From IMG/VR virus record IMGVR_UViG_3300001605_000009: DNA of 62,900 nt, one strand, 5' to 3'. A program made the translations under genes and the position numbers. The DNA is from a virus. Taxonomy: Duplodnaviria; Heunggongvirae; Uroviricota; Caudoviricetes. Below, one piece after another: positions 1 to 62,900 of this stretch (position 1 is the first letter of the stretch; each line of letters opens with the position of its first letter). The notes beneath the pieces were generated by a model. That model had not been told where the DNA came from, did no database searches, and was given only the letters and a program-made list of their open reading frames with translations.

Positions 1-51
1 ATGCCAGCGTCGATCAATTCTTGATCGTCAATGGATGCGATATAAGTAACC

Positions 52-318
52 CTAAAGCGCATTAAAGTCCTCCTCAAAAGATCCACCACCTGCCCGATGG
101 TTATCGTGTTCGGCTGGATCGTATTCTTCGATGCAGTAGTCTGGCCCTTCATCTTCAACACCAGTGTCATCTTCGCTTTGCTCTTGAGGCTGCCAAAGAT
201 TCCAAGCGTATTCATCTGCATCTTTATACGCTGATGCAAGATCAGGGTAAATACCTAGTGCATCGCAATAGTCAGTGCCTACGCAATCTGACCAATTGCC
301 TCTAATAATAACCTTCAT
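52..318 (-). CDS. hypothetical acidic protein
   Basis: 88-aa ORF; ATG overlaps the stop of an upstream small ORF; no recognisable motif. Confidence 0.7.
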   Translation of the reverse strand: MKVIIRGNWSDCVGTDYCDALGIYPDLASAYKDADEYAWNLWQPQEQSEDDTGVEDEGPDYCIEEYDPAEHDNHRAGGGSFEEDFNAL

Positions 319-404
319 TGTGTTAATCCTCTAATTGCAATTGTTACCATGATTGCCACAACGATCAGAAGACCGAAGATCGTGATGCCGTCCATACCTG
401 TCAT
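315..404 (-). CDS. small membrane peptide, 29 aa (not in ORF track)
   Basis: MTGMDGITIFGLLIVVAIMVTIAIRGLTQ*; one hydrophobic stretch; TGA overlaps ATG at 318; lies downstream of promoter 438-465. Confidence 0.55.
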   Translation of the reverse strand: MTGMDGITIFGLLIVVAIMVTIAIRGLTQ

Positions 405-437
405 TTGCCGTATCCCTGCCTAAGAATGTCACGCCTC

Positions 438-465
438 ACTCTAGTCCAATAATCGCGCTGGTCAA
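438..465 (-). promoter_or_regulatory. sigma70-like promoter
   Basis: minus strand AAAATAACGC-TTGACC-16 nt-TAGAGT. Confidence 0.5.
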
Positions 466-538
466 GCGTTATTTTCGGATGCGCTAGTGCAGCCGTTGCC
501 TTGCGCCATTGAATAAGAGTGTCGTCGTTCATGTGAGT

Positions 539-567
539 AAGCTAGTCCAAAATAAAATGCATGTCAA
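539..567 (-). promoter_or_regulatory. sigma70-like promoter
   Basis: minus strand TTGACA-17 nt-TAGCTT. Confidence 0.6.
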
Positions 568-580
568 CAAATCTTTTCGC

Positions 581-609
581 TTGACAGGAGGGGCCGGGTG
601 GGGTAGACT
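581..609 (+). promoter_or_regulatory. sigma70-like promoter, divergent from 539-567
   Basis: TTGACA-17 nt-TAGACT. Confidence 0.6.
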
Positions 610-735
610 ACCAGGGGGGATGTCAGACCTTGTGTTGCCCAGCTTGCTGGATCTACTACTCACGGCCTATTTTAGGAATTTTCTAACCTTTTGGGTGCCA
701 AAGGCTTATCCAAGCTTTTACCTATTTTTAAAAAA

Positions 736-972
736 TTAATTACTTTTGGGTGCGTTAGCTAAAGCAGACTTTTCGATAACCGAATTAAGCTTGTCCATAA
801 GTGTGATAGCTGCTATAAGTACGCCCCTATCTCCCCCCATCCGCTCACATGGGCGGCCCGCTGTTACTACATTATAGGCGTCCATTTGCCACTCCATAAG
901 TTCGCCTTGCAGGTCTCCCATAAATTTAGTTAGAACTTTTCCATCTACCCAAGTTACTGTGTTTTTACGCAA
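736..972 (-). CDS. hypothetical protein
   Basis: 78-aa ORF coupled to the upstream gene in a compact leftward operon. Confidence 0.65.
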   Translation of the reverse strand: MRKNTVTWVDGKVLTKFMGDLQGELMEWQMDAYNVVTAGRPCERMGGDRGVLIAAITLMDKLNSVIEKSALANAPKSN

Positions 973-1321
973 CTCTCAGTCCCTCCCCACCCCAAACCTC
1001 ATAAGGCTTACAAGTCCGACGTAACTTGTCAATCATATCGACCGTCCCAGAGCTCTCCCGATCCCAGAGAATCATCCCACGATCACAATATGCTGCCATT
1101 TCCGCATTTCGATAAACCCCCGCAGCTTTCCCAAAGCGGTCCCAATTCGCAGGAAACCGCACAACCGGAATCCCATTTCTAGCCGCCCAAGTTTCTCCAA
1201 GCTGGTCCGCTCCCCGAGCACAACCTGAGACAATTTCTGTAATTCCCGAAACGTCCCATAGTAGAGCATCAATCAACCCATAGTCCACAATCGAGCGGCT
1301 TCCTGCGATTAACAACTTCAT
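965..1321 (-). CDS. YspA/SLOG-family (DUF2493-like) nucleotide-binding protein
   Basis: IAGSR, IVSGCARGAD, PANW..GKAAG.YRN motifs typical of SLOG/YspA. Confidence 0.8.
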   Translation of the reverse strand: MKLLIAGSRSIVDYGLIDALLWDVSGITEIVSGCARGADQLGETWAARNGIPVVRFPANWDRFGKAAGVYRNAEMAAYCDRGMILWDRESSGTVDMIDKLRRTCKPYEVWGGEGLRVA

Positions 1322-1500
1322 AAATCTTTAGCCTCTTCATAACCTGCGTAGCTACCAACTCCGTAGCTACATACTAGAAACCACCACGACCAGCTACCCT
1401 CTATCAGATGTGCAATATAGAAGAGCAGACTAAATGAGCTTCCCACTAGTAGAGTTACCATTAGAAAGAGAATCCATCGTGCTAGTGTTTTTTCTCTCAC
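1318..1500 (-). CDS. small membrane protein
   Basis: 60 aa with two hydrophobic segments; overlapping start/stop with neighbours. Confidence 0.65.
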   Translation of the reverse strand: MREKTLARWILFLMVTLLVGSSFSLLFYIAHLIEGSWSWWFLVCSYGVGSYAGYEEAKDL

Positions 1501-1724
1501 AATGAAAGACTAACCTTAAAAACTGGCTTTAGCTCCTCAGCTTTGAGCACCCGCTTCACTACGTCCGCACCATAACGCTTCTCATTATTTTCTAGTAGAT
1601 AACGTTCTAGAGCCACAATGTCGTCAAAGTACTTGGTGGTTTCGTACTTCACTGTACTACTAGGATCTTTCTCGTAGTAACCCGCCACTTCATAGGTTTG
1701 CTCAATAACAACCACATAGATCAT
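1497..1724 (-). CDS. hypothetical protein
   Basis: 75 aa, 4-nt start/stop overlaps with neighbours. Confidence 0.7.
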   Translation of the reverse strand: MIYVVVIEQTYEVAGYYEKDPSSTVKYETTKYFDDIVALERYLLENNEKRYGADVVKRVLKAEELKPVFKVSLSL

Positions 1725-1942
1725 GATAGTAGATCCCTTAGTCCACGAAACTGATCCTTCAGTTGCCGCATACCTTTCTTAGCTCCTACGTCCTCTACGC
1801 TTCGTAGAAACTTCTGAAACTGTGCATGTACGTCCGGCTTCTCAAAGTCAACTACATAATGATAGTCTAGATCGTTGTGGTAGGCTTTAGTTGTGTAGTA
1901 GATACCTTTGTTTGGATTGATACTGTATTCCCAACTATCCAT
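1721..1942 (-). CDS. hypothetical protein
   Basis: 73 aa, coupled ORF. Confidence 0.7.
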   Translation of the reverse strand: MDSWEYSINPNKGIYYTTKAYHNDLDYHYVVDFEKPDVHAQFQKFLRSVEDVGAKKGMRQLKDQFRGLRDLLS

Positions 1943-2144
1943 TTACATAACCTTTCATTAGTGTCAGAAGCTCACGACGATGCCTAAACATGAGGTCTTC
2001 GACCCCGCGTACCTGCTCTTTCGTAAGTATCTGTTCTACTTCAGTTTCTCCGGTCATATCCTCATATTGCTTTTTAGCAACTATCTGTCCATGCATGATA
2101 ACCTTATCGTTGATATACGATAGGTCAAGCCATTCATTATCCAT
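1935..2144 (-). CDS. hypothetical protein
   Basis: 69 aa, coupled ORF. Confidence 0.7.
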   Translation of the reverse strand: MDNEWLDLSYINDKVIMHGQIVAKKQYEDMTGETEVEQILTKEQVRGVEDLMFRHRRELLTLMKGYVNG

Positions 2145-2334
2145 GAATAAGCTCCCAAGAAGTTTTAGCCCACTTGATAATGTTTTCTGACTCCCAGTGA
2201 GAGTGCTGACCAGTAGAAAGTACTGTTAGAAGGTATTGCTGGATAAAGTCAGTTTTAGCTGAGGTCCTGGCGGATGACGTGAGGGGTGGTTGTGGCACCG
2301 CACTAGTTGGTTTGGGTTGCCATCCTACGCTCAT
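2137..2334 (-). CDS. hypothetical protein
   Basis: 65 aa, coupled ORF. Confidence 0.7.
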   Translation of the reverse strand: MSVGWQPKPTSAVPQPPLTSSARTSAKTDFIQQYLLTVLSTGQHSHWESENIIKWAKTSWELIHG

Positions 2335-2510
2335 AGTGGGAGCTCCTTAATTGAGACAATCTCTAGGCCATCATGGATGTAGAAAATGCTCTTAGTATTG
2401 GGCTGTACGATCTCGGTGTTAATTGTACCATCCGAAGATGGTACAATATTACGAGTCTGAACTTCTACTGGCCAGCCAGCGTGCGCGTCAACGGTTACTG
2501 CAGTGGTCAT
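2331..2510 (-). CDS. hypothetical protein, 59 aa (not in ORF track)
   Basis: MTTAVTVDAHAGWPVEVQTRN...SIKELPL*; fills the gap exactly, with 4-nt overlaps to the vWA stop and the 2334 start. Confidence 0.7.
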   Translation of the reverse strand: MTTAVTVDAHAGWPVEVQTRNIVPSSDGTINTEIVQPNTKSIFYIHDGLEIVSIKELPL

Positions 2511-3085
2511 AGTTCGATTCCCTTTCCTGTAGTGGCGTACGCAACAGTTTGGTTCATGAGAGTGCCCATAGTTGCTGTTCGCGCACTTAAGTCAGACATA
2601 TCAAAGCTGCGCATTTTGCCTGAGCTGAGTCCAGCGTCGCTAGCGTACTGAGTAACGTCAAAGTTGGCACCAAGGAAGATAACTTCATAGCCCTTTGATT
2701 GCATAAGCTCGGTCTTAGCCTTAATAGAGCTCTGTGTATGCTCTTTTGAGGTATTTTCCATTCCATCGGTAAGAATAACGACGACGTTACGATCAGCGTC
2801 TGAGGCTAGCGCTAGATCCATAACGTGTGCTGCAGCGTCATAGAGTGGAGTCATTCCAGCTGGGTAAACCCAGTCTTCTGAGACTCCCTCAAAATATGGA
2901 ATAGATAGTTCTAGCTTCTCTAATCGTGTCTTACCATCTATGGAGTCGAAAGCTACAATAGTAGCTGCACCCTCAATCTTAGCCGACTTAAGACCGTTGA
3001 TGTATTCATTAAGTGAGCTGATAGAGTCAGCCCAGCGCTGTCCTCCCATGGAACCAGAGCGATCAAGTGCAATAAAAATGTTCAA
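2507..3085 (-). CDS. von Willebrand factor A (vWA) domain protein
   Basis: MIDAS motif DRSGS, GMTPLYDA, VILTDG; TTG start with GGGAG RBS. Confidence 0.85.
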   Translation of the reverse strand: MNIFIALDRSGSMGGQRWADSISSLNEYINGLKSAKIEGAATIVAFDSIDGKTRLEKLELSIPYFEGVSEDWVYPAGMTPLYDAAAHVMDLALASDADRNVVVILTDGMENTSKEHTQSSIKAKTELMQSKGYEVIFLGANFDVTQYASDAGLSSGKMRSFDMSDLSARTATMGTLMNQTVAYATTGKGIEL

Positions 3086-3110
3086 TATATTTCTCCCTTT
3101 CTAGAGTACT

Positions 3111-3139
3111 TTTATAACATGAATGGGGATATGAGTCAA
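3111..3139 (-). promoter_or_regulatory. sigma70-like promoter of the leftward operon
   Basis: TTTTTC-TTGACT-17 nt-TATAAA. Confidence 0.75.
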
Positions 3140-3187
3140 GAAAAACTTTCTCAATCCTCCCAAACCATGCCCTAGCCCAAAAAAGGC

Positions 3188-3216
3188 TTGACCTAAAATC
3201 CCCTTACTGATATAAT
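3188..3216 (+). promoter_or_regulatory. sigma70-like promoter of the late/packaging operon
   Basis: TTGACC-17 nt-TATAAT. Confidence 0.8.
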
Positions 3217-3222
3217 ATCAAC

Positions 3223-3654
3223 ATGACACAACAACACATCGCCCTACAACCCGAAGAAATAGATATTGCCAACGCATATCTAGTCTACGGCTCAGCGAAA
3301 GAGACGGCTGAGCAACTTCAAATCCCTGAATATCAGATCGTTAAAATTCTAGAACGATCTGATGTAAAGAGTTATATCAACGGAGTGTACCTAGACCGAG
3401 GATATAGAAATAAAAATAAACTAGGGCAGGTACTAGATCAGATGATTGACTCTAAGCTTGAAGAAGCACTAGAGTCAGGAATCTATACCTCAAAAGACCT
3501 ACTAGAGCTGTTACAGTTTGCCCATAAGATTCGTATGGACGAACTGAAGCAAGAAGCAGGCAACCCAGCACCAACTGTTAACATAGCAAACTTCGGAGGA
3601 GGAAACTATGGACAGTTGATGGAGAAACTTTTAGGTGATAAAGGAGTTAAATGA
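3223..3654 (+). CDS. terS: terminase small subunit (T5-like)
   Basis: N-terminal HTH (AYLVYGSAKETAEQLQI), YLDRGYRN..L..LD.MIDSKLEE pattern as recalled for T5-type TerS; upstream of TerL. Confidence 0.7.
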   Translation: MTQQHIALQPEEIDIANAYLVYGSAKETAEQLQIPEYQIVKILERSDVKSYINGVYLDRGYRNKNKLGQVLDQMIDSKLEEALESGIYTSKDLLELLQFAHKIRMDELKQEAGNPAPTVNIANFGGGNYGQLMEKLLGDKGVK

Positions 3655-4270
3655 TTTAGCTAGTTGGCTAGTTCAGTCTCTATCTACCAAGCCCCTGGCC
3701 ACCTTCGTGGCAATCTTTCTAGTATTCTCAGGTTACATGGTCTACAAGGGCTATGACTCGATAATAATTAGTCCAGACGAAGAAGCAGTTCGATTTGAGA
3801 AACAGATAAAATCCGCTAACATAATTGACGACGCACTAGAGAATCTTAGGTCTGAGTTAAAAGCAGATAATGTTCTCATACGACAGTTTCATAATGGAAG
3901 ACACGATCTTACGGGGATTCCATTTACTGAAGCTTCTACTACTTACTTTGTAGACCCCGCTGATGGACACGATCCAGTCAGAGAGGAACCAATTGGATCA
4001 ATGCATAAAAGCATTGGAAAGATGTGGGCTAGAATTGACAAACCTAGCTGCGTAATGTTGTATAACCCAGTAGATATTTCTACTAGACGATATTTCAAGG
4101 CGCATAACTTAAAGAGTGCAGCTTTTTGCCCTCTTACTAATTTACTGAACTATCCAATTGGCGTCGTAGTCGTTGGATTCTCAGAAGGCGACACGGAAGA
4201 GGAAGTAGTCATAGCGAAGACTTCTGCTCTAGCAAAACGTGTTACAGGATACTTACAGGATGCCGGTTGA
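3635..4270 (+). CDS. putative holin, T4 T / T5-type (one N-terminal TMD plus large soluble domain)
   Basis: single TMD near residues 20-37, then QFHNG-containing GAF-like domain; next to the endolysin. Confidence 0.55.
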   Translation: MIKELNDLASWLVQSLSTKPLATFVAIFLVFSGYMVYKGYDSIIISPDEEAVRFEKQIKSANIIDDALENLRSELKADNVLIRQFHNGRHDLTGIPFTEASTTYFVDPADGHDPVREEPIGSMHKSIGKMWARIDKPSCVMLYNPVDISTRRYFKAHNLKSAAFCPLTNLLNYPIGVVVVGFSEGDTEEEVVIAKTSALAKRVTGYLQDAG

Positions 4271-4391
4271 ATATATTAAACGTAACCAGAGATTTGGCTA
4301 TGAGAATGGCGAGCTTGTTTATAAACTACCGGTCGAGTTACCTGTAGTAGAGGAGGAGCCCATTGAACTGGTTGAAACTGGAGACGAATGA
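4260..4391 (+). CDS. small acidic protein, 43 aa (not in ORF track)
   Basis: MPVEYIKRNQRFGYENGELVYKLPVELPVVEEEPIELVETGDE*; AGGA about 10 nt upstream; fills otherwise empty 4271-4362. Confidence 0.45.
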   Translation: MPVEYIKRNQRFGYENGELVYKLPVELPVVEEEPIELVETGDE

Positions 4392-4623
4392 GCGAAAGAA
4401 CATCTCTCTATGGATGATGTTTGGTGGAGCCGTAGTATTTACGATCTTCGCAGCAGTGGGACTCTGGTTAGTATCAGCTAACGCACAGTTTGTATTTTGG
4501 CTTGCTTTAGCAGCCCACGTGCAACTTATAACAATTATGACAGGATTTATAGCCCAACTTGTGAAACGTAGAATCTCAGCGGGCAAAGAAGGTATAACTA
4601 TCTCGGACGACCCAAATGTTTAA
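4363..4623 (+). CDS. two-TMD membrane protein (holin/antiholin candidate)
   Basis: two hydrophobic helices, charged C-terminus, GAGGAG RBS before TTG start, directly upstream of endolysin. Confidence 0.6.
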   Translation: MNWLKLETNERKNISLWMMFGGAVVFTIFAAVGLWLVSANAQFVFWLALAAHVQLITIMTGFIAQLVKRRISAGKEGITISDDPNV

Positions 4624-5065
4624 ACTAAGTCAGAAGTCACTAGACGAACTAAAGGGTGTAGATCCTCGTCTAATAGCCGTAGTAAAGAGAGCTATTGAGA
4701 TCTCTAAAGTTGATTTTGGCGTTACCGAGGGACTACGATCAGTAGATACCCAAAAGAAATATGTTGCCGCTGGAAAGTCCCAGACAATGAAAAGCAAGCA
4801 TATAGATGGTAAAGCCGTAGATCTCGTAGCTTACGTAGACGGAAAAGTTTCTTGGGAGCTAAACTTATACGATAATATTGCAGATGCAATGAAGCAGGCA
4901 GCTACAGAGTTAAAACTTCCACTAAAGTGGGGAGCAGCCTGGAATGTTCTTGATATTAGAGAATGGAAGGGCACCATGGAAGCAGCCATGAACCACTATG
5001 TGGATACCAGAAGAAAAGAGGGGAAGAGGCCATTTATTGATGGACCTCATTTTGAAATAGCATGA
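4616..5065 (+). CDS. endolysin, peptidase M15 (L-Ala-D-Glu peptidase, T5 Lys-like)
   Basis: VTEGLRS..TQ, SKH..G.AVD, DGPHFE zinc-peptidase motifs. Confidence 0.9.
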   Translation: MFKLSQKSLDELKGVDPRLIAVVKRAIEISKVDFGVTEGLRSVDTQKKYVAAGKSQTMKSKHIDGKAVDLVAYVDGKVSWELNLYDNIADAMKQAATELKLPLKWGAAWNVLDIREWKGTMEAAMNHYVDTRRKEGKRPFIDGPHFEIA

Positions 5066-6351
5066 TAATTAGCAGAGCAGACATTCCAACCGATACCATC
5101 GTACAGTATCCTAACGCATTCATGAAGGTTCCAATCGCGAACTATCTAGACGAGCTAGGTATTGAACCGCTACCGTCCCAGATTGGACTTATAAACGGAA
5201 TTAACAATCCAAAGTACAGGTTTGGGTGTGCTGCTCTGTCTAGACGTCAGGGAAAGACGTTTATTGCAAATGTGATTGCTCAGGTGGTCACACTAGTACC
5301 TGGAAGCAATATCCTAGTGATGGCTCCAAACTACAATCTTTCTCAGATCTCTTTCGATCTTCAACGGGGTCTAATCAAGAAGTTTGGAATTGAAGTAGTA
5401 AAGGATAACGCAAAGGACAAGACTATTGAACTATGTAACGGATCTACGATCCGAATTGGTTCCGTTAATCAGGTAGATAGCTGCGTTGGTCGTAGCTACG
5501 ATCTTATCGTATTCGACGAAAGCGCTCTTACTGACGGTATGGATGCGTTCAACGTCGCACTAAGACCTACACTAGATAAACCGAACTCAAAGGCAATCTT
5601 CATTTCAACGCCTCGTGGTAAAAATAATTGGTTCTCAACTCTATTTAACAGAGGATTCGATCCTAGCTTCCCTCAGTGGTTCAGCATTCAAGCGACTTAT
5701 AAAGATAATCCTAGAATGTCTGAAGACGACGTGGCGGAAGCCCGTCGATCTATGTCGAAAGCCGAATTCGAACAGGAATACGAAGCCTCATTCAACTCAT
5801 ACGTTGGTAAAATCTGGGATCTCAAAGAAGAGTGCATTCAGGATCTATCAGATATTGATATTAGAAAGATGGACATTGTTGCCGGACTAGACGTCGGGTT
5901 CAAGGATCCAACAGCTATGTGCGTTGTAGCCTATGACCACCATGAAGACCGCTTCCTTGTTCTAGAAGACTACCTAGACAACGAGCGGACCACTTCGGGT
6001 CACGCCGCAGAAATTCAGAAGCTTGTAGACAAGTGGAACATAGACTTTATCTACATTGACTCTGCTAACCAGCAGATGCGATTTGACTTCGCGCAAGAAT
6101 ACGGAATAAGCATGAATAATGCGAAGAAAGATGTTCTAGCTGGCATCGGATACATCGCATCTCTTTGTGATAATGATAGAATCATAGTCTCGAAAGATTG
6201 CGAGCATGTTCTATACGCACTAGATCAGTATCAGTGGGATCCACGAGAGAACATGATGAAAGAAAAGCCTATCCATAATGACGCAAGCCACATGGCTGAT
6301 GCGCTTAGATATGCATTATACAGCTACAAGACCGTCACAGGAGGTTTCTAA
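5062..6351 (+). CDS. terL: terminase large subunit
   Basis: Walker A SRRQGKT, Walker B LIVFDE, STPRG, nuclease GLDVG and H.ADALRY. Confidence 0.95.
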   Translation: MIISRADIPTDTIVQYPNAFMKVPIANYLDELGIEPLPSQIGLINGINNPKYRFGCAALSRRQGKTFIANVIAQVVTLVPGSNILVMAPNYNLSQISFDLQRGLIKKFGIEVVKDNAKDKTIELCNGSTIRIGSVNQVDSCVGRSYDLIVFDESALTDGMDAFNVALRPTLDKPNSKAIFISTPRGKNNWFSTLFNRGFDPSFPQWFSIQATYKDNPRMSEDDVAEARRSMSKAEFEQEYEASFNSYVGKIWDLKEECIQDLSDIDIRKMDIVAGLDVGFKDPTAMCVVAYDHHEDRFLVLEDYLDNERTTSGHAAEIQKLVDKWNIDFIYIDSANQQMRFDFAQEYGISMNNAKKDVLAGIGYIASLCDNDRIIVSKDCEHVLYALDQYQWDPRENMMKEKPIHNDASHMADALRYALYSYKTVTGGF

Positions 6352-6668
6352 TGTACGTTATTTTTCAGGGCGAAAGCCTACTTATACCAGCTACAGTGAC
6401 TGGAACCAAATCATTGATTGAAAACTTAACCTGTCAGATTAAGAAGTCTGCCAGAGGAGAAGTACCTACAGAATCCGATCCAGTAATTGCTACGCTAACT
6501 GTAGAAGACTACAATAGCTCTGAGGTTACTGATGGATACCTATTTAAGCTAACAAACAGCAGTGCTCTAGTGCCTAGTATCTACTTTGTTAACTACGAGT
6601 ACACTATCGGAGGAATGACCTTTAAGGGCGTTCCAAAAAGAGTTACTGTTAAGGAAAGCGTAATATGA
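6351..6668 (+). CDS. putative virion protein, beta-rich (BppU N-terminal/Ig-like)
   Basis: 105 aa, alternating beta-strand pattern; between TerL and portal. Confidence 0.5.
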   Translation: MYVIFQGESLLIPATVTGTKSLIENLTCQIKKSARGEVPTESDPVIATLTVEDYNSSEVTDGYLFKLTNSSALVPSIYFVNYEYTIGGMTFKGVPKRVTVKESVI

Positions 6669-6871
6669 TCGAAATGCAGGAGCAACTAGAACCAAGCACT
6701 ACTTTGTCGTGGAAGTTTTTTACTCCTGCAGCAGAAGTTGGTTGGTTACATACTGAACGTAGAGAGCTAGAGTCGGAAGATCAACTCGCACCCTCTAAGG
6801 GACCAAGAACGGTAATACCGAGCGCCATATTCTCCATCGAGGTTTATGACTGGACACTAGTAGAATGGTAA
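6665..6871 (+). CDS. hypothetical protein
   Basis: 68 aa, coupled ORF. Confidence 0.55.
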   Translation: MIEMQEQLEPSTTLSWKFFTPAAEVGWLHTERRELESEDQLAPSKGPRTVIPSAIFSIEVYDWTLVEW

Positions 6872-7056
6872 CCATTAAATTTTATAAGGTACTAAGTTTA
6901 CCTAATGTACCTGAGCCAGATAGTTTTTACTATGTAGAGAATGGTGAGTACGCAGAAGCCTACCTCACTGATTCTGGTGGCAACCTTAAAAAAGTAGGAA
7001 ATAGCCAGATGATTGAGGCTCTCACGAAAGACATAAATGCGGGATTCTTTGCTTAA
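6865..7056 (+). CDS. hypothetical protein ending in INAGFFA
   Basis: 63 aa, coupled ORF. Confidence 0.6.
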   Translation: MVTIKFYKVLSLPNVPEPDSFYYVENGEYAEAYLTDSGGNLKKVGNSQMIEALTKDINAGFFA

Positions 7057-7089
7057 CAAGAATTTTCCGTACCCCCTAATTTTTAGTGC

Positions 7090-7118
7090 TAGACATTTCA
7101 AGTCATATGTACTATAAT
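7090..7118 (+). promoter_or_regulatory. sigma70-like promoter
   Basis: TAGACA-17 nt-TATAAT, then AGAGGAG RBS before 7145. Confidence 0.7.
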
Positions 7119-7144
7119 ACTTTTAATTAAAGAGGAGAGTTTTT

Positions 7145-7555
7145 ATGGCAAAACACTCTAGTCAGTTATCCCGGATTCCAGTTAAATGGATACGTGATTA
7201 TGCTAAGGCAGCCTATCAAAAAGGCTCAAACTGTGAAATTTGCGAAACTACAGAAAATCTGGAGTTTCATCACTACTATAGCATTACTCAGCTATTTGAT
7301 AAATGGTGTAGAAAAAATAAGATAACCATAACAACCGACGAAGATGTGCTAGCTATACGAGCGCAGTTTGTAGAGGAACACTACGAAGAAGTGTATACCC
7401 ATACTACTACGCTATGTAAGGCGCATCACACAGACGGTTTGCACAAAGTATATGGAAAGAGTCCTCCACTCGCCACTGCTAAGAAGCAGATGAACTGGGT
7501 GACCATTCAGAGGGAAAAACATGAAGCTAAGAAGTTGGCTAGTAGAGAAACTTAA
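7145..7555 (+). CDS. HNH endonuclease, T5-type nicking/packaging-associated
   Basis: CxxC (CEIC), LEFHH, TLCKAHH; immediately upstream of portal as in T5. Confidence 0.8.
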   Translation: MAKHSSQLSRIPVKWIRDYAKAAYQKGSNCEICETTENLEFHHYYSITQLFDKWCRKNKITITTDEDVLAIRAQFVEEHYEEVYTHTTTLCKAHHTDGLHKVYGKSPPLATAKKQMNWVTIQREKHEAKKLASRET

Positions 7556-8708
7556 TCCAGCTCAACGATGGATAGCTCAAGATAACTCTGAGAGCCCTAG
7601 CCTAGAACCTGAGCGTACTTATGTATTCTACTATGAAGCTATAGAAATAGTGAACAGAGCTGTCAACATGATTGTTGATGACGCTGCAGAAATAAATTAT
7701 GCAATTGGTACCGAGAAGGTAGGGTTTCCTGCTGTAGCCGGTACTAAAAGAAAAACAGTTGATACACTAATAAACTATCAGCCAAATCCGTATCAGGACC
7801 TTAGTTCGTTTCGTAGAAATATGATAATGGACTTCCTACTAGACGGTAACATATTCCTATACTACGATGGAGTTCATCTCTACCACCTACCATCTAATAA
7901 GATGGTAGTGCACGCGTCAGAGACAACCTTCGTAGAAAAGTACGAATTCAATGGCTCTTTGGACTATTTTCCAAATGAGATCATTCATATAAAAGACAAC
8001 AACTCTCAGTCAATATACAGAGGAGCCTCTAGGCTTCGCCCAGCGACTCGCACCATGAAACTCATGAAGAATATGCGAGATTTCCAAGATAACTTCTTTA
8101 AGAATGGCGCCGTACCTGGACTCGTAATCGAGAGCCCAGATACTCTTAGTCCCCGCCTTAAAGAGAGAATGAAGGAAGACTGGAAGCAACAGTATAGACC
8201 TCAGTCTGGTGGCAGAAACCCAATGATTCTAGATGGTGGCATGAAGATTGCCAGTATCTCAGATGTCAGTTTCAAAGACCTAGACTTCGAGAACTCAATA
8301 GATTCTAATGAGAAAGTAATTCTAAAAGCTTTAGGAGTGCCCCCAGTACTAGTAGATAGCGGTAATAACGCCAATTTGCGCCCTAATCACAGGTTATATT
8401 ACCTAGAAACTATTCTGCCAATTATACAAAAGATAGGTTCAGCCTATCAGGCATTTTTTGGTTTTGAGGTATATGAGGATATTGCTGGCGTTCCGGCGCT
8501 ACAACCAGAATTAAGAGACGAGGCCGCATACTACTCAACACTAGTTAATGGTGGTATTATTTCACCAGATGAAGCCAGAGAGGGTATGGGTCGAGAGCCT
8601 ATTCCAGATGGATCTGGGGTTGATGTTCGTGTTCCAGTTAATGTTGCTGGTAGTGCAGCCAACCCTGGTGTAGGCGGAAAACCACCCGCCGGAGGTAACA
8701 ATGAGTAA
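7521..8708 (+). CDS. portal protein (HK97/T5 pb7-like)
   Basis: PNPYQ, LLDGN, EIIHIK, FFKNGAVPG, ALGVPP, YSTLVNGGIISPDEARE motifs. Confidence 0.92.
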   Translation: MKLRSWLVEKLNPAQRWIAQDNSESPSLEPERTYVFYYEAIEIVNRAVNMIVDDAAEINYAIGTEKVGFPAVAGTKRKTVDTLINYQPNPYQDLSSFRRNMIMDFLLDGNIFLYYDGVHLYHLPSNKMVVHASETTFVEKYEFNGSLDYFPNEIIHIKDNNSQSIYRGASRLRPATRTMKLMKNMRDFQDNFFKNGAVPGLVIESPDTLSPRLKERMKEDWKQQYRPQSGGRNPMILDGGMKIASISDVSFKDLDFENSIDSNEKVILKALGVPPVLVDSGNNANLRPNHRLYYLETILPIIQKIGSAYQAFFGFEVYEDIAGVPALQPELRDEAAYYSTLVNGGIISPDEAREGMGREPIPDGSGVDVRVPVNVAGSAANPGVGGKPPAGGNNE

Positions 8709-8940
8709 ACAACAAGTTATAAATTCACTGCGTGAATACTTCGCTGATAAGGGCAAGTTCATGACAGTAGAAGAGTACAAAGCAGCAGAGGACGCCCCTG
8801 TTAGGTTCCAGATCGTAAAACGAGTACTAGGAACCTGGACTAGAGTTAAGAACTCTGTTGGGGACATTCCAGTCAAAGAGGTAAAGAAGCCTGCTGAAAA
8901 GCCAGCACCTAAACCTACGGTAACAAAGAAAGATGGATGA
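8701..8940 (+). CDS. hypothetical protein
   Basis: 79 aa, Lys/Pro-rich tail; between portal and protease. Confidence 0.65.
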   Translation: MSKQQVINSLREYFADKGKFMTVEEYKAAEDAPVRFQIVKRVLGTWTRVKNSVGDIPVKEVKKPAEKPAPKPTVTKKDG

Positions 8941-10915
8941 GCTAGAAGAGAAGAATAAGATCTTTAAGTTAGACTCTACCATTAAGTCTATGGAAGAAGA
9001 CGGCGAGGGAGAGCTAGTAATAGTTGGATATGCCAGTACTTCTGCTACTGATAGATCTTCTGATAAGATTCTATCAACTGCTTGGACAAAGGGCGGACTT
9101 AAGAACTTTGAAAGAAACCCAATTCTATTATTTAACCACAACTACGATAAACCTATCGGAAAGGTGGTAGAGATGGGAACAGACTCTAAGGGCTTAAAGA
9201 TTAAGGGAATCATTAGTAAAAGTGCTGATGACGTCTATAATCTGGTTAAGGAAGGAGTTCTATCTACCTTTTCTGTTGGGTTCCTAATTAAGGATGCCGA
9301 CTACGATAAGAGTGTAGATGGACTTATAGTAAAGGACGCAGAGCTCCTAGAGGTATCAGTAGTATCTGTACCTTGCAACCAAGACGCTACGTTCTCTGTA
9401 GCTAAATCATTTGATAGTCAGGAAGATTATCAGTCATTCAAAAAACAATTCGAAACTGCTCATGGTAGTCAGCCCTCCGCTGAAACCGTAGAGGGCTCAT
9501 CAGATGGCGCAGAACCTGTGTCAAGGAAAATAAAAATGGACGAGAATACACAAGATTTTATCACTAAGGCAATCAATGACGCACTAGCTGCTAACCAGAA
9601 GGCTGCTGACGAAAAGGCAGAAGCCGTACGTGTTGCTAAGGCTACTGAAGAAGCATTTGAAACCCGCGTAGCTGCTGCTACTGCAAAGGTAGTTTCAACT
9701 TCAGAAGAAAGACTAGTTACTGAACTAGAAAAGCGTTTTAAGGATGAAAACTCATCACTAAGCGAAAAGCTTGAAGGTCTTCGTACAGAACTAGCTGAAA
9801 AGGCTGCTGAAATTACAGCAATCACAAACAGCAAGCGCGTATTCTCTGATCGTAACAACAACTCAGCAGAGTGGAAGAAGACTTTCGCTAATGATATGGA
9901 AAATGCGTATCTTCTAGCTCGCGTTACAAACAAGGGCTATAACACAGAATTTGCTAAGCAACTTATTGAAAAGGTAAACGCACACTCTTCAGTAACAGTT
10001 AGCTCAGCTGACTTCGAACAAGAAGTCTCAACAAGCATTGAACGCGATATCCAGAATGAACTAATTCTAGCTCCTATGTTCCGCGAAATTTCAATGAACG
10101 CAGCTAGCCTAATTCTACCAATCATGCCTGATTCAGGTTATGCTGAAATTATCTCAGCATCAGGATCAACAGATGGTGTTGCTCCTAATGGTACACTAGA
10201 TACACGCGGCGGAACACATCGTGGCGGTATTGCTCTAACAGAAATCGAGCTACGTACAATCAAGATGGTTGCTAAGAGCTACCTAGGAAACGAAACAGAA
10301 GAAGACGCAATTATGCCGATTCTTCCACTACTTCGTGAAGCTATGATTCGTCAGCACGCACGTGGTGTAGAAAACCTATTCCTACTTGGTGGACACCCAG
10401 ATGGTGCCTACGCATCAGTAACTGCAGCCCAAGGTCTTCTAAAGTATGCATCAACTAACTCACGTGATGTTACAGCAGCAGGAACTGCAACAGCTCTAAC
10501 AGCTGCTGCTCTTCTAGGCCTACGTAAGCAAATGGGTAAGTATGGTCTACGTGCTAACGACATTAGCTACATTGTATCACAGAAGTGCTACTTTGAACTA
10601 CTAGAAGATCCTGAGTTCCAGGACTTCAACCTAGTTAACCAAACAGCTACAAAGCTAACCGGTGAAGTAGGTCAGGTATTCGGATCATCAGTAATGGTTT
10701 GTGATGAATTCCCAGATCCAGCAGTTGGTAAGTACCACGCACTAGCAGTTAATACACGTAACTTTGTTATCCCACGTCAGCGTGGTGTAACAGTAGAAAG
10801 TGAATACAGCGTAGAAGCTCAGCACAGAGTTCTTGTTACTTCACAACGCCTAGGCTTTAAGGAAATCATCCCTAATGCTAAGTCAGTTGTAGGTCTTAAG
10901 TACGCAGCAGCTTAA
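8933..10915 (+). CDS. fused prohead protease plus major capsid protein (HK97 fold)
   Basis: N-terminal HK97-type protease (GYAST, LLFNH..DKPIG, FSVGF, LLEVSVVSVPCN), coiled-coil scaffold, then capsid domain; no stop between them. Confidence 0.92.
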   Translation: MDELEEKNKIFKLDSTIKSMEEDGEGELVIVGYASTSATDRSSDKILSTAWTKGGLKNFERNPILLFNHNYDKPIGKVVEMGTDSKGLKIKGIISKSADDVYNLVKEGVLSTFSVGFLIKDADYDKSVDGLIVKDAELLEVSVVSVPCNQDATFSVAKSFDSQEDYQSFKKQFETAHGSQPSAETVEGSSDGAEPVSRKIKMDENTQDFITKAINDALAANQKAADEKAEAVRVAKATEEAFETRVAAATAKVVSTSEERLVTELEKRFKDENSSLSEKLEGLRTELAEKAAEITAITNSKRVFSDRNNNSAEWKKTFANDMENAYLLARVTNKGYNTEFAKQLIEKVNAHSSVTVSSADFEQEVSTSIERDIQNELILAPMFREISMNAASLILPIMPDSGYAEIISASGSTDGVAPNGTLDTRGGTHRGGIALTEIELRTIKMVAKSYLGNETEEDAIMPILPLLREAMIRQHARGVENLFLLGGHPDGAYASVTAAQGLLKYASTNSRDVTAAGTATALTAAALLGLRKQMGKYGLRANDISYIVSQKCYFELLEDPEFQDFNLVNQTATKLTGEVGQVFGSSVMVCDEFPDPAVGKYHALAVNTRNFVIPRQRGVTVESEYSVEAQHRVLVTSQRLGFKEIIPNAKSVVGLKYAAA

Positions 10916-10925
10916 TATAATAGCC

Positions 10926-10958
10926 GAGAGGGGGTTGCTGCTATCAGCAGCCCCCTTT
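10926..10958 (+). terminator. intrinsic terminator after capsid gene
   Basis: GGGGGTTGCTG-CTAT-CAGCAGCCCCC-TTT hairpin. Confidence 0.75.
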
Positions 10959-10974
10959 CCTATTTGGAGAATTT

Positions 10975-11547
10975 ATGGTACAACCACTAGTAACCTTATC
11001 TGACTATAAGACATACAAGAAAATGTCAAAAACAGATACAGATCAAGAATTACAATTAATAGTAGACTCTGTAAATGCTCTAGTTAAAACCTATGTTGGA
11101 CATAGTATAATAGATTACTATACAACCCCTATTACAGAGACATTCAATATTAGAGATTCTCAAACTACAATACACTTAAATGAGTGGCCAGTGGTTCAAG
11201 TTACCAATATTGAAAGTAGAGTAACTTATTCAGATACTTATGAATCAATACCTAGTACTGAATATTACGTAGATGACTCCATAGACTGTGTCTTTAAGCA
11301 CGGCTCCTCTTATTGGCCTTCTGGCTACGGCGCGGTAAGAGTTACTTATAGAGCCGGATACCCAAGTACCCCAGAGGATATAAAAATAGCCTGTCTTGAT
11401 TTAGTTCATCACTACTTCAAAGAAGAGTACAAAGATAGAAAGCAGATAGGGACTTCCTCTATAGATAATTCCAATAAGTCAACCGCAGTAGGTAGCGAGT
11501 GGCCCTCACATATAAAAAGGGTCCTAGGTATGTATAGAAATGTCTAG
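10975..11547 (+). CDS. head-tail adaptor / head completion protein
   Basis: LVTL..YK.Y, VRVTYRAGY...PEDIK.A pattern of gp6-like adaptors; follows MCP. Confidence 0.85.
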   Translation: MVQPLVTLSDYKTYKKMSKTDTDQELQLIVDSVNALVKTYVGHSIIDYYTTPITETFNIRDSQTTIHLNEWPVVQVTNIESRVTYSDTYESIPSTEYYVDDSIDCVFKHGSSYWPSGYGAVRVTYRAGYPSTPEDIKIACLDLVHHYFKEEYKDRKQIGTSSIDNSNKSTAVGSEWPSHIKRVLGMYRNV

Positions 11548-12799
11548 TTCAGATCTTAGAAAGCTAGCTGAAGAGGCTAAGGCCATTCTTAAAAGCTCTC
11601 AGGAAACAAGAACAGCATACTATAATAAACAACCACATATCTACGTAGTAAATAGACAGTCCGTAATTAGGGAAGCATTAGTTCAAATAGGCAGAACTAG
11701 AGACTCTATTACTTCGGAAGAGCTAGAATTACTAACACAAGCAGTTACAGATTACTGTAAGAGACTACACGACGCCTTTACCCGTGAGTCTAAAGAGGGA
11801 TTTGTAGTTTTTGCTAAGAGTAAGATTAATTTCTACGTTACTATTAATACTGGTATTGACGCTTATAAGAAGATTTACAAGGTAAGAGTTAGTGAGGCTG
11901 GTGGACTACGTAAATTCACAAATGACCTGCATAGAATCTTCCCGGAGTCTAGAAAAGTCCATACGGTAGCTTTCGATGTAGGCCATGTGTCCGGAAGTAG
12001 TATAGCAGAGTTGAGTATTCAAGAGGCTCTAAAGAAATTCTCTAGTGTACCAAAGGTTACTGGAGCGGGCTCAAGACCTATTAATAGGGTTATCAGTCTT
12101 GCTATTAGGTCTCAAGAGTATGGCTCAGGAGAAAAGGCTTTCTCTATTACAGTAAGGGATGAATCTGCCGTAGAGAACCAGAGAAAAGGTCGAGAAGATG
12201 AAAAACTCTGGATTAAAGAAACAAGGGATGCACTAAATCAGCTTATTAAGGCTACAGACTGGGCCAATCAAAGAGGCTCACGATCAGCAGTAGAAGCTAT
12301 GGTATCCGAACTTCTAAGAACTAGTACCAAATCCGGTGGTAAGATTTTAGTTGGCAAGATTACAAAGAAAAGTGGCCCATCTAGTGTTAAGACCAAATTA
12401 ACAACTAGTACTAAGTCTTTACCTGCTAAGGAAATAACTATACCACTAACCTTCTCTGCACCAGAGAAAATAAGTACCGCGAACTGGATGCCCTTAATAG
12501 CTCTAATTAATAGTAAACTACCAGAAAGGGTGGCCAGTAATATGAGTGCCCCCGGGTTAGTTAATAGAACTGGTAGATTCGCACAAAGTTCTCGACTACT
12601 AAATATAGAAACTACTAGAGAAGGCTACCCTAGCTTAGTTTTTGACTATCAAAGAGATCCATACGATGTGTTCGACAAGATAAAAGGAGCATCTCCTTGG
12701 AATACTCCAGAGAGAGACCCTAGAACCTTGGTAGATAGATCTGTTAGAGAAATAGCCAAAGAGTTAGCTATAGGTAGATTTTACACAAGGAGAGCTTAA
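11540..12799 (+). CDS. neck/tail completion protein (T5 p143-like C-terminus)
   Basis: LVNRTGRFA, YQRDPY.VF, RDPR.L..S.REIA at the C-terminus; synteny. Confidence 0.6.
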   Translation: MSSSDLRKLAEEAKAILKSSQETRTAYYNKQPHIYVVNRQSVIREALVQIGRTRDSITSEELELLTQAVTDYCKRLHDAFTRESKEGFVVFAKSKINFYVTINTGIDAYKKIYKVRVSEAGGLRKFTNDLHRIFPESRKVHTVAFDVGHVSGSSIAELSIQEALKKFSSVPKVTGAGSRPINRVISLAIRSQEYGSGEKAFSITVRDESAVENQRKGREDEKLWIKETRDALNQLIKATDWANQRGSRSAVEAMVSELLRTSTKSGGKILVGKITKKSGPSSVKTKLTTSTKSLPAKEITIPLTFSAPEKISTANWMPLIALINSKLPERVASNMSAPGLVNRTGRFAQSSRLLNIETTREGYPSLVFDYQRDPYDVFDKIKGASPWNTPERDPRTLVDRSVREIAKELAIGRFYTRRA

Positions 12800-13248
12800 T
12801 GTCACTGAATAGGACACGTAGAAGTACAATAGTAGAGGCTCTAGTAGATAAATTAAAAACCATAAGTCTTTCTAACGGATTCTCAACGGACCTTGGAGAG
12901 CAGGTATACCCCAGAATGAGATTCTGGGATGAAATTCAAGAATTTCCTTGCGTTTGTTTAGTAGCAGGATCAGAGTCTATAGTTCATCAGGCGGCTGGTC
13001 TGAAAGATAGGTACTTAGATATTACACTACGAGCATACGTAAATGAAGAAGACTCGACTATGGCCCTTGAGAAATTACTGGAAGACGTCGAATTAATCAT
13101 AGACAGAAATGGCAGGTTGGCATACGTCGACTCTTCCGGTAATACTGGCTCCACTAGAGACATTATTATAACACACATAGACACAGATCAGGGAGCCCTA
13201 GCACCACTCGGAGTTGGAGAAGTAACCCTACAGGTAAAGTACGCGTAG
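12799..13248 (+). CDS. tail terminator protein
   Basis: FWDEIQEFP.VC, LEKLLEDVE, I.TD.G.LAPLGVGE; just before the tail tube gene. Confidence 0.75.
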   Translation: MSLNRTRRSTIVEALVDKLKTISLSNGFSTDLGEQVYPRMRFWDEIQEFPCVCLVAGSESIVHQAAGLKDRYLDITLRAYVNEEDSTMALEKLLEDVELIIDRNGRLAYVDSSGNTGSTRDIIITHIDTDQGALAPLGVGEVTLQVKYA

Positions 13249-13266
13249 TACTTAGGAGATAAATAA

Positions 13267-14658
13267 ATGCCAGTAGCTTCAGGCACATCAAACCTATTCT
13301 TCAGTAGAGATACTAAAGTTTACATTAAGCAGGGAACAAATATCTGGGAAGTACCAGTACTTAACGGATACTCATTCTCACAGTCAACTAACGCAAGTAC
13401 CATTACTCTAAACGAAATGAGTGACGCTACTGGTAAGAGCCGTCGTGGACAAAGAGTGTTTACAGACTCACTATCACCAGCTGAGTGGAGTTTTGATTCA
13501 TATGTTAGACCAGTTCTAGTAAGCAGCAAGCAGCGCTCAACAGACGAGGTACTGTGGGCCTCTCTAGTTAATAGCAATGAGTACAACCCAACTCTAGCAA
13601 CTACTGGTATTACCATTACTGGTACTCCTACAATCAGCACTGGTATTCTGACTATTGCTTTTGGTTCTACCACTCCTGTACCATTCAAGACAAATGACGT
13701 AGTAGTTCTATCTGGACTTAGCGCCGGAACTGGTGGTGCTATTACAACTGGTACTATTGTAACTTGCACTACAACTACTGCTACTATTAATATTGGTACT
13801 TCCTTCTCTGGCGTTGTTACACCAACTACACCAACCATCAAGCCAGAGAGCTACGTATCAACAACTACTGAACTAGACTTCAGCTTTAGCAGCTCAAATA
13901 CTACCACTCTTGGTACCTTTGAGCTATACTTTGTACTTGGTGGTAATCAGATTACAACAGGTAACTATATCAATGATGGTGATACCACAATCTATCAGCT
14001 TCAGGAATGCTCAGTTAACGAAGTAACTATTAACTTTGAAATTGACGGTATCGCTACCTTATCTTGGTCAGGTATGGGTAAGACAATCACTGAAATCGAT
14101 ACGTTCGATGCAAGTGCGGCCATTCTTACAGGGTTTAAAAATGGTGGTAACCTTATCACTAATAACCTAATCCGTAACCGTCTAACGGCTCTAAGTGCAG
14201 TGAGTACTTCACCTACTGCTACAACATACGCTCTAGCTATCACTGGAGGAAGCATCACTATTAGTAATAATATGACCTTCCTAACTCCAGAGACACTGGG
14301 TGTTGTTAACCAGCCACTAGGTCACGTTACTGGTACCAGGTCTATCTCTGGGTCATTTACTACATACCTAGACGAGGCAACTAACGGAAGCATCGATCTG
14401 TATAAGAACCTAGTAACTGCTACTTCAACTATTACTAACAGCTTTGCGCTACAGTTCTTCGTTGGAGGTAGAAATACTGCAGGTACCCATCCAGTTGGTC
14501 CAGGACTACTTCTAGATATGGGACAGTGCCATCTAGAAATTCCTACAATCAACAACGATGACGTTATTGCTCTTGAAGTTAACTTTACGGCGCTACCATC
14601 AAATATCAGTGGTGCCGATGAAATTAACAAGATTAGATATGTAGGTATTGCACCTTAA
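13267..14658 (+). CDS. major tail tube protein (T5 pb6-like)
   Basis: LFFSRDTKVY, SFSQSTN, FTDSLSPAEWSF, FEIDGIATL.WSG, SG..T.YL motifs. Confidence 0.88.
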   Translation: MPVASGTSNLFFSRDTKVYIKQGTNIWEVPVLNGYSFSQSTNASTITLNEMSDATGKSRRGQRVFTDSLSPAEWSFDSYVRPVLVSSKQRSTDEVLWASLVNSNEYNPTLATTGITITGTPTISTGILTIAFGSTTPVPFKTNDVVVLSGLSAGTGGAITTGTIVTCTTTTATINIGTSFSGVVTPTTPTIKPESYVSTTTELDFSFSSSNTTTLGTFELYFVLGGNQITTGNYINDGDTTIYQLQECSVNEVTINFEIDGIATLSWSGMGKTITEIDTFDASAAILTGFKNGGNLITNNLIRNRLTALSAVSTSPTATTYALAITGGSITISNNMTFLTPETLGVVNQPLGHVTGTRSISGSFTTYLDEATNGSIDLYKNLVTATSTITNSFALQFFVGGRNTAGTHPVGPGLLLDMGQCHLEIPTINNDDVIALEVNFTALPSNISGADEINKIRYVGIAP

Positions 14659-14678
14659 TAGCTAGAAAAAAATAGTTC

Positions 14679-14707
14679 TTGACTTTTAGAACCACACGAT
14701 CTATAAT
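14679..14707 (+). promoter_or_regulatory. sigma70-like promoter
   Basis: AAAATAGTTC-TTGACT-17 nt-TATAAT. Confidence 0.8.
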
Positions 14708-14718
14708 TATAGAAATTC

Positions 14719-14750
14719 GGGGGAGCAGAAGAAATTTTGCTCCCCCTTTG
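14719..14750 (+). terminator. GC-rich hairpin (terminator-like)
   Basis: GGGGGAGCAG-AAGAAAT-TTTGCTCCCCC-TTTG. Confidence 0.55.
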
Positions 14751-14758
14751 TGTAACAT

Positions 14759-15673
14759 ATGTACAACCTTAAAAGAAACACAAAACTGTATATCGTTGAG
14801 TTAAATGGGGCTGGAGCGGCTACAAATAAACATCAGATAGAGATATACTCAGATATTACTGCTTCTCAGACTTTTGATGAGCAAAGCTATAAAAGAAAAA
14901 CGCTCCACACTCAACTAGATCTACATGAACATGCAGTAATAAGTAAGGCTAACCCAGCTAATTTTTCTTTTACCACCCCACTACTAAGTATCGCTACTGT
15001 ACCTATAGTACTGACTCTAGGCAGGGAATACTCTACTGGTACGCTAGTACCTTTTGATATTTACTTAGAGACAGATACAGTAGTGTATAAGTTAGAAAAG
15101 TCAATTATTGAGACTATTACTTTTAATATTACTAAAGAAGCTATTATAACGCTGTCAGTTTCTGGTACTGGCGCAAAGTTATCTAAGTTCGGTAATGTTG
15201 GATCTGTAACAATTCCAGGAACTACATTCAGTGTTGGTGCAAAACAGTATACTTATGCCAATAGACTAGACTGTACTATAGGTGGTACAGCGCTCAGTAG
15301 TATAGCGGCATTAAACGTAGATCTTAAAAATGATGTAGAGTGGCTAACTAGTACTACTATACAGGGAACCCTGTCTGGCACTACTTCTTATCCACAAACG
15401 TACGTTCTGCAAAACAGGTCTATTTATGGTTCCGTTACCCAATTTCTAACAACAGAGAATATAGATAACTTATCGGATACCAGCGTATCAAGCACACTTG
15501 TGCTGGACGTATATAGTACCTCTTATTCAACGTCTTTACCTATCTTAAAATTCAATCTACCGTCTGTAGTGTTTACTAGACGAATTGGGTTTGATGATAT
15601 TATTAACCGGGTCTATGATTATAGACTTAATACTAACACAATAACTGTAAAACCACTTTACAAAGGAGTATAA
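14759..15673 (+). CDS. minor/baseplate tail tube protein (T5 p140-like)
   Basis: tube-protein-like composition, NPANFSFT; position after the major tail gene as in T5. Confidence 0.65.
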   Translation: MYNLKRNTKLYIVELNGAGAATNKHQIEIYSDITASQTFDEQSYKRKTLHTQLDLHEHAVISKANPANFSFTTPLLSIATVPIVLTLGREYSTGTLVPFDIYLETDTVVYKLEKSIIETITFNITKEAIITLSVSGTGAKLSKFGNVGSVTIPGTTFSVGAKQYTYANRLDCTIGGTALSSIAALNVDLKNDVEWLTSTTIQGTLSGTTSYPQTYVLQNRSIYGSVTQFLTTENIDNLSDTSVSSTLVLDVYSTSYSTSLPILKFNLPSVVFTRRIGFDDIINRVYDYRLNTNTITVKPLYKGV

Positions 15674-16120
15674 ATGAATTTAAGTGAACTAATGGTCGAT
15701 ACACGATCAGCATGGGTAGAATACCCAGCTTATGAAGGATTTGAAGTAGAACTAGTAAATCTTTCACGACCAGAACTAACTTCGCTACGTAAGCGTTGTA
15801 TTACTACTAAGTTTGATAAGAATACAAGAAAGCCAGTAGAAGAGCTAAACGAAGAAAAGTTCGTAGCAGAATTTACTAAGGCTACAGTTAAGAATTGGAG
15901 AGGGTTTAAGCTCAAGTTTCTAGAAGACTTCATGCTAGTGGACCTATCTAATGTAGACCCTGAGACTGAACTTCCATATAGTCAAGAGGACGCCAAGTTG
16001 TTAATTACTCGCTCAGCTGAGTTTGATACTTGGGTTAATGATACGGTGTTCGACTTAGATAATTTTCGTACAGGAACAAAAACAGCTCCTGTGGAAAAGA
16101 CTGGAAAAGTGGCAGAATAA
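15674..16120 (+). CDS. tail assembly chaperone (gpG analogue)
   Basis: acidic 148 aa, ends DLDNFR; between tube genes and tape measure. Confidence 0.75.
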   Translation: MNLSELMVDTRSAWVEYPAYEGFEVELVNLSRPELTSLRKRCITTKFDKNTRKPVEELNEEKFVAEFTKATVKNWRGFKLKFLEDFMLVDLSNVDPETELPYSQEDAKLLITRSAEFDTWVNDTVFDLDNFRTGTKTAPVEKTGKVAE

Positions 16121-16466
16121 CTTTGACGTCGGAATGACGAAGGATAAATACCTGGCTATCTGTGAGCAGATGGGCCAGGAACCTTCTGAAAATAAGTGTC
16201 CTCCAGACTTTGACGATATGCCCGTGCCAGTTCAGCAAGCTATAGAAGTATTCAATAAGCTTGGTGACAGAGTATTTCCTGACATAGGATATATGGGAAA
16301 AGACTTTACTAGTCTTGATCTTCATATGGAAGTAATTGGTGTAGAAAATAAGGAAATATTCCTAGAGACTTTAGTCCGGCTCGACGCTTCTATGATAAAG
16401 CGGTCGGCTGACCAAATGAAAAAAGCGCGGGATTCCGTTAAACAAAAGGGACATGGCAGACAATAA
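16068..16466 (+). CDS. tail assembly chaperone C-terminal extension (gpT analogue), +1 frame
   Basis: frame open from 16059 (after TAG 16056-58); the track's ATG at 16134 may be internal; CEQMG.EP motif. Confidence 0.7.
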   Translation, partial: VQEQKQLLWKRLEKWQNNFDVGMTKDKYLAICEQMGQEPSENKCPPDFDDMPVPVQQAIEVFNKLGDRVFPDIGYMGKDFTSLDLHMEVIGVENKEIFLETLVRLDASMIKRSADQMKKARDSVKQKGHGRQ

Positions 16467-19400
16467 AGTACTAATAGAAGTAGTAGTTACTGATAAGGGA
16501 TTAAGGTTATCACAAAAGAACATTGATAACCTAACTGATTCAGTTGATAAATCCTCAAAAAAGACAAAAGAAGCAAAGGGATCTGCAGAAGATCTATTTA
16601 GTACTCAAAATAAGGGTATAATTGGCACGGCCAATTCAACCAAGAGCTTCTCCAAGTTAGCCCAAACCATCGGTAGCGATGGTAGTGGGTTAGTAGGCGC
16701 GTACGCCACACTAGCCGCAAATGCCTTCGCGGTGTCTGCGGCTTTTAATGCGTTAAGGTCAGCACAGCAGGCCGAAATGGTTCTACAAGGTTTAGAGGCT
16801 CAAGGAGCTAGAACAGGCAGCGCACTAACTGTGGCTGCCGATAAGATGAGAGAGATAGTAGGGTTTGGTATTAGTTCTCAGGAAGCAATGTCTGCTACGG
16901 CTCTATTTACTTCGAGCGGATTTAGGACAGAAGAACTTGAGAGACTATCAGAAGTAGCCAAAAATACATCACTAGCCTTAGGAAGAAATCTGCCAGACTC
17001 ATTAGATCGACTAATTAAAGGTACTACAAAGTTAGAACCAGAACTACTAGACGAACTAGGTATTATGACTAAACTAGGAGATGCTACGTCCGCTTACGCC
17101 TTAAAGGTTGGGAAAACTGCGAATTCCTTATCTCCTTTTGAGAGAAAACAGGCGTTCCTAAATGCAGTTCTTGCTGAAGGTGAGCTAAAGTTCGGGGGTA
17201 TCGCAGATTCAATTGATACCAACCCGTATGATAAGCTAGCTGCGGCATTTGTTAACCTAACCACAAGTAGTTTAAACTTTGTTAATAACTCAGGACTAAA
17301 AGACTTTGTAGAATTCCTATCTGAAAATACAGCAGCCTTATCTGGTGTTATATTGCTATTCGCATCAAGCATCCAGAAGAATCTATTAGGATCACTAAAT
17401 GATCTATCTACAAAGTCATCAGAGGCTGCTAAAGCCACAAAAGCTTTAGCCACTCAGGCTAAAGAAAACATTAAGACAGAAATAGACTCTGCAAAGATAT
17501 CTAGAGAAGCTGCTATAACTCAGGCTAGAAGTATCTCAATACATGAAAAGAGCGCAAAAGGTATTAAGGATAGGGCGGAAGCTCTTAAACTTGGGGCGCT
17601 GTCCGAGAAGGAATTTGAAAAGGCTATTAAGAGTAACCAACTTTCTATAGAAACTCATTCTAGGTACAGGAATAGAGAGGCATCCGAAGGAATAGATACT
17701 GCTCCAAGAGAGAAACTAATCAAAGAATTAGAGGCTCAAGGAGTAGCATTAACTAGACTTAGAAACATGGAAGTAGAGTATGCGAAAGCATCTTCTCAAG
17801 CCCAGGGAGCCTCCATCAGCAGCTTAAGAAAAGAGTATGCTCTATCTAGATCGGCTAAGGCTCAAGACGCTGCAGCTAGTGCTATACAAGCTGCATCCAA
17901 CCTAGAGCTAGGAACTTCCCTAAATAGTCTAGCTGTAGCTACTAGAAACTATAGTATAGCTGTAAAAATAGAGACAAGAGATAAACTAGCTTCCTCTACG
18001 GCTACAGGTACTTTATTAGTGGCTCAGACAGCTATGGCTAGAGGAATGGGAGCACTACAGATAGCTTCGTTTGCCGCATCTACTGGGATTAAAGCTCTAG
18101 GTGGTGCAGTACTTAGACTAATACCATACATAGGTTTAGCAATGCTAGCTATGGATGCACTTACTTCGGCGTGGGACTGGATTGCAAGTAAGATCTGGCC
18201 CGAAGGTACTAAGGCACAGAAGGAGCTTACTAAAGCTTCAGAGGAGTTCACAAAAGTACTAGAGACCCAATCAGACGCATTAGCTTACTATGCTAAGATC
18301 CAAGATAGTAGTGCTTCAGCTAGTTCTAGAGCTACTACAGCTACTATGAACCAAGCTACCTCATTAATTGAGTTAGCTGAAAGTTTTAAGCAACTGACCC
18401 AAGCTAGAAAATTAAAAGCCGAGGCAGATAGAAAGGATGCTGAATCAAACTCTCAAAATGCTGGGGGCCTACCATTTGCAGAAAGAAGATTAGTATCAGA
18501 ACCTAAAAAGTCTAGGGGATTCGATTATGGAATTACAGAATCTTCAATAGAATTTGAGCTTGGATCCAAAGTGATACAAGAAAGTTTGGACAGACTTGGT
18601 AGTTCTTTCCGAGAGCCAACAGAGGATTCGACTCAGTTAGTAGGTCAACTCAAGATACTAGCTGCTAGGTTAGGTAGAGACGGACTATCGAAAGCTATAA
18701 TAGAGTCCGTTGGTAGTTTTGAAAAATGGAAAGCCTTATCAGTAGACGATCAGTATGAGGCACTAAGTAGGGTATCGGAAAAAGTAGCAGCTAAGCAATC
18801 AAAAATTAAAGAGGCTGTAGAAGGATTGAATGGGGCCTTTACTTCTGGAGAGGCTGCTGCTAGCAAGTTTTTTAAGGACGCCATTGGTAGCACCCCATTT
18901 GATGATATTGTAGTATCCTTCGAGCAGATAAATAGTAATATTAGGACTCTGGCAAGAGAGGGGAAGACTGCTACTGAGCAGCTACAGCTAATATCAGGTA
19001 TTGGCTCAGAACTACAAAAGTTCTTATCACCAAAGGACTCCTCACTATTAGATACATTGAAAGAGGCTGATTCCCTATATCAGAGCCTTGTTGGTAGGGA
19101 AAAAGATCTGGTTGGCGTAGAGAAGATAAGATTTGATCAGGCAAAAGCTACACTTAGTAATAGTGAAGGGAACTTACAAAAGCTATCTGCTGCCCTAGAG
19201 CTGGCAGAGTCAGAAAATAGACTAAGACAAGCTTCAGTAGCTTTAGCTAAGGCACAAGCTAGTGTTATTCAGGCCCAACAATCTAAATATGCTGAGTTTC
19301 TTAGCAGGACTGCAGCAGGCCAAAAAGCTCAAGTACTTGCACAAAGAGAAATCAATAGTCTGAACGTAGCAGCACAAAAAGCCCAGAAGGCCGTTCTAGA

Positions 19401-21663
19401 AAATATGATAGCTCAGGAAGAGTCTAAACTAAGAGCTATCGAGCACGAACTACACGAACTAGAAGCTAAGCAAGAAACATTAGCATTAGATGAACAGAAA
19501 ACCTTAGAGTATGCTAAACAATACGAAATAATGCTAAAAATGGCCCAAGGTGTATCTGGGCCTCTTATGGGGAGTGGTGGGTATATTCAGAATAACACTG
19601 ATGAAAACCAATACTTAAAAGATGCACAAGCAAACATGAACTCCTCAGCAGAAAGAGCTAAGGAACTACAAGAAAGAGCTAAAGCTATAGGTAATAGCAT
19701 GAGAGCCTCTAAGCTCCAAGTAGAAGCATTAAGGCTCGCGATAGAAGCTGCTACTACTAGTAGCTTGACAAACGCACAGATAGCGGCTAAGAACGCCTCT
19801 GATAAGATTGCTGATGAGGAGAAAAGAGCAGCGCTTCTAAGACAAACGGCAGCTGAGGAAAGAAAAACTCTGGACTTAGATAACAAACTCGTAGCTACAA
19901 AGTCAGGATTACTAGACGGGGTAGACTATAAAGTTAGAGTATTAGGAAACTCTCAGATGGATATAGTAGATTCCTGGAAGGAGATCAACTCACAGATAGC
20001 TATTAATAATGGAGAAATAGAAAGAGCTAAGAGCATTTTAGTTGGAGCTTCTGGAGCAGATGCAGCAGGACTACGTGCAGCAATTGATCTACTGGAGAAT
20101 ACAAATCAACAGCTAGATATTCAGGTTAAGAGCAAGATAGCTCAGCAGGATTTAACTCAAAAGATTGCCTTAGCAGAGATATTTGGACTTAATACACTAG
20201 AAGAAAAATCAGCAGCTCAACGAGAAATCCTAGACCTAGCCCAAAAAGAGCTAGATATATATCAAGAGCTACAGAGTATAAAGTACGCTAATGATAATGA
20301 GAAGAGAGATACGCTCTCCAGTATTACAGGAGTTACTTTAAATAATGAGGTTAGAGACGCAGCTAATGCTCTCAGAATAGCTAAAGAAACTTCTGAGTTA
20401 AGAATACAGACTATCAATCTAGAGTACGATCTGCTAGAGAGGCAAAGACAACAGAGACAGGATGAGTATACCAAGAAAGCTGAATTAGCTTATCAAACAG
20501 GTGATTTAGACAAGGCCGTGGAGTTAACTGGACTAGCTGAGCAAACCAAAGCTGGACAGAACTTAATAGCGGACGCCAGAGCCAGTGCTGTTGGTGCTAT
20601 AACTGCTAATACTGAGCAGAAAGAGCTAGCCCTATCAAAAGCTAGAATAATGGAACATACTAATGTTCTTCTAGAAAACTTCAAAAAGCTAGGGCCTGAC
20701 GGTGAAGCTGCTGCTACTATATTTTCTGGTATGACTACTATCACTTTCGCTGTTACTGACGCCTTCAAGGCTATAGGTGCTGAAGGGGCAACTACAGCTG
20801 ACAAAATAGGTGCAATAGCAGGAGCTGCGTCGGCGGCTATTGGTGCTGTAGCCTCAATGCTTAGCTCGATTAGTAATGCCAAAATAGCAAGTATTGATAA
20901 AGAAATCGCAGCCGAAGACAAACGTGATGGAAAGTCAGCACAGAGCGTCGCAAAGCTAGAAGCTTTAGAGAAGAAGAAAGATACTATAGCTAGAAAAGCC
21001 TTTAATACCAATAAAAAACTCATGATGGCACAAGCAGTCATGAGTACCGCAGCTGGTGTTGCAGGGGCTCTGGCCTCTTCTGGGACTATAGGCCCAGTAG
21101 CTGCCGCTATTATGGCTGGTGTTATTGGTGCTATGGGTGTTGCTCAAATTGCTATAATATCTGGGACTCAGTATGAGAGCAGTGCAGCGGCTAAGTCTGT
21201 AGCAACTCCATCCTCAATCTCTATAGGTAAACGCTCCGACACTGTAGACCTGGCTAAGGGTCCAAATGCTAACGCAGGAGGAGAGGCTGGATATCTACGC
21301 GGATCACAAGGTAGTGGTTCAAATGCCTCAAACTACAATACGGTAGGCTCCGCCTACGGTGGTAAAGACCTAATGAGAGGTTATGGTAATAGAGGGTTTA
21401 TTGTTGGTGAAAAGGGTCCTGAAAGGATTAACCCAGAAACACCTATATCAGTAACACCAGCCAACGATGTTGGCACTCAACAGCCATTGACTGCTACATT
21501 CAATATACAAGCTCTTGACTCTTCTGGAGTTCAGGACCTTCTAGTAGCTCAGAAGGGTAACATAATCAAAATGCTAAGAGACGCAGCTAACGCCTCTGGT
21601 AAATCGTTCATGGAAGACGTCAATACTAACGTCTATCTAAGACCCGGAGTAGGAAAACTATAA
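16453..21663 (+). CDS. tape measure protein
   Basis: 1736 aa, Ala/Glu/Lys-rich helical, hydrophobic segments, C-terminal VGEKGPE motif. Confidence 0.93.
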   Translation: MADNKVLIEVVVTDKGLRLSQKNIDNLTDSVDKSSKKTKEAKGSAEDLFSTQNKGIIGTANSTKSFSKLAQTIGSDGSGLVGAYATLAANAFAVSAAFNALRSAQQAEMVLQGLEAQGARTGSALTVAADKMREIVGFGISSQEAMSATALFTSSGFRTEELERLSEVAKNTSLALGRNLPDSLDRLIKGTTKLEPELLDELGIMTKLGDATSAYALKVGKTANSLSPFERKQAFLNAVLAEGELKFGGIADSIDTNPYDKLAAAFVNLTTSSLNFVNNSGLKDFVEFLSENTAALSGVILLFASSIQKNLLGSLNDLSTKSSEAAKATKALATQAKENIKTEIDSAKISREAAITQARSISIHEKSAKGIKDRAEALKLGALSEKEFEKAIKSNQLSIETHSRYRNREASEGIDTAPREKLIKELEAQGVALTRLRNMEVEYAKASSQAQGASISSLRKEYALSRSAKAQDAAASAIQAASNLELGTSLNSLAVATRNYSIAVKIETRDKLASSTATGTLLVAQTAMARGMGALQIASFAASTGIKALGGAVLRLIPYIGLAMLAMDALTSAWDWIASKIWPEGTKAQKELTKASEEFTKVLETQSDALAYYAKIQDSSASASSRATTATMNQATSLIELAESFKQLTQARKLKAEADRKDAESNSQNAGGLPFAERRLVSEPKKSRGFDYGITESSIEFELGSKVIQESLDRLGSSFREPTEDSTQLVGQLKILAARLGRDGLSKAIIESVGSFEKWKALSVDDQYEALSRVSEKVAAKQSKIKEAVEGLNGAFTSGEAAASKFFKDAIGSTPFDDIVVSFEQINSNIRTLAREGKTATEQLQLISGIGSELQKFLSPKDSSLLDTLKEADSLYQSLVGREKDLVGVEKIRFDQAKATLSNSEGNLQKLSAALELAESENRLRQASVALAKAQASVIQAQQSKYAEFLSRTAAGQKAQVLAQREINSLNVAAQKAQKAVLENMIAQEESKLRAIEHELHELEAKQETLALDEQKTLEYAKQYEIMLKMAQGVSGPLMGSGGYIQNNTDENQYLKDAQANMNSSAERAKELQERAKAIGNSMRASKLQVEALRLAIEAATTSSLTNAQIAAKNASDKIADEEKRAALLRQTAAEERKTLDLDNKLVATKSGLLDGVDYKVRVLGNSQMDIVDSWKEINSQIAINNGEIERAKSILVGASGADAAGLRAAIDLLENTNQQLDIQVKSKIAQQDLTQKIALAEIFGLNTLEEKSAAQREILDLAQKELDIYQELQSIKYANDNEKRDTLSSITGVTLNNEVRDAANALRIAKETSELRIQTINLEYDLLERQRQQRQDEYTKKAELAYQTGDLDKAVELTGLAEQTKAGQNLIADARASAVGAITANTEQKELALSKARIMEHTNVLLENFKKLGPDGEAAATIFSGMTTITFAVTDAFKAIGAEGATTADKIGAIAGAASAAIGAVASMLSSISNAKIASIDKEIAAEDKRDGKSAQSVAKLEALEKKKDTIARKAFNTNKKLMMAQAVMSTAAGVAGALASSGTIGPVAAAIMAGVIGAMGVAQIAIISGTQYESSAAAKSVATPSSISIGKRSDTVDLAKGPNANAGGEAGYLRGSQGSGSNASNYNTVGSAYGGKDLMRGYGNRGFIVGEKGPERINPETPISVTPANDVGTQQPLTATFNIQALDSSGVQDLLVAQKGNIIKMLRDAANASGKSFMEDVNTNVYLRPGVGKL

Positions 21664-21670
21664 GCTATAT

Positions 21671-21716
21671 AAGTACTACCAAAATAGTTCTTGAGCTGTT
21701 TTGGTAGTACTTTTTT
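21671..21716 (+). terminator. intrinsic terminator after tape measure gene
   Basis: 14-bp stem AAGTACTACCAAAA/TTTTGGTAGTACTT then T-run. Confidence 0.75.
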
Positions 21717-21717
21717 C

Positions 21718-21746
21718 TTGACATGTGTAACAATTTATGTTACAAT
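21718..21746 (+). promoter_or_regulatory. sigma70-like promoter
   Basis: TTGACA-17 nt-TACAAT. Confidence 0.8.
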
Positions 21747-21751
21747 TAGAA

Positions 21752-22375
21752 ATGTGGACAGATGAAGAAACTCAAATTCTAGTGAATAATTATGTTAATA
21801 AAGGACCTAGCTACTGTGGGCTGTATATAGATAAAAGTAATGCATGCATCAGAGCTAAAGCTAAGAGACTTGGACTAAAAATGGCTAAGCCATCAAATAA
21901 ACAGAAAACCTCAATGGAGTATGAAATGGAGGTAATGTGCAGAGACCTCCCACTATTTCCAGTAGAGGAATATATAACGGCCCATACCCCAATACTGCAT
22001 GAGTGTTTTGAGGGACATCTATGGAAAACAACCCCTACCAGGATACTTAGCGGTAAAGGGTGCCCGTCCTGTGCTAGTGTAGGTTTTAACCCGTTTATCC
22101 CTGCCATTTTATACTATATCTACATTGATAAAGGCAATCTACAATACTATAAAATAGGAATAACTAATAACTCTATTAAGAGTAGATTTGGGTCAGATAT
22201 TAAGTATATAAGAGTAGTACGAGAGGTGCTATATGAACAGGGTGCTAAGGCTATGGCAGAGGAGAGGAGAATACTTAACAAGTATTCCCAGTTTAGACAA
22301 AATATACCGGAGTTACTAGTATCCGGAGGCAACACCGAGTTATTTGAGTTCGATGTTCTTGGATTAGATAAATAA
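21752..22375 (+). mobile_element. free-standing homing-endonuclease-like gene (zinc ribbon plus GIY-YIG-like); true start probably 21752
   Basis: MWTDEE..L Myb-like N-terminus, TPILHEC..GH.W..CPSC repeat, YYIY..YKIGIT, GNTELF; ATG 21737 overlaps the -10 box. Confidence 0.7.
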
Positions 22376-22376
22376 T

Positions 22377-23090
22377 ATGCCAGCTTTTGCAAACTTCTCG
22401 GATCTCTTACCAGATCCTAATAACAAAATTAATAACGCTGGTGTGGTAGATGCAGCCGGTAGTGCCGGACCAGGATTTGCCAAAATTAGATTCTCTTCTG
22501 AGAATACTACCCAGGTGTCTAGAACAATAAGCGGTAGAGGAATCACGTCATCTCCTAGCTTTCACAGCTGGGCATTTGATATCTCCTATAATCCAATGAC
22601 AAGAGCAGAGTTTGATCCAGTAGGTGCATTCCTAGAAGGGCGTAGAGGTAGACTATACCCGTTCTATGTTATTCTTCCTCAACATGCTGGACCAAAAGAT
22701 GCTACTTTTGCCTCAAACACACTCACTGCCTCCGGAACTACAGCGGGATCTCCGACTCTTATGCTTAATGGTGTAAATACCGGAAACCCAAGTCCTGGGG
22801 ACTTCTTCAATATAAATGATGCAGCAGACGTTAATCATAAAAAGACCTATAAAGTAATTCGTGTAGAGACGAGCTCTGACTATAAAACTGGCCTACTACC
22901 TATACCCACTACCACACAGAGACGTGTATGGGTACATCCGCCAATATCAAGAACTGTATCTCCTAACGCCCCAGTAACTTTTGTTAACCCAAAGTTTAGA
23001 GTTACTCTAAAAGGAGACGTAATGGAGTACGAGTTAGATACTGATAACCTATATCAGTTCTCACTGTCACTGGAAGAAATTTTACCATGA
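22377..23090 (+). CDS. distal tail protein (Dit, T5 pb9-like)
   Basis: GPGFAK..F.S, W.FDISYNPM.R.EF, F.L..LPQ; between tape measure and hub. Confidence 0.8.
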   Translation: MPAFANFSDLLPDPNNKINNAGVVDAAGSAGPGFAKIRFSSENTTQVSRTISGRGITSSPSFHSWAFDISYNPMTRAEFDPVGAFLEGRRGRLYPFYVILPQHAGPKDATFASNTLTASGTTAGSPTLMLNGVNTGNPSPGDFFNINDAADVNHKKTYKVIRVETSSDYKTGLLPIPTTTQRRVWVHPPISRTVSPNAPVTFVNPKFRVTLKGDVMEYELDTDNLYQFSLSLEEILP

Positions 23091-26000
23091 GCCTAAAAGA
23101 GAGACCAGTATCAGCAGCACTAAAGACACTGCTAGTAAATAACCAACCATATCAGTATGCCCATCTTATTAAGTTCGAAAGGCCGTCCAGGCCGGAAGCT
23201 CTTTCTGGTAGGATTTCCACTTCAAAACAACGCTACACATACCTAACAGATGCTAGTATTAACGTAGTATTTGATGATGGAAGCAAGGATTTAACTGGTA
23301 CCGCTAATGGTGGACAAGTATACCTAGCAAATAAAGTTCTTAGCGTTGGCTCCATTCAGGAGCAAACAAAAGCCACAACATCTAATACTAGCCTAGTGTT
23401 AGATGGAAATGCTCTTGGTGCCTTTGTAAGTGGTGCTGCTACAATCTCACTAGTTTCTGCTGGTGTATGGGATATTGTTTATGCAGCCCCAATCTCCCTC
23501 GACGACCTTCTAGCCGAAGGTTTCAGAGAGGGCGATAAAGTTAATGTAAATGGTATCCCAGTCAATATTGATAGCTTCCGTGCTGGTAATGCGTTACGTG
23601 TAAACAAGGTAGATACTAATCTTACTCCAGGAACACAAACAACCGAACTAAAGCTAGCTTCAGAGGAAATCATTAGCGTACTACTAGACAAGACTTCCTC
23701 TGAGTATGCTTCCTTTATTAACCGAGAGGTATTCATTTATAGAGGGTACTTTAGTGAAGGTGTAATCGTAGGAAGCCCAGAATGTGTGTTCAAAGGAATT
23801 ATTAATGGTGTATCCTTCGAGGACTCAGAAACAGGTATTAAAGTGTCGTGGTCCCTTTCTAGTCACTGGGCAGACTTCGCCCAAGTAAGGGGAAGAGTAA
23901 CCTCAGACTCAGCGCATCGAGCACTAGATTCTAATGGGGTGCCTCAAGTGTCTTCTGCGCTAAAGCCTATTTATGCCTATGATAAAGGATTTATTCATGC
24001 TGAAACATCAGTTAATATGCTTACTAAGTATGTTGTACAGGTAGAGAAGCAGGACGTAAAGTCCAAGAAGGGTGTTCTAGGCATTGGTGCTAGCGTTAAA
24101 GTAAAGAAATATTACGTGCCCGAGGACCGATTTACTAACCTAGACTTTCAAATTCAAGCTAAGTCAATTCCAGTAATATATGGAGTAAGAAAAACCGATT
24201 CGATTCCTATCTTTGCTGATACACTAAAAACTAATAGTGCTGAAGTTTATGCAGCCTCTGTTATTTGTGAAGGTGAAATAGGCGGTATTTATGATATAAT
24301 TATAAATGGCAATAGTCTAATCTGTAATGATAAAGCGGACTCTGACGCACGAGGACAGCAAACCGCTGATAACACCGTAGAGGTTGTATGTCGTGGTAGG
24401 GCAGATAGGGGCGACGTTCTAGGAGGATTATCTGGTGTAGTTAACTCTCCTTACCAGTTCTTTACAGCTGCTGGGGAAAGATATTCTTTAATTAATCCAG
24501 AGCTAGCTAACTTCCCCGGTATGTGGAGAATGCTAGGATATAGCACTCCTGCCCCTATCTATAGCTTCAATAACTATGGAATACTAGACGGAGAGAGCCT
24601 AACACTAACCGAACCTTCTAGTATGACACTAGATATATTTACTGGTAAGGCTGGACAAAAGGCATCCACTCAGCTATCTAAAATAGCGTTTGATAAGAAC
24701 TTTAAAATACAAAACTCTTACTGGACTTCGAGCAATACTTACGAGTACTGGGGACCTAATCATAGACTACTAGATACGGCATATGTTGTTGGTAGGTTTA
24801 CAATCTCAGAGGGTGAAACCACTATTCCAGAGATAAGCTTTGTTGTAAGAGGTAAAGTAACTAATTGCTATAACTATGATTATAGCTTCTTACACGATAC
24901 TAAGGCTACAACTGAGTCTGCGGATAATTTTGCACTAGGTGATGATATTACGCTATGGAGAAGTGATACTAACGTACAGATTAATTCGGCACAAATCATA
25001 GATAAATGGACCTTTATTAATCCAGATGGAACCTCAAATACTCGGTTTAGATTCAGCGTTACGCCCTCACTAAACTATTCTAGTGAGGGTAAGCCTGGAA
25101 TTACAAAGTTCTATATGAGAAACGCAGGTGGTAACACCTGGACTATGGTTACTCATAACTATAATATATTAGGTGCAGAATATGCTGATGCTGGAAAGGT
25201 ATTTGTTAGAGACTCTACAGTATCTCAAATTTCTGCGTTCTCTAACAACTCTACGCAACTAGCAATGACATTCGCTAGCAATACGCAGATGACCATTACT
25301 AGCGGAACAGTAGAGACCTCTCCTCTATTCCAGATGACTAGACTAGTTAATGGGTCATACGAACCTATACCTAATACACAGACATTTACCTCTGCCCTAT
25401 TATCAGGTACAGTATCTGCCACCTCATTAGTTAGTAACTTCCCATTTGCTGAGTACTCTGCCCAAGCGTCAGCTATTCTAGCAGGTGGAGCCACTTACTT
25501 AGCATCAAAGAACACAGTAAGACTTCCAGCTAGTGCTTCCGCTACTGTGGACTTTTATAAAGGATACATGGCGGAGATCACTAGGTATAACTCTACTACT
25601 GGTAAGAGCCTAATACAGGTCGGAGAAATAACTGGCTACAGTGGTAGCACAACACAAGTAGCTACTATTGACGGTATTTGGGACTTCATACCCACTAGTA
25701 CAGATACCATCAGAGTGTACCCTAAGTATGCAGATGGTCGCATCAGTATAAACCCAGCAATACAGACTCTAGACTATATCTCTTCTACAACATATGGTAA
25801 GGGTATGGACCCTTATAAAGATTTGGATCTACCTTCTTGGCTAGAAACAGCCAGAAAGTGTGATACAAGATCGGATATTACAGTATTACTATCTACAGGA
25901 AGTGTAGTAGTAAACGACGTATACAAATATACTAATACTGCGGGTAAGATAATCTGGCAAGGGAAGGTAGCTTCAGTTTCTGGTAGCTATGTTACTTTTA

Positions 26001-26290
26001 CTGATATAATAGGTAAGCTAACTAACAAGTGGAACTCTTGGAAACAATTTAAGGAGAAGGAAGTAGTCTATAACTCTTCTGGTGCTTTATATGTGATAAA
26101 CACAGCCAACGTATATCCTGTGGAACCAGTTTCTGGAGCTATACCAGTAGGTATGTCAGCTATTGGTACGTTTACCCTAACAAGAGTATCTGGAACTGGG
26201 GGCGCTACAGTAACTCTTAATACTACTTCTGGAAACCCAGTGCAGGGTATTAAAAACTGGACAAAAGATCTCTGGATACTCTATATATGA
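23087..26290 (+). CDS. baseplate hub / tail tip protein (T5 pb3-like), N-terminal fragment
   Basis: IPVIYG, ICEGEIGG, P.ISF.VRGK motifs of gpJ/pb3-type hubs; reading frame lost near 26252. Confidence 0.8.
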   Translation: MSLKERPVSAALKTLLVNNQPYQYAHLIKFERPSRPEALSGRISTSKQRYTYLTDASINVVFDDGSKDLTGTANGGQVYLANKVLSVGSIQEQTKATTSNTSLVLDGNALGAFVSGAATISLVSAGVWDIVYAAPISLDDLLAEGFREGDKVNVNGIPVNIDSFRAGNALRVNKVDTNLTPGTQTTELKLASEEIISVLLDKTSSEYASFINREVFIYRGYFSEGVIVGSPECVFKGIINGVSFEDSETGIKVSWSLSSHWADFAQVRGRVTSDSAHRALDSNGVPQVSSALKPIYAYDKGFIHAETSVNMLTKYVVQVEKQDVKSKKGVLGIGASVKVKKYYVPEDRFTNLDFQIQAKSIPVIYGVRKTDSIPIFADTLKTNSAEVYAASVICEGEIGGIYDIIINGNSLICNDKADSDARGQQTADNTVEVVCRGRADRGDVLGGLSGVVNSPYQFFTAAGERYSLINPELANFPGMWRMLGYSTPAPIYSFNNYGILDGESLTLTEPSSMTLDIFTGKAGQKASTQLSKIAFDKNFKIQNSYWTSSNTYEYWGPNHRLLDTAYVVGRFTISEGETTIPEISFVVRGKVTNCYNYDYSFLHDTKATTESADNFALGDDITLWRSDTNVQINSAQIIDKWTFINPDGTSNTRFRFSVTPSLNYSSEGKPGITKFYMRNAGGNTWTMVTHNYNILGAEYADAGKVFVRDSTVSQISAFSNNSTQLAMTFASNTQMTITSGTVETSPLFQMTRLVNGSYEPIPNTQTFTSALLSGTVSATSLVSNFPFAEYSAQASAILAGGATYLASKNTVRLPASASATVDFYKGYMAEITRYNSTTGKSLIQVGEITGYSGSTTQVATIDGIWDFIPTSTDTIRVYPKYADGRISINPAIQTLDYISSTTYGKGMDPYKDLDLPSWLETARKCDTRSDITVLLSTGSVVVNDVYKYTNTAGKIIWQGKVASVSGSYVTFTDIIGKLTNKWNSWKQFKEKEVVYNSSGALYVINTANVYPVEPVSGAIPVGMSAIGTFTLTRVSGTGGATVTLNTTSGNPVQGIKNWTKDLWILYI

Positions 26291-26315
26291 TTGTGATGAT
26301 ATTAATTACTGGAAG

Positions 26316-26849
26316 ATGAGTGGATGGGACGAGCATGCTCAGCGTTACGCCACTAAGAACCAATGCAACATAACTATTGATACATCTGCCCCATTATTTG
26401 ATAATATTAATGGATTGCTAGATCACTATAATGGTATATTAAGGTACACTTCTGGTAAGTATTACTTAGACTTAGAGGAGCAGGAACCAGATATTCTTAC
26501 TACTGATATTAGAACTATTACAGTCGATGACATAGTAGGAAAGATTCAGTTAAGTGACGAAGGAACTAGATCAGCGTTTAACTCTTTAACAGCTTCATTC
26601 GCAGATCCTGCCAATAAGTTCGAGGCTAGAAATGTTAGCTTCTTCAACTCAGAATATCTAAAAGCTGATAGAAATGTTCCTAAGAAGGGTAATCTATCCA
26701 TTCCTGGAATAACCAATTACTATAATACTAGGGCGTTGGCTGATGGATTCCTTAATAAATCTAGGTTCGGTTTAACAGTCAATGTTACTATAAGACCTTC
26801 TGGGTTCCTGCTGTTAGCTAGGCACCGTAATACAGATAGTATATCCTAG
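26316..26849 (+). CDS. baseplate hub, middle fragment (+1 frame)
   Basis: frame open from about 26250 (KTGQKISGYSIYDCDDINYWKMSGWDEH); SFADPANKF, ITNYY motifs. Confidence 0.7.
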   Translation: MSGWDEHAQRYATKNQCNITIDTSAPLFDNINGLLDHYNGILRYTSGKYYLDLEEQEPDILTTDIRTITVDDIVGKIQLSDEGTRSAFNSLTASFADPANKFEARNVSFFNSEYLKADRNVPKKGNLSIPGITNYYNTRALADGFLNKSRFGLTVNVTIRPSGFLLLARHRNTDSIS

Positions 26850-27285
26850 ATATGACTGGGGGAGTCCCGGAAAGAAATTTAGAATAGAGTCTATTCAGTA
26901 TCAACCAGATGGTCTAGTAGATATTGTAGCCAAAGAGTATGATGATAGCTTTTATACTGCGTCTAATATTAGACGAGTGGGAGGCACAGGCGCCACTACA
27001 GTACCAACAACCTCCACTCCTTCTAGTCCGGAAGCGCTAACAGCGTCCCAGACTCAGTATAATCAAATAATCCTAACTTGGACGCCAGGTCCAGACGCGG
27101 GACCTGGTAGCTACACGGAGATATGGAGATCAGAAGATAACGACTTCAATAATGCCACCATACTGGCACTAGTGCCAGTTATACCTGGTGAAACAAACAC
27201 ATATGTGGATGCAGTGTCTCCGCAAGTTTCAGTAGGGCCTTATATCTCTAAGTTCTACTGGATTAGACGTAAGGTAATTAATTAA
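26821..27285 (+). CDS. baseplate hub, C-terminal FnIII-like fragment (+1 frame again)
   Basis: frame open from 26818 (GTVIQIVYPRYDWGSPGKKFRIES..AKEYDDS..LTWTP..YTEIWRS..FYWIR). Confidence 0.7.
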   Translation, partial: GTVIQIVYPRYDWGSPGKKFRIESIQYQPDGLVDIVAKEYDDSFYTASNIRRVGGTGATTVPTTSTPSSPEALTASQTQYNQIILTWTPGPDAGPGSYTEIWRSEDNDFNNATILALVPVIPGETNTYVDAVSPQVSVGPYISKFYWIRRKVIN

Positions 27286-30200
27286 ATGACAGTATATTAT
27301 TCTGATTATGTGCCTGTAGCCGGAGCATCTGGAGTGGAGGGAAGATCTGTAGTAGATCTTACCTCTACTTCTTTCGCGGATCTATTTGCGCAGGCCGCAA
27401 ACTACAGTGCATCTGTAACTTATAGTAAGGGTAAATTAGCGTATAGCCAAGACTCAATCTGGGTTTATATCAATAATACTCCTAGCCTTGGTAATGCTCC
27501 TCCTACTTTACCTGCAATATCTAATACTTATTGGGAACTAGTAGGGACAGCAACTAATAGCCTTTTCACTTGGATAGCCTATGCTAACAGTACTGACGGT
27601 ATTACATTTACTGATTTTACAACAGGTTCCTACACTACTGGTGGTATAACTAGAAAGTGGATCGGTATGGCTCAAAACAAGAACTCAGCAGTGGAGAGTA
27701 CAAATACTGCAGATTACTCTTGGTCTAGGTTCGTTGGCGAGGATGGTATTGTTGGAGCTAATGGTAGCAATAATGCTCTAGTATATTTATACCAAAGATC
27801 GGCCACTACTCCTGCTGCTCCAACCGGCACTTTCGTATTTACCTTCTCTACAAATTCACTGAGTGGGGGCACACCGGGTGCTTGGACTACAACTATACCT
27901 GCCAATAACGGTAATCAGTTATGGGTTATAGCAGCCACCGCTAGCTCCGCTTCAGCAACAGATACTATTCTAGGTAGCGAATTCACAGCACCCGTAGTAC
28001 TAGCTACTAATGGTGCTTCTGGTACTTCAGGGTTAAATTCCGCATCTGTATTTCTCTACAGAAGGTCAGCTACTGTACCCGCTGTACCAACAACTACATT
28101 AACATATACTTTTTCTACTGCAACATTAACCGGTACACTGGATAGTTGGACTCAATCTATTCCAGCCGGTACAGATCCTTTATATGTAACTACTGCAACA
28201 GCGGTATCAAGTGGTACCACTGATACCATACTTACTTCGGAGTGGGCCGCTGTAAGAGTACTAGCTCAAAATGGCACTCCCGGTACTAATGGAGCTCCCG
28301 GAACACCAGGTGCTAATGGTGTAACATACTATACCTGGTATGCGTACGCAGATAGTGCTGACGGTGTAGTTAACTTCACCACAGGTGTTCCAGGTAACCG
28401 AGTGTACCAAGGTATGGCTACAGGTAAAACTACGGCTACAGAAAGTACTACTCCGGCCGATTATACTTGGGCTGCATATGCTGGTCCTCCAGGATTCGGG
28501 CTAGCCGCCACAAATGGTGCTGAGGTATCTGGTGCTAAGCTACTAAATAGAACTGGGACTAGCTGGAATGCACAAGTGTACTCAACAGAGAGTTATGTTG
28601 GCGGTGCCTTTGTATCCTTTAAACCAGAGCTAAATGCTTCTGCTGGATACGGTGGCATAATGATAGGTCTAAATACTGACCCTACCGCAGCTGACTGGAC
28701 TACACTGGATTATGCTATTTACTTACAATCAGGTTCTGGAGTTGTTGAAGTTGCTGAGAGTGGCAACCTAACAACCATTGGTACTTATGTATCAACAGAT
28801 ACATTTGCTGTACACTATGATGGGGCAAATGTGAGATACTACAAGAATGGTGTAGTATTGAGAACAGTGGTAGCTCCTCCTGGCTTGAGGGTATTCTTAG
28901 ATAGCGCTATGAGTAGTACCACTACTGGTACTTTAGCTACTATAACTTCATGGAGTGCTGCAGGATCTGTGGGGGCTACTGGCTCAGCTGGCGCTTCTGG
29001 CAGTACTGGTGCAGCAGGGTTACCTGCGGTATCAGGGTACCTTACTAATGAGTCTATTCAGCTATTTGCATATGCTAATGGTAACATAGTAAATTATACT
29101 GGAGCTACGGGTGAGTTTAAGATATTCGCAGGTAACACGGATGTATCAGCTAACTTTAGCTTAGCTACTCAAGCTAACCCACAAGCACTAACTGTTGCTT
29201 ATGTTGGTAGAACATATACAATTAGTAGTGGGTTTGACGCTAATGAAAATACGGCGACTTTAACAATAAGAGCTAATGGGTCTGGCACTTATGCCGGAGT
29301 ATCCATAGATAAGGTAGTCTCTCTATCTAAAGCTAAGGGTGGGTACGAAATAGTAGCAGCACTACCTTCTACCGATCTGTTTGAAGGTAGAATGATATTT
29401 CTAACTACCGACGATAAACTTTATAGGTACACAGGAACGGCATGGACCAGTGCCGTCCCGGCGGCTGACGTTGCGGGCCAGCTAATCGAAGCGCAGCTTG
29501 CAGACGGCATCGTCTCAGAGTCGAAGTTGAAGATCGGCGTCGGCAGCAACATGCTGATCGGCGCAATCCCCGGCCTGAACCCAAATCGGTACATCGGTAT
29601 TGGGTGGAACCCGGATGGCGTAACTTTCGCTGGTGGTGGTGAAGGAGGGGTATTCCTAAGCCCCGCATATGGTAGTAACTTCCCAAGCGGCTATTCCTCG
29701 TGGACTACTCCTGATGGCGGCACTTTCGCTGTTCAACAACAGAACAGCACACCAAACAGCGGAACGCCCGGAACCACGAACGTTACAGATTTCTACTTTA
29801 AATACCCAAATAATGTAAGTGGAGGCGAAAGCAGCCTGTGGCCGGTTGAAGCAAATAAATTCTACGAGTTTTCAGTGTACACGGGCGCACACCGTTGCAC
29901 TGTTTCGCTGCTCATCGACTGGTTGGATGCAAACGGGGCGCAACTAGGCGTTACGTCTGTTTCCGCATCGAACGCCAATACAGGCCAAGGCGGGATCGTC
30001 CTTCAAACCTACACCCGTTTAGTGGCCCGTGGCCAAGCCCCAGCCGCAGCGAGGAATGCTAGGATAATTGCCCGGAAAAGCCACACGTACGCAGGCCAAG
30101 CAGATAGCTGGATGTTCCTGACTCACCCAATGTGGGCAGAAACGACATCAAGCGCCACACAGGCTATGCCGTACAATCCGCCACCAGCGGCCATCCTCAA

Positions 30201-31479
30201 CGCCGAAATGCTGGTGTCGAACTCGATCCTGACGCGGCACCTGAAAGCTGATACGATTGAGGCTCAACACCTCAAGGCGAAGATTATCAAGGCCGAGCAT
30301 CTGCTTGTGACGCTGGGGAATCTGAACCCAGACCCGCAATTCAGAGACTTGAACGCTTGGCTACAAGATGATCAGCTAAATAGTGGTGGTGATGGGCTTC
30401 TCGGAACTGCACCCACAGGTTGGTTTGTCGAAGAGATAGCTAACGCTCAGGGCCTCGGTATTCCATCGTATGTGGGGAGCCGATGGATTCAACTTTGGTC
30501 AGGTAAACCCAGTCAGAATAATAACGCCCGATATGCTCTTTATGGCCAGAGGGACCGGAACAATCGCTTTGCAGTCACTCCGGGACAAATCCTAGAGATC
30601 AAAGCTGGTGTGATGAACAACAGCAACCAAACAATCTACGTTGCCGTTGAGTTTGATGATGCGAATAACGGTGGTGTTTCAGGCGTTTATGACTTCATTT
30701 GGACTGCCGGTGAAAGCTCGTTAAAATCTAAGCAGTTCACCGTCCCAAACAACTGCGCTTGGGGTAGGCTCGTTGTGTACAATTTTGGTCAGCAACACGG
30801 TGCTGCTACGTACTCTGGTAGAGCTTATGTAGGTAACATCAGCATTCGTGACACCGTGGGTGCGACGATGGTTGTAGATGGTGCTATCACAGCAGGTAAG
30901 ATTTTTTCTGGTGCAGTTACAACTGATAAGCTTGATGCTGGTGCTGTCACTGCGGCAAAACTTGCTACAACCGAGTTAATAACCATGTCGGCCCAAATCG
31001 GTACTGGTGTTATTACCACTGCTAAAATTACTGATGCTGCTATAACTACCGCTAAGATTAATAATCTATCAGTAGATACCCTTAAGATAGCAGGTAATGC
31101 TGTAACCCTACCAGTAGGTGCATTTACGGCTGCAACTACGTACCCAAATACCACAGCATGGACTACCATCCAATCTCTAGTTATTGGATCAACCGGGGCT
31201 CCTATTCTTGCTATTGCTAATTTTTACGCAGTCTATTACGCGGACCCTGGAACACCTGCACTAGAGTATAGACTATTAAGGAATGGAGGAGTCATATATG
31301 GCCCTATATTAGTAGGACAGAATGGCTTACCGTATATTGAAGCTGCATTTCCAATACAGGTAATAGATGCACCTGGTGCCAACACCTGGACATACGAACT
31401 CCAGTTCAGAGACGTTAATAACAGTAATATTGGAGGTGTCTCTAACAGAAGCATCGTGCTGATAGAGCTAAAAAAATAA
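27286..31479 (+). CDS. tail fibre / host-specificity protein
   Basis: 1397 aa; duplicated domains, collagen-like G-x-x linkers, CBM-like aromatic-rich domains, ITTAKI repeats near the C-terminus. Confidence 0.85.
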   Translation: MTVYYSDYVPVAGASGVEGRSVVDLTSTSFADLFAQAANYSASVTYSKGKLAYSQDSIWVYINNTPSLGNAPPTLPAISNTYWELVGTATNSLFTWIAYANSTDGITFTDFTTGSYTTGGITRKWIGMAQNKNSAVESTNTADYSWSRFVGEDGIVGANGSNNALVYLYQRSATTPAAPTGTFVFTFSTNSLSGGTPGAWTTTIPANNGNQLWVIAATASSASATDTILGSEFTAPVVLATNGASGTSGLNSASVFLYRRSATVPAVPTTTLTYTFSTATLTGTLDSWTQSIPAGTDPLYVTTATAVSSGTTDTILTSEWAAVRVLAQNGTPGTNGAPGTPGANGVTYYTWYAYADSADGVVNFTTGVPGNRVYQGMATGKTTATESTTPADYTWAAYAGPPGFGLAATNGAEVSGAKLLNRTGTSWNAQVYSTESYVGGAFVSFKPELNASAGYGGIMIGLNTDPTAADWTTLDYAIYLQSGSGVVEVAESGNLTTIGTYVSTDTFAVHYDGANVRYYKNGVVLRTVVAPPGLRVFLDSAMSSTTTGTLATITSWSAAGSVGATGSAGASGSTGAAGLPAVSGYLTNESIQLFAYANGNIVNYTGATGEFKIFAGNTDVSANFSLATQANPQALTVAYVGRTYTISSGFDANENTATLTIRANGSGTYAGVSIDKVVSLSKAKGGYEIVAALPSTDLFEGRMIFLTTDDKLYRYTGTAWTSAVPAADVAGQLIEAQLADGIVSESKLKIGVGSNMLIGAIPGLNPNRYIGIGWNPDGVTFAGGGEGGVFLSPAYGSNFPSGYSSWTTPDGGTFAVQQQNSTPNSGTPGTTNVTDFYFKYPNNVSGGESSLWPVEANKFYEFSVYTGAHRCTVSLLIDWLDANGAQLGVTSVSASNANTGQGGIVLQTYTRLVARGQAPAAARNARIIARKSHTYAGQADSWMFLTHPMWAETTSSATQAMPYNPPPAAILNAEMLVSNSILTRHLKADTIEAQHLKAKIIKAEHLLVTLGNLNPDPQFRDLNAWLQDDQLNSGGDGLLGTAPTGWFVEEIANAQGLGIPSYVGSRWIQLWSGKPSQNNNARYALYGQRDRNNRFAVTPGQILEIKAGVMNNSNQTIYVAVEFDDANNGGVSGVYDFIWTAGESSLKSKQFTVPNNCAWGRLVVYNFGQQHGAATYSGRAYVGNISIRDTVGATMVVDGAITAGKIFSGAVTTDKLDAGAVTAAKLATTELITMSAQIGTGVITTAKITDAAITTAKINNLSVDTLKIAGNAVTLPVGAFTAATTYPNTTAWTTIQSLVIGSTGAPILAIANFYAVYYADPGTPALEYRLLRNGGVIYGPILVGQNGLPYIEAAFPIQVIDAPGANTWTYELQFRDVNNSNIGGVSNRSIVLIELKK

Positions 31480-31489
31480 GGATAATTTT

Positions 31490-31987
31490 ATGATTCAATA
31501 TGTAGTATTTAATTTAACGACAGGAGAACCTGTTAAGTGGGGGCAGTGTCAAAAAGAACTTCTCGATGCACAAGCTGGCCCAGGAGAAAAAGCCCTAGAG
31601 ACCACAGCCCTGACTGTGGATGGAAACAGGCCTATAGTGGGGGAGACCTTACGGACTTTCCGTAATAATAAGATAGACTCAGGGGCACCAACTCCATTTG
31701 GTGCGGTTGATAGTGATCTAGAATCTCGTACTAATATTATTGGTGCAGCCATGGGAGCGGTACTTGCTACTCAACTAGGTCAAGCCTTTACTACAACTTG
31801 GAAGATGTTAGATAACTCCCTAGTCCCTTTAACAGCTAATGACCTTTTCATAATGTCATTAGCCGTTCTAAGCTATGTTAATGAATGCCATGCGCGCGCA
31901 CGAGTGTTAGAAAACGAAATAGAAACAGCAGCGAATATGGCGGCACTTCTGGCTATTGATGTTACAAGCGGATGGCCAGCAAACTAG
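31490..31987 (+). CDS. tail fibre assembly protein (DUF4376-like)
   Basis: DSD..SR.NI.GA, W...DNS.V.L.A.DL, ID..SGWP motifs; follows the fibre gene. Confidence 0.8.
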   Translation: MIQYVVFNLTTGEPVKWGQCQKELLDAQAGPGEKALETTALTVDGNRPIVGETLRTFRNNKIDSGAPTPFGAVDSDLESRTNIIGAAMGAVLATQLGQAFTTTWKMLDNSLVPLTANDLFIMSLAVLSYVNECHARARVLENEIETAANMAALLAIDVTSGWPAN

Positions 31988-32247
31988 TAGATTCCATATT
32001 AGCAATATTAATCTCGATTGATATTCTACTGTGTACGGTCTGGCAGGCTTCTCTCTATCCATTCGGTTTAGCGAGTAAGCCCTCCGGAAGGAGAATGATA
32101 TCTAGCTTTGTAGGTGAAGCCTCAGCAAATCAGCATAGGTGGGGAAGAATCCTAGAGCTAGTAATAGATTTAATATTCTGCTCCCTTGAGGAACAACCTG
32201 CTCACTGCAGAAGAGCTTATGAAAAGTATAAACACATTGATGACTAA
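31972..32247 (+). CDS. tail-associated small membrane/hypothetical protein
   Basis: hydrophobic N-terminus, ISS.VG..W..ID.IF..HC motif. Confidence 0.6.
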   Translation: MASKLVDSILAILISIDILLCTVWQASLYPFGLASKPSGRRMISSFVGEASANQHRWGRILELVIDLIFCSLEEQPAHCRRAYEKYKHIDD

Positions 32248-32249
32248 CA

Positions 32250-32288
32250 AAAAGCCCCGCTAGATTGCTCTAGCGGGGCTTTATTTTT
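32250..32288. terminator. bidirectional intrinsic terminator between convergent late and replication operons
   Basis: AAAAGCCCCGCTAG-ATTGCT-CTAGCGGGGCTTT with A/T runs on both sides. Confidence 0.85.
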
Positions 32289-34251
32289 ACTTAATTGGGC
32301 AGGCACCTGAAGCGCAATCATCTTGAACTAGCTCTTCAAAGCTCTCAGTATTATCCATATTTACTTCAGATAGTGTTGAGACATATTTATCATATGTTTC
32401 CTTAGTCACTACTTCTTGCGGTAGGTATAGATAGCCAAGATCTTTCGCAGTCTTAGTTGGATCATTGCGATACAGGAAGCTAACTCCCACATAAATATCC
32501 CAATTAGCTAATAGCCACTCAATAATATCGTCAATCTCACTAGGATCATAACTAATAGTTACCGAAGTATTCTGCTGCGTCCAACTAGTTTGTAGCAACT
32601 TATAGCGCTCTAGCTGAGTAATCGCAGACTCTAGGTTTACTTCCATTCCATTAAAGTTATCGAACGGAACATCCTCATAGGCTACAGGGAATGTTACTAG
32701 TACACCATCATCATCTGTTGGATGATTAACAACCTTGTACTTCGCCTCGCGAAGTTTATCAATGATTGGATCATACTTACTAAAGGTAACATTATTGAAA
32801 ATGTACTTACCTAGAGGCTTATGAACACCCTCTGTAGTGTCCATGATCTTACTTAGTGTTCCTGAAGGCTTTACACAAGTCACATTCTTAGGATACGGTA
32901 GTCCAAGCTCCTCAGCCATTGAAACAGCACTAGCTGTAGCAGTACGGCTCAAATACTCGTAGGCATAAGAGTCCATGTCTGGTCGTTTAGCGATCCCGGT
33001 GAGGCCCACACCGCATAAGCGTAAGAAATAGTTGTTAAGGTGCCAGGCCTCTTGTAGAATACCGTCACGCAGGTTGACGCACGTCTGTCTATAATTTGCT
33101 CTAGCTGCAAGACGAACTGCATAGTGCAGCCCTGCTGTATCACCTTTAAACTTTCCAATGTCAATCTCCGTTAGATTACAGAATGACTTGTTACCTAGTA
33201 GAATCTCTACACAAGGATTACAGCCCTTAAACCAAGGCGCCCTGCGCCTAGCCTCAACCGCATTAATAAACCCAGGCTCCGAACCTCCAGCTTCTTGCAT
33301 TAACTGGAAGATATGAGATAGTTCACTTACTGTAGGCTTATCATTAAATACTAGACTATTGTTTGATTGAGTGCGATGTTCACGATCATATAGCCAGAAG
33401 TCCTTCTTGGCTACAGCAAACTCTTCCCATTCAGGCTGCCCATACTCAAACAGGGCAATTTCAGCACTACGACGTGACGAAAGTATGGTTCCAAGCCAGT
33501 TCACAATATCCATAATGTCCATACGAGTCAATAGTGAGTCAGCACGGCCATTTAGAATATTAGCAATAGCTACGTAAGCCTTTGAAATAGCGCGATCACC
33601 ACTACTGATCCACCCGTAACCTTTTAGTCGTTCCCCTGCAGGACGTAATTCTGAGAAGTCCAGTACCAGTGTTCTTGCTGGGTACTTACCTGCGAGGAGT
33701 TTACCAATGGACTTTGCCCAAGCTTCGGCGCTATCACCGACTTTAATTGTCCAGGTTTTTGTCTCTTCGTCCCAGAATTCTTCATTATGTTCCTTACCGC
33801 CTTTGACTGTTCTAGTGCTGCGAATTACTTCGATATTCTTAATTGGCTTTGAGAACCCATTAAGTGTACCAATTACTGGCTTGAATCCAACTCCGCATCC
33901 TTGAAGAAGTAGCCATAGAATATCAACTACGTCATAGGCTGTTTCTACTTCAGTGAACGAACAGTTAAACTGGCTCGCCTCGCGAGTCTTTGCGACAGAG
34001 GTTCCACCTAGCCATAGAGTACGACCAGACATTGAGATCTTACGGGCTAGCATTAACTGCTCAAGATCATACAATTCTGCGTACTCGATATCGGTTAGTT
34101 CACGTCCACCTACTGATCTAGTCCAAAGCCACTCCTGGTGATCAATTACTCGTGCTACAGTTTCTGCCCAAGTCTCAAATTCGGTTCCAGCCTCATTCTT
34201 AGGGCGGTTGTAGGTTCTACGCGTTATAATTTGTGCTCGTGTACTTACCAT
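32287..34251 (-). CDS. nrdJ: class II (adenosylcobalamin-dependent) ribonucleotide reductase, monomeric RTPR type
   Basis: SGRTLW, FNCSF, NPCVEI, TCVKPSGT, C-terminal CASGACP; no beta subunit gene nearby. Confidence 0.9.
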   Translation of the reverse strand: MVSTRAQIITRRTYNRPKNEAGTEFETWAETVARVIDHQEWLWTRSVGGRELTDIEYAELYDLEQLMLARKISMSGRTLWLGGTSVAKTREASQFNCSFTEVETAYDVVDILWLLLQGCGVGFKPVIGTLNGFSKPIKNIEVIRSTRTVKGGKEHNEEFWDEETKTWTIKVGDSAEAWAKSIGKLLAGKYPARTLVLDFSELRPAGERLKGYGWISSGDRAISKAYVAIANILNGRADSLLTRMDIMDIVNWLGTILSSRRSAEIALFEYGQPEWEEFAVAKKDFWLYDREHRTQSNNSLVFNDKPTVSELSHIFQLMQEAGGSEPGFINAVEARRRAPWFKGCNPCVEILLGNKSFCNLTEIDIGKFKGDTAGLHYAVRLAARANYRQTCVNLRDGILQEAWHLNNYFLRLCGVGLTGIAKRPDMDSYAYEYLSRTATASAVSMAEELGLPYPKNVTCVKPSGTLSKIMDTTEGVHKPLGKYIFNNVTFSKYDPIIDKLREAKYKVVNHPTDDDGVLVTFPVAYEDVPFDNFNGMEVNLESAITQLERYKLLQTSWTQQNTSVTISYDPSEIDDIIEWLLANWDIYVGVSFLYRNDPTKTAKDLGYLYLPQEVVTKETYDKYVSTLSEVNMDNTESFEELVQDDCASGACPIK

Positions 34252-34256
34252 ATATT

Positions 34257-35114
34257 TTATTCTCCGAAGGCCAAACGTCGGCCTATGTCTTGAACATTGT
34301 CATACCCAATAGCTTCCTGACAGAAAGTTACTAGGTCCATTAGTTCGTAGTTAATTAGTAACTGATCTTTGCTATCATTCAATGCCTGAATAAACTTCTG
34401 CTTACCAGACAAAGGAATAGCATCATAGATATCCATAGCTGAGCCATACTGCTCAATAAGAGCAGCCGCACGCTTTGGCCCAACACCTGCAACACCTGGA
34501 ACATTATCTCCAGTATCACCTACAAGAACCTTGTAGGAAATATAATCCTTAGGTGGTACGGGATTATCCCAAGTATCTAACGTCTGCTCCTTACGTGTGA
34601 CATATGAGAACCTAGATACATTATCACGAATAAGTAGGTCCCAATCTCGGTCAGAGCTGATAAGCCATGCCTGACTGAAGCCATAATCTTCTAGTCGTGA
34701 GCATAAATACGCTGCTAGGTCGTCGGCCTCAACCCCCTTATAGCGAAAGACAGTAATATCTTTATCGTTATCTAGCTCTTCTAGAACACGCTCGTATTCA
34801 TTAAAGAATTTACGAGATACTTCCTTCTCTTCTGGAGTCTGCTTATCTACAATATCTTTGCGATTAGCTTTGTACTCTGGGTAAATGCTCTTGCGGTATG
34901 TAGAGCCTCCCCAGTCAGCACAAACAATAATTGTCCCAGCATTGTAGGACATAGCTAGCGACTTCACTGTAGCTACATAGTCCTTCTTATAAGAACTCAT
35001 GTTGCGCCAGCGAAAACAAAGATTAAGCGCGTCTACAATCATTAGGTTCTCTGGGAGCCTACTATTTATTTTGTCGGCAAAATTAGCCATTGTATTGGTT
35101 CCCTTTCTATCCAT
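34257..35114 (-). CDS. 5'-3' exonuclease / flap endonuclease (T5 D15-like)
   Basis: IVDALN, YKANR, EADD, SSDRD, GDTGDNVPGV.GVGPK. Confidence 0.93.
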   Translation of the reverse strand: MDRKGTNTMANFADKINSRLPENLMIVDALNLCFRWRNMSSYKKDYVATVKSLAMSYNAGTIIVCADWGGSTYRKSIYPEYKANRKDIVDKQTPEEKEVSRKFFNEYERVLEELDNDKDITVFRYKGVEADDLAAYLCSRLEDYGFSQAWLISSDRDWDLLIRDNVSRFSYVTRKEQTLDTWDNPVPPKDYISYKVLVGDTGDNVPGVAGVGPKRAAALIEQYGSAMDIYDAIPLSGKQKFIQALNDSKDQLLINYELMDLVTFCQEAIGYDNVQDIGRRLAFGE

Positions 35115-35512
35115 TCCTCAAGTAAACAAGTGTAGCAGTTTAGATGTGGAATGTCAATACGTTTCTCAACATTGGTTGGTTTTAAGTCTGTTGCTACGAA
35201 GAGCTTAGAGCGATTATACTTAAAAATAAGCAGCGGTCTCATAATTCCAGACTGTCTCTGTAGCTTTGTCCACCAACCAACAAATTCGTTCGTCTTGCTT
35301 GTCAGTACTTTATCATTAAGGTGCGAATCAGCATAGTTCTTTACCTCTATACAGTAAGTATTCTTATACTTAGGAATGTATAGATCTCCCTTAATAAGTC
35401 CGCTACCTGATCCCGGCGTTCTCTCAAAAGTATAAGGAGTCCTAGCGTCTAGGAACTCCTTAACTTTATTCTCTCCTAGTGCACCTTTTGCTCTAGGGTT
35501 AACCATGGTCAA
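35066..35512 (-). CDS. Holliday junction resolvase (T5 D14-like, PD-(D/E)xK)
   Basis: KG..GE, PGSG, GD, IEVK. Confidence 0.85.
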   Translation of the reverse strand: MTMVNPRAKGALGENKVKEFLDARTPYTFERTPGSGSGLIKGDLYIPKYKNTYCIEVKNYADSHLNDKVLTSKTNEFVGWWTKLQRQSGIMRPLLIFKYNRSKLFVATDLKPTNVEKRIDIPHLNCYTCLLEEWIEREPIQWLILPTK

Positions 35513-37301
35513 TCCAGCTAATGCCGTCCTTCTTCTTAATTACTAGTTTATCCACCAAGGGATGCGTCCATGAGTGGGACACCAGGAATGTATTAAGACC
35601 GTCCTCTCTGAGGAGAACTTCAACCAATCGCTCTCTGCCGTAGTCATCGAGTACGGATATGACCTCATCGAGAAAGAGTACGTTGATTGTGTTCTTTGAA
35701 ATGCTGGACATGAGCTTTCTGATGGCAAGAAGCGTAGATATGTTGATCCTAGCCATTTCTCCACTTGAAGGTGCACTAATGCTGATCTCTTTACCTTCAT
35801 CTGTGACAATAACATTAAGCTTATCGCTGGATATGCTGAACTCAATAGTAAACCGTCCATCGGATAGCTCTGAGAGATATTCATTAGTAAAGACCTCCAA
35901 GTCTTTCACGAGGTTTTCTAGTTTGTAAGCAATAAGGCCATTAGTGCTAAAGGCTTTTTTAAGAACGTCTAAGCTTTTAAACTTCTCCGTTAGTACCTTT
36001 AGCTGCTCTGTAGCTTCTGCTAACTGAGACTTAAACTCATCATTTTGCTCTAGATAAATATCTATCTTACTATTGTGCTTAATGGCTATATTGTTTAGTC
36101 TTGTTACTTCTGCAATCTTTGCTTCCGCGCTAGCCATCGCTTCTTTAATTTCGGATAATTCTTTCTCAATGTCAGTACTGTTAAGCTGGTTATTGGGAAG
36201 AGAAGTATCAATACGGGAATTAAGACTTTCCCATTCACGAATCTGCTCCTGTATACTATTAAATAGCTTGTTGTTTCTCTTAATTCGTTCTACTTCAGCT
36301 TCTAGTGTACCTATTCTTCCAGCATATTGCCCAGAAGTAGTAGCATTATCTAGTAGCAGGCCGTCGTAGAAGTCCCTGTCAATATCCTGTAGACAGGTAG
36401 GGCATTTATCCTCTAAGCCCTTTAGCTTTTTAAGTACAGAATCGGCAGCAGCCTTACCAGACTTTAACTCCCCAATCTCACTCTGCATCTCATCGTAGGA
36501 TTCGTACTTCCCTTCGTAACTTTTAAGCTCCTCTATATCAATAGCCTCTAACTGCTTTTTTAATAGATTATTCTTTTGTACTAAGGAATTATGCGATTTT
36601 ATATTTGAAAGTTTAGAGTTCAAATCCCCAATCTCTGTGCTGAAATCAGGACGATCAGCTGGGATAACTATGTCTTGTTTTTCCAAATCTATCGAAGAAT
36701 TATTGCTTAGCCACTTATTAATAGTGTCTACTCGACTTTCAATCGAAGTCACTTCCGTTCCAATAGACTTGGCCGCCTCTTTAAAAACCTCAAATAATCG
36801 CGTATAGTCTGACAGATCAAATAGATCTATCAGAAATTTTTTGCGACTGGTGTCAGTGGCTGTGAGAAATTGCAAACTACTGTTTGTCGATTGATATACT
36901 AATTGTTGAAAAGTTTTAAAATCAATTCCTATTAGCTCTTCAATCTGTTTAAAGGTATTAGTTGCTGTATGACTACTAATATCCTCCCCGTTTCTAACAA
37001 GACGTACTTTAATATTGCTTTTACGTTCTGTTATAACTTCGTATATATCATCATCTACAGAGAATACGTGCTTAATGTCATAACTTCCATCCAGAAGTCT
37101 ATTTGGTATGTCACCCTTTTTGATTCCCTTTGAGTTCTTATTATAAAGAGACTCCTCCATTACTAGAGGAATTGATGATTTGCCGTACCCGTTAGGGGCT
37201 ATGATTTGTGTAAGGGGTTCAGTAGAGAGATCAATCTTATTAGTCTCTCCAAAACTAAAACACTTACTCCACTCTATTGATTGAAGTACTACCGTACTCA
37301 T
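35499..37301 (-). CDS. SbcC/Rad50-like ATPase (T5 D13-like)
   Basis: PNGYGKSS, CPTC zinc hook in the coiled coil, SSGE signature, LFLDE. Confidence 0.93.
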   Translation of the reverse strand: MSTVVLQSIEWSKCFSFGETNKIDLSTEPLTQIIAPNGYGKSSIPLVMEESLYNKNSKGIKKGDIPNRLLDGSYDIKHVFSVDDDIYEVITERKSNIKVRLVRNGEDISSHTATNTFKQIEELIGIDFKTFQQLVYQSTNSSLQFLTATDTSRKKFLIDLFDLSDYTRLFEVFKEAAKSIGTEVTSIESRVDTINKWLSNNSSIDLEKQDIVIPADRPDFSTEIGDLNSKLSNIKSHNSLVQKNNLLKKQLEAIDIEELKSYEGKYESYDEMQSEIGELKSGKAAADSVLKKLKGLEDKCPTCLQDIDRDFYDGLLLDNATTSGQYAGRIGTLEAEVERIKRNNKLFNSIQEQIREWESLNSRIDTSLPNNQLNSTDIEKELSEIKEAMASAEAKIAEVTRLNNIAIKHNSKIDIYLEQNDEFKSQLAEATEQLKVLTEKFKSLDVLKKAFSTNGLIAYKLENLVKDLEVFTNEYLSELSDGRFTIEFSISSDKLNVIVTDEGKEISISAPSSGEMARINISTLLAIRKLMSSISKNTINVLFLDEVISVLDDYGRERLVEVLLREDGLNTFLVSHSWTHPLVDKLVIKKKDGISWIDHG

Positions 37302-38223
37302 TGAACATCTCCATAATATTGTCTATAACGCCGTCTGGGAGCTCCTGAATGTATCTTAGGTACTCTACCAGCTCTTCTGATATAGTCATTTTTCTATCAA
37401 GCACTAGTGCGGTATCACTACTGCGCCTCACTAGCTTTTTATCTAGTAAGTCACTATTAGCAACTCCGCTAAGGTCCTTGATATTACCTTCTAGTTCATA
37501 TATAGTATGGTGGAACTTAGTGGAGACCATTTCCGACGGGTCGGCTACTGTTTTACGAATTAGCTGTGGTAGTTCAAAAGCCTTCCAGCTCCAAGACCAA
37601 TCATCTTCGATGATAATGTAGCCAGTCTTAACCTCACTTCTATGAAACGAAGTAGTCATTGGGCTGCCTGGATATACAATATTACGCTGACTATTAGAGT
37701 GAGAGTGTAAATCACCAGCAAATACTATAGGGAACTTATCTAGCCATTCTAGATCTATTTCAGGCTTCACATGTGGAGGTATCTCGCCACGAACATGTGT
37801 AAATACATATTTTCTATCCAGAGACTGCCATAATGCCCCATTCTTAATAAACTCATAAGGCACTACATAATAATCGCCTTCTTCTAGTATCTGGTCCACT
37901 ACAATTTTTACGAGTGGGTTTAGTCTTTCTGAAACTCCTTTAAGTTCCGTGAAGAAGCTCTTACCCTTTTTCGTTGCTTCGTGATTACCAGTACTAATAA
38001 CTGTGCGCTTTGTGCGCTGCGTAATAAACTTAAAGTATAGTGCTAGCTCATCTAGAGTTGGCATTCTATCAAATAAGTCTCCTGGGATGATAATCTCATC
38101 CACTTCTTTTTCTACTTCAGCCACTTGATCGAAGAACATTTCATATCGGGCTAGTGCCCACTCTTTAGGTACGTTCTTCTGGCCGAGTTTTATGTGAACA
38201 TCTGCTATTAGTAGTTTTCTCAT
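37264..38223 (-). CDS. SbcD/Mre11-like nuclease (T5 D12-like)
   Basis: ADVH, GDLFD, GNHE, GDLH, YPGSP metallophosphoesterase motifs. Confidence 0.93.
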   Translation of the reverse strand: MRKLLIADVHIKLGQKNVPKEWALARYEMFFDQVAEVEKEVDEIIIPGDLFDRMPTLDELALYFKFITQRTKRTVISTGNHEATKKGKSFFTELKGVSERLNPLVKIVVDQILEEGDYYVVPYEFIKNGALWQSLDRKYVFTHVRGEIPPHVKPEIDLEWLDKFPIVFAGDLHSHSNSQRNIVYPGSPMTTSFHRSEVKTGYIIIEDDWSWSWKAFELPQLIRKTVADPSEMVSTKFHHTIYELEGNIKDLSGVANSDLLDKKLVRRSSDTALVLDRKMTISEELVEYLRYIQELPDGVIDNIMEMFNEYGSTSINRVE

Positions 38224-38238
38224 ATTACTCCGAATAAG

Positions 38239-38268
38239 AAGCCCAGCTAACCGGAATTAGCTGGGCTT
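38239..38268 (-). terminator. hairpin after SSB gene
   Basis: AAGCCCAGCTAA-N6-TTAGCTGGGCTT, 12-bp stem. Confidence 0.7.
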
Positions 38269-38274
38269 ACTGAA

Positions 38275-38964
38275 TTACTGGGCCTGTAGCTCTTCAGCTA
38301 CTGACTCGTCGATTGTATCTTCATCACCCTTCTGTAGCTTTTCTAGAAGCTCCTTCTGGGCATCTGGTGTTGCACGTGCTAGAAGCTCCTCGATTGTCTT
38401 TGAGGCTGCGATTGCTTCACGCTCTTCAGCAGTAAGAGGACCTTTAGACTTAGCACACTTCATAGTCTGCAGTGTGTACTCTACATTGATTGGTAGAGGG
38501 CCTGTCTTCTTTTTACTAAACTTAAGAACCCAACCATCTTCAGGATCAGTTGGATCACCGAGGTCTTCGGCATTAGCCATGATCTGATCAAATAGCTTCT
38601 TCTTGAAGTTAAAGATCTTAGGGACGCCGTTGTCTAGGCACATCATTGAGTATGACCAGCCGCACTTTAGATCAGGGAAAAATTCCTTAACCCAATCCTT
38701 TTCTGCGCGATCAAAAGTCTCTGTTTCACGATTGAACTCTAGGCACTCAAAAGGAAGATTCTTTCCGTTAGTACCCTTAATCCAGTATACATAACGTGGT
38801 AGGATATTACCAAAGAGACGAACTGAGTTGTCTCCATCAATCATCTTATATGAATCAGCCTTATCCTTCTTAGCTGAACCCTTAACTGTACCAAAGCTTA
38901 AACCTGCCATTTTATTTTTCTCCTGTGTAGTCTTCGTAAAGGAAATGGATTTCATCTCGTTCAA
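38275..38964 (-). CDS. single-stranded DNA-binding protein (T5 D11-like)
   Basis: RYVYWIKG..PFECL, GDPTDP..GW, acidic C-terminal tail. Confidence 0.8.
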   Translation of the reverse strand: MNEMKSISFTKTTQEKNKMAGLSFGTVKGSAKKDKADSYKMIDGDNSVRLFGNILPRYVYWIKGTNGKNLPFECLEFNRETETFDRAEKDWVKEFFPDLKCGWSYSMMCLDNGVPKIFNFKKKLFDQIMANAEDLGDPTDPEDGWVLKFSKKKTGPLPINVEYTLQTMKCAKSKGPLTAEEREAIAASKTIEELLARATPDAQKELLEKLQKGDEDTIDESVAEELQAQ

Positions 38965-39307
38965 TACGAAGTAGTCTGTTTTGTGTTAAAGCGTCTTTCC
39001 CAATAGGGCTATGGGATAAGTCTAGTGTTAATTTCCCAGTTGCATAGTGTTCACCCAAGTTTCTAAAGCTAGCCAGACCAATGTAGTCCGCTAGTTCTTT
39101 ATCACGCCACTTATGTCTATGTATAAGTAGGTAGTTAGGATTTACTAGGAAACTGGACCCTGAGAAATCTTTGTAGTAGTACTGGAATACAGGATCGTAC
39201 CTGTTACGGGGCATGGAAGTCTGGGTCATAGACTTCAATATGGTAAGCACTCTCTTAGAGCTGCCACCAGAGCTTCTTAGTATCTTCTTCCAGTCAAACA
39301 ATAACAT
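38912..39307 (-). CDS. conserved T5-like hypothetical protein
   Basis: LFDWKKI, SFL.NP, Y.GLASFR; between D10 and D11 homologues. Confidence 0.7.
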   Translation of the reverse strand: MLLFDWKKILRSSGGSSKRVLTILKSMTQTSMPRNRYDPVFQYYYKDFSGSSFLVNPNYLLIHRHKWRDKELADYIGLASFRNLGEHYATGKLTLDLSHSPIGKDALTQNRLLRIERDEIHFLYEDYTGEK

Positions 39308-39336
39308 ATATTACCAAAAAATGATATGAAAGTCAA
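39308..39336 (-). promoter_or_regulatory. sigma70-like promoter
   Basis: AAAATAATGC-TTGACT-17 nt-TAATAT. Confidence 0.65.
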
Positions 39337-39339
39337 GCA

Positions 39340-40641
39340 TTATTTTATCCAATGTATTTGGTACCCTTCTTTCATATAATGTCCTAGCCTGTTGTTAAAC
39401 TGACGAGAGACGGTGTTTCCATGTAGTTTAATATCTACTATGACAGGCTGTACTTTACCCTCGCTTTCACGAATAATACGGCCAATCAACTGCTCTAATA
39501 GTGGCATATTATTAAGTGGCGTGCCTAGTATTAGGCAGCTTAGAGGGTTAATAGATAACCCCTCAGATACCATACTCTGAATACCCCAAACTTGGGATAT
39601 ATCTTGGTTTAGTACACCATTTATCACCTTATCTCTGTCTTTGGTTTCACCAATTAGTAGGCCAGAGGGGTGTTTAGAGGTTTCATCACAGTATCTTAGA
39701 AAGTCAACCCTATCACATACAGCTAGAACTTTGTGTCCGTCTGAAGAGTAACTATCTGCTAGTGCTACTATTAAGTCTCTGTATATTGGAGACTCTGTTA
39801 AGACCGAAACTTTTTCAGCCCATGAAGCAGACTGTCCGTCGGAGAAAGATATACCACAATCAATAACGTGAACAATTGGTTGTACAGTGTTCTCTTTCTC
39901 AGGCTTATAAAGTTTATACCCGAAGTAGTCCTTAAATACTATGTGTTTCTGGTCTTTTCTTTCTATAGTGCCAGAAAGTCCCACCTTAAATCTGCAGAAT
40001 AGGCCATCAATAACCTTTGTAAATGTAGGACTAGACACATGATGCATTTCATCTAAAATAACAAGACCAAACTCTCTACTCAGAGCAGAAACATGCTTTA
40101 CTAGGCTCTGTATATTAGCGATTACTACTGGACTATCAACATTGTATTTACCGCTGCCAATAATTCCAGGCTTAATGCCTAAGGTCTTCATTACTTCCTG
40201 CTCCCACTGATTACGTAGGGCCACCGTATGAACAACGACTAAGGTCTTTTGCTTTAGTTTCGAGGCTATAGCTAAGCCAGTAAATGTTTTACCAAAGCCA
40301 ACCTTAGCATTAATGATGCAATTATCAGACATATCCTCAAGTATTTCTTGCTGACTGGGTCTTAAATTGAATTTAAACTCTGGAAAGTCTGGTATTGGTG
40401 ATAGTGCTCTTTTATCGACTACTTCAAAATTCTTAGGTATTAGATCCATTCTACCAACTGGAAATGCTACTAGCATTTTTCCTCCAGCTATATTGTAGTT
40501 TATTACCTTTAGGTTTTTAATTATTGTAGGTTTATCAGGATCACTATAGGAGGGTATTTTATAAGTGAGCTCTTTCTCTAGCTGTCTGTGCATAGAAGGC
40601 TCTACTGTCATATAAATTTTGTTGCTAATAATAGCCTTCAT
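39340..40641 (-). CDS. SF2 helicase (T5 D10-like)
   Basis: LRPSQ, GFGKT, DEMHH, SGT, QLIGRIIR. Confidence 0.92.
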   Translation of the reverse strand: MKAIISNKIYMTVEPSMHRQLEKELTYKIPSYSDPDKPTIIKNLKVINYNIAGGKMLVAFPVGRMDLIPKNFEVVDKRALSPIPDFPEFKFNLRPSQQEILEDMSDNCIINAKVGFGKTFTGLAIASKLKQKTLVVVHTVALRNQWEQEVMKTLGIKPGIIGSGKYNVDSPVVIANIQSLVKHVSALSREFGLVILDEMHHVSSPTFTKVIDGLFCRFKVGLSGTIERKDQKHIVFKDYFGYKLYKPEKENTVQPIVHVIDCGISFSDGQSASWAEKVSVLTESPIYRDLIVALADSYSSDGHKVLAVCDRVDFLRYCDETSKHPSGLLIGETKDRDKVINGVLNQDISQVWGIQSMVSEGLSINPLSCLILGTPLNNMPLLEQLIGRIIRESEGKVQPVIVDIKLHGNTVSRQFNNRLGHYMKEGYQIHWIK

Positions 40642-40675
40642 TCAGTATCTCTGAGACTTGGAGTCTCCTTATATT

Positions 40676-40703
40676 GTGCCGGCTCCTATCAAGAAGCCGG
40701 CAC
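40676..40703 (-). terminator. hairpin after phoH
   Basis: GTGCCGGCT-N10-AGCCGGCAC. Confidence 0.6.
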
Positions 40704-40707
40704 TCTA

Positions 40708-41394
40708 TTAAAACTTATTGAGAATTTCTTCTTTCTTAATTATATAGTTCTTTACTAGGTCGCTTCGTACAATATCCTCTTTCTGGAAATCTACGAAGTC
40801 AAACTCATCCATACTTTTAAGTACAGAGTAGAAGTCTTCTAAGCCATTCTTATATAGATCAGCCTGTCTAATATCACCACAGAACATGATTCTGCAGTTA
40901 TCATTCAATCTAGTAATGATTGAGTCTAGCTCATGGTAGGTCATATTCTGGGTTTCATCAACCACAATGACTGCGTTTCTGAGGTTTATTCCTCGAACGT
41001 AGGAAGTAGAAGAGAACTGCACCTGTTGTTTCTTTTTAAGAATCTCGTAGGCATCGCCTCTACCAAATAACTCCGAAGCTATGTCGATATAAGGGGCCTC
41101 ATAGATTGCAATCTTCTCTTCTTGGGTCCCTGGCAGGAATCCAGTATTTCTGGTTGGTACAGCACTTCTCATGTAAATGAGCCTGTCGTACTCTCCAGTA
41201 GCCATTTCCTTATAAGCTAGGTAAGAGGTTAGGAACGTCTTTCCTGTCCCTGCATATCCAGTTAGTACTAAGTTCTTTTTACTTCTTAGTACCTTAGCCT
41301 GTCTATCATTAAGGGCAGTAACACTTTTAACTTTAAAGTCCATTGAAGTCGCACTATTCTTGTAGCGACCTGGGCCTTTCTCTTTAGTTCTCAT
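40708..41394 (-). CDS. phoH: PhoH-family ATPase
   Basis: GYAGTGKT, GFLPG..EK, YVRG, VDETQN, CGDIRQAD, DIVRS. Confidence 0.92.
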   Translation of the reverse strand: MRTKEKGPGRYKNSATSMDFKVKSVTALNDRQAKVLRSKKNLVLTGYAGTGKTFLTSYLAYKEMATGEYDRLIYMRSAVPTRNTGFLPGTQEEKIAIYEAPYIDIASELFGRGDAYEILKKKQQVQFSSTSYVRGINLRNAVIVVDETQNMTYHELDSIITRLNDNCRIMFCGDIRQADLYKNGLEDFYSVLKSMDEFDFVDFQKEDIVRSDLVKNYIIKKEEILNKF

Positions 41395-41400
41395 TAGTTC

Positions 41401-41898
41401 TCATACTCGTCTAAACGAGTCTTTACCCCTCTCCGTGGAAAAATCGTATATTATCCACGGGAACCCTCCGAAGTACAATACTCTAGCGTACCTAGCGTCC
41501 CCATAAGGTGGCCTAGCTATACTCATAGGATAATTAATATTTTTCATCCAGACTATTGAATGATCTTCTTTAGGCTCTACTCTTGTGATAGAGTGGTGTA
41601 TAAGAGGGCTAGTTATTGATCGCTTATATATGAATGGAATGCCACTACTATCAATAAATACTCTTTTCTTACTCTGCAGCATACTAGAGAAGTCTATATA
41701 GGCTCTTTTTAGCTTACATAGGTCAAGTCTTCCACATTGTAGTCTTCGAATACCTAGTGTATCCCCCGGCATATTAGAGTCATCTAAGACCTTACCATCA
41801 TCAATAAACAGTACACCATCCTGTCTGTACCAGTCACTTGAGGGTAGTGAGTACACAGGAAACTTTATTGACTTTAAATCTTTGAATTGTTTGAACAC
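41401..41898 (-). CDS. conserved T5-like hypothetical protein
   Basis: 165 aa, RRLQ and FIDS.G..F.Y patterns; coupled to upstream gene. Confidence 0.7.
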   Translation of the reverse strand: MFKQFKDLKSIKFPVYSLPSSDWYRQDGVLFIDDGKVLDDSNMPGDTLGIRRLQCGRLDLCKLKRAYIDFSSMLQSKKRVFIDSSGIPFIYKRSITSPLIHHSITRVEPKEDHSIVWMKNINYPMSIARPPYGDARYARVLYFGGFPWIIYDFSTERGKDSFRRV

Positions 41899-42395
41899 TG
41901 CATAGCCAGAGCCATTCTAGGAAACTCAGCCTCCCTTGATACGGGCCTAGCTCCGTGTAGAATGTCTGACCTAAATACTACGAACTTAGCTGGTGTTGGT
42001 GCAAAAGCTTTATAGATTTCGCTGTCTTTAACCATAACGAAATCCCCACCCCAGTTTATGTCCCAGTAGTCATTTAGAAAGAATATAACAGTCCAATATC
42101 CAGGCTTATCTGTATCTGTGTGTAACCAAGAGCTATCACCATGATTATAAACATTTAGTAGTAGTCTTTCTGGAGTTAGGTCAAGCCCTTCTTCTTTGAT
42201 AGACTCATTTAAGCACTCAAAGATTCTCTTGTAAACTCCTGAGTACTCTGGCGTGTAACACCAGTGCCTGTACGGCTCCTTCGGCGCACCAGTCCAGCCA
42301 TCGTGCTGAAACTTGGCACTGGAGAGAATCTCTTCTCTCCAGGCCTTTAGTGTGTTTAAAGGTACCTCACCCTTGTATTCGTAGTAATCACTCAT
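41874..42395 (-). CDS. 2-oxoglutarate/Fe(II)-dependent oxygenase (prolyl-4-hydroxylase-like)
   Basis: HTD, WDINWGG, H.A.PV, R.ALA: HxD...H...R ligand set. Confidence 0.85.
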   Translation of the reverse strand: MSDYYEYKGEVPLNTLKAWREEILSSAKFQHDGWTGAPKEPYRHWCYTPEYSGVYKRIFECLNESIKEEGLDLTPERLLLNVYNHGDSSWLHTDTDKPGYWTVIFFLNDYWDINWGGDFVMVKDSEIYKAFAPTPAKFVVFRSDILHGARPVSREAEFPRMALAMQCSNNSKI

Positions 42396-44683
42396 GCCGC
42401 CTCCGCATATTGCTTCTCGAACTTGCCGAATGAGTAATCATCCCCAATTTCAAAGTCACAACCAATAGCACATCCTGGGATTGATAGTCCTCGATCTTTC
42501 TTTATGAAGGCTTCAATCTCCTGTACGTAGTGATCTACTTCATCGTCAGGAACCTCAGCCAAGATAGAGTCATGTACTAGAGCGAAGATTCTAGCTTTCA
42601 TTCCAGTACTCTTGATGTACTGCTGCATTTCTATACCTGCTAGTAGGTTAACATCACTAGCAGGTGACTGAACTAGAAAGTTAATTCCTGAGCGAACTGC
42701 GTGTCCACGCACGGCTCCGTCAGTAGATAGAACGTTAGCAAGTCTACGCTTACGACCAAAGAAGGAATATGTGTATCCATTCTTAGAGATAAACTCCTGG
42801 TTCTTATCTAGCCACTCCTTCAAGCCCTTAAACTGCTTGAAGTAGGACTTAATAGCAGCTTTAGCATCATCTACACTAAAGTGATAGTCCATGTTATTGG
42901 CTTTAGCTTCCTTGTTAACAGTCTCGCTGACCTTAGAAGGTCCGCTACCGTATAGGATGCCGAATGTAATAGCCTTGGCAGCCTGACGTAGAAGTGGATA
43001 TAGAGCTTTAACTTCCTCTACCTTACACTCTAGTCCGAATACCTTCTTTGCCATAGTAGAGTGGAAGTCTCCTCCGCTTTTGAATACATTCATCAGCTCT
43101 CTGTCACCAGACAAAACAGCAACAATGTAAACTTCAGCGGTGGTCAAATCGACTGCGACAATCTTATGGCCTGGAGCAGCTTTGATGGCACCCTTAACAG
43201 CACTATTGTCACGAGGAAGCTGCTGCATATTCAGACGACCAGAAGAAGATAACCGCCCACTAGTAGTACCATGAATATTAAAGTTAGTACGAAGACGACC
43301 GTCTCTGTCTAGTTGCGGAATGATCTTATCAAGATAGGTATTCTTGATCTTGCTCTTTTGTCTGATATTCAGAATAAGAGCAGGAATAGGATGTTGATCC
43401 GCTAGCTCCTGCAGCACCTCTGCGTCCGTAGAGTCTAGGCCGGCTCCCGTCTTCTTACCGATAGGCTGTAGGCCAAGATAGTCAAATAGGAAGCTGCGAA
43501 GCTGCATAACACTGTTAGGGTTAAACTGCTTACCTTGAGCTTCCTCAAACTCTTTAACCTTAGGCTCCTTATAAAGCTCTGCTACAGACTCGTCGATGCT
43601 TTTCTGCATTTCCGCCTGCGCGAACTTTAGCCTGTCTAAGTCGAATGGAACCCCATTATCCTGAATTTCAGACAAAAAGGTTGACGCCGGAATAAGGATC
43701 TGGTTATATACTCTATCTAGCTTCTTATTCTTAGTAACCGCAGGCTTTAGCTTTAGGTAGATAAGGAATGTTACAATAGAGTCAATAGCTGCATATGGTT
43801 GAATAACTTCGAATGGAATAAGATCAAAGGTAAAGTCTTCTTTAAGACAGCCTGTTCTCTTCCTATACTCCGCAATCCACTCATACATAGGCTGCTCATA
43901 GTCACCGTAATCGGTATACTGTAATGCTAGCTGCTTCAATCCGTGTGTGCCAGGGTTTTCATCAATACAGTAGTGCAATAGCATGGTATCTTCGTACCGT
44001 GGGAACGTCCATCCAAAATGGTACGTTAGAAACGGCAAGTCGAACTTAGCGTTATGGAATACTACAATCTTCATACTGAACAGCGCCTGAAATAGATCAG
44101 AGCACTCCTCGTCTATGCAGTCAGAGTCAATGTAGACTCCATGATCCCGTTCGTAACACAAACTGATACCTAATACAGCACCATTCCTAGGATATAGAGC
44201 TCCACACTCGGAGTCGACTGCAATAAAAGGGTTAGGACTTGCAATAGCATCCTGTAAGAATTTCTTTAACTTCTCAGAATCTCTAATGCCATAAATTTTA
44301 TCACTAGTATAAGATACTACCTTTTTAGTTCCGGTAACATATCCAATGATGCTATCCCTAGACTCGTCCCATAGCTTTGCTGATTCTGGCTTAAAGGCCA
44401 CCATAGCAGGATTAATAACTGGTAAGAACTTGTCATCAACAATCTTACCGCTATGGTCAGTAACAGAGGCGTTCTTAGTATAAAACTTGCAGGCATCAGC
44501 ACCTACAAGAATAACCCATTCATAGCTATCTGGGTCAAATTCAATATCTACATGCTTCTTTAGAAGCTTCTTAATTGTAGGGTCTGAGCATAGTGAGTAT
44601 CTATCGAACTCAAATGCTCCCTTAAAACTCTTGGAAAAGTCTGTTCGGCTAGGTTTAGACTCAATTATAGCTATATTAGCCAT
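42392..44683 (-). CDS. DNA polymerase family A with 3'-5' exonuclease
   Basis: VDSE, FHNAKFD, DTML, GRLSS..N.QQ, DL..AE, AAKAITFGILYG, VHDS. Confidence 0.95.
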   Translation of the reverse strand: MANIAIIESKPSRTDFSKSFKGAFEFDRYSLCSDPTIKKLLKKHVDIEFDPDSYEWVILVGADACKFYTKNASVTDHSGKIVDDKFLPVINPAMVAFKPESAKLWDESRDSIIGYVTGTKKVVSYTSDKIYGIRDSEKLKKFLQDAIASPNPFIAVDSECGALYPRNGAVLGISLCYERDHGVYIDSDCIDEECSDLFQALFSMKIVVFHNAKFDLPFLTYHFGWTFPRYEDTMLLHYCIDENPGTHGLKQLALQYTDYGDYEQPMYEWIAEYRKRTGCLKEDFTFDLIPFEVIQPYAAIDSIVTFLIYLKLKPAVTKNKKLDRVYNQILIPASTFLSEIQDNGVPFDLDRLKFAQAEMQKSIDESVAELYKEPKVKEFEEAQGKQFNPNSVMQLRSFLFDYLGLQPIGKKTGAGLDSTDAEVLQELADQHPIPALILNIRQKSKIKNTYLDKIIPQLDRDGRLRTNFNIHGTTSGRLSSSGRLNMQQLPRDNSAVKGAIKAAPGHKIVAVDLTTAEVYIVAVLSGDRELMNVFKSGGDFHSTMAKKVFGLECKVEEVKALYPLLRQAAKAITFGILYGSGPSKVSETVNKEAKANNMDYHFSVDDAKAAIKSYFKQFKGLKEWLDKNQEFISKNGYTYSFFGRKRRLANVLSTDGAVRGHAVRSGINFLVQSPASDVNLLAGIEMQQYIKSTGMKARIFALVHDSILAEVPDDEVDHYVQEIEAFIKKDRGLSIPGCAIGCDFEIGDDYSFGKFEKQYAEAA

Positions 44684-45506
44684 ATAACATCTCCTTTAAT
44701 TCGATCACTTGTGAGGCTGTCATTTCACCTGGATCATCCACGTCCGGATGATTAATAGCCCTATGGCTTACTTCTCTTTCTTCTAAAAATTTAATCAGTT
44801 TATCTGTACCAAGCTTACCTGCCGCATCATCGTCAAAGAATATGTCAATACAGGATACGCCCTGAATTTTTAGAATATTTAACTTTTCTTCGTTCATCTT
44901 GTTAACACCAAACGCACAAACAGCATTAGTTAGCCCCTTATCGTGCAGGTTTAACATATCTATTATGCCCTCTACTAGAATGATGCTTCCCTGAATTGGT
45001 TTAACAATCGGAAAGAACGGCAGAGAGGCTCCAGCTGGGTGGAATAAGTACTTAGGGTCGCCCTGACTTAGGTGTCTACCACAGAATGATACGATCTTAC
45101 CAGATATACTATATACGGGGAAGACTACTCTACCAATAAATTCTGGATTGTTATGCTGAAAGGCACCAAATTTTAGTAGAGTCTTAGCAGAAATCCCTCT
45201 CCAGTCCCTATCAAAGGGTACCGCAGTCTCAGGAACTCTGTAGCCCGTAGATTCCTTAAGCTTCTCGTCTATAAGACTAGTAAGCTTTTTGCGACGTATC
45301 TGTAGCCAGTCGGCTTTTTCTCCGAAGTGCTCAAATATGCTGCCTTTATACCCACAAGAGAGACAGTTAAATATGCCAGTAACTTTATCTACTCTAAGGC
45401 TTGGGTTTCGGTCTTCATGGTCAGGGCTTAGACACCTTATTAGGTAGTCACCGCCACGTGGCTGAAAATCAATTCCTTTTGACCTTAAAACGTCGTCAAC
45501 TAGCAT
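44676..45506 (-). CDS. DNA primase (CHC2 zinc finger plus Toprim)
   Basis: CLSPDH.D, CLSC, LVEG.ID, FFDDD.AG. Confidence 0.9.
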   Translation of the reverse strand: MLVDDVLRSKGIDFQPRGGDYLIRCLSPDHEDRNPSLRVDKVTGIFNCLSCGYKGSIFEHFGEKADWLQIRRKKLTSLIDEKLKESTGYRVPETAVPFDRDWRGISAKTLLKFGAFQHNNPEFIGRVVFPVYSISGKIVSFCGRHLSQGDPKYLFHPAGASLPFFPIVKPIQGSIILVEGIIDMLNLHDKGLTNAVCAFGVNKMNEEKLNILKIQGVSCIDIFFDDDAAGKLGTDKLIKFLEEREVSHRAINHPDVDDPGEMTASQVIELKEMLYG

Positions 45507-45509
45507 ATC

Positions 45510-46904
45510 TTACTGCTCCCAAGGTAGATCGTCGTAGATACCATCCATTATAGGCTTAGAATCTTCGTCATCGTCTTTTTTCTTTTTCCCAAAGCTCTTT
45601 CTTGCCGGAGCCTCTCCATCTATAACTACTTCTTGTCCATTTTCAGGACCAATACGAAGTGTCTCCCAATACGCTTTAGAGGTAAAATTAATCTTAGCGT
45701 CTCCACGTATTTTTGTACATGTAAACTGAATAGAGTCTGGACCTGCTTCTAGTGTAAACGCCGCGTCAGCAGAGTCTAGAATACCTTTAGCAAATCTAGC
45801 TTCACCACTAGCATCAATCTGATATGGTGAGAAGAAGGGTACGTTTAGCTCTCCAGCCATAGTCTTTAACGCAGTACTTACTACGATTTGATCCTTCCAG
45901 TCAAACTTGTCTTCCGATGAGTTTGTCCTTTTGATCTGATTAACGTAGTCTACAATAACTAGGCCGACATTTCCTAGCTTTCTTATGCGCTTGATTATCT
46001 CAGCTTTTAACTTTGGTAGCGTTAGAACTGGATCATAGATAATATCAATCTGTACGGGCTTTAGGGGCTCTTTCTGGATTGCAGCATGAAACTTATCAAA
46101 GTCTCGATGTTTCTTGTATACTTCTAGGTGTGTGTCACCGTTTTCGTAGCGATCAGCCCACCAAGTAGCTACCTTCATCCATTCCAGATTATCTAGCGTT
46201 CTATACTTGATTTTAGAGTGCGGGACACCTGAACCAATAGAACACTGTCTCTGCAGAACTTCTCTAGTAGGCATTTCGATAGTGAAGAAGAGAACTGATT
46301 TACCTCTCTTGTACACCGTGTCTGCAAGATTAGAACAAGTAATAGACTTACCCGAACCTCTCTTACCTCCCATCAGAATATAATCTGTACTCTTAAAGCG
46401 AACCTTCTTATCAAAGTCGTCATTCAATCCAAGAGGGATATAGTCTGCAATCTCGTCTTCTGACTCAAAAAGATTTATCTTCTGAAGATTATCCTCAGTA
46501 GTTCTAAGTTCAACCTTGTCCTCAATCCTAGATATAATATCATAGAGTGAGTCTAGCGTCTCCTCTGCTGTCTCGAAAGAGATAGAGTCTTGAACGTACT
46601 TATGTAGTTGAAATAGTGTTTCTTTTTGAGTAAATTCGTTTTTTAAGTAGTCCAGCAATAGGAATGGCTCTGCCTCTACTTCTACGGCTTCAATAGCGTA
46701 GATTTTGTCTAGAGTAGGCCCGTCCCTTGTAGCCAGCTTAAGTTCTTCAATCGTTGGTAGCTTGTGGTATGAGTCGATTTGCTTATCAACAATGTCATAA
46801 ACTACATGATACTCGCTAGGCAAATAATGCCGTCTTAAGCTGGACCAGGTGTCAAAGTCTTCCTCTTCAAGGATTCGTTTGAACAAAGCACTAGCAAGAT
46901 TCAT
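45510..46904 (-). CDS. replicative DnaB-like helicase (T5 D6-like)
   Basis: GGKRGSGKS, FTIEM, IVDY.NQ, SPYQ. Confidence 0.9.
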   Translation of the reverse strand: MNLASALFKRILEEEDFDTWSSLRRHYLPSEYHVVYDIVDKQIDSYHKLPTIEELKLATRDGPTLDKIYAIEAVEVEAEPFLLLDYLKNEFTQKETLFQLHKYVQDSISFETAEETLDSLYDIISRIEDKVELRTTEDNLQKINLFESEDEIADYIPLGLNDDFDKKVRFKSTDYILMGGKRGSGKSITCSNLADTVYKRGKSVLFFTIEMPTREVLQRQCSIGSGVPHSKIKYRTLDNLEWMKVATWWADRYENGDTHLEVYKKHRDFDKFHAAIQKEPLKPVQIDIIYDPVLTLPKLKAEIIKRIRKLGNVGLVIVDYVNQIKRTNSSEDKFDWKDQIVVSTALKTMAGELNVPFFSPYQIDASGEARFAKGILDSADAAFTLEAGPDSIQFTCTKIRGDAKINFTSKAYWETLRIGPENGQEVVIDGEAPARKSFGKKKKDDDEDSKPIMDGIYDDLPWEQ

Positions 46905-46930
46905 GAAAGTAATCTCCTATAAACAAGTTT

Positions 46931-46960
46931 AGCCGGAGCAGTACTTAAACTGCTCCGGCT
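46931..46960 (-). terminator. hairpin after D5 gene
   Basis: AGCCGGAGCAGT-N6-ACTGCTCCGGCT. Confidence 0.7.
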
Positions 46961-46979
46961 TTCACTTTAAAGAGAAAAC

Positions 46980-47699
46980 TTAAGCAGCCTTCTCAGCCTT
47001 AGCAGCCTTAGCTGCACCATCATAGTCTGAGGCCGTTAGTGCACGACGTGTAAGCATTGTCTTAACACCGCGCTCGGTCTTATTGATTGCTTCAGCAATC
47101 TGCGCAACAGTTAGTGATGGAACATCAATATCAGCTAGTGGATCAGCTGCTGGACCCTTAAGGTCACGCTGCTTTGGCATCGCATCAATTTCACCAGCGC
47201 GTTGTAGGCTAAGAGCCTTACCGCGTACTGACTGAATTGACTTACCAACTGCTTCAGCAATATCCTCAACAAAGTTGCCCGCCTTAATCATCTTAAGTAC
47301 CTGAGCTTCTTCATCCTGTGAGTAGGTCTTTACAGACTCTACCTTCGCTGCTTCCTTGACATGTCCAGTTAGTTCCATTGAGAGGATCTTACCCTGAATA
47401 GCCTTTGGAGTATAGTCACCTGGGAACTTGTCCGCGATTTCTACATATGTGAACTCGCCGGTATTCTGCGTTACAAAGTGGCGAAGTTCCTCGGTTACTT
47501 CATCAGAGAAGGCACGTGGAGCGGCTGAAGCTAGTTCAACATCATATCCTAGCTTACGTAGCTTTGAGGAAATTGAACGTGTGCTTGTTTCTAGATCTTC
47601 TGCAACAGTCGCAACAGTTGCACGGCTTACCGGACGTTCGTCACCTACGAGGTTAACTAGTTGTGCGGTACGATCTTCGGTCCATTTAGGTGTAGTCAT
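46980..47699 (-). CDS. DNA-binding protein with repeated HTH units (T5 D5-like)
   Basis: WTE..T, RSISSKLRK.G, repeated IA..(K)S..S..GK units. Confidence 0.75.
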   Translation of the reverse strand: MTTPKWTEDRTAQLVNLVGDERPVSRATVATVAEDLETSTRSISSKLRKLGYDVELASAAPRAFSDEVTEELRHFVTQNTGEFTYVEIADKFPGDYTPKAIQGKILSMELTGHVKEAAKVESVKTYSQDEEAQVLKMIKAGNFVEDIAEAVGKSIQSVRGKALSLQRAGEIDAMPKQRDLKGPAADPLADIDVPSLTVAQIAEAINKTERGVKTMLTRRALTASDYDGAAKAAKAEKAA

Positions 47700-47702
47700 A
47701 AT

Positions 47703-48455
47703 TTAATTATTCTCCAATATAAAAGTTTTAAGGTCGTCTATGACCAATACGCCAGATTCTCTGGCTTTTTGAGTTTTAGTGGTTTCTTTACCACTTTCGT
47801 TTACTAGAATAGTCACGTCCTTAGTAATAGTGGACTTAACTAAATATCCCAGTTTTTCTAGTTCGACTTGGGCTTCTGCCTTAGTCTTAAAGCTAACTAG
47901 CTTACCTGTAATACAGACTGTACCTTTTGTTGCCTGTTTAGCAATCTTGGTAGTTTCAAAGCTAAGATTATGTGGTAGAAATAAATACCAATCATTTTCA
48001 CTTAACCAGCTTATAAGGTTGTCTGTCGCTTTTGGACCTAATCCTGCTTCTGAACAGCTACTGACTGTTATAGACTCAATATCAGAACATACCTTAGATA
48101 ACTTATCTGTGGCTGTTTTACCAATAAGCGGTATTCCCAGAGCAGGTAGCACATCATTAAGTCTTTTAGATTTAGATTGCTCAATCTCGTCTAATAGCTT
48201 AGTTGCCATCTTTTCTGAGTTTAACCCTTCGGATATTTCCAATAGAGTTAATTCGTAAATGTCTAGCGGACTAGACAACTGTAGTTTTTCCACTGCTGCG
48301 GGACCCAAGCCTTTAATCTTAAGTGTAGTAGCGAAGTGTTCTACTTGTTTCTTGTTAACTGATCCGCAATCAGAACTGCGGCAGTAAAGAATATCATTAA
48401 CGAGAACTAGAGAGCTGTTGCATGATGGACAATTAGTTGGAATGTTTATTTGCAT
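47703..48455 (-). CDS. NAD-dependent DNA ligase, subunit B (zinc finger, HhH, BRCT)
   Basis: CPSC..YC..C, IKGLG, LGIPLIG, VCITGKL. Confidence 0.9.
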   Translation of the reverse strand: MQINIPTNCPSCNSSLVLVNDILYCRSSDCGSVNKKQVEHFATTLKIKGLGPAAVEKLQLSSPLDIYELTLLEISEGLNSEKMATKLLDEIEQSKSKRLNDVLPALGIPLIGKTATDKLSKVCSDIESITVSSCSEAGLGPKATDNLISWLSENDWYLFLPHNLSFETTKIAKQATKGTVCITGKLVSFKTKAEAQVELEKLGYLVKSTITKDVTILVNESGKETTKTQKARESGVLVIDDLKTFILENN

Positions 48456-48481
48456 ATTATCTCTCTGCTCTTGATAAAGCC

Positions 48482-48510
48482 ATTATATCTAAACTTAGGG
48501 TCAAAGTCAA
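48482..48510 (-). promoter_or_regulatory. sigma70-like promoter
   Basis: AAAAATACTTC-TTGACT-17 nt-TATAAT. Confidence 0.8.
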
Positions 48511-48519
48511 GAAGTATTT

Positions 48520-49251
48520 TTAACCTAGGTGGCCAGGCACGCTTCTAATTATTTCATCATCTAAGTCGAAAAGCTCTGTGTGTCCGGGAAACTTTTTTGA
48601 AGAGAAGTGTCTTTTATTTGCCCATAATTTGTGTAATGACTGCTCTAAGTTAAATACTTCCTCTAAGGATCCCTTAACTATTTTCAGTAGTCTATACTCA
48701 TACCCTTTGAATCCGTTAGCTCGCCTCTTTACATCCTTAAAGTTAGTACCCTTGGTTATACCTATCTTTAAGCACTCTCGTACGTTTGTCTCCTTGTTTA
48801 CTAAAACCACTAAATATAGTATACCTGGAGACTTTGCTATTTCTGGATTCCTACTGAAAAAGGTAGGATTATACTTACCAACTCTATTGCAGTCAGGACA
48901 CCCGGATCCGCTCAAAACGTTATTAGGTATAGCTTTCCACTTATGGCCTGCTTTACATTCATGTAGTATAGGAGTTTTAGCTCCTTTATAGGAGTCTAGT
49001 ACCTTTATATTAAGCTCTTTAGATAGTAGCTCCTCCGTGTACATTACTGTAGTTTTCTGTAATTTATTACTACAGACGGGGCAACCACTACCTCCCAATA
49101 TACTACTGGGACTAACTGGCCACCTATGCCCGTGAAGACACTCATGGAGTATAGGTGTTTTATTGGTAAGGTATTCTTCTACTGGCCAGTAGTCTATTTC
49201 TTTTCTAAATAGCTCCTCTTCATACTGAGCATGAGTCTTCTTACTAGCCAT
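48520..49251 (-). mobile_element. free-standing homing-endonuclease-like gene, paralogue of 21752-22375
   Basis: two TPILHEC..GH.W...L.GSGCP.C repeats, LYLV..KIGIT, GHTELF. Confidence 0.7.
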
Positions 49252-49492
49252 GTAATAGGCGTTGAATCACGTTTAGTGGCTTAACTCCAGTAAAACGCTC
49301 TACCTCAGTACCTTCAGCACTTAGAACAATAGTAGTTGGCACAGCACGTACCTCATACTTCTTAGTCAGTTCGTCATGAATATCAATATCATACCTAATA
49401 ACCCTAGTAGGGTCTAAGCCCTCTAGTGTCTTCTTATATGTTTGGCACGGCCCACACCAGGTGGCCGAAAATACCAGCAATGTATTACTCAT
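49244..49492 (-). CDS. trxA: thioredoxin
   Basis: WCGPC active site, cis-Pro motif VPT. Confidence 0.92.
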   Translation of the reverse strand: MSNTLLVFSATWCGPCQTYKKTLEGLDPTRVIRYDIDIHDELTKKYEVRAVPTTIVLSAEGTEVERFTGVKPLNVIQRLLHG

Positions 49493-50435
49493 AGATTCTC
49501 CTTAGTACTCGCGGGATAATCTCACCCGCACGAACTACTTCAACAAGACACCCAATTTCTAGGTCTAGGTCTTGGATGTACTTCATATTATGCAGTGTAG
49601 CTCTAGATACCGTAGCTTCACCGATTACTACAGGCTCTAGAAGCGCGACAGGGCTGACAACACCAGAACGTCCTACTTGCCAATCAACACCCAGTAGTTT
49701 AGTTAATACTCCACCCTTACGCTCTTTGAGAGCAAAGGCACCACGTGGGTGCTTTGACGTGTACCCAGCTTCATAAAACTTCTCGTAGTCGTCAATACGA
49801 AACACTGTACCATCTTGTGGAAACTCATCAAGAAAGTGTGGGTCAGAAGAAAATACTGTATGAAATCCGTAGCAAGAAGCTAGCTTTTCCATATCCTCTG
49901 ACCACGTATCATAAACATGTGGTGTAATACCATACGCAATAAACTGTAGCTCACGAGTCTTAAACTCTTCAACTGACTTTAGGCTTAAAGCACCGGCAGA
50001 ATAGTTACGAGCGTTGTCAATAGTCTTTGGAGCCACAACCTCACCAGTAATCTGAGTTACTAGCTCATCCATTGAGCTGAACGGTATTTCCTGAGGGATA
50101 AGAGTACGCATATTAGCAGTAATGTCAAGACCTTCCTTGCCATCACCTCGTGTTAGCGATAGGAAGTGCTTACCCTTACAGTAGTAGTTACCTACAGCTG
50201 CTCCATCTAGCTTACGCGTAGTAGCTACTGCACCGCCTAGACTGATTAAAGGTTCATCATCATAGCATTTCTGCAGGCTCCACATAGGAAAAGCGTGAGC
50301 AATCCGATCACCTGTGATCGAAGCACCCACGCTTTCATAGCCATGATACTCCGCTAGTTTATCAAATTCTTCGTCGCTGATGATTGGATCACCCGCGTAG
50401 TATTTAGAACTTGCATAATCTAGAAAAGCTTTCAT
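49485..50435 (-). CDS. NAD-dependent DNA ligase, subunit A (adenylation plus OB)
   Basis: YYAG.PIISDEEFD, KLDG, TRGDG, GEV, DG.V, ATLHN, RAGEIIP. Confidence 0.92.
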   Translation of the reverse strand: MKAFLDYASSKYYAGDPIISDEEFDKLAEYHGYESVGASITGDRIAHAFPMWSLQKCYDDEPLISLGGAVATTRKLDGAAVGNYYCKGKHFLSLTRGDGKEGLDITANMRTLIPQEIPFSSMDELVTQITGEVVAPKTIDNARNYSAGALSLKSVEEFKTRELQFIAYGITPHVYDTWSEDMEKLASCYGFHTVFSSDPHFLDEFPQDGTVFRIDDYEKFYEAGYTSKHPRGAFALKERKGGVLTKLLGVDWQVGRSGVVSPVALLEPVVIGEATVSRATLHNMKYIQDLDLEIGCLVEVVRAGEIIPRVLRRIYE

Positions 50436-50758
50436 TGATAAATGTCCTGTAATAGTTCGCTAAAATTAGATATTATCACATCTTTAGACTCAGCTAAAGA
50501 CAAGATTTCAACCAACCCAGTGAATAACTCCTTAGAGTTGTTTAAATCTAAAGGCATAGCTACCCCATCTTTAGTGGGGAGCCATTCTTCAGAAAAATCC
50601 AAGTAGTACTTACGAAGGTGCATATACTCTACACCCCTAAATCTATTGATTGTAAGTCTTACTTGGAAGTCTTCTGTACAGTGTATTACGCGAGAGTAAA
50701 TTTCCTCGTCATCGTCCATTATCCCTTCCCTTGAGCGAGACAGATAATGGAACAACAC
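50432..50758 (-). CDS. PC4/p15-like ssDNA-binding protein
   Basis: F.G.EY.HLRKYY..W.PTK.G. Confidence 0.75.
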   Translation of the reverse strand: MLFHYLSRSREGIMDDDEEIYSRVIHCTEDFQVRLTINRFRGVEYMHLRKYYLDFSEEWLPTKDGVAMPLDLNNSKELFTGLVEILSLAESKDVIISNFSELLQDIYQ

Positions 50759-50984
50759 TGGTTACGCTACTAGGTCTAATAAGCCTATAGGAGTCTGCAT
50801 CCCAGCAGAATAGCAACACGGTGTCTTCGGTTTCTCTCGCTCTATTTGATTTGGTCTTTACATAATCCGTAGTAAAGTCTAGAGTACATACATTATACTT
50901 TAGTTTCTTAGACTCTAGGCTTCTGTATGTAATGGTGGCGTCGCCGTAATCTTTTACAGCATCAATTAGTTCATCTTTTGTCAT
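50709..50984 (-). CDS. WYL-like/SH3-fold hypothetical protein
   Basis: LFCWD..YR.I...V pattern. Confidence 0.6.
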   Translation of the reverse strand: MTKDELIDAVKDYGDATITYRSLESKKLKYNVCTLDFTTDYVKTKSNRARETEDTVLLFCWDADSYRLIRPSSVTSVVPLSVSLKGRDNGR

Positions 50985-51053
50985 ATTTATCCCGTCAGCA
51001 GGTTGGCATACTCGCGGACGCGAGTACCCGCAGTTAAGCGGGTACTTTATGGA

Positions 51054-51419
51054 TTAAGCAAAGAGGCCTGCGAAGTAGATAGCAGCCTTGCCAGTCAACT
51101 TAGAAATAATATCTGAGTCTACTGTTTTACCAGCAGCTTCGATAGCTGCTACTAGTTGTGCTTGTGCGTCTTCCTTACTAACTCGTGTAGAAGCTGCCTT
51201 AGTTGTCTTTGTTGTCTTTGACTGACCACCTGAAGATGGAGCCGCTGGATCCTTCTTAACGTATACGCCAGCCTTGCTGAGAATCATACGAACGCCATTA
51301 ACGCTCTCTTCCATATCTTCAGCAATTTCTGCTACAATATCCATTGAATTTTCTGGCGTTGGCTCAGCCTTTTCATACATAGAAATAGCTTGTGCCTTAC
51401 GTTCATCTGTCCATGCCAT
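51054..51419 (-). CDS. DNA-binding protein (T5 D3-like)
   Basis: WT.E, SM.IV.EIA, NGVRM.L.KAG.Y.KK. Confidence 0.75.
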   Translation of the reverse strand: MAWTDERKAQAISMYEKAEPTPENSMDIVAEIAEDMEESVNGVRMILSKAGVYVKKDPAAPSSGGQSKTTKTTKAASTRVSKEDAQAQLVAAIEAAGKTVDSDIISKLTGKAAIYFAGLFA

Positions 51420-51449
51420 ATTGTGTATTCTCCTTATTGTTGAAACTTC

Positions 51450-51478
51450 ATTATATTAAAATAAAAGCCTAAAGTCAA
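51450..51478 (-). promoter_or_regulatory. sigma70-like promoter of the replication operon
   Basis: AAAATAGTTC-TTGACT-17 nt-TATAAT. Confidence 0.85.
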
Positions 51479-51498
51479 GAACTATTTTGACTTTAGGC
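51459..51498 (-). terminator. intrinsic terminator directly after tRNA-Trp, overlapping the -35 box
   Basis: GCCTAAAGTCAA-AATAGTTC-TTGACTTTAGGC-TTTTATTT. Confidence 0.75.
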
Positions 51499-51575
51499 TG
51501 GCGAGGGTGCTCGGATTCGAACCGAGATTTGTGGGGTTGGAGTCCACCGTGTTAAACCATTGTCACTACACCGAC
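51499..51575 (-). tRNA. trnW: tRNA-Trp(CCA), atypical stems
   Basis: cloverleaf, GGTTCGAATCC T-arm, loop CT-CCA-AC, G73, encoded CCA; mismatches U2:U71, C3:C70, A31:C39. Confidence 0.75.
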
Positions 51576-51578
51576 GTA

Positions 51579-51791
51579 TTAGTTGTAGAGGTCTCGTGCA
51601 TCAGCTTCATTATTGAATACTGCGCAACCACAATACCTCATAGTGTGCCTACGGAAATGCTTATCAAAATAAGCATTATGACTTGCTAGGTCTTCGCAAG
51701 CCTCTTTCAAAGTTTCACCCTTACCGTAGCCCAGGTGACAGGCTGTGTAGTCTCGGCGTGGGTCGCCCTCACACCAGATTTCCATTAACAT
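51579..51791 (-). CDS. hypothetical protein
   Basis: 70 aa, AAGGAG RBS, own promoter. Confidence 0.65.
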   Translation of the reverse strand: MLMEIWCEGDPRRDYTACHLGYGKGETLKEACEDLASHNAYFDKHFRRHTMRYCGCAVFNNEADARDLYN

Positions 51792-51811
51792 GCTACTCTC
51801 CTTAGATAAAC

Positions 51812-51840
51812 AGAATAGCGTAAAATAGAATGGAAGTCAA
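51812..51840 (-). promoter_or_regulatory. sigma70-like promoter
   Basis: C-TTGACT-17 nt-TATTCT. Confidence 0.65.
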
Positions 51841-51883
51841 GGATAGAATTAAGTCTAGCCCTATACGAGTTACAATAATTTCT

Positions 51884-52075
51884 TTACTTGGCATCTACAC
51901 ACTCCACATAACTTGTTTGTCCGTCATTCCAGTGCCTAATGACACCAGCTACAATAACAGCGTTGGTAATTAAATACGCCGCTAATATAGCAGTACGAAT
52001 ATAGGCTACAACATCTGATTCTTTGTTGCACTCAGTAGCCTTATCACCGAGTGCCTTACACCATAAACGCCACAT
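51884..52075 (-). CDS. small membrane protein (MWRLWCKALG..RHWN family, recalled from aquatic phages)
   Basis: 63 aa, one TMD, AAGGA RBS. Confidence 0.7.
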   Translation of the reverse strand: MWRLWCKALGDKATECNKESDVVAYIRTAILAAYLITNAVIVAGVIRHWNDGQTSYVECVDAK

Positions 52076-52091
52076 ATTAATTCCTTTAAGA

Positions 52092-52165
52092 TGGATGCTC
52101 GACTAGGGCTCGAACCTAGATTGCACGGATCAAAACCGCGTTTCCTACCATTAGAAGATCGAGCA
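52092..52165 (-). tRNA. trnQ: tRNA-Gln(TTG)
   Basis: 7-bp acceptor TGCTCGA/TCGAGCA, loop TT-TTG-AT, T-arm, encoded CCA; discriminator U. Confidence 0.88.
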
Positions 52166-52166
52166 A

Positions 52167-52241
52167 TGGTGCTTCCACTCTGAATCGAACAGAGATTTTC
52201 GGGTTACAAAGCCGAGGTAATAGCCGTTATACTATGGAAGC
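52167..52241 (-). tRNA. trnT: tRNA-Thr(TGT)
   Basis: acceptor GCTTCCA/TGGAAGC, loop TT-TGT-AA, encoded CCA; C31:C39 mismatch. Confidence 0.85.
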
Positions 52242-52242
52242 T

Positions 52243-52384
52243 TGGTGGAAACCCTCACGGATTGGTTTCCTGTACGAGCACTCCCACGACTATTGGCTGC
52301 AGCACAAATAGTGTCTCGTATTAACCCTCACGTATCGGGTTTAATGTCTAGCATTACGACCAGCAGGGGTAGCTAGACTGAACG
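52243..52384 (-). ncRNA. unclassified structured RNA (~142 nt) ending in ACCA
   Basis: four hairpins, repeated CGTGAGGGTT motif, 3' 7-bp stem plus ACCA; fills the whole gap between two tRNAs. Confidence 0.6.
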
Positions 52385-52460
52385 TGGTACTCCCAGTAGG
52401 ATTCGAACCCACGACCAAGCCATCATGAGTGGCCGGCTCTAACCGCTGAGCTATAGGAGC
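52385..52460 (-). tRNA. tRNA-CAT, probably Ile2 (lysidine type)
   Basis: cloverleaf; C4-G69 and C5-G68 pairs (TilS determinants); no fMet features; loop CT-CAT-GA. Confidence 0.8.
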
Positions 52461-52461
52461 A

Positions 52462-52626
52462 TTATTCTGGGTCTAAAATGAAAAGTAGAATAGTTAGTGG
52501 CCATACTAAAGACACACCAAGAAGAATCACAAACTGTGTAGACCCAATCTTAATAGGTGAGTCGTATAACATATAAGCTATTAAGGCTAAAGCTATTCCA
52601 AAGTAAATGATTGCTGCTATTTCCAT
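52462..52626 (-). CDS. small two-TMD membrane protein, 54 aa (not in ORF track)
   Basis: MEIAAIIYFGIALALIAYMLY..VWPLTILLFILDPE*; AGAGG RBS. Confidence 0.65.
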   Translation of the reverse strand: MEIAAIIYFGIALALIAYMLYDSPIKIGSTQFVILLGVSLVWPLTILLFILDPE

Positions 52627-52642
52627 TTTAACCTCTTATACC

Positions 52643-52719
52643 TGGTGCACCCGGCAGGACTCGAACCTGCAACATACGGAGTAGAAATCCGATGCTCTGT
52701 CCAGTTGAGCTACGGGTGC
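52643..52719 (-). tRNA. trnR: tRNA-Arg(TCT)
   Basis: acceptor GCACCCG/CGGGTGC, loop TT-TCT-AC, encoded CCA; U27:U43 mismatch. Confidence 0.9.
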
Positions 52720-52725
52720 TAATTA

Positions 52726-53187
52726 CTAATGTCTAACGCAGTGATCTGCGGCTGTAGTTGCAGCAAAGCTATCTGGCTTTACTCGCGCTTGAAGACCAAG
52801 ACCTCGAACCCATCCAATAGCCTCACTTGTAACTACATTACTAGCGTGACGAGGGTCAGGATTAAAGTCTAGGTGAATTTCGAGACGACGATCTCCAACT
52901 ACGTCTTCAATAGCGTAGAATGCCTCTAGAGCAAACTGCACTTCCATCATTAGACGGGGGCGCATCTGACCGTAATCTGGTAGAGTTACCTTGTTATGAA
53001 AGACCTTGCAGCCATTTTTAGAGTTCATATGTAGAATAATAACTGTAGAAAAGTCAGCCTTATTCTTCGTTGAATTTCGTAATGAGTCACATCCAATATA
53101 AATACTTGATGCCTTACTTGATTTTAGAATTTCTTCTCTGGCATCAGCCCACATAACTATCCGTTTCAATTGACTCAATAGACTCAA
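52726..53187 (-). CDS. RNase H-like protein, YkuK/DUF458 family
   Basis: IYIGCDS, RL..EV, EIHLD.N, KP.SFAA...AD. Confidence 0.8.
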   Translation of the reverse strand: MSLLSQLKRIVMWADAREEILKSSKASSIYIGCDSLRNSTKNKADFSTVIILHMNSKNGCKVFHNKVTLPDYGQMRPRLMMEVQFALEAFYAIEDVVGDRRLEIHLDFNPDPRHASNVVTSEAIGWVRGLGLQARVKPDSFAATTAADHCVRH

Positions 53188-53398
53188 ACTTAATCGAGCG
53201 CCACTGGTTCTGCTCCAAGTCCCATACTGTTATAGTAAACTGGGACGGAGCGTATTTAATATTAGGGTTCAACTCAAGAACAGGCAAAAACATACTGTTC
53301 AATGTGCAATGCATTTCACGCTTTTCGCCATTCACTTTAGTGAATACGATAGTGGCTGTTTCTGTTTTCAGAAGCTCGCGAAGTTCGTTAATATCCAT
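53144..53398 (-). CDS. WYL_2/SH3-like small protein
   Basis: FTK.NGE.R.M.CTL, VWD.E...WRS. Confidence 0.75.
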   Translation of the reverse strand: MDINELRELLKTETATIVFTKVNGEKREMHCTLNSMFLPVLELNPNIKYAPSQFTITVWDLEQNQWRSIKFESIESIETDSYVG

Positions 53399-53424
53399 GT
53401 GCCTTTTGCCTTTCTGTTGATACT

Positions 53425-53453
53425 CTTATATCAAAATAGAGGTACTAAGTCAA
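53425..53453 (-). promoter_or_regulatory. sigma70-like promoter
   Basis: AAAATAGTTC-TTGACT-17 nt-TATAAG. Confidence 0.75.
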
Positions 53454-53620
53454 GAACTATTTTCGACCTTCATTACTAGAGAGAAGTTCTCATATCGCCT
53501 GAGAAACTCTAGCTCACGAGACATAGTTTCCTCAATCATTGGTGAGAATACTGGAAAACTGTATGTAGAACTAATTGGGTTCCCACGAAGTGGGAAAGTG
53601 CTGGTGATAGTTACTTTCAT
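53450..53620 (-). CDS. hypothetical protein, 56 aa (not in ORF track)
   Basis: MKVTITSTFPLRGNPISS..KVENSS*; AGGAG RBS. Confidence 0.6.
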   Translation of the reverse strand: MKVTITSTFPLRGNPISSTYSFPVFSPMIEETMSRELEFLRRYENFSLVMKVENSS

Positions 53621-53634
53621 GGTAACTCCTAAAA

Positions 53635-53725
53635 TGGTAGTCCTGTGTGGATTCGAACCACAATTAACCCCTAATCTGGGCTCCGGGATATAAATCCGGT
53701 CGTTTTACCATTAAACTACAGGACC
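53635..53725 (-). tRNA. tRNA with TAT anticodon (nominal Ile) and long variable arm
   Basis: 91 nt; acceptor GGTCCTG/CAGGACT, T-arm TGTGG-TTCGAAT-CCACA, loop TT-TAT-AT, 20-nt variable region, encoded CCA. Confidence 0.7.
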
Positions 53726-53727
53726 GT

Positions 53728-53813
53728 TGGTGGGGAAGACGGGACTCGAACCCGCACGGACAAAGTCCACAAGATTTTAAGTCTCGCGCGGCTACCAATT
53801 TCACCACAACCCC
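53728..53813 (-). tRNA. trnL: tRNA-Leu(TAA)
   Basis: long variable arm, loop CT-TAA-AA, A73, encoded CCA; U5:U68 and U6:U67 mismatches. Confidence 0.85.
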
Positions 53814-53828
53814 TTGCTTGATACATAT

Positions 53829-53857
53829 GTTATAACTGAAATAAGATAAGAAGTCAA
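53829..53857 (-). promoter_or_regulatory. sigma70-like promoter of the tRNA cluster
   Basis: AAAAATATATC-TTGACT-17 nt-TATAAC. Confidence 0.8.
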
Positions 53858-53874
53858 GATATATTTTTTAAATG

Positions 53875-53901
53875 GTGGGTGGCCCACTATAGGCCACCCA
53901 C
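53875..53901 (-). terminator. hairpin terminator after the giant gene
   Basis: GTGGGTGGCC-N7-GGCCACCCAC. Confidence 0.7.
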
Positions 53902-53908
53902 TATATAA

Positions 53909-56900
53909 TTAAAAGAATGCTAGAAATGCTCCTAACTTCTTTATAGCGCCAATAATAGACCCTGTTATATAACTGATTGATAAATAATTAGGACTTGTTC
54001 CTGTAAAAGAAAGACCCGTATTATTCCCTCCATTCGTACTATTAGCTCCTACATTCCACGCTGTTGACTTTTTAAGAATCGCCGGAGTAGTGTTCGTAGA
54101 AGTTATAGTTACTAAGGAACTTGAATCCCCACTTATATTGAAACTACTAAATGTCTGAGTTGATCCACCTTCAAATTTTATAGTAGTAGGTTTCACTGTA
54201 TTACTCATAGTATCAAAAGTATTGTTACCATAGATTGACAGAGTGCTTCTTTGTAACGTGGTAGAAGATGGAGTAACAGTAAAGTTATTATATGTCTGGT
54301 CACCTCCATAGAATTGGTATTCTACTGGTATTGAATAGGTAGTACATATGATATTGGCCGTGCCTTTATCTAATGTAAGATTAGTGGGATCGCTTATATC
54401 CCAACCAAATATTGGTATTAATGCAGAATACGCGCTCACATCTATTAAATATTGAAGATATGTAAGGTTATATGGTACTATAGTCCAATTACCAGACCCC
54501 ATTATCAGGGCTCTACTTGAAGTGTAACTACTACTAAATTCTGGTACAGTAACATCATATCCATTAGCATTAAATGTTCCGGCCTTTAATATCATCCCTC
54601 CAGTAGTGTTCAGAGTAGCGCCATAAGAATAATAGGCGAGATTTATAGCACTACCTAGCTGATAAATTGCTCCTGGACAGTTGAATGTTAGAAACGCGCC
54701 ACAAGCATTACTTGTAGTGTTGATAGTTAATGTCTTAGTTCCAGAGGTTGCCAAGAAATTAACAAAGCCAGTCAGAACAGCAGAGTTGTTAGTCATATTA
54801 CCGTAGATATTAACTTTTGATGCCATATTGTACGTACCAGTGAATCCTGTATCGTTATAGTTACGAATAGAAGGTACTCCACCTGTACTAAATGAGATTA
54901 TATCTGAACCAGCAGTAATATTTATATCAAAACAGGTAGTCTCTGTCATTCCAGGAGCAAATATAGTTCTAGTCCCCGTGCTTCCAGAATAAGTCAAATT
55001 CACAGTTGGTATACCTGTGTAATTAAAGTTCCCACCACTTACCTCCATATAAAGTATAGTACCGTTATTACCAGTAATATTTATAGCACTACTACCGAAT
55101 GCAATAGCTGGAAAGTCATATATAGAGGCAGATACAGCAGGCTGTAGCGAAGAAACTGTAGCAGTAAATCCATTCAAGTCTAGTGTACCAGTATAAATAG
55201 ATACAGTACCACTACAAGTCAGCGCTGAGCCTAGCTTAGTTGTACCAGAATTAGTGTTATATACATTTATACCTGTAGGCCATGTAACTCCTGCAGAAGT
55301 AATAGTTTGAGTAGCCCCACTTTTATTAAATGTTACTACTCCTGTTCCTGTTATTGTTAGTCCAGAGTATAGAGTGACATTTCCATATATATCAGGAGAT
55401 GTTGTACCAATAGCTAAAGTAGAAGCTGTTGTTCTAGAAGAGTAATTTAAAGTACCAATGTTCCAGTTGGCATTTATTGTAAGCGTACTTGCAACACCCG
55501 TATTAGTGAATGTTGCAGTATCTTGAGCTAATGGGAAGTTAGCTACTGCAGGAGTACCCGCTGCTGTTGTTGCCCAAGCTGTTGCAGTCCAAAGAGAATT
55601 ACCCAATAAGTTCCAATACACAGTTTTAGGAGTAGATGTGGTAATATTAGTGTTGTTTCCACAATCTCCAAGCCTTATTCCTGTCCAAGTACCTGCAGCT
55701 CCTGCAGCTGTAATATCCCTGAAGTCTACATCAGTAAGGGCAGATATTGCATTTGCTGTTATTGTTCTAGCAGTACCTTGAGTATTAGATTGTAGGAAAG
55801 TTCTATAGATTGCTGACGTGCCGGCCCCAATAGTAAGTGTACCGTTGACAGTTTGATTACCTCCACCAAATATGACTTGACTAATACCCACACTTCCAGT
55901 ACGTCCAGCTATATTTAAATTATTGAAAGTATTAACTCCAGTAATATTAGCAGTGTTAATTGCTGTATTATTAAATGTTACATTATAGTATGTTTTATCC
56001 CCGCCAGTGAAGGTAGGAGTAGTAGAAGTTAATACTATTGTAGAGGTACCGGCATTTATAGTATTTGTAGACAGTGCTTGCCATGCCGTTCCAGTAGCGG
56101 ATAGTGTCACTGTAGAACCATTTAAGTTTATAGTGGCATACTCACTTGCATTAATAGTTGTTGCGGATACAGAGTAGTTAGAAGTGTCAAGATTTCCTAC
56201 AAGATTTATAGCATTAGTTGAGGTAAATGCTCCGCCCAATAACACTGTAGTTGATGGGCTGTAGGATGCTATCGCGATAGGAAATGATTTTCCTGCAGTA
56301 TTTAAGGTTTGTGTTTTGGTATACCCCAAAAAGGCTAACTGTCCTGTAAGTGTTGTTGGCGTTACACCCGTTCCTAGTATAAAATCACTGTATACAAATT
56401 GAGTACTACTACCAAAAGCTAGCGTCATTACGGTTGTTCTGGCAGACATATTGATAGTACCCGTATTATATAGACCATCAAAGGTAACAGTAGTTGCTGC
56501 GCCAGTATTATCAAATATAGCAGTATCTTGAGCCAATGGAAAGTTATTTACAGCAGGAGTTCCACCAGAACTGGTGGCCCAACCATTAGCAGACCAATTT
56601 ACAGTTCCAGTTAGATTCCAATAGACAGTTTTAGAGGACTCAAATGTAATATTAGAGTTATTCCCACAATCACCAAGTCTGGTACCAGACCAATTTCCTG
56701 AGGTACCTGCTACTACAATATCTCTGAAGTCAACATCTACTAATGAACTAATCGCAGCAACAGTTAGCGTGATTTGGGTATCAAACACCTGACTAAGTAG
56801 CCAAGTTCTGTATGCTGGACCAGTTCCTGCTCCTATATTAAGAGTTCCATTAATAGTCTGATTAGCATTAAATTGTAAATAATTAACCCCAGTAACTGTT

Positions 56901-59900
56901 CTTCCAGCAATCGTAAGATTGTTAAATACATTGCTACCTCTAATACTATTAACGACTGATTCAGCGGAACCACCTGAGGTAAAACTTACATTATAATAGG
57001 TTTGTTCGCCTCCATTAAATGATTGACTGGCAGCACTCAAGTTAATCGTTGATGTTCCACTTGATAAAGTAAGACCTGTTGGTACCGTAATATCCCACCC
57101 ACCAGAAGATAAAGTAATAGTTGAAGACCCCAAAGTCAACGATCTGGTATTACTATTACTACTAGAAACAGATCCTGCAGTAACATTAAAGTTACTAGTG
57201 CTGAACGAGCCGTTAGTTAGCGTTAATGTGTATGTACTTAAATTGATAGCGTCAGCAAGAGTCCACTCTCCGCCAATACCATTGAATGTAATTGGACACC
57301 CCAATGCTTTACCACTAGAAGTGATTATTTTACCGGCAGATGTTGATGCAAATGTTCTCACACCTGCGCCAGCAGTAACAGTCATGCCTGTTGATAACGT
57401 CAGATTACCGTAGATTGTAATGGCACTATTTGGCCAAGTACCCGCAAAACCAGTAAATACTAGATTTCTTACGTTTCCAGTAACAGTAGTAGAGCTTGTT
57501 CCTGCGGTGATATTAAACGATACACTGTTAGATTCAGATGGAGAACCCGCGATAATAGTTCTAGCTGTTGCAGTAGCGTTAGTTACGTTTACAATAGGAG
57601 TTCCTGTTACTGTCATATTGTATACGTTTGTAGCATCCCATACTGTACCAGTCCCATTAAGAGTTAAGGAGCCATAATTAAAAGCTAAGGTTCTTGCGCT
57701 GTTTGAATTTGTTATAAAAGCAGGACATGAATGATTATTTCCATTCAAATCTAAATATCCAGCCGCAAGTCTTATAGTACTAGTAGAAGTAGTACCAGTT
57801 GATAACTGACCAGTAAGAGTCCATCGTCCAAACAGTCCATTAAAAACTATAGGGAATCCTAGGGTTTTTCCATTTGGATTAATAGTATTACCAGTATATG
57901 TTGATAAGAATGAAACAGTATTCGTACCAGCAGCCACTGTCATTCCAGTTGATACAGTAAGACTTCCATAAATTCCTAACGCTACATTAGTCCATGAGCC
58001 TGCAAATCCAGTGAAGTCTAGGTTTTTTATTCTGTTATTAGCAGTGAACGTAACAGGGCCAGTTCCTGCAGTGATATTAAAGGAAAAAGCATAATCTTCC
58101 GACCATACTCCGGCAGAGATCGTCCTAGTAAGAGATGTAACGGCAGTGACATCTACTCTTCTTAGGCCAGAAGTAGTTAAATTAGTTACTGTAGCAGTAT
58201 TCCAAATAGTACCAGTTCCCTCTAGTTTTAAATACCCAGTAGACCCAAACATAATAGACCTAGTATTAGAATTACTAGATGAAAAGGAATTTAGAGATAA
58301 AGAGTACTCATTTAAATCAAGTGTACCATTAGTTAGCGTAAGCGACCCCATTCCTGTATTAGTAACATTTACTTTTATTGTACTGTTGTAGGCGTCTATA
58401 TTAGTAATATTTGTAGGTTGATAGCCTACTAATTGGATTTTATTTACTCCGATATAATTTAAAGTACAGCCGATACCCGCAGAAACACCCATCATATTAT
58501 TATTACTTCCACACCAGTAAGTAGTAGTCGTGCCATAGGATAAGGTAAAAAGAGTCGATCTAGCGGTGGTATCATAAGTACCAATATACCAATTCTGATC
58601 AAGAGTAAGAGTACTCCCAGCACTATTGTCATCCACAATACACGTATCTTGTACTAATGGAAAATTAGCAGCATCTGGGGTGCCACCAGAAGTCAATGCC
58701 CAGCCTGGTGAAGACCAGTTACTAACTCCTGGACGGTTCCAATATACGGTTTTTGGCGCTGCAAATGTGATGAGAGAGTTTCCTCCTGCGTCACCTAAAC
58801 TAGTGCCGGACCATGTAGCTGTCCCAGATCCTGTAATGTAGCGAAAGTCTACATTCGAAAGGTCCGTTGAAGCTGCGGTAATAACTCTAGGGCTGCCTGT
58901 TTGGTTACTTTGTAGTAATGTTCGATTTAGTAGTTCAGTACTAGATACAGTTAATGTACTAGTAATTACTACATCACCACCTAAATATGTAGGCGTTACT
59001 CCTACTGAGTCCCTGGCTGGGATATTTAAATTAATAAAAGTTATGGTAGGAGAAGGACTATTAACTGAACTACCAATACTATATCCAAATGTATTTGCAG
59101 TAAAATTAACAGTACCAAAACTCTGCCCATCTGGAAGAAAGTTTACAATAGCCGCAGTATGCGTACAATTAATAGTAGATGAAATACCACTAAAAGTTAG
59201 CTCTGTTGAGTTAAAAGTTATAGGTGACTGCCCATTTAGTGTTACAGTAGAAGTACCTAATGTTATTGATCTAATGTTAGAATTACTAGACGAAATACTG
59301 CCCGCAGTTACATTATAGTTACCTGTGTCAAACGAACCCTTAGTGACTGTGATTTGATTCGTTCCAATATTCAACGCATCTTGCAGAGTCCACCCACCAC
59401 CAACACCATCAAAAGTAGCAGGGCCGTTTAATGTGACGCCATTAGATGTAATGGTCTTACCTGTAGAAGTGGCTGCGAATGTAAGTGATGTATACGCGGC
59501 TACTGTTTGACCAGTTCCAAGAGTCAGGTTTCCATATATAGTACCCGCTGTTGGAATCCATGCTCCACTAAACCCAGTGAAGTCTAGATTCTTAAAGGTA
59601 CTCGTGCTGGTTGATACGTTTCCTGTTCCGGCTGTGACATTTACAGATGCTTCAGAGAGTGCACCTGTGGTAATTGTTCTGGCTGTTGCTGATGAGTTAG
59701 TCAGATTGACTGTAGGGAACCCCGATATAGCTATAGAAGAGGTCGTATTGAATACTGTGCCAGTTCCCGATAATGATACAATACCCGATGTACCAAAATT
59801 TAGTGTTCTAGCAGACAGACCAGTAGAAACGAATAATCCCGTTGTGAGTGTGAAGTTATTCAGGTTTAATGTACCAGAGTTTAACGTGGTAGTTCTAGTC

Positions 59901-60883
59901 GAACCTACGGTAAACGCATCCTGAAGTGTCCATACACCTGTACCATTAAAGTTAATGGGAAAATCTAATAATTTACCATTGGTTGTAATTGTTCTACTGA
60001 CATTTGCAAAAAATGTCCAGGCTCTTGTACCCGCAGTCAGTATCATAGTAGGGGATAATATTAAATTTCCATATATGCTTATAGCAATATTACTTACAGT
60101 ACCGCTAAATCCAGTAAAGTTTAAATTGTTCACGCGATTGTCTGCGGTGAAAGTAACAATATCTGTTCCGGCAGTAAAGTTAAAACTTAATTCAGTAGCA
60201 TTCGCTCCCGCATTTATAGTTCTTGTCCCAGTAGATCCAGAATAAGTGCAGTTAATTGTCGGTGTTCCAGAAACTTTTAATCCAGTTTGAGTAGCTGCAT
60301 CAAAAATAGTTGTACCAGAGCCAGTAAGCGTTAAGTCTCCAGTACCAAAGTTAAATGTTCTCGTAGTAGATCCGGAGATATTGGCTGTTAACGCGGTAAA
60401 TTTATTAGTGCCTATCGATAGAGTACCCACCGTAAGGGTAAGTGTACTGCTCGTAGAAAATGCCCCGTTTAGGGTAACTGTAATAGAGTTGCCATTTACT
60501 ACTACAGGACTACTAATTATTGAAGTACCAGTATTACATATAGCAGTGGTACCATTGAAGGATAGTGAGCCTGTGTTTGTCCAATTAATAGTTCCAGAAA
60601 TAGTAAGTCCAGAAGTAGTCACAGATATATTACTTGATCCATTAAAAGTCAAAGTGCCTGCTGATGGGTTTGCCATATTAATACCAAGAACTGATGTAGT
60701 AGCAGTTCTTGTTACTGTGTAGGATGCTCCAGACCCTGCAACATTAGACTCAGAGTCAAAAATGGCAACATCGGCAGTAGTTGGAACGGCAGCACCTCCA
60801 GTTCCTCCAGATGTAAGTGACCAATTAGTTGTGTTCGTAGCATCCCAGGTACCTGTGCCGCCTACCCAATATTTATTAGCCAT
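53909..60883 (-). CDS. giant Thr/Gly/Asn/Ser-rich repeat protein, beta-helix/adhesin-like putative virion fibre
   Basis: 2324 aa; recurring TVYWN..W..SGGTP..FPL.QD, KNLDFTGF.G, DVDFR.I..G..W.G..LGD.G.N repeats; no signal peptide seen. Confidence 0.8.
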   Translation of the reverse strand: MANKYWVGGTGTWDATNTTNWSLTSGGTGGAAVPTTADVAIFDSESNVAGSGASYTVTRTATTSVLGINMANPSAGTLTFNGSSNISVTTSGLTISGTINWTNTGSLSFNGTTAICNTGTSIISSPVVVNGNSITVTLNGAFSTSSTLTLTVGTLSIGTNKFTALTANISGSTTRTFNFGTGDLTLTGSGTTIFDAATQTGLKVSGTPTINCTYSGSTGTRTINAGANATELSFNFTAGTDIVTFTADNRVNNLNFTGFSGTVSNIAISIYGNLILSPTMILTAGTRAWTFFANVSRTITTNGKLLDFPINFNGTGVWTLQDAFTVGSTRTTTLNSGTLNLNNFTLTTGLFVSTGLSARTLNFGTSGIVSLSGTGTVFNTTSSIAISGFPTVNLTNSSATARTITTGALSEASVNVTAGTGNVSTSTSTFKNLDFTGFSGAWIPTAGTIYGNLTLGTGQTVAAYTSLTFAATSTGKTITSNGVTLNGPATFDGVGGGWTLQDALNIGTNQITVTKGSFDTGNYNVTAGSISSSNSNIRSITLGTSTVTLNGQSPITFNSTELTFSGISSTINCTHTAAIVNFLPDGQSFGTVNFTANTFGYSIGSSVNSPSPTITFINLNIPARDSVGVTPTYLGGDVVITSTLTVSSTELLNRTLLQSNQTGSPRVITAASTDLSNVDFRYITGSGTATWSGTSLGDAGGNSLITFAAPKTVYWNRPGVSNWSSPGWALTSGGTPDAANFPLVQDTCIVDDNSAGSTLTLDQNWYIGTYDTTARSTLFTLSYGTTTTYWCGSNNNMMGVSAGIGCTLNYIGVNKIQLVGYQPTNITNIDAYNSTIKVNVTNTGMGSLTLTNGTLDLNEYSLSLNSFSSSNSNTRSIMFGSTGYLKLEGTGTIWNTATVTNLTTSGLRRVDVTAVTSLTRTISAGVWSEDYAFSFNITAGTGPVTFTANNRIKNLDFTGFAGSWTNVALGIYGSLTVSTGMTVAAGTNTVSFLSTYTGNTINPNGKTLGFPIVFNGLFGRWTLTGQLSTGTTSTSTIRLAAGYLDLNGNNHSCPAFITNSNSARTLAFNYGSLTLNGTGTVWDATNVYNMTVTGTPIVNVTNATATARTIIAGSPSESNSVSFNITAGTSSTTVTGNVRNLVFTGFAGTWPNSAITIYGNLTLSTGMTVTAGAGVRTFASTSAGKIITSSGKALGCPITFNGIGGEWTLADAINLSTYTLTLTNGSFSTSNFNVTAGSVSSSNSNTRSLTLGSSTITLSSGGWDITVPTGLTLSSGTSTINLSAASQSFNGGEQTYYNVSFTSGGSAESVVNSIRGSNVFNNLTIAGRTVTGVNYLQFNANQTINGTLNIGAGTGPAYRTWLLSQVFDTQITLTVAAISSLVDVDFRDIVVAGTSGNWSGTRLGDCGNNSNITFESSKTVYWNLTGTVNWSANGWATSSGGTPAVNNFPLAQDTAIFDNTGAATTVTFDGLYNTGTINMSARTTVMTLAFGSSTQFVYSDFILGTGVTPTTLTGQLAFLGYTKTQTLNTAGKSFPIAIASYSPSTTVLLGGAFTSTNAINLVGNLDTSNYSVSATTINASEYATINLNGSTVTLSATGTAWQALSTNTINAGTSTIVLTSTTPTFTGGDKTYYNVTFNNTAINTANITGVNTFNNLNIAGRTGSVGISQVIFGGGNQTVNGTLTIGAGTSAIYRTFLQSNTQGTARTITANAISALTDVDFRDITAAGAAGTWTGIRLGDCGNNTNITTSTPKTVYWNLLGNSLWTATAWATTAAGTPAVANFPLAQDTATFTNTGVASTLTINANWNIGTLNYSSRTTASTLAIGTTSPDIYGNVTLYSGLTITGTGVVTFNKSGATQTITSAGVTWPTGINVYNTNSGTTKLGSALTCSGTVSIYTGTLDLNGFTATVSSLQPAVSASIYDFPAIAFGSSAINITGNNGTILYMEVSGGNFNYTGIPTVNLTYSGSTGTRTIFAPGMTETTCFDINITAGSDIISFSTGGVPSIRNYNDTGFTGTYNMASKVNIYGNMTNNSAVLTGFVNFLATSGTKTLTINTTSNACGAFLTFNCPGAIYQLGSAINLAYYSYGATLNTTGGMILKAGTFNANGYDVTVPEFSSSYTSSRALIMGSGNWTIVPYNLTYLQYLIDVSAYSALIPIFGWDISDPTNLTLDKGTANIICTTYSIPVEYQFYGGDQTYNNFTVTPSSTTLQRSTLSIYGNNTFDTMSNTVKPTTIKFEGGSTQTFSSFNISGDSSSLVTITSTNTTPAILKKSTAWNVGANSTNGGNNTGLSFTGTSPNYLSISYITGSIIGAIKKLGAFLAFF

Positions 60884-61124
60884 TTAGTATCTCTCCTTGG
60901 ATTAATACATCCACTGGAGAGGCTTCTTCTGGGGCAACATATGTAATAATAGTAATCCAGTTATCAAATCGCTCTTGTTTCATAACTTCAATTTGCTCAG
61001 GAGCTGTAGCAGCATAGTTTTCTTGAGTAAAGTATAGTGCGTCCCTATAATTATTAGTTCCGTCTGTTTTCTCGAAAATAATACGAATCATACCATCTTC
61101 AGTTGTTTCAATAATGTCTGTCAT
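60876..61124 (-). CDS. small acidic protein coupled to the giant gene (chaperone candidate)
   Basis: 82 aa, stop overlaps the start region of the giant ORF. Confidence 0.7.
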   Translation of the reverse strand: MTDIIETTEDGMIRIIFEKTDGTNNYRDALYFTQENYAATAPEQIEVMKQERFDNWITIITYVAPEEASPVDVLIQGEILNG

Positions 61125-61133
61125 AAATACTCC

Positions 61134-61622
61134 TTAAAATCCAAAATTAGTAGCAATTAATTCCCACTTACTAGTATTGCTGTTATACATAAAACCAATA
61201 TAGTCAGTCTTACTTGAGCCAGTGGTGGTAGTTGGTAATGGCAGGTCAGTAGACCCGATAAATATCGCATTCCATGAGAATGTCTGGATATTTGTAGACT
61301 TTACTCTTAATAATAGCTTATCTCCATTTTTAAGTGTTCCTGTAGGTGCATTAACTGTTAATGTACCAGCAGCTTGAGTATTTATTTGATACGCTAAATC
61401 AGTAGTATCAACATTTATAGATACACTAGCTCCATCCGCTATTAAAGTATCATTAGTGGAACCAGTTGTAGCTCCTATCTCGACAATACTTGGAGTACCA
61501 TCATCTTTCTTAATAAAAAGCTTGCCATCATTTGTATTGATGGCAAGCTGTCCTAGTTCCAGATCAGTAGTGGTAGGCACTTTACCAGGTACTGCTGATC
61601 TTTTAAATTTTATATCTGCCAT
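61134..61622 (-). CDS. fibre-like protein with Mtd_N/hyaluronidase-N-like N-terminus
   Basis: IKFKRS..P...L..GQLAINT.DGKLFI; beta-rich C-terminal domain. Confidence 0.7.
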   Translation of the reverse strand: MADIKFKRSAVPGKVPTTTDLELGQLAINTNDGKLFIKKDDGTPSIVEIGATTGSTNDTLIADGASVSINVDTTDLAYQINTQAAGTLTVNAPTGTLKNGDKLLLRVKSTNIQTFSWNAIFIGSTDLPLPTTTTGSSKTDYIGFMYNSNTSKWELIATNFGF

Positions 61623-61661
61623 GTGGCTCCTGTAATCCTGCTATATAGCACAGGGTCTTTA

Positions 61662-62114
61662 CTAGAATGTTCCTAGATCAATTGTTCCGACTGCTAAAGT
61701 TACATAACCACTTGCAGCATCTTTAGTCCAGCTCATTGATGTGCTCATACGAACTATGCCATCAGTACCATCGGTTCCCCAGATATAACCAGCAGTTCCA
61801 CCTGAAACTACAGCTACTTTCTCATCTGAGGAAGCGGCTGGAATATTCAATGCTGTTTTAAAGTCATTGAAAAGCATCTTCTTTTCCTTGACACCCGTAG
61901 CACTAGCATCATGAATAAGAATAAGATCCGCAGCGCCATCAATAGCTGCTAGTGTAACTAGATCATCAACTGGTGGGACAATCGGAAGTGTTGTTGTAGC
62001 ATCTGTAGCTACGTGTAGTGTACCACGATCTGTGGTAAATAGTTGTTCACCCGCTAGTAGTGCTGATGTAGGTAGATTAGCCTTTAGGCCTCTTTTAATT
62101 TGAACTCTTGCCAT
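61662..62114 (-). CDS. fibre-like protein with Mtd_N-like N-terminus
   Basis: VQIKRG..A......GE..FTTD...L.V; ends IDLGTF. Confidence 0.72.
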   Translation of the reverse strand: MARVQIKRGLKANLPTSALLAGEQLFTTDRGTLHVATDATTTLPIVPPVDDLVTLAAIDGAADLILIHDASATGVKEKKMLFNDFKTALNIPAASSDEKVAVVSGGTAGYIWGTDGTDGIVRMSTSMSWTKDAASGYVTLAVGTIDLGTF

Positions 62115-62117
62115 GTT

Positions 62118-62426
62118 TTACTCGAATGTGCCGCAATCAAGCGGTCCTGAGATATCCGTTGCCGGAATATCTGAAACTGCGGTGAAAGCGTCCTGCCCCA
62201 CACCTTTAATATATCCTGTGAACTGTGTTCCACCTGTTCCTCCTTGAGGAACCTGTGACACATCATTCGTTTTTACAAACGACGAATAGCCGTCGGGATC
62301 AGTCCCGACGGCTAGTCTATCTTCATCTGTAATTAAGTAAGGCTCGCCGTCTTTTAGTTGTCCGGCTGCCTTAGCAGCCTCTATCTGAGCGCGCGTACCT
62401 CGTTTTATCTGTATAGTATGTACCAT
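62118..62426 (-). CDS. fibre-like protein with Mtd_N-like N-terminus
   Basis: IQIKRGT.A..L.DGEP..ITD..RL.VG, V.QGGTG; ends LDCGTFE. Confidence 0.72.
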   Translation of the reverse strand: MVHTIQIKRGTRAQIEAAKAAGQLKDGEPYLITDEDRLAVGTDPDGYSSFVKTNDVSQVPQGGTGGTQFTGYIKGVGQDAFTAVSDIPATDISGPLDCGTFE

Positions 62427-62473
62427 AGGTCACTATAACGTACCGAAGAGTACGTGCTTGCTTTTAAGCAGTG

Positions 62474-62659
62474 TTAGCGCTTGGCCCCAGCAGAACATAC
62501 AATAATATGCAACCAAAACGCTGCGGCCCAGTTCCAGAAGGTCAGGGCGATCGAGGTATTAAATAGGTGATTAATCGCTAGAATGCTCAGCCAGGGAGCA
62601 ACCACGAACAATCCAATAAGAGCTGCAATGAAAGCTGTGATAAGTAAAGATTTTAACAT
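62474..62659 (-). CDS. small membrane protein
   Basis: 61 aa, highly hydrophobic. Confidence 0.65.
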   Translation of the reverse strand: MLKSLLITAFIAALIGLFVVAPWLSILAINHLFNTSIALTFWNWAAAFWLHIIVCSAGAKR

Positions 62660-62663
62660 ATTT

Positions 62664-62692
62664 TTTATACCTCAAAATGGTTTGAAAGTCAA
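62664..62692 (-). promoter_or_regulatory. sigma70-like promoter upstream of the fibre cassette
   Basis: AAAAATAGC-TTGACT-17 nt-TATAAA. Confidence 0.75.
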
Positions 62693-62715
62693 GCTATTTT
62701 TTAACGGGTCTAGGA

Positions 62716-62900
62716 CTAAGTAAGTTTGACTGGAAGCTCTGTGAGAGCCAAGTCCCTGTCTAGGAACTTATATTCAATCTTATTTGGCTTGAAGAATTCT
62801 GTGATCTTACTAGCAACTAGAGGTACGTCAATCCATGAGCAAGAGTATAAGTCTAGCTGCAGAACTGTATTGTCGTCGTCCTCAAATGTGTGAAGCATTA
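62716..62900 (-). CDS. speD: S-adenosylmethionine decarboxylase-like protein, 3' part (cut by window edge)
   Basis: LHTF..LQLD.YSC..F.P pattern of the AdoMetDC C-terminal half; the SH cleavage motif would lie beyond the window. Confidence 0.6.
   Translation of the reverse strand, partial: MLHTFEDDDNTVLQLDLYSCSWIDVPLVASKITEFFKPNKIEYKFLDRDLALTELPVKLT

Follow-up and report, generated by a model that had tools for sequence, protein, structure and literature searches.

Phage tRNA clusters are now regarded as loci of counter-defence and translation tuning. The tRNA region of T4 also yields stable RNAs whose role is still unknown (PMC3014915). In the T4 annotation these are rnaC (species 1, 139 nt) and rnaD (species 2, 119 nt), both within the tRNA cluster. 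A 142-base gap in the tRNA cluster of an uncultured phage raises a related question: what is the element that fills it, and what would it do? The preliminary description of the locus had proposed a single structured RNA of ~142 nt, freed by tRNA processing and ending in an imitation of a tRNA acceptor stem.

The window, i.e. the whole 62.9-kb stretch of DNA analysed, belongs to an uncultured freshwater T5-like phage, whose clade comes from freshwater and wastewater. Pfam finds a T5-like siphovirus protein set, including a family A DNA polymerase, a D15-like 5′–3′ exonuclease, T5 p140- and p143-like tail proteins and an A2-like protein, and the NAD ligase subunit is ~44% identical to those of Demerecviridae, e.g. 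My1 and AhSzw-1. DNA nearly identical to the whole or part of the stretch is present in 20 sequencing runs from 10 studies, covering freshwater, wastewater, mine drainage and hydrocarbon. ARAGORN finds seven tRNAs in the window, and the order of the minus-strand cluster is Leu, Ile, three ORFs, Arg, a 54-aa ORF, Met(CAT), the element, Thr, Gln, small ORFs and Trp. The following features are central to the analysis.

53144–53398, minus strand: WYL_2 gene, Sm-like fold (Pfam PF10902, 5.3e-14)
52726–53187, minus strand: DUF458/YkuK RNase H-like gene (Pfam PF04308, 1.5e-23)
52385–52460, minus strand: tRNA-Met(CAT), its CCA encoded, immediately 5′ of the element (ARAGORN; Rfam tRNA 60.3 bits)
52384–52243, minus strand: the element, a two-module spacer of 142 bases filling the gap between tRNA-Met(CAT) and tRNA-Thr
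52167–52241, minus strand: tRNA-Thr(TGT), downstream of the element (ARAGORN; Rfam 55.3 bits)

The element thus lies on the minus strand where it had been placed, between the CCA of tRNA-Met(CAT) and a single A (52242) that precedes tRNA-Thr. Neither ARAGORN nor Rfam finds a tRNA or tmRNA on 52243–52384, in line with the earlier remark that tRNA arms are absent, and the Rfam tRNA model (RF00005) gives no match on the element even at E up to 10. No other family of Rfam 15 matches it either, whether gathering thresholds are applied or E is relaxed to 10, and the same holds for Rfam searches with the modules of relatives described below.

Other members of the cluster are also unusual. The 54-aa ORF (52462–52626, minus strand), between tRNA-Arg and tRNA-Met, is small and hydrophobic, has no PHROG match and keeps its position in relatives (e.g. 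L012, 2669–2824). At 53635–53725 (minus strand), ARAGORN calls a 91-nt tRNA with anticodon TAT (Ile), unusually long for its isotype; versions of 90–95 nt occur in all relatives, so a long variable arm seems to be present. In more distant relatives (L049, 4790–5000; L054, 4850–4930), ARAGORN missed tRNA-like genes, one of which resembles tRNA-Thr(TGT) with an aberrant D-arm region, while the other is a tRNA with an insert of ~70 nt in the anticodon-arm region that carries a T-arm-like hairpin.

Helices, modules and covariation

All of the helices proposed for the element were found on the minus strand at their expected places.

52378–52372 with 52352–52346, minus strand: H1, GTCTAGC/GCTAGAC
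52341–52337 with 52327–52323, minus strand: H2, AACCC/GGGTT
52320–52315 with 52278–52273, minus strand: H3, TACGAG/CTCGTA
52312–52307 with 52294–52289, minus strand: inner stem, (A)CTATT/AATAG(T)
52270–52264 with 52253–52247, minus strand: H4, GGAAACC/GGTTTCC, with a 10-nt loop, then ACCA at 52246–52243

The repeated 10-mer CGTGAGGGTT was also recovered at plus-strand positions 52250–52259 and 52323–52332, and 11-mer matches with at most one mismatch number 3, compared to 0.27 expected. This repeat permits cross-pairing, and the helices are not to be judged from the window sequence alone. In the minimum-free-energy fold H2 and H4 do not form, and the 5′ half of H2 is paired to the 3′ half of H4; the comparative structure lies ~10 kcal/mol above it, and the single-sequence fold of the element is not significant against shuffles (z = −1.34).

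At the DNA level, the phage record collection contained nothing similar apart from one chance 20-mer, and a 17-mer scan of IMG/VR gave six matches, all of them chance occurrences inside unrelated sequence. Relatives were therefore reached via the neighbouring upstream DUF458/YkuK RNase H-like gene, whose homologues, from 100% down to ~50% identity, gave syntenic contigs; a protein search with DUF458 in IMG/VR found only 40%-identical phages with large tRNA arrays. Exact-pattern scans with the invariant P2 hairpin (see below) added four loci, one from IMG/VR and three from the metagenome collection. The same pattern was absent from the species genome collection, and a pattern for the long A-type module was absent from IMG/VR. 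The resulting set holds 22 distinct modules from 15 related metagenomic phage lineages. MAFFT, applied to all module types together, misaligned the structure of the 5′ end; the 22 modules were therefore parsed by hand, and each was verified verbatim in its source.

The modules follow a common order, i.e. P1 (6–7 bp), one U (C in two cases), hairpin P2, junction strand J2 and P1′, followed by a linker of 1–5 nt, hairpin P3 (5–8 bp with a 9–11 nt loop) and a tail. P2 always opens with AC and closes with GU, giving A–U and C–G closing pairs; J2 starts with C(G/U) and ends with AAU in 21 of the 22 modules; and every P3 loop contains an invariant CGUG. Altogether ~15 nucleotides are invariant in the 22 parsed modules, concentrated in junctions and loops. 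A GUGA tetraloop, suggested earlier for the P3 loops, is not conserved, as the base following CGUG can be A, C or G. The element contains this arrangement twice.

52379–52384, minus strand: leader CGUUCA, 6 nt, between the tRNA-Met CCA and module A
52378–52323, minus strand: module A, comprising H1 and H2
52378–52372 with 52352–52346, minus strand: module A P1, followed by U
52370–52359, minus strand: module A P2, short
52358–52353, minus strand: module A J2, CGUAAU; a linker follows P1′
52341–52323, minus strand: module A P3, loop GAUACGUGA
52320–52247, minus strand: module B, comprising H3, the inner stem and H4
52320–52315 with 52278–52273, minus strand: module B P1
52312–52289, minus strand: module B P2
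52288–52279, minus strand: module B J2
52270–52247, minus strand: module B P3, loop AAUCCGUGAG

The first covariance model, built from B-type modules only, detected module B at 90.9 bits (E = 2.7e-20) and also module A at E = 1.7e-4, which improved to 2.4e-7 with a second model after one iteration. That a B-only model finds module A indicates that the two halves are paralogous copies, and this accounts for the shared 10-mer. What had been described as one RNA of ~142 nt is thus a structured RNA on the tRNA strand, as proposed, but not a single one: the comparison indicates that the element is a tandem, diverged dimer of one structured RNA module of ~60–100 nt.

Three module types can be distinguished. 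The B-type has a nearly invariant 22-nt P2, the A-type has a P2 that is either short or long and branched, and the C-type, represented by a single copy after tRNA-Gly in L041, has a wholly different P2 stem. Tandems of A and B are found in L036, L038, L041, L045, L047 and the window lineage, B alone in L012, L014, L021, L022, L028 and L044, and A alone in L029. The copy after tRNA-Gly shows that the module is not bound to the Met–Thr spacer; this third module of L041 (5410–5483) is immediately followed by the ribosome-binding site for a 49-aa ORF. Sequence similarity alone reveals just the 3′ half of the element (H3, inner stem and H4) in diverged relatives. Of 12 lineages, 11 have an identical B-type P2 sequence, in contrast to the changing P1 and P3, and the 12-nt loop of this P2 is invariant across lineages.

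Homologues confirmed that the stems are kept by compensatory changes. The 22 modules contain 17 distinct P1 and 17 distinct P3 stems, and their stem cells comprise 262 Watson–Crick pairs, 16 G–U, 2 A–C and 3 others. In an alignment of the 13 B-type sequences, 96.4% of cells are paired (19–49% in slid-partner controls on the same sequences) and both partners have changed in 11 of 22 pairs, with the reservation that the sequences are related, so that some of these and the following covariation counts are inherited rather than independent. None of 500 shuffles reached the observed value on four of five measures, and 33 of 500 did so on the fifth, further pair types. P1 and P3 each have 5–6 pairs with changes on both sides, and in L023 an A-to-G change in the P3 of module A yields a G–U pair. 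P2 differs wholly between the A, B and C types, yet is a hairpin each time, and every P2 type folds alone. A model-based alignment of 17 distinct sequences, which by its making leans towards structure, gives double changes in 14 of 21 pairs, two of them in P2; model alignments at loose E-values drew in noise and were discarded. Taken together, the substitutions indicate that the module is a conserved structured RNA with helices held by compensatory changes.

As a G–U pair on one strand is an A–C mismatch on the other, the ratio of 16 to 2 fits an RNA in the tRNA sense, or else a single strand, and not an RNA from the opposite strand. A DNA-level role, as a cruciform or promoter, was rejected on this ratio and for want of promoter calls. 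A plus-strand ORF of 44 aa (52242–52376) was rejected as a coding explanation because substitutions in the stems are compensatory.

The leaders of relatives are similarly A/U-rich, often of the form GUU...A, and a pairing between GUU in the leader and AAU in J2, crossing P1, is possible but weakly supported: it reaches up to 6 bp in long A-type modules, where it starts with a G–U pair and shows one compensatory change, and comprises only 3 bp or none elsewhere. Side-by-side comparison of the modules gave no consistent covariation between the P3 loops and J2 or the linker, and no consistent pseudoknot. The invariant P2 loop has no target with up to three mismatches in the 62.9-kb window. The B-type P2 loop and junction, GUGCUGCAGCC...GUAAU (window 52289–52312, minus strand), loosely resemble the 530-loop region of 16S rRNA (GUGCCAGCAGCCGCGGUAAUAC, as in the 515F primer); this likeness may well be chance.

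The 3′ end of the element

The central claim made for the element was that its last 7-bp hairpin, a discriminator and CCA mimic a tRNA acceptor end. Acceptor mini- and microhelices are substrates of the CCA-adding enzyme, RNase P and some synthetases. The likeness in the window consists of the 7-bp stem followed by A-C-C-A: the tail ACCA (52243–52246, minus strand) is followed by A 52242 and tRNA-Thr, and after RNase P cutting the 3′ end would read stem-ACCA(A). If this were functional, the RNA would be aminoacylated or serve as a decoy for tRNA-targeting toxins.

The CCA end is, however, lineage-specific. ACC follows P3 in six of ~14 lineages and ACCA follows the last hairpin in two of ~14, namely the window lineage and L044; in L041, L045 and L047 ACC is followed by U. 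Most lineages have a pyrimidine- or AU-rich tail of 9–23 nt after the terminal P3, with AAUUUU(C/U), CAUUCUU, CCUUAUU or AUCUUCC, and AAUUUC, GAUUUC and AAUUCUU also occur. Two copies that share more than 99% identity with the element of the window are informative here: L025 has GCAU in place of ACCA, before a different tRNA-Thr, a form also present in contigs of two RNA-library runs (X16/X17), and in L023 ACCA leads straight into an ORF and its ribosome-binding site. Where modules stand in tandem, AA or CA and then the next P1 come after the upstream P3, which makes the homologous hairpin internal rather than terminal. Furthermore, the module has no T-arm or T-loop to stack on the stem, in contrast to acceptor mini- and microhelices, and its 10-nt loop carries a conserved motif of its own. 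Variable tails, and GCAU in a near-identical copy, leave the acceptor mimic unsupported, and we consider it extremely unlikely. From the comparison of tails we conclude that the acceptor-like end is an unselected accident of local deletion or recombination that placed ACC beside a tRNA; the window's CCA-like end would have arisen when the usual tail was lost and ACC came to adjoin tRNA-Thr.

The same tails bear on a transcriptional role, either as a weak intrinsic terminator or attenuator made of P3 and a U-rich tail or as a two-hairpin antiterminator RNA like HK022 put, maybe tied to HNH endonuclease cassettes that insert beside the module. AAUUUU(U/C) does follow P3 in L012, L014 and L021, the two-hairpin layout presumably resembles that of put RNA, and some of the ORFs adjoining the module are of HNH type (see below). 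Against such a role, no terminator or promoter was called on the window's element, whose tail reads ACCAAG; there is no U tract in the window lineage or in any upstream tandem copy; 10-nt loops with conserved sequence are atypical of terminators; and many lineages have the module but no HNH gene. A transcription-level element is thus very unlikely.

Distribution and likeness to known RNAs

To place the module among known phage RNAs, models R1 and R2 were compared with T4, where neither matched at 70908–71171 (rnaC/rnaD) or anywhere else in the genome; no shared motifs were found by reading. Model R2 likewise gave no copy in T5, My1, AhSzw-1 or Limnohabitans phage DC31, no module in the distant DUF458-bearing loci L007–L009, L049, L050, L054 and L056, and, on the 53-kb contig of IMG/VR to which L028 belongs, no copy beyond the known one. 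Nor does R2 find a further module elsewhere in the window. Judging from these searches, the module is restricted to this phage clade among the sequences covered.

The analogy with the T4 stable RNAs drawn in the preliminary description therefore holds for place and fails for sequence and structure. Both are non-tRNA RNAs on the tRNA strand inside a phage tRNA cluster, beside tRNAs. In contrast, T4 rnaC has a T-arm-like hairpin and a closing stem (fold z = −4.6), whereas the module has no T-loop and consists of a repeated two-hairpin unit. By analogy, the module resembles rnaC and rnaD in place and likely biogenesis but is not a member of their family; with no match in Rfam, it is best described as a new family among the non-tRNA RNAs that phage tRNA clusters encode.

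Theta ribozymes are a second point of comparison. They are HDV-like, lie directly 3′ of phage tRNAs (within ~5 nt) in gut phages, most often with tRNA-Met, suppressor tRNAs and tRNA-Leu, and have been proposed to act in 3′-trailer processing (Kienbeck et al. 2024, PMC10879173). The module is also a small structured RNA 3′ of phage tRNAs, usually just after tRNA-Met, and with its ~15 invariant nucleotides in junctions and loops, and a possible leader–J2 pairing across P1, it could be a self-cleaving ribozyme of a new kind, releasing the 3′ end of the tRNA before it in the manner of theta ribozymes. Its topology is nevertheless not HDV-like: in the 22 modules the strand order is P1, hairpin, single strand, P1′, hairpin, with a single-stranded junction after the inner hairpin, and there is no nested double pseudoknot and no J4/2 strand with a catalytic C. 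No Rfam ribozyme family matches even at E up to 10, a leader of 5–12 nt separates CCA from P1, and the crossing helix has only 3 bp or is absent in many modules. Some copies have no tRNA upstream at all, i.e. the second copies of tandems and those that follow an ORF (L014, L036). We therefore regard a ribozyme of this kind as highly unlikely.

The module is not a fixed part of the cluster. L015 and L017 have no module, and in both an ORF starts right behind the CCA of tRNA-Met; L014, whose DUF458 protein is identical to theirs, carries an HNH gene and a B module at this site. Close relatives that lack the module indicate that it is accessory and that maturation of the flanking tRNAs does not depend on it. 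In six lineages the module adjoins an ORF, either upstream or downstream; those in L014 and L028 are of HNH type, and the others are uncharacterised. From these arrangements, we conclude that the module region is a hot spot of cassette shuffling. HNH endonuclease ORFs beside the module share a conserved upstream leader with GCCGAAAAGGGTAGCTCCCCTG (L014, 4734–4825; L036, 5254–5300; L054, 4930–5015), which is probably a regulatory hairpin of a mobile endonuclease cassette.

Release from the precursor and possible partners

The position of the module at the boundaries of tRNAs and inserted ORFs also suits a role in cis, in which it would act within the precursor as a processing or insulating cassette and be functionless once excised. 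RNase E-type (or RNase III-type) sites in the A/U-rich flanks and the internal loop would be cut, 3′ exonucleases would be blocked by the stems, and the transcripts of flanking tRNAs or ORFs would be kept correctly separated. Phage T7 RNase III sites are irregular hairpins with an asymmetric internal loop, a description that P1–P2 also fits, and an A/U-rich single-stranded leader and tail stand beside stable stems in nearly all lineages. However, L015 and L017 process the same tRNAs without any module, the strict conservation of the 22-nt P2 and of CGUG exceeds the needs of a simple barrier, and P1, at 6–7 bp, is short for RNase III. A purely cis-acting role, in processing or transcription, would agree with this architecture, but a cassette of this kind is unlikely on balance.

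The explanation we favour, with our confidence about evenly balanced, is that the module is a small stable accessory RNA, freed by tRNA processing, whose loops bind a partner. It would be co-transcribed with the tRNAs and then freed by the tRNA-processing enzymes of the host: RNase P, acting at the 5′ end of tRNA-Thr, would set the 3′ end of the element, and cuts of the RNase E type would fall within the A/U-rich leader and tail. The placement suits such a release, as had been suggested before. RNA-library assemblies covering the region consist of contigs 7–8 kb long, or of one low-depth contig of 196 nt, and reveal neither transcription nor the ends or levels of an RNA. The stems would block exonuclease trimming, and the released RNA would persist like the T4 stable RNAs.

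Three conserved single-stranded parts are candidate sites for recognition by a protein or RNA partner, namely the invariant 12-nt P2 loop of B-type modules, the loops with CGUG, and J2. The 22-nt B-type P2, CGUG and the ends of J2 are invariant while P1 and P3 drift, which points to sequence-specific recognition by a partner. The earlier suggestion that the twin loops are binding sites is borne out to the extent that both loops are similar, conserved and plausible for recognition.

The overlapping WYL_2 and DUF458 genes (52726–53398, minus strand), upstream of the element inside the tRNA cluster and kept in all relatives, are a candidate protein partner. This link is speculative, since phages with the pair but no module exist. 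No Ro60/TROVE or vWA gene was found among the 20 window proteins scanned. DUF458 homologues at ~40% identity also occur mid-array in the 21–26-tRNA arrays of unrelated IMG/VR phages (L007–L011, around 4001–4384), and further homologues are found in KVP40-like vibriophages and roseophages; the association of DUF458 with tRNA arrays may reflect a phage-encoded RNA-processing or repair activity. A bolder version, which we think rather improbable, is that the module supplies the RNA component of a phage-specific RNA–protein system, as partner or substrate of WYL_2 and DUF458, or else is a new class of self-cleaving RNA. If true, these phages would possess a device of their own for tRNA-cluster processing or counter-defence that does not rely on host RNases.

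In summary, the analysis disposes of the CCA acceptor mimic, an appealing but mistaken lead, and draws attention to the DUF458 RNase H-like gene as a recurrent companion of phage tRNA arrays. The RNA family itself is tractable, with a three-helix fold backed by covariation, invariant loops, a tandem duplication, and presence or absence among near-identical phages.
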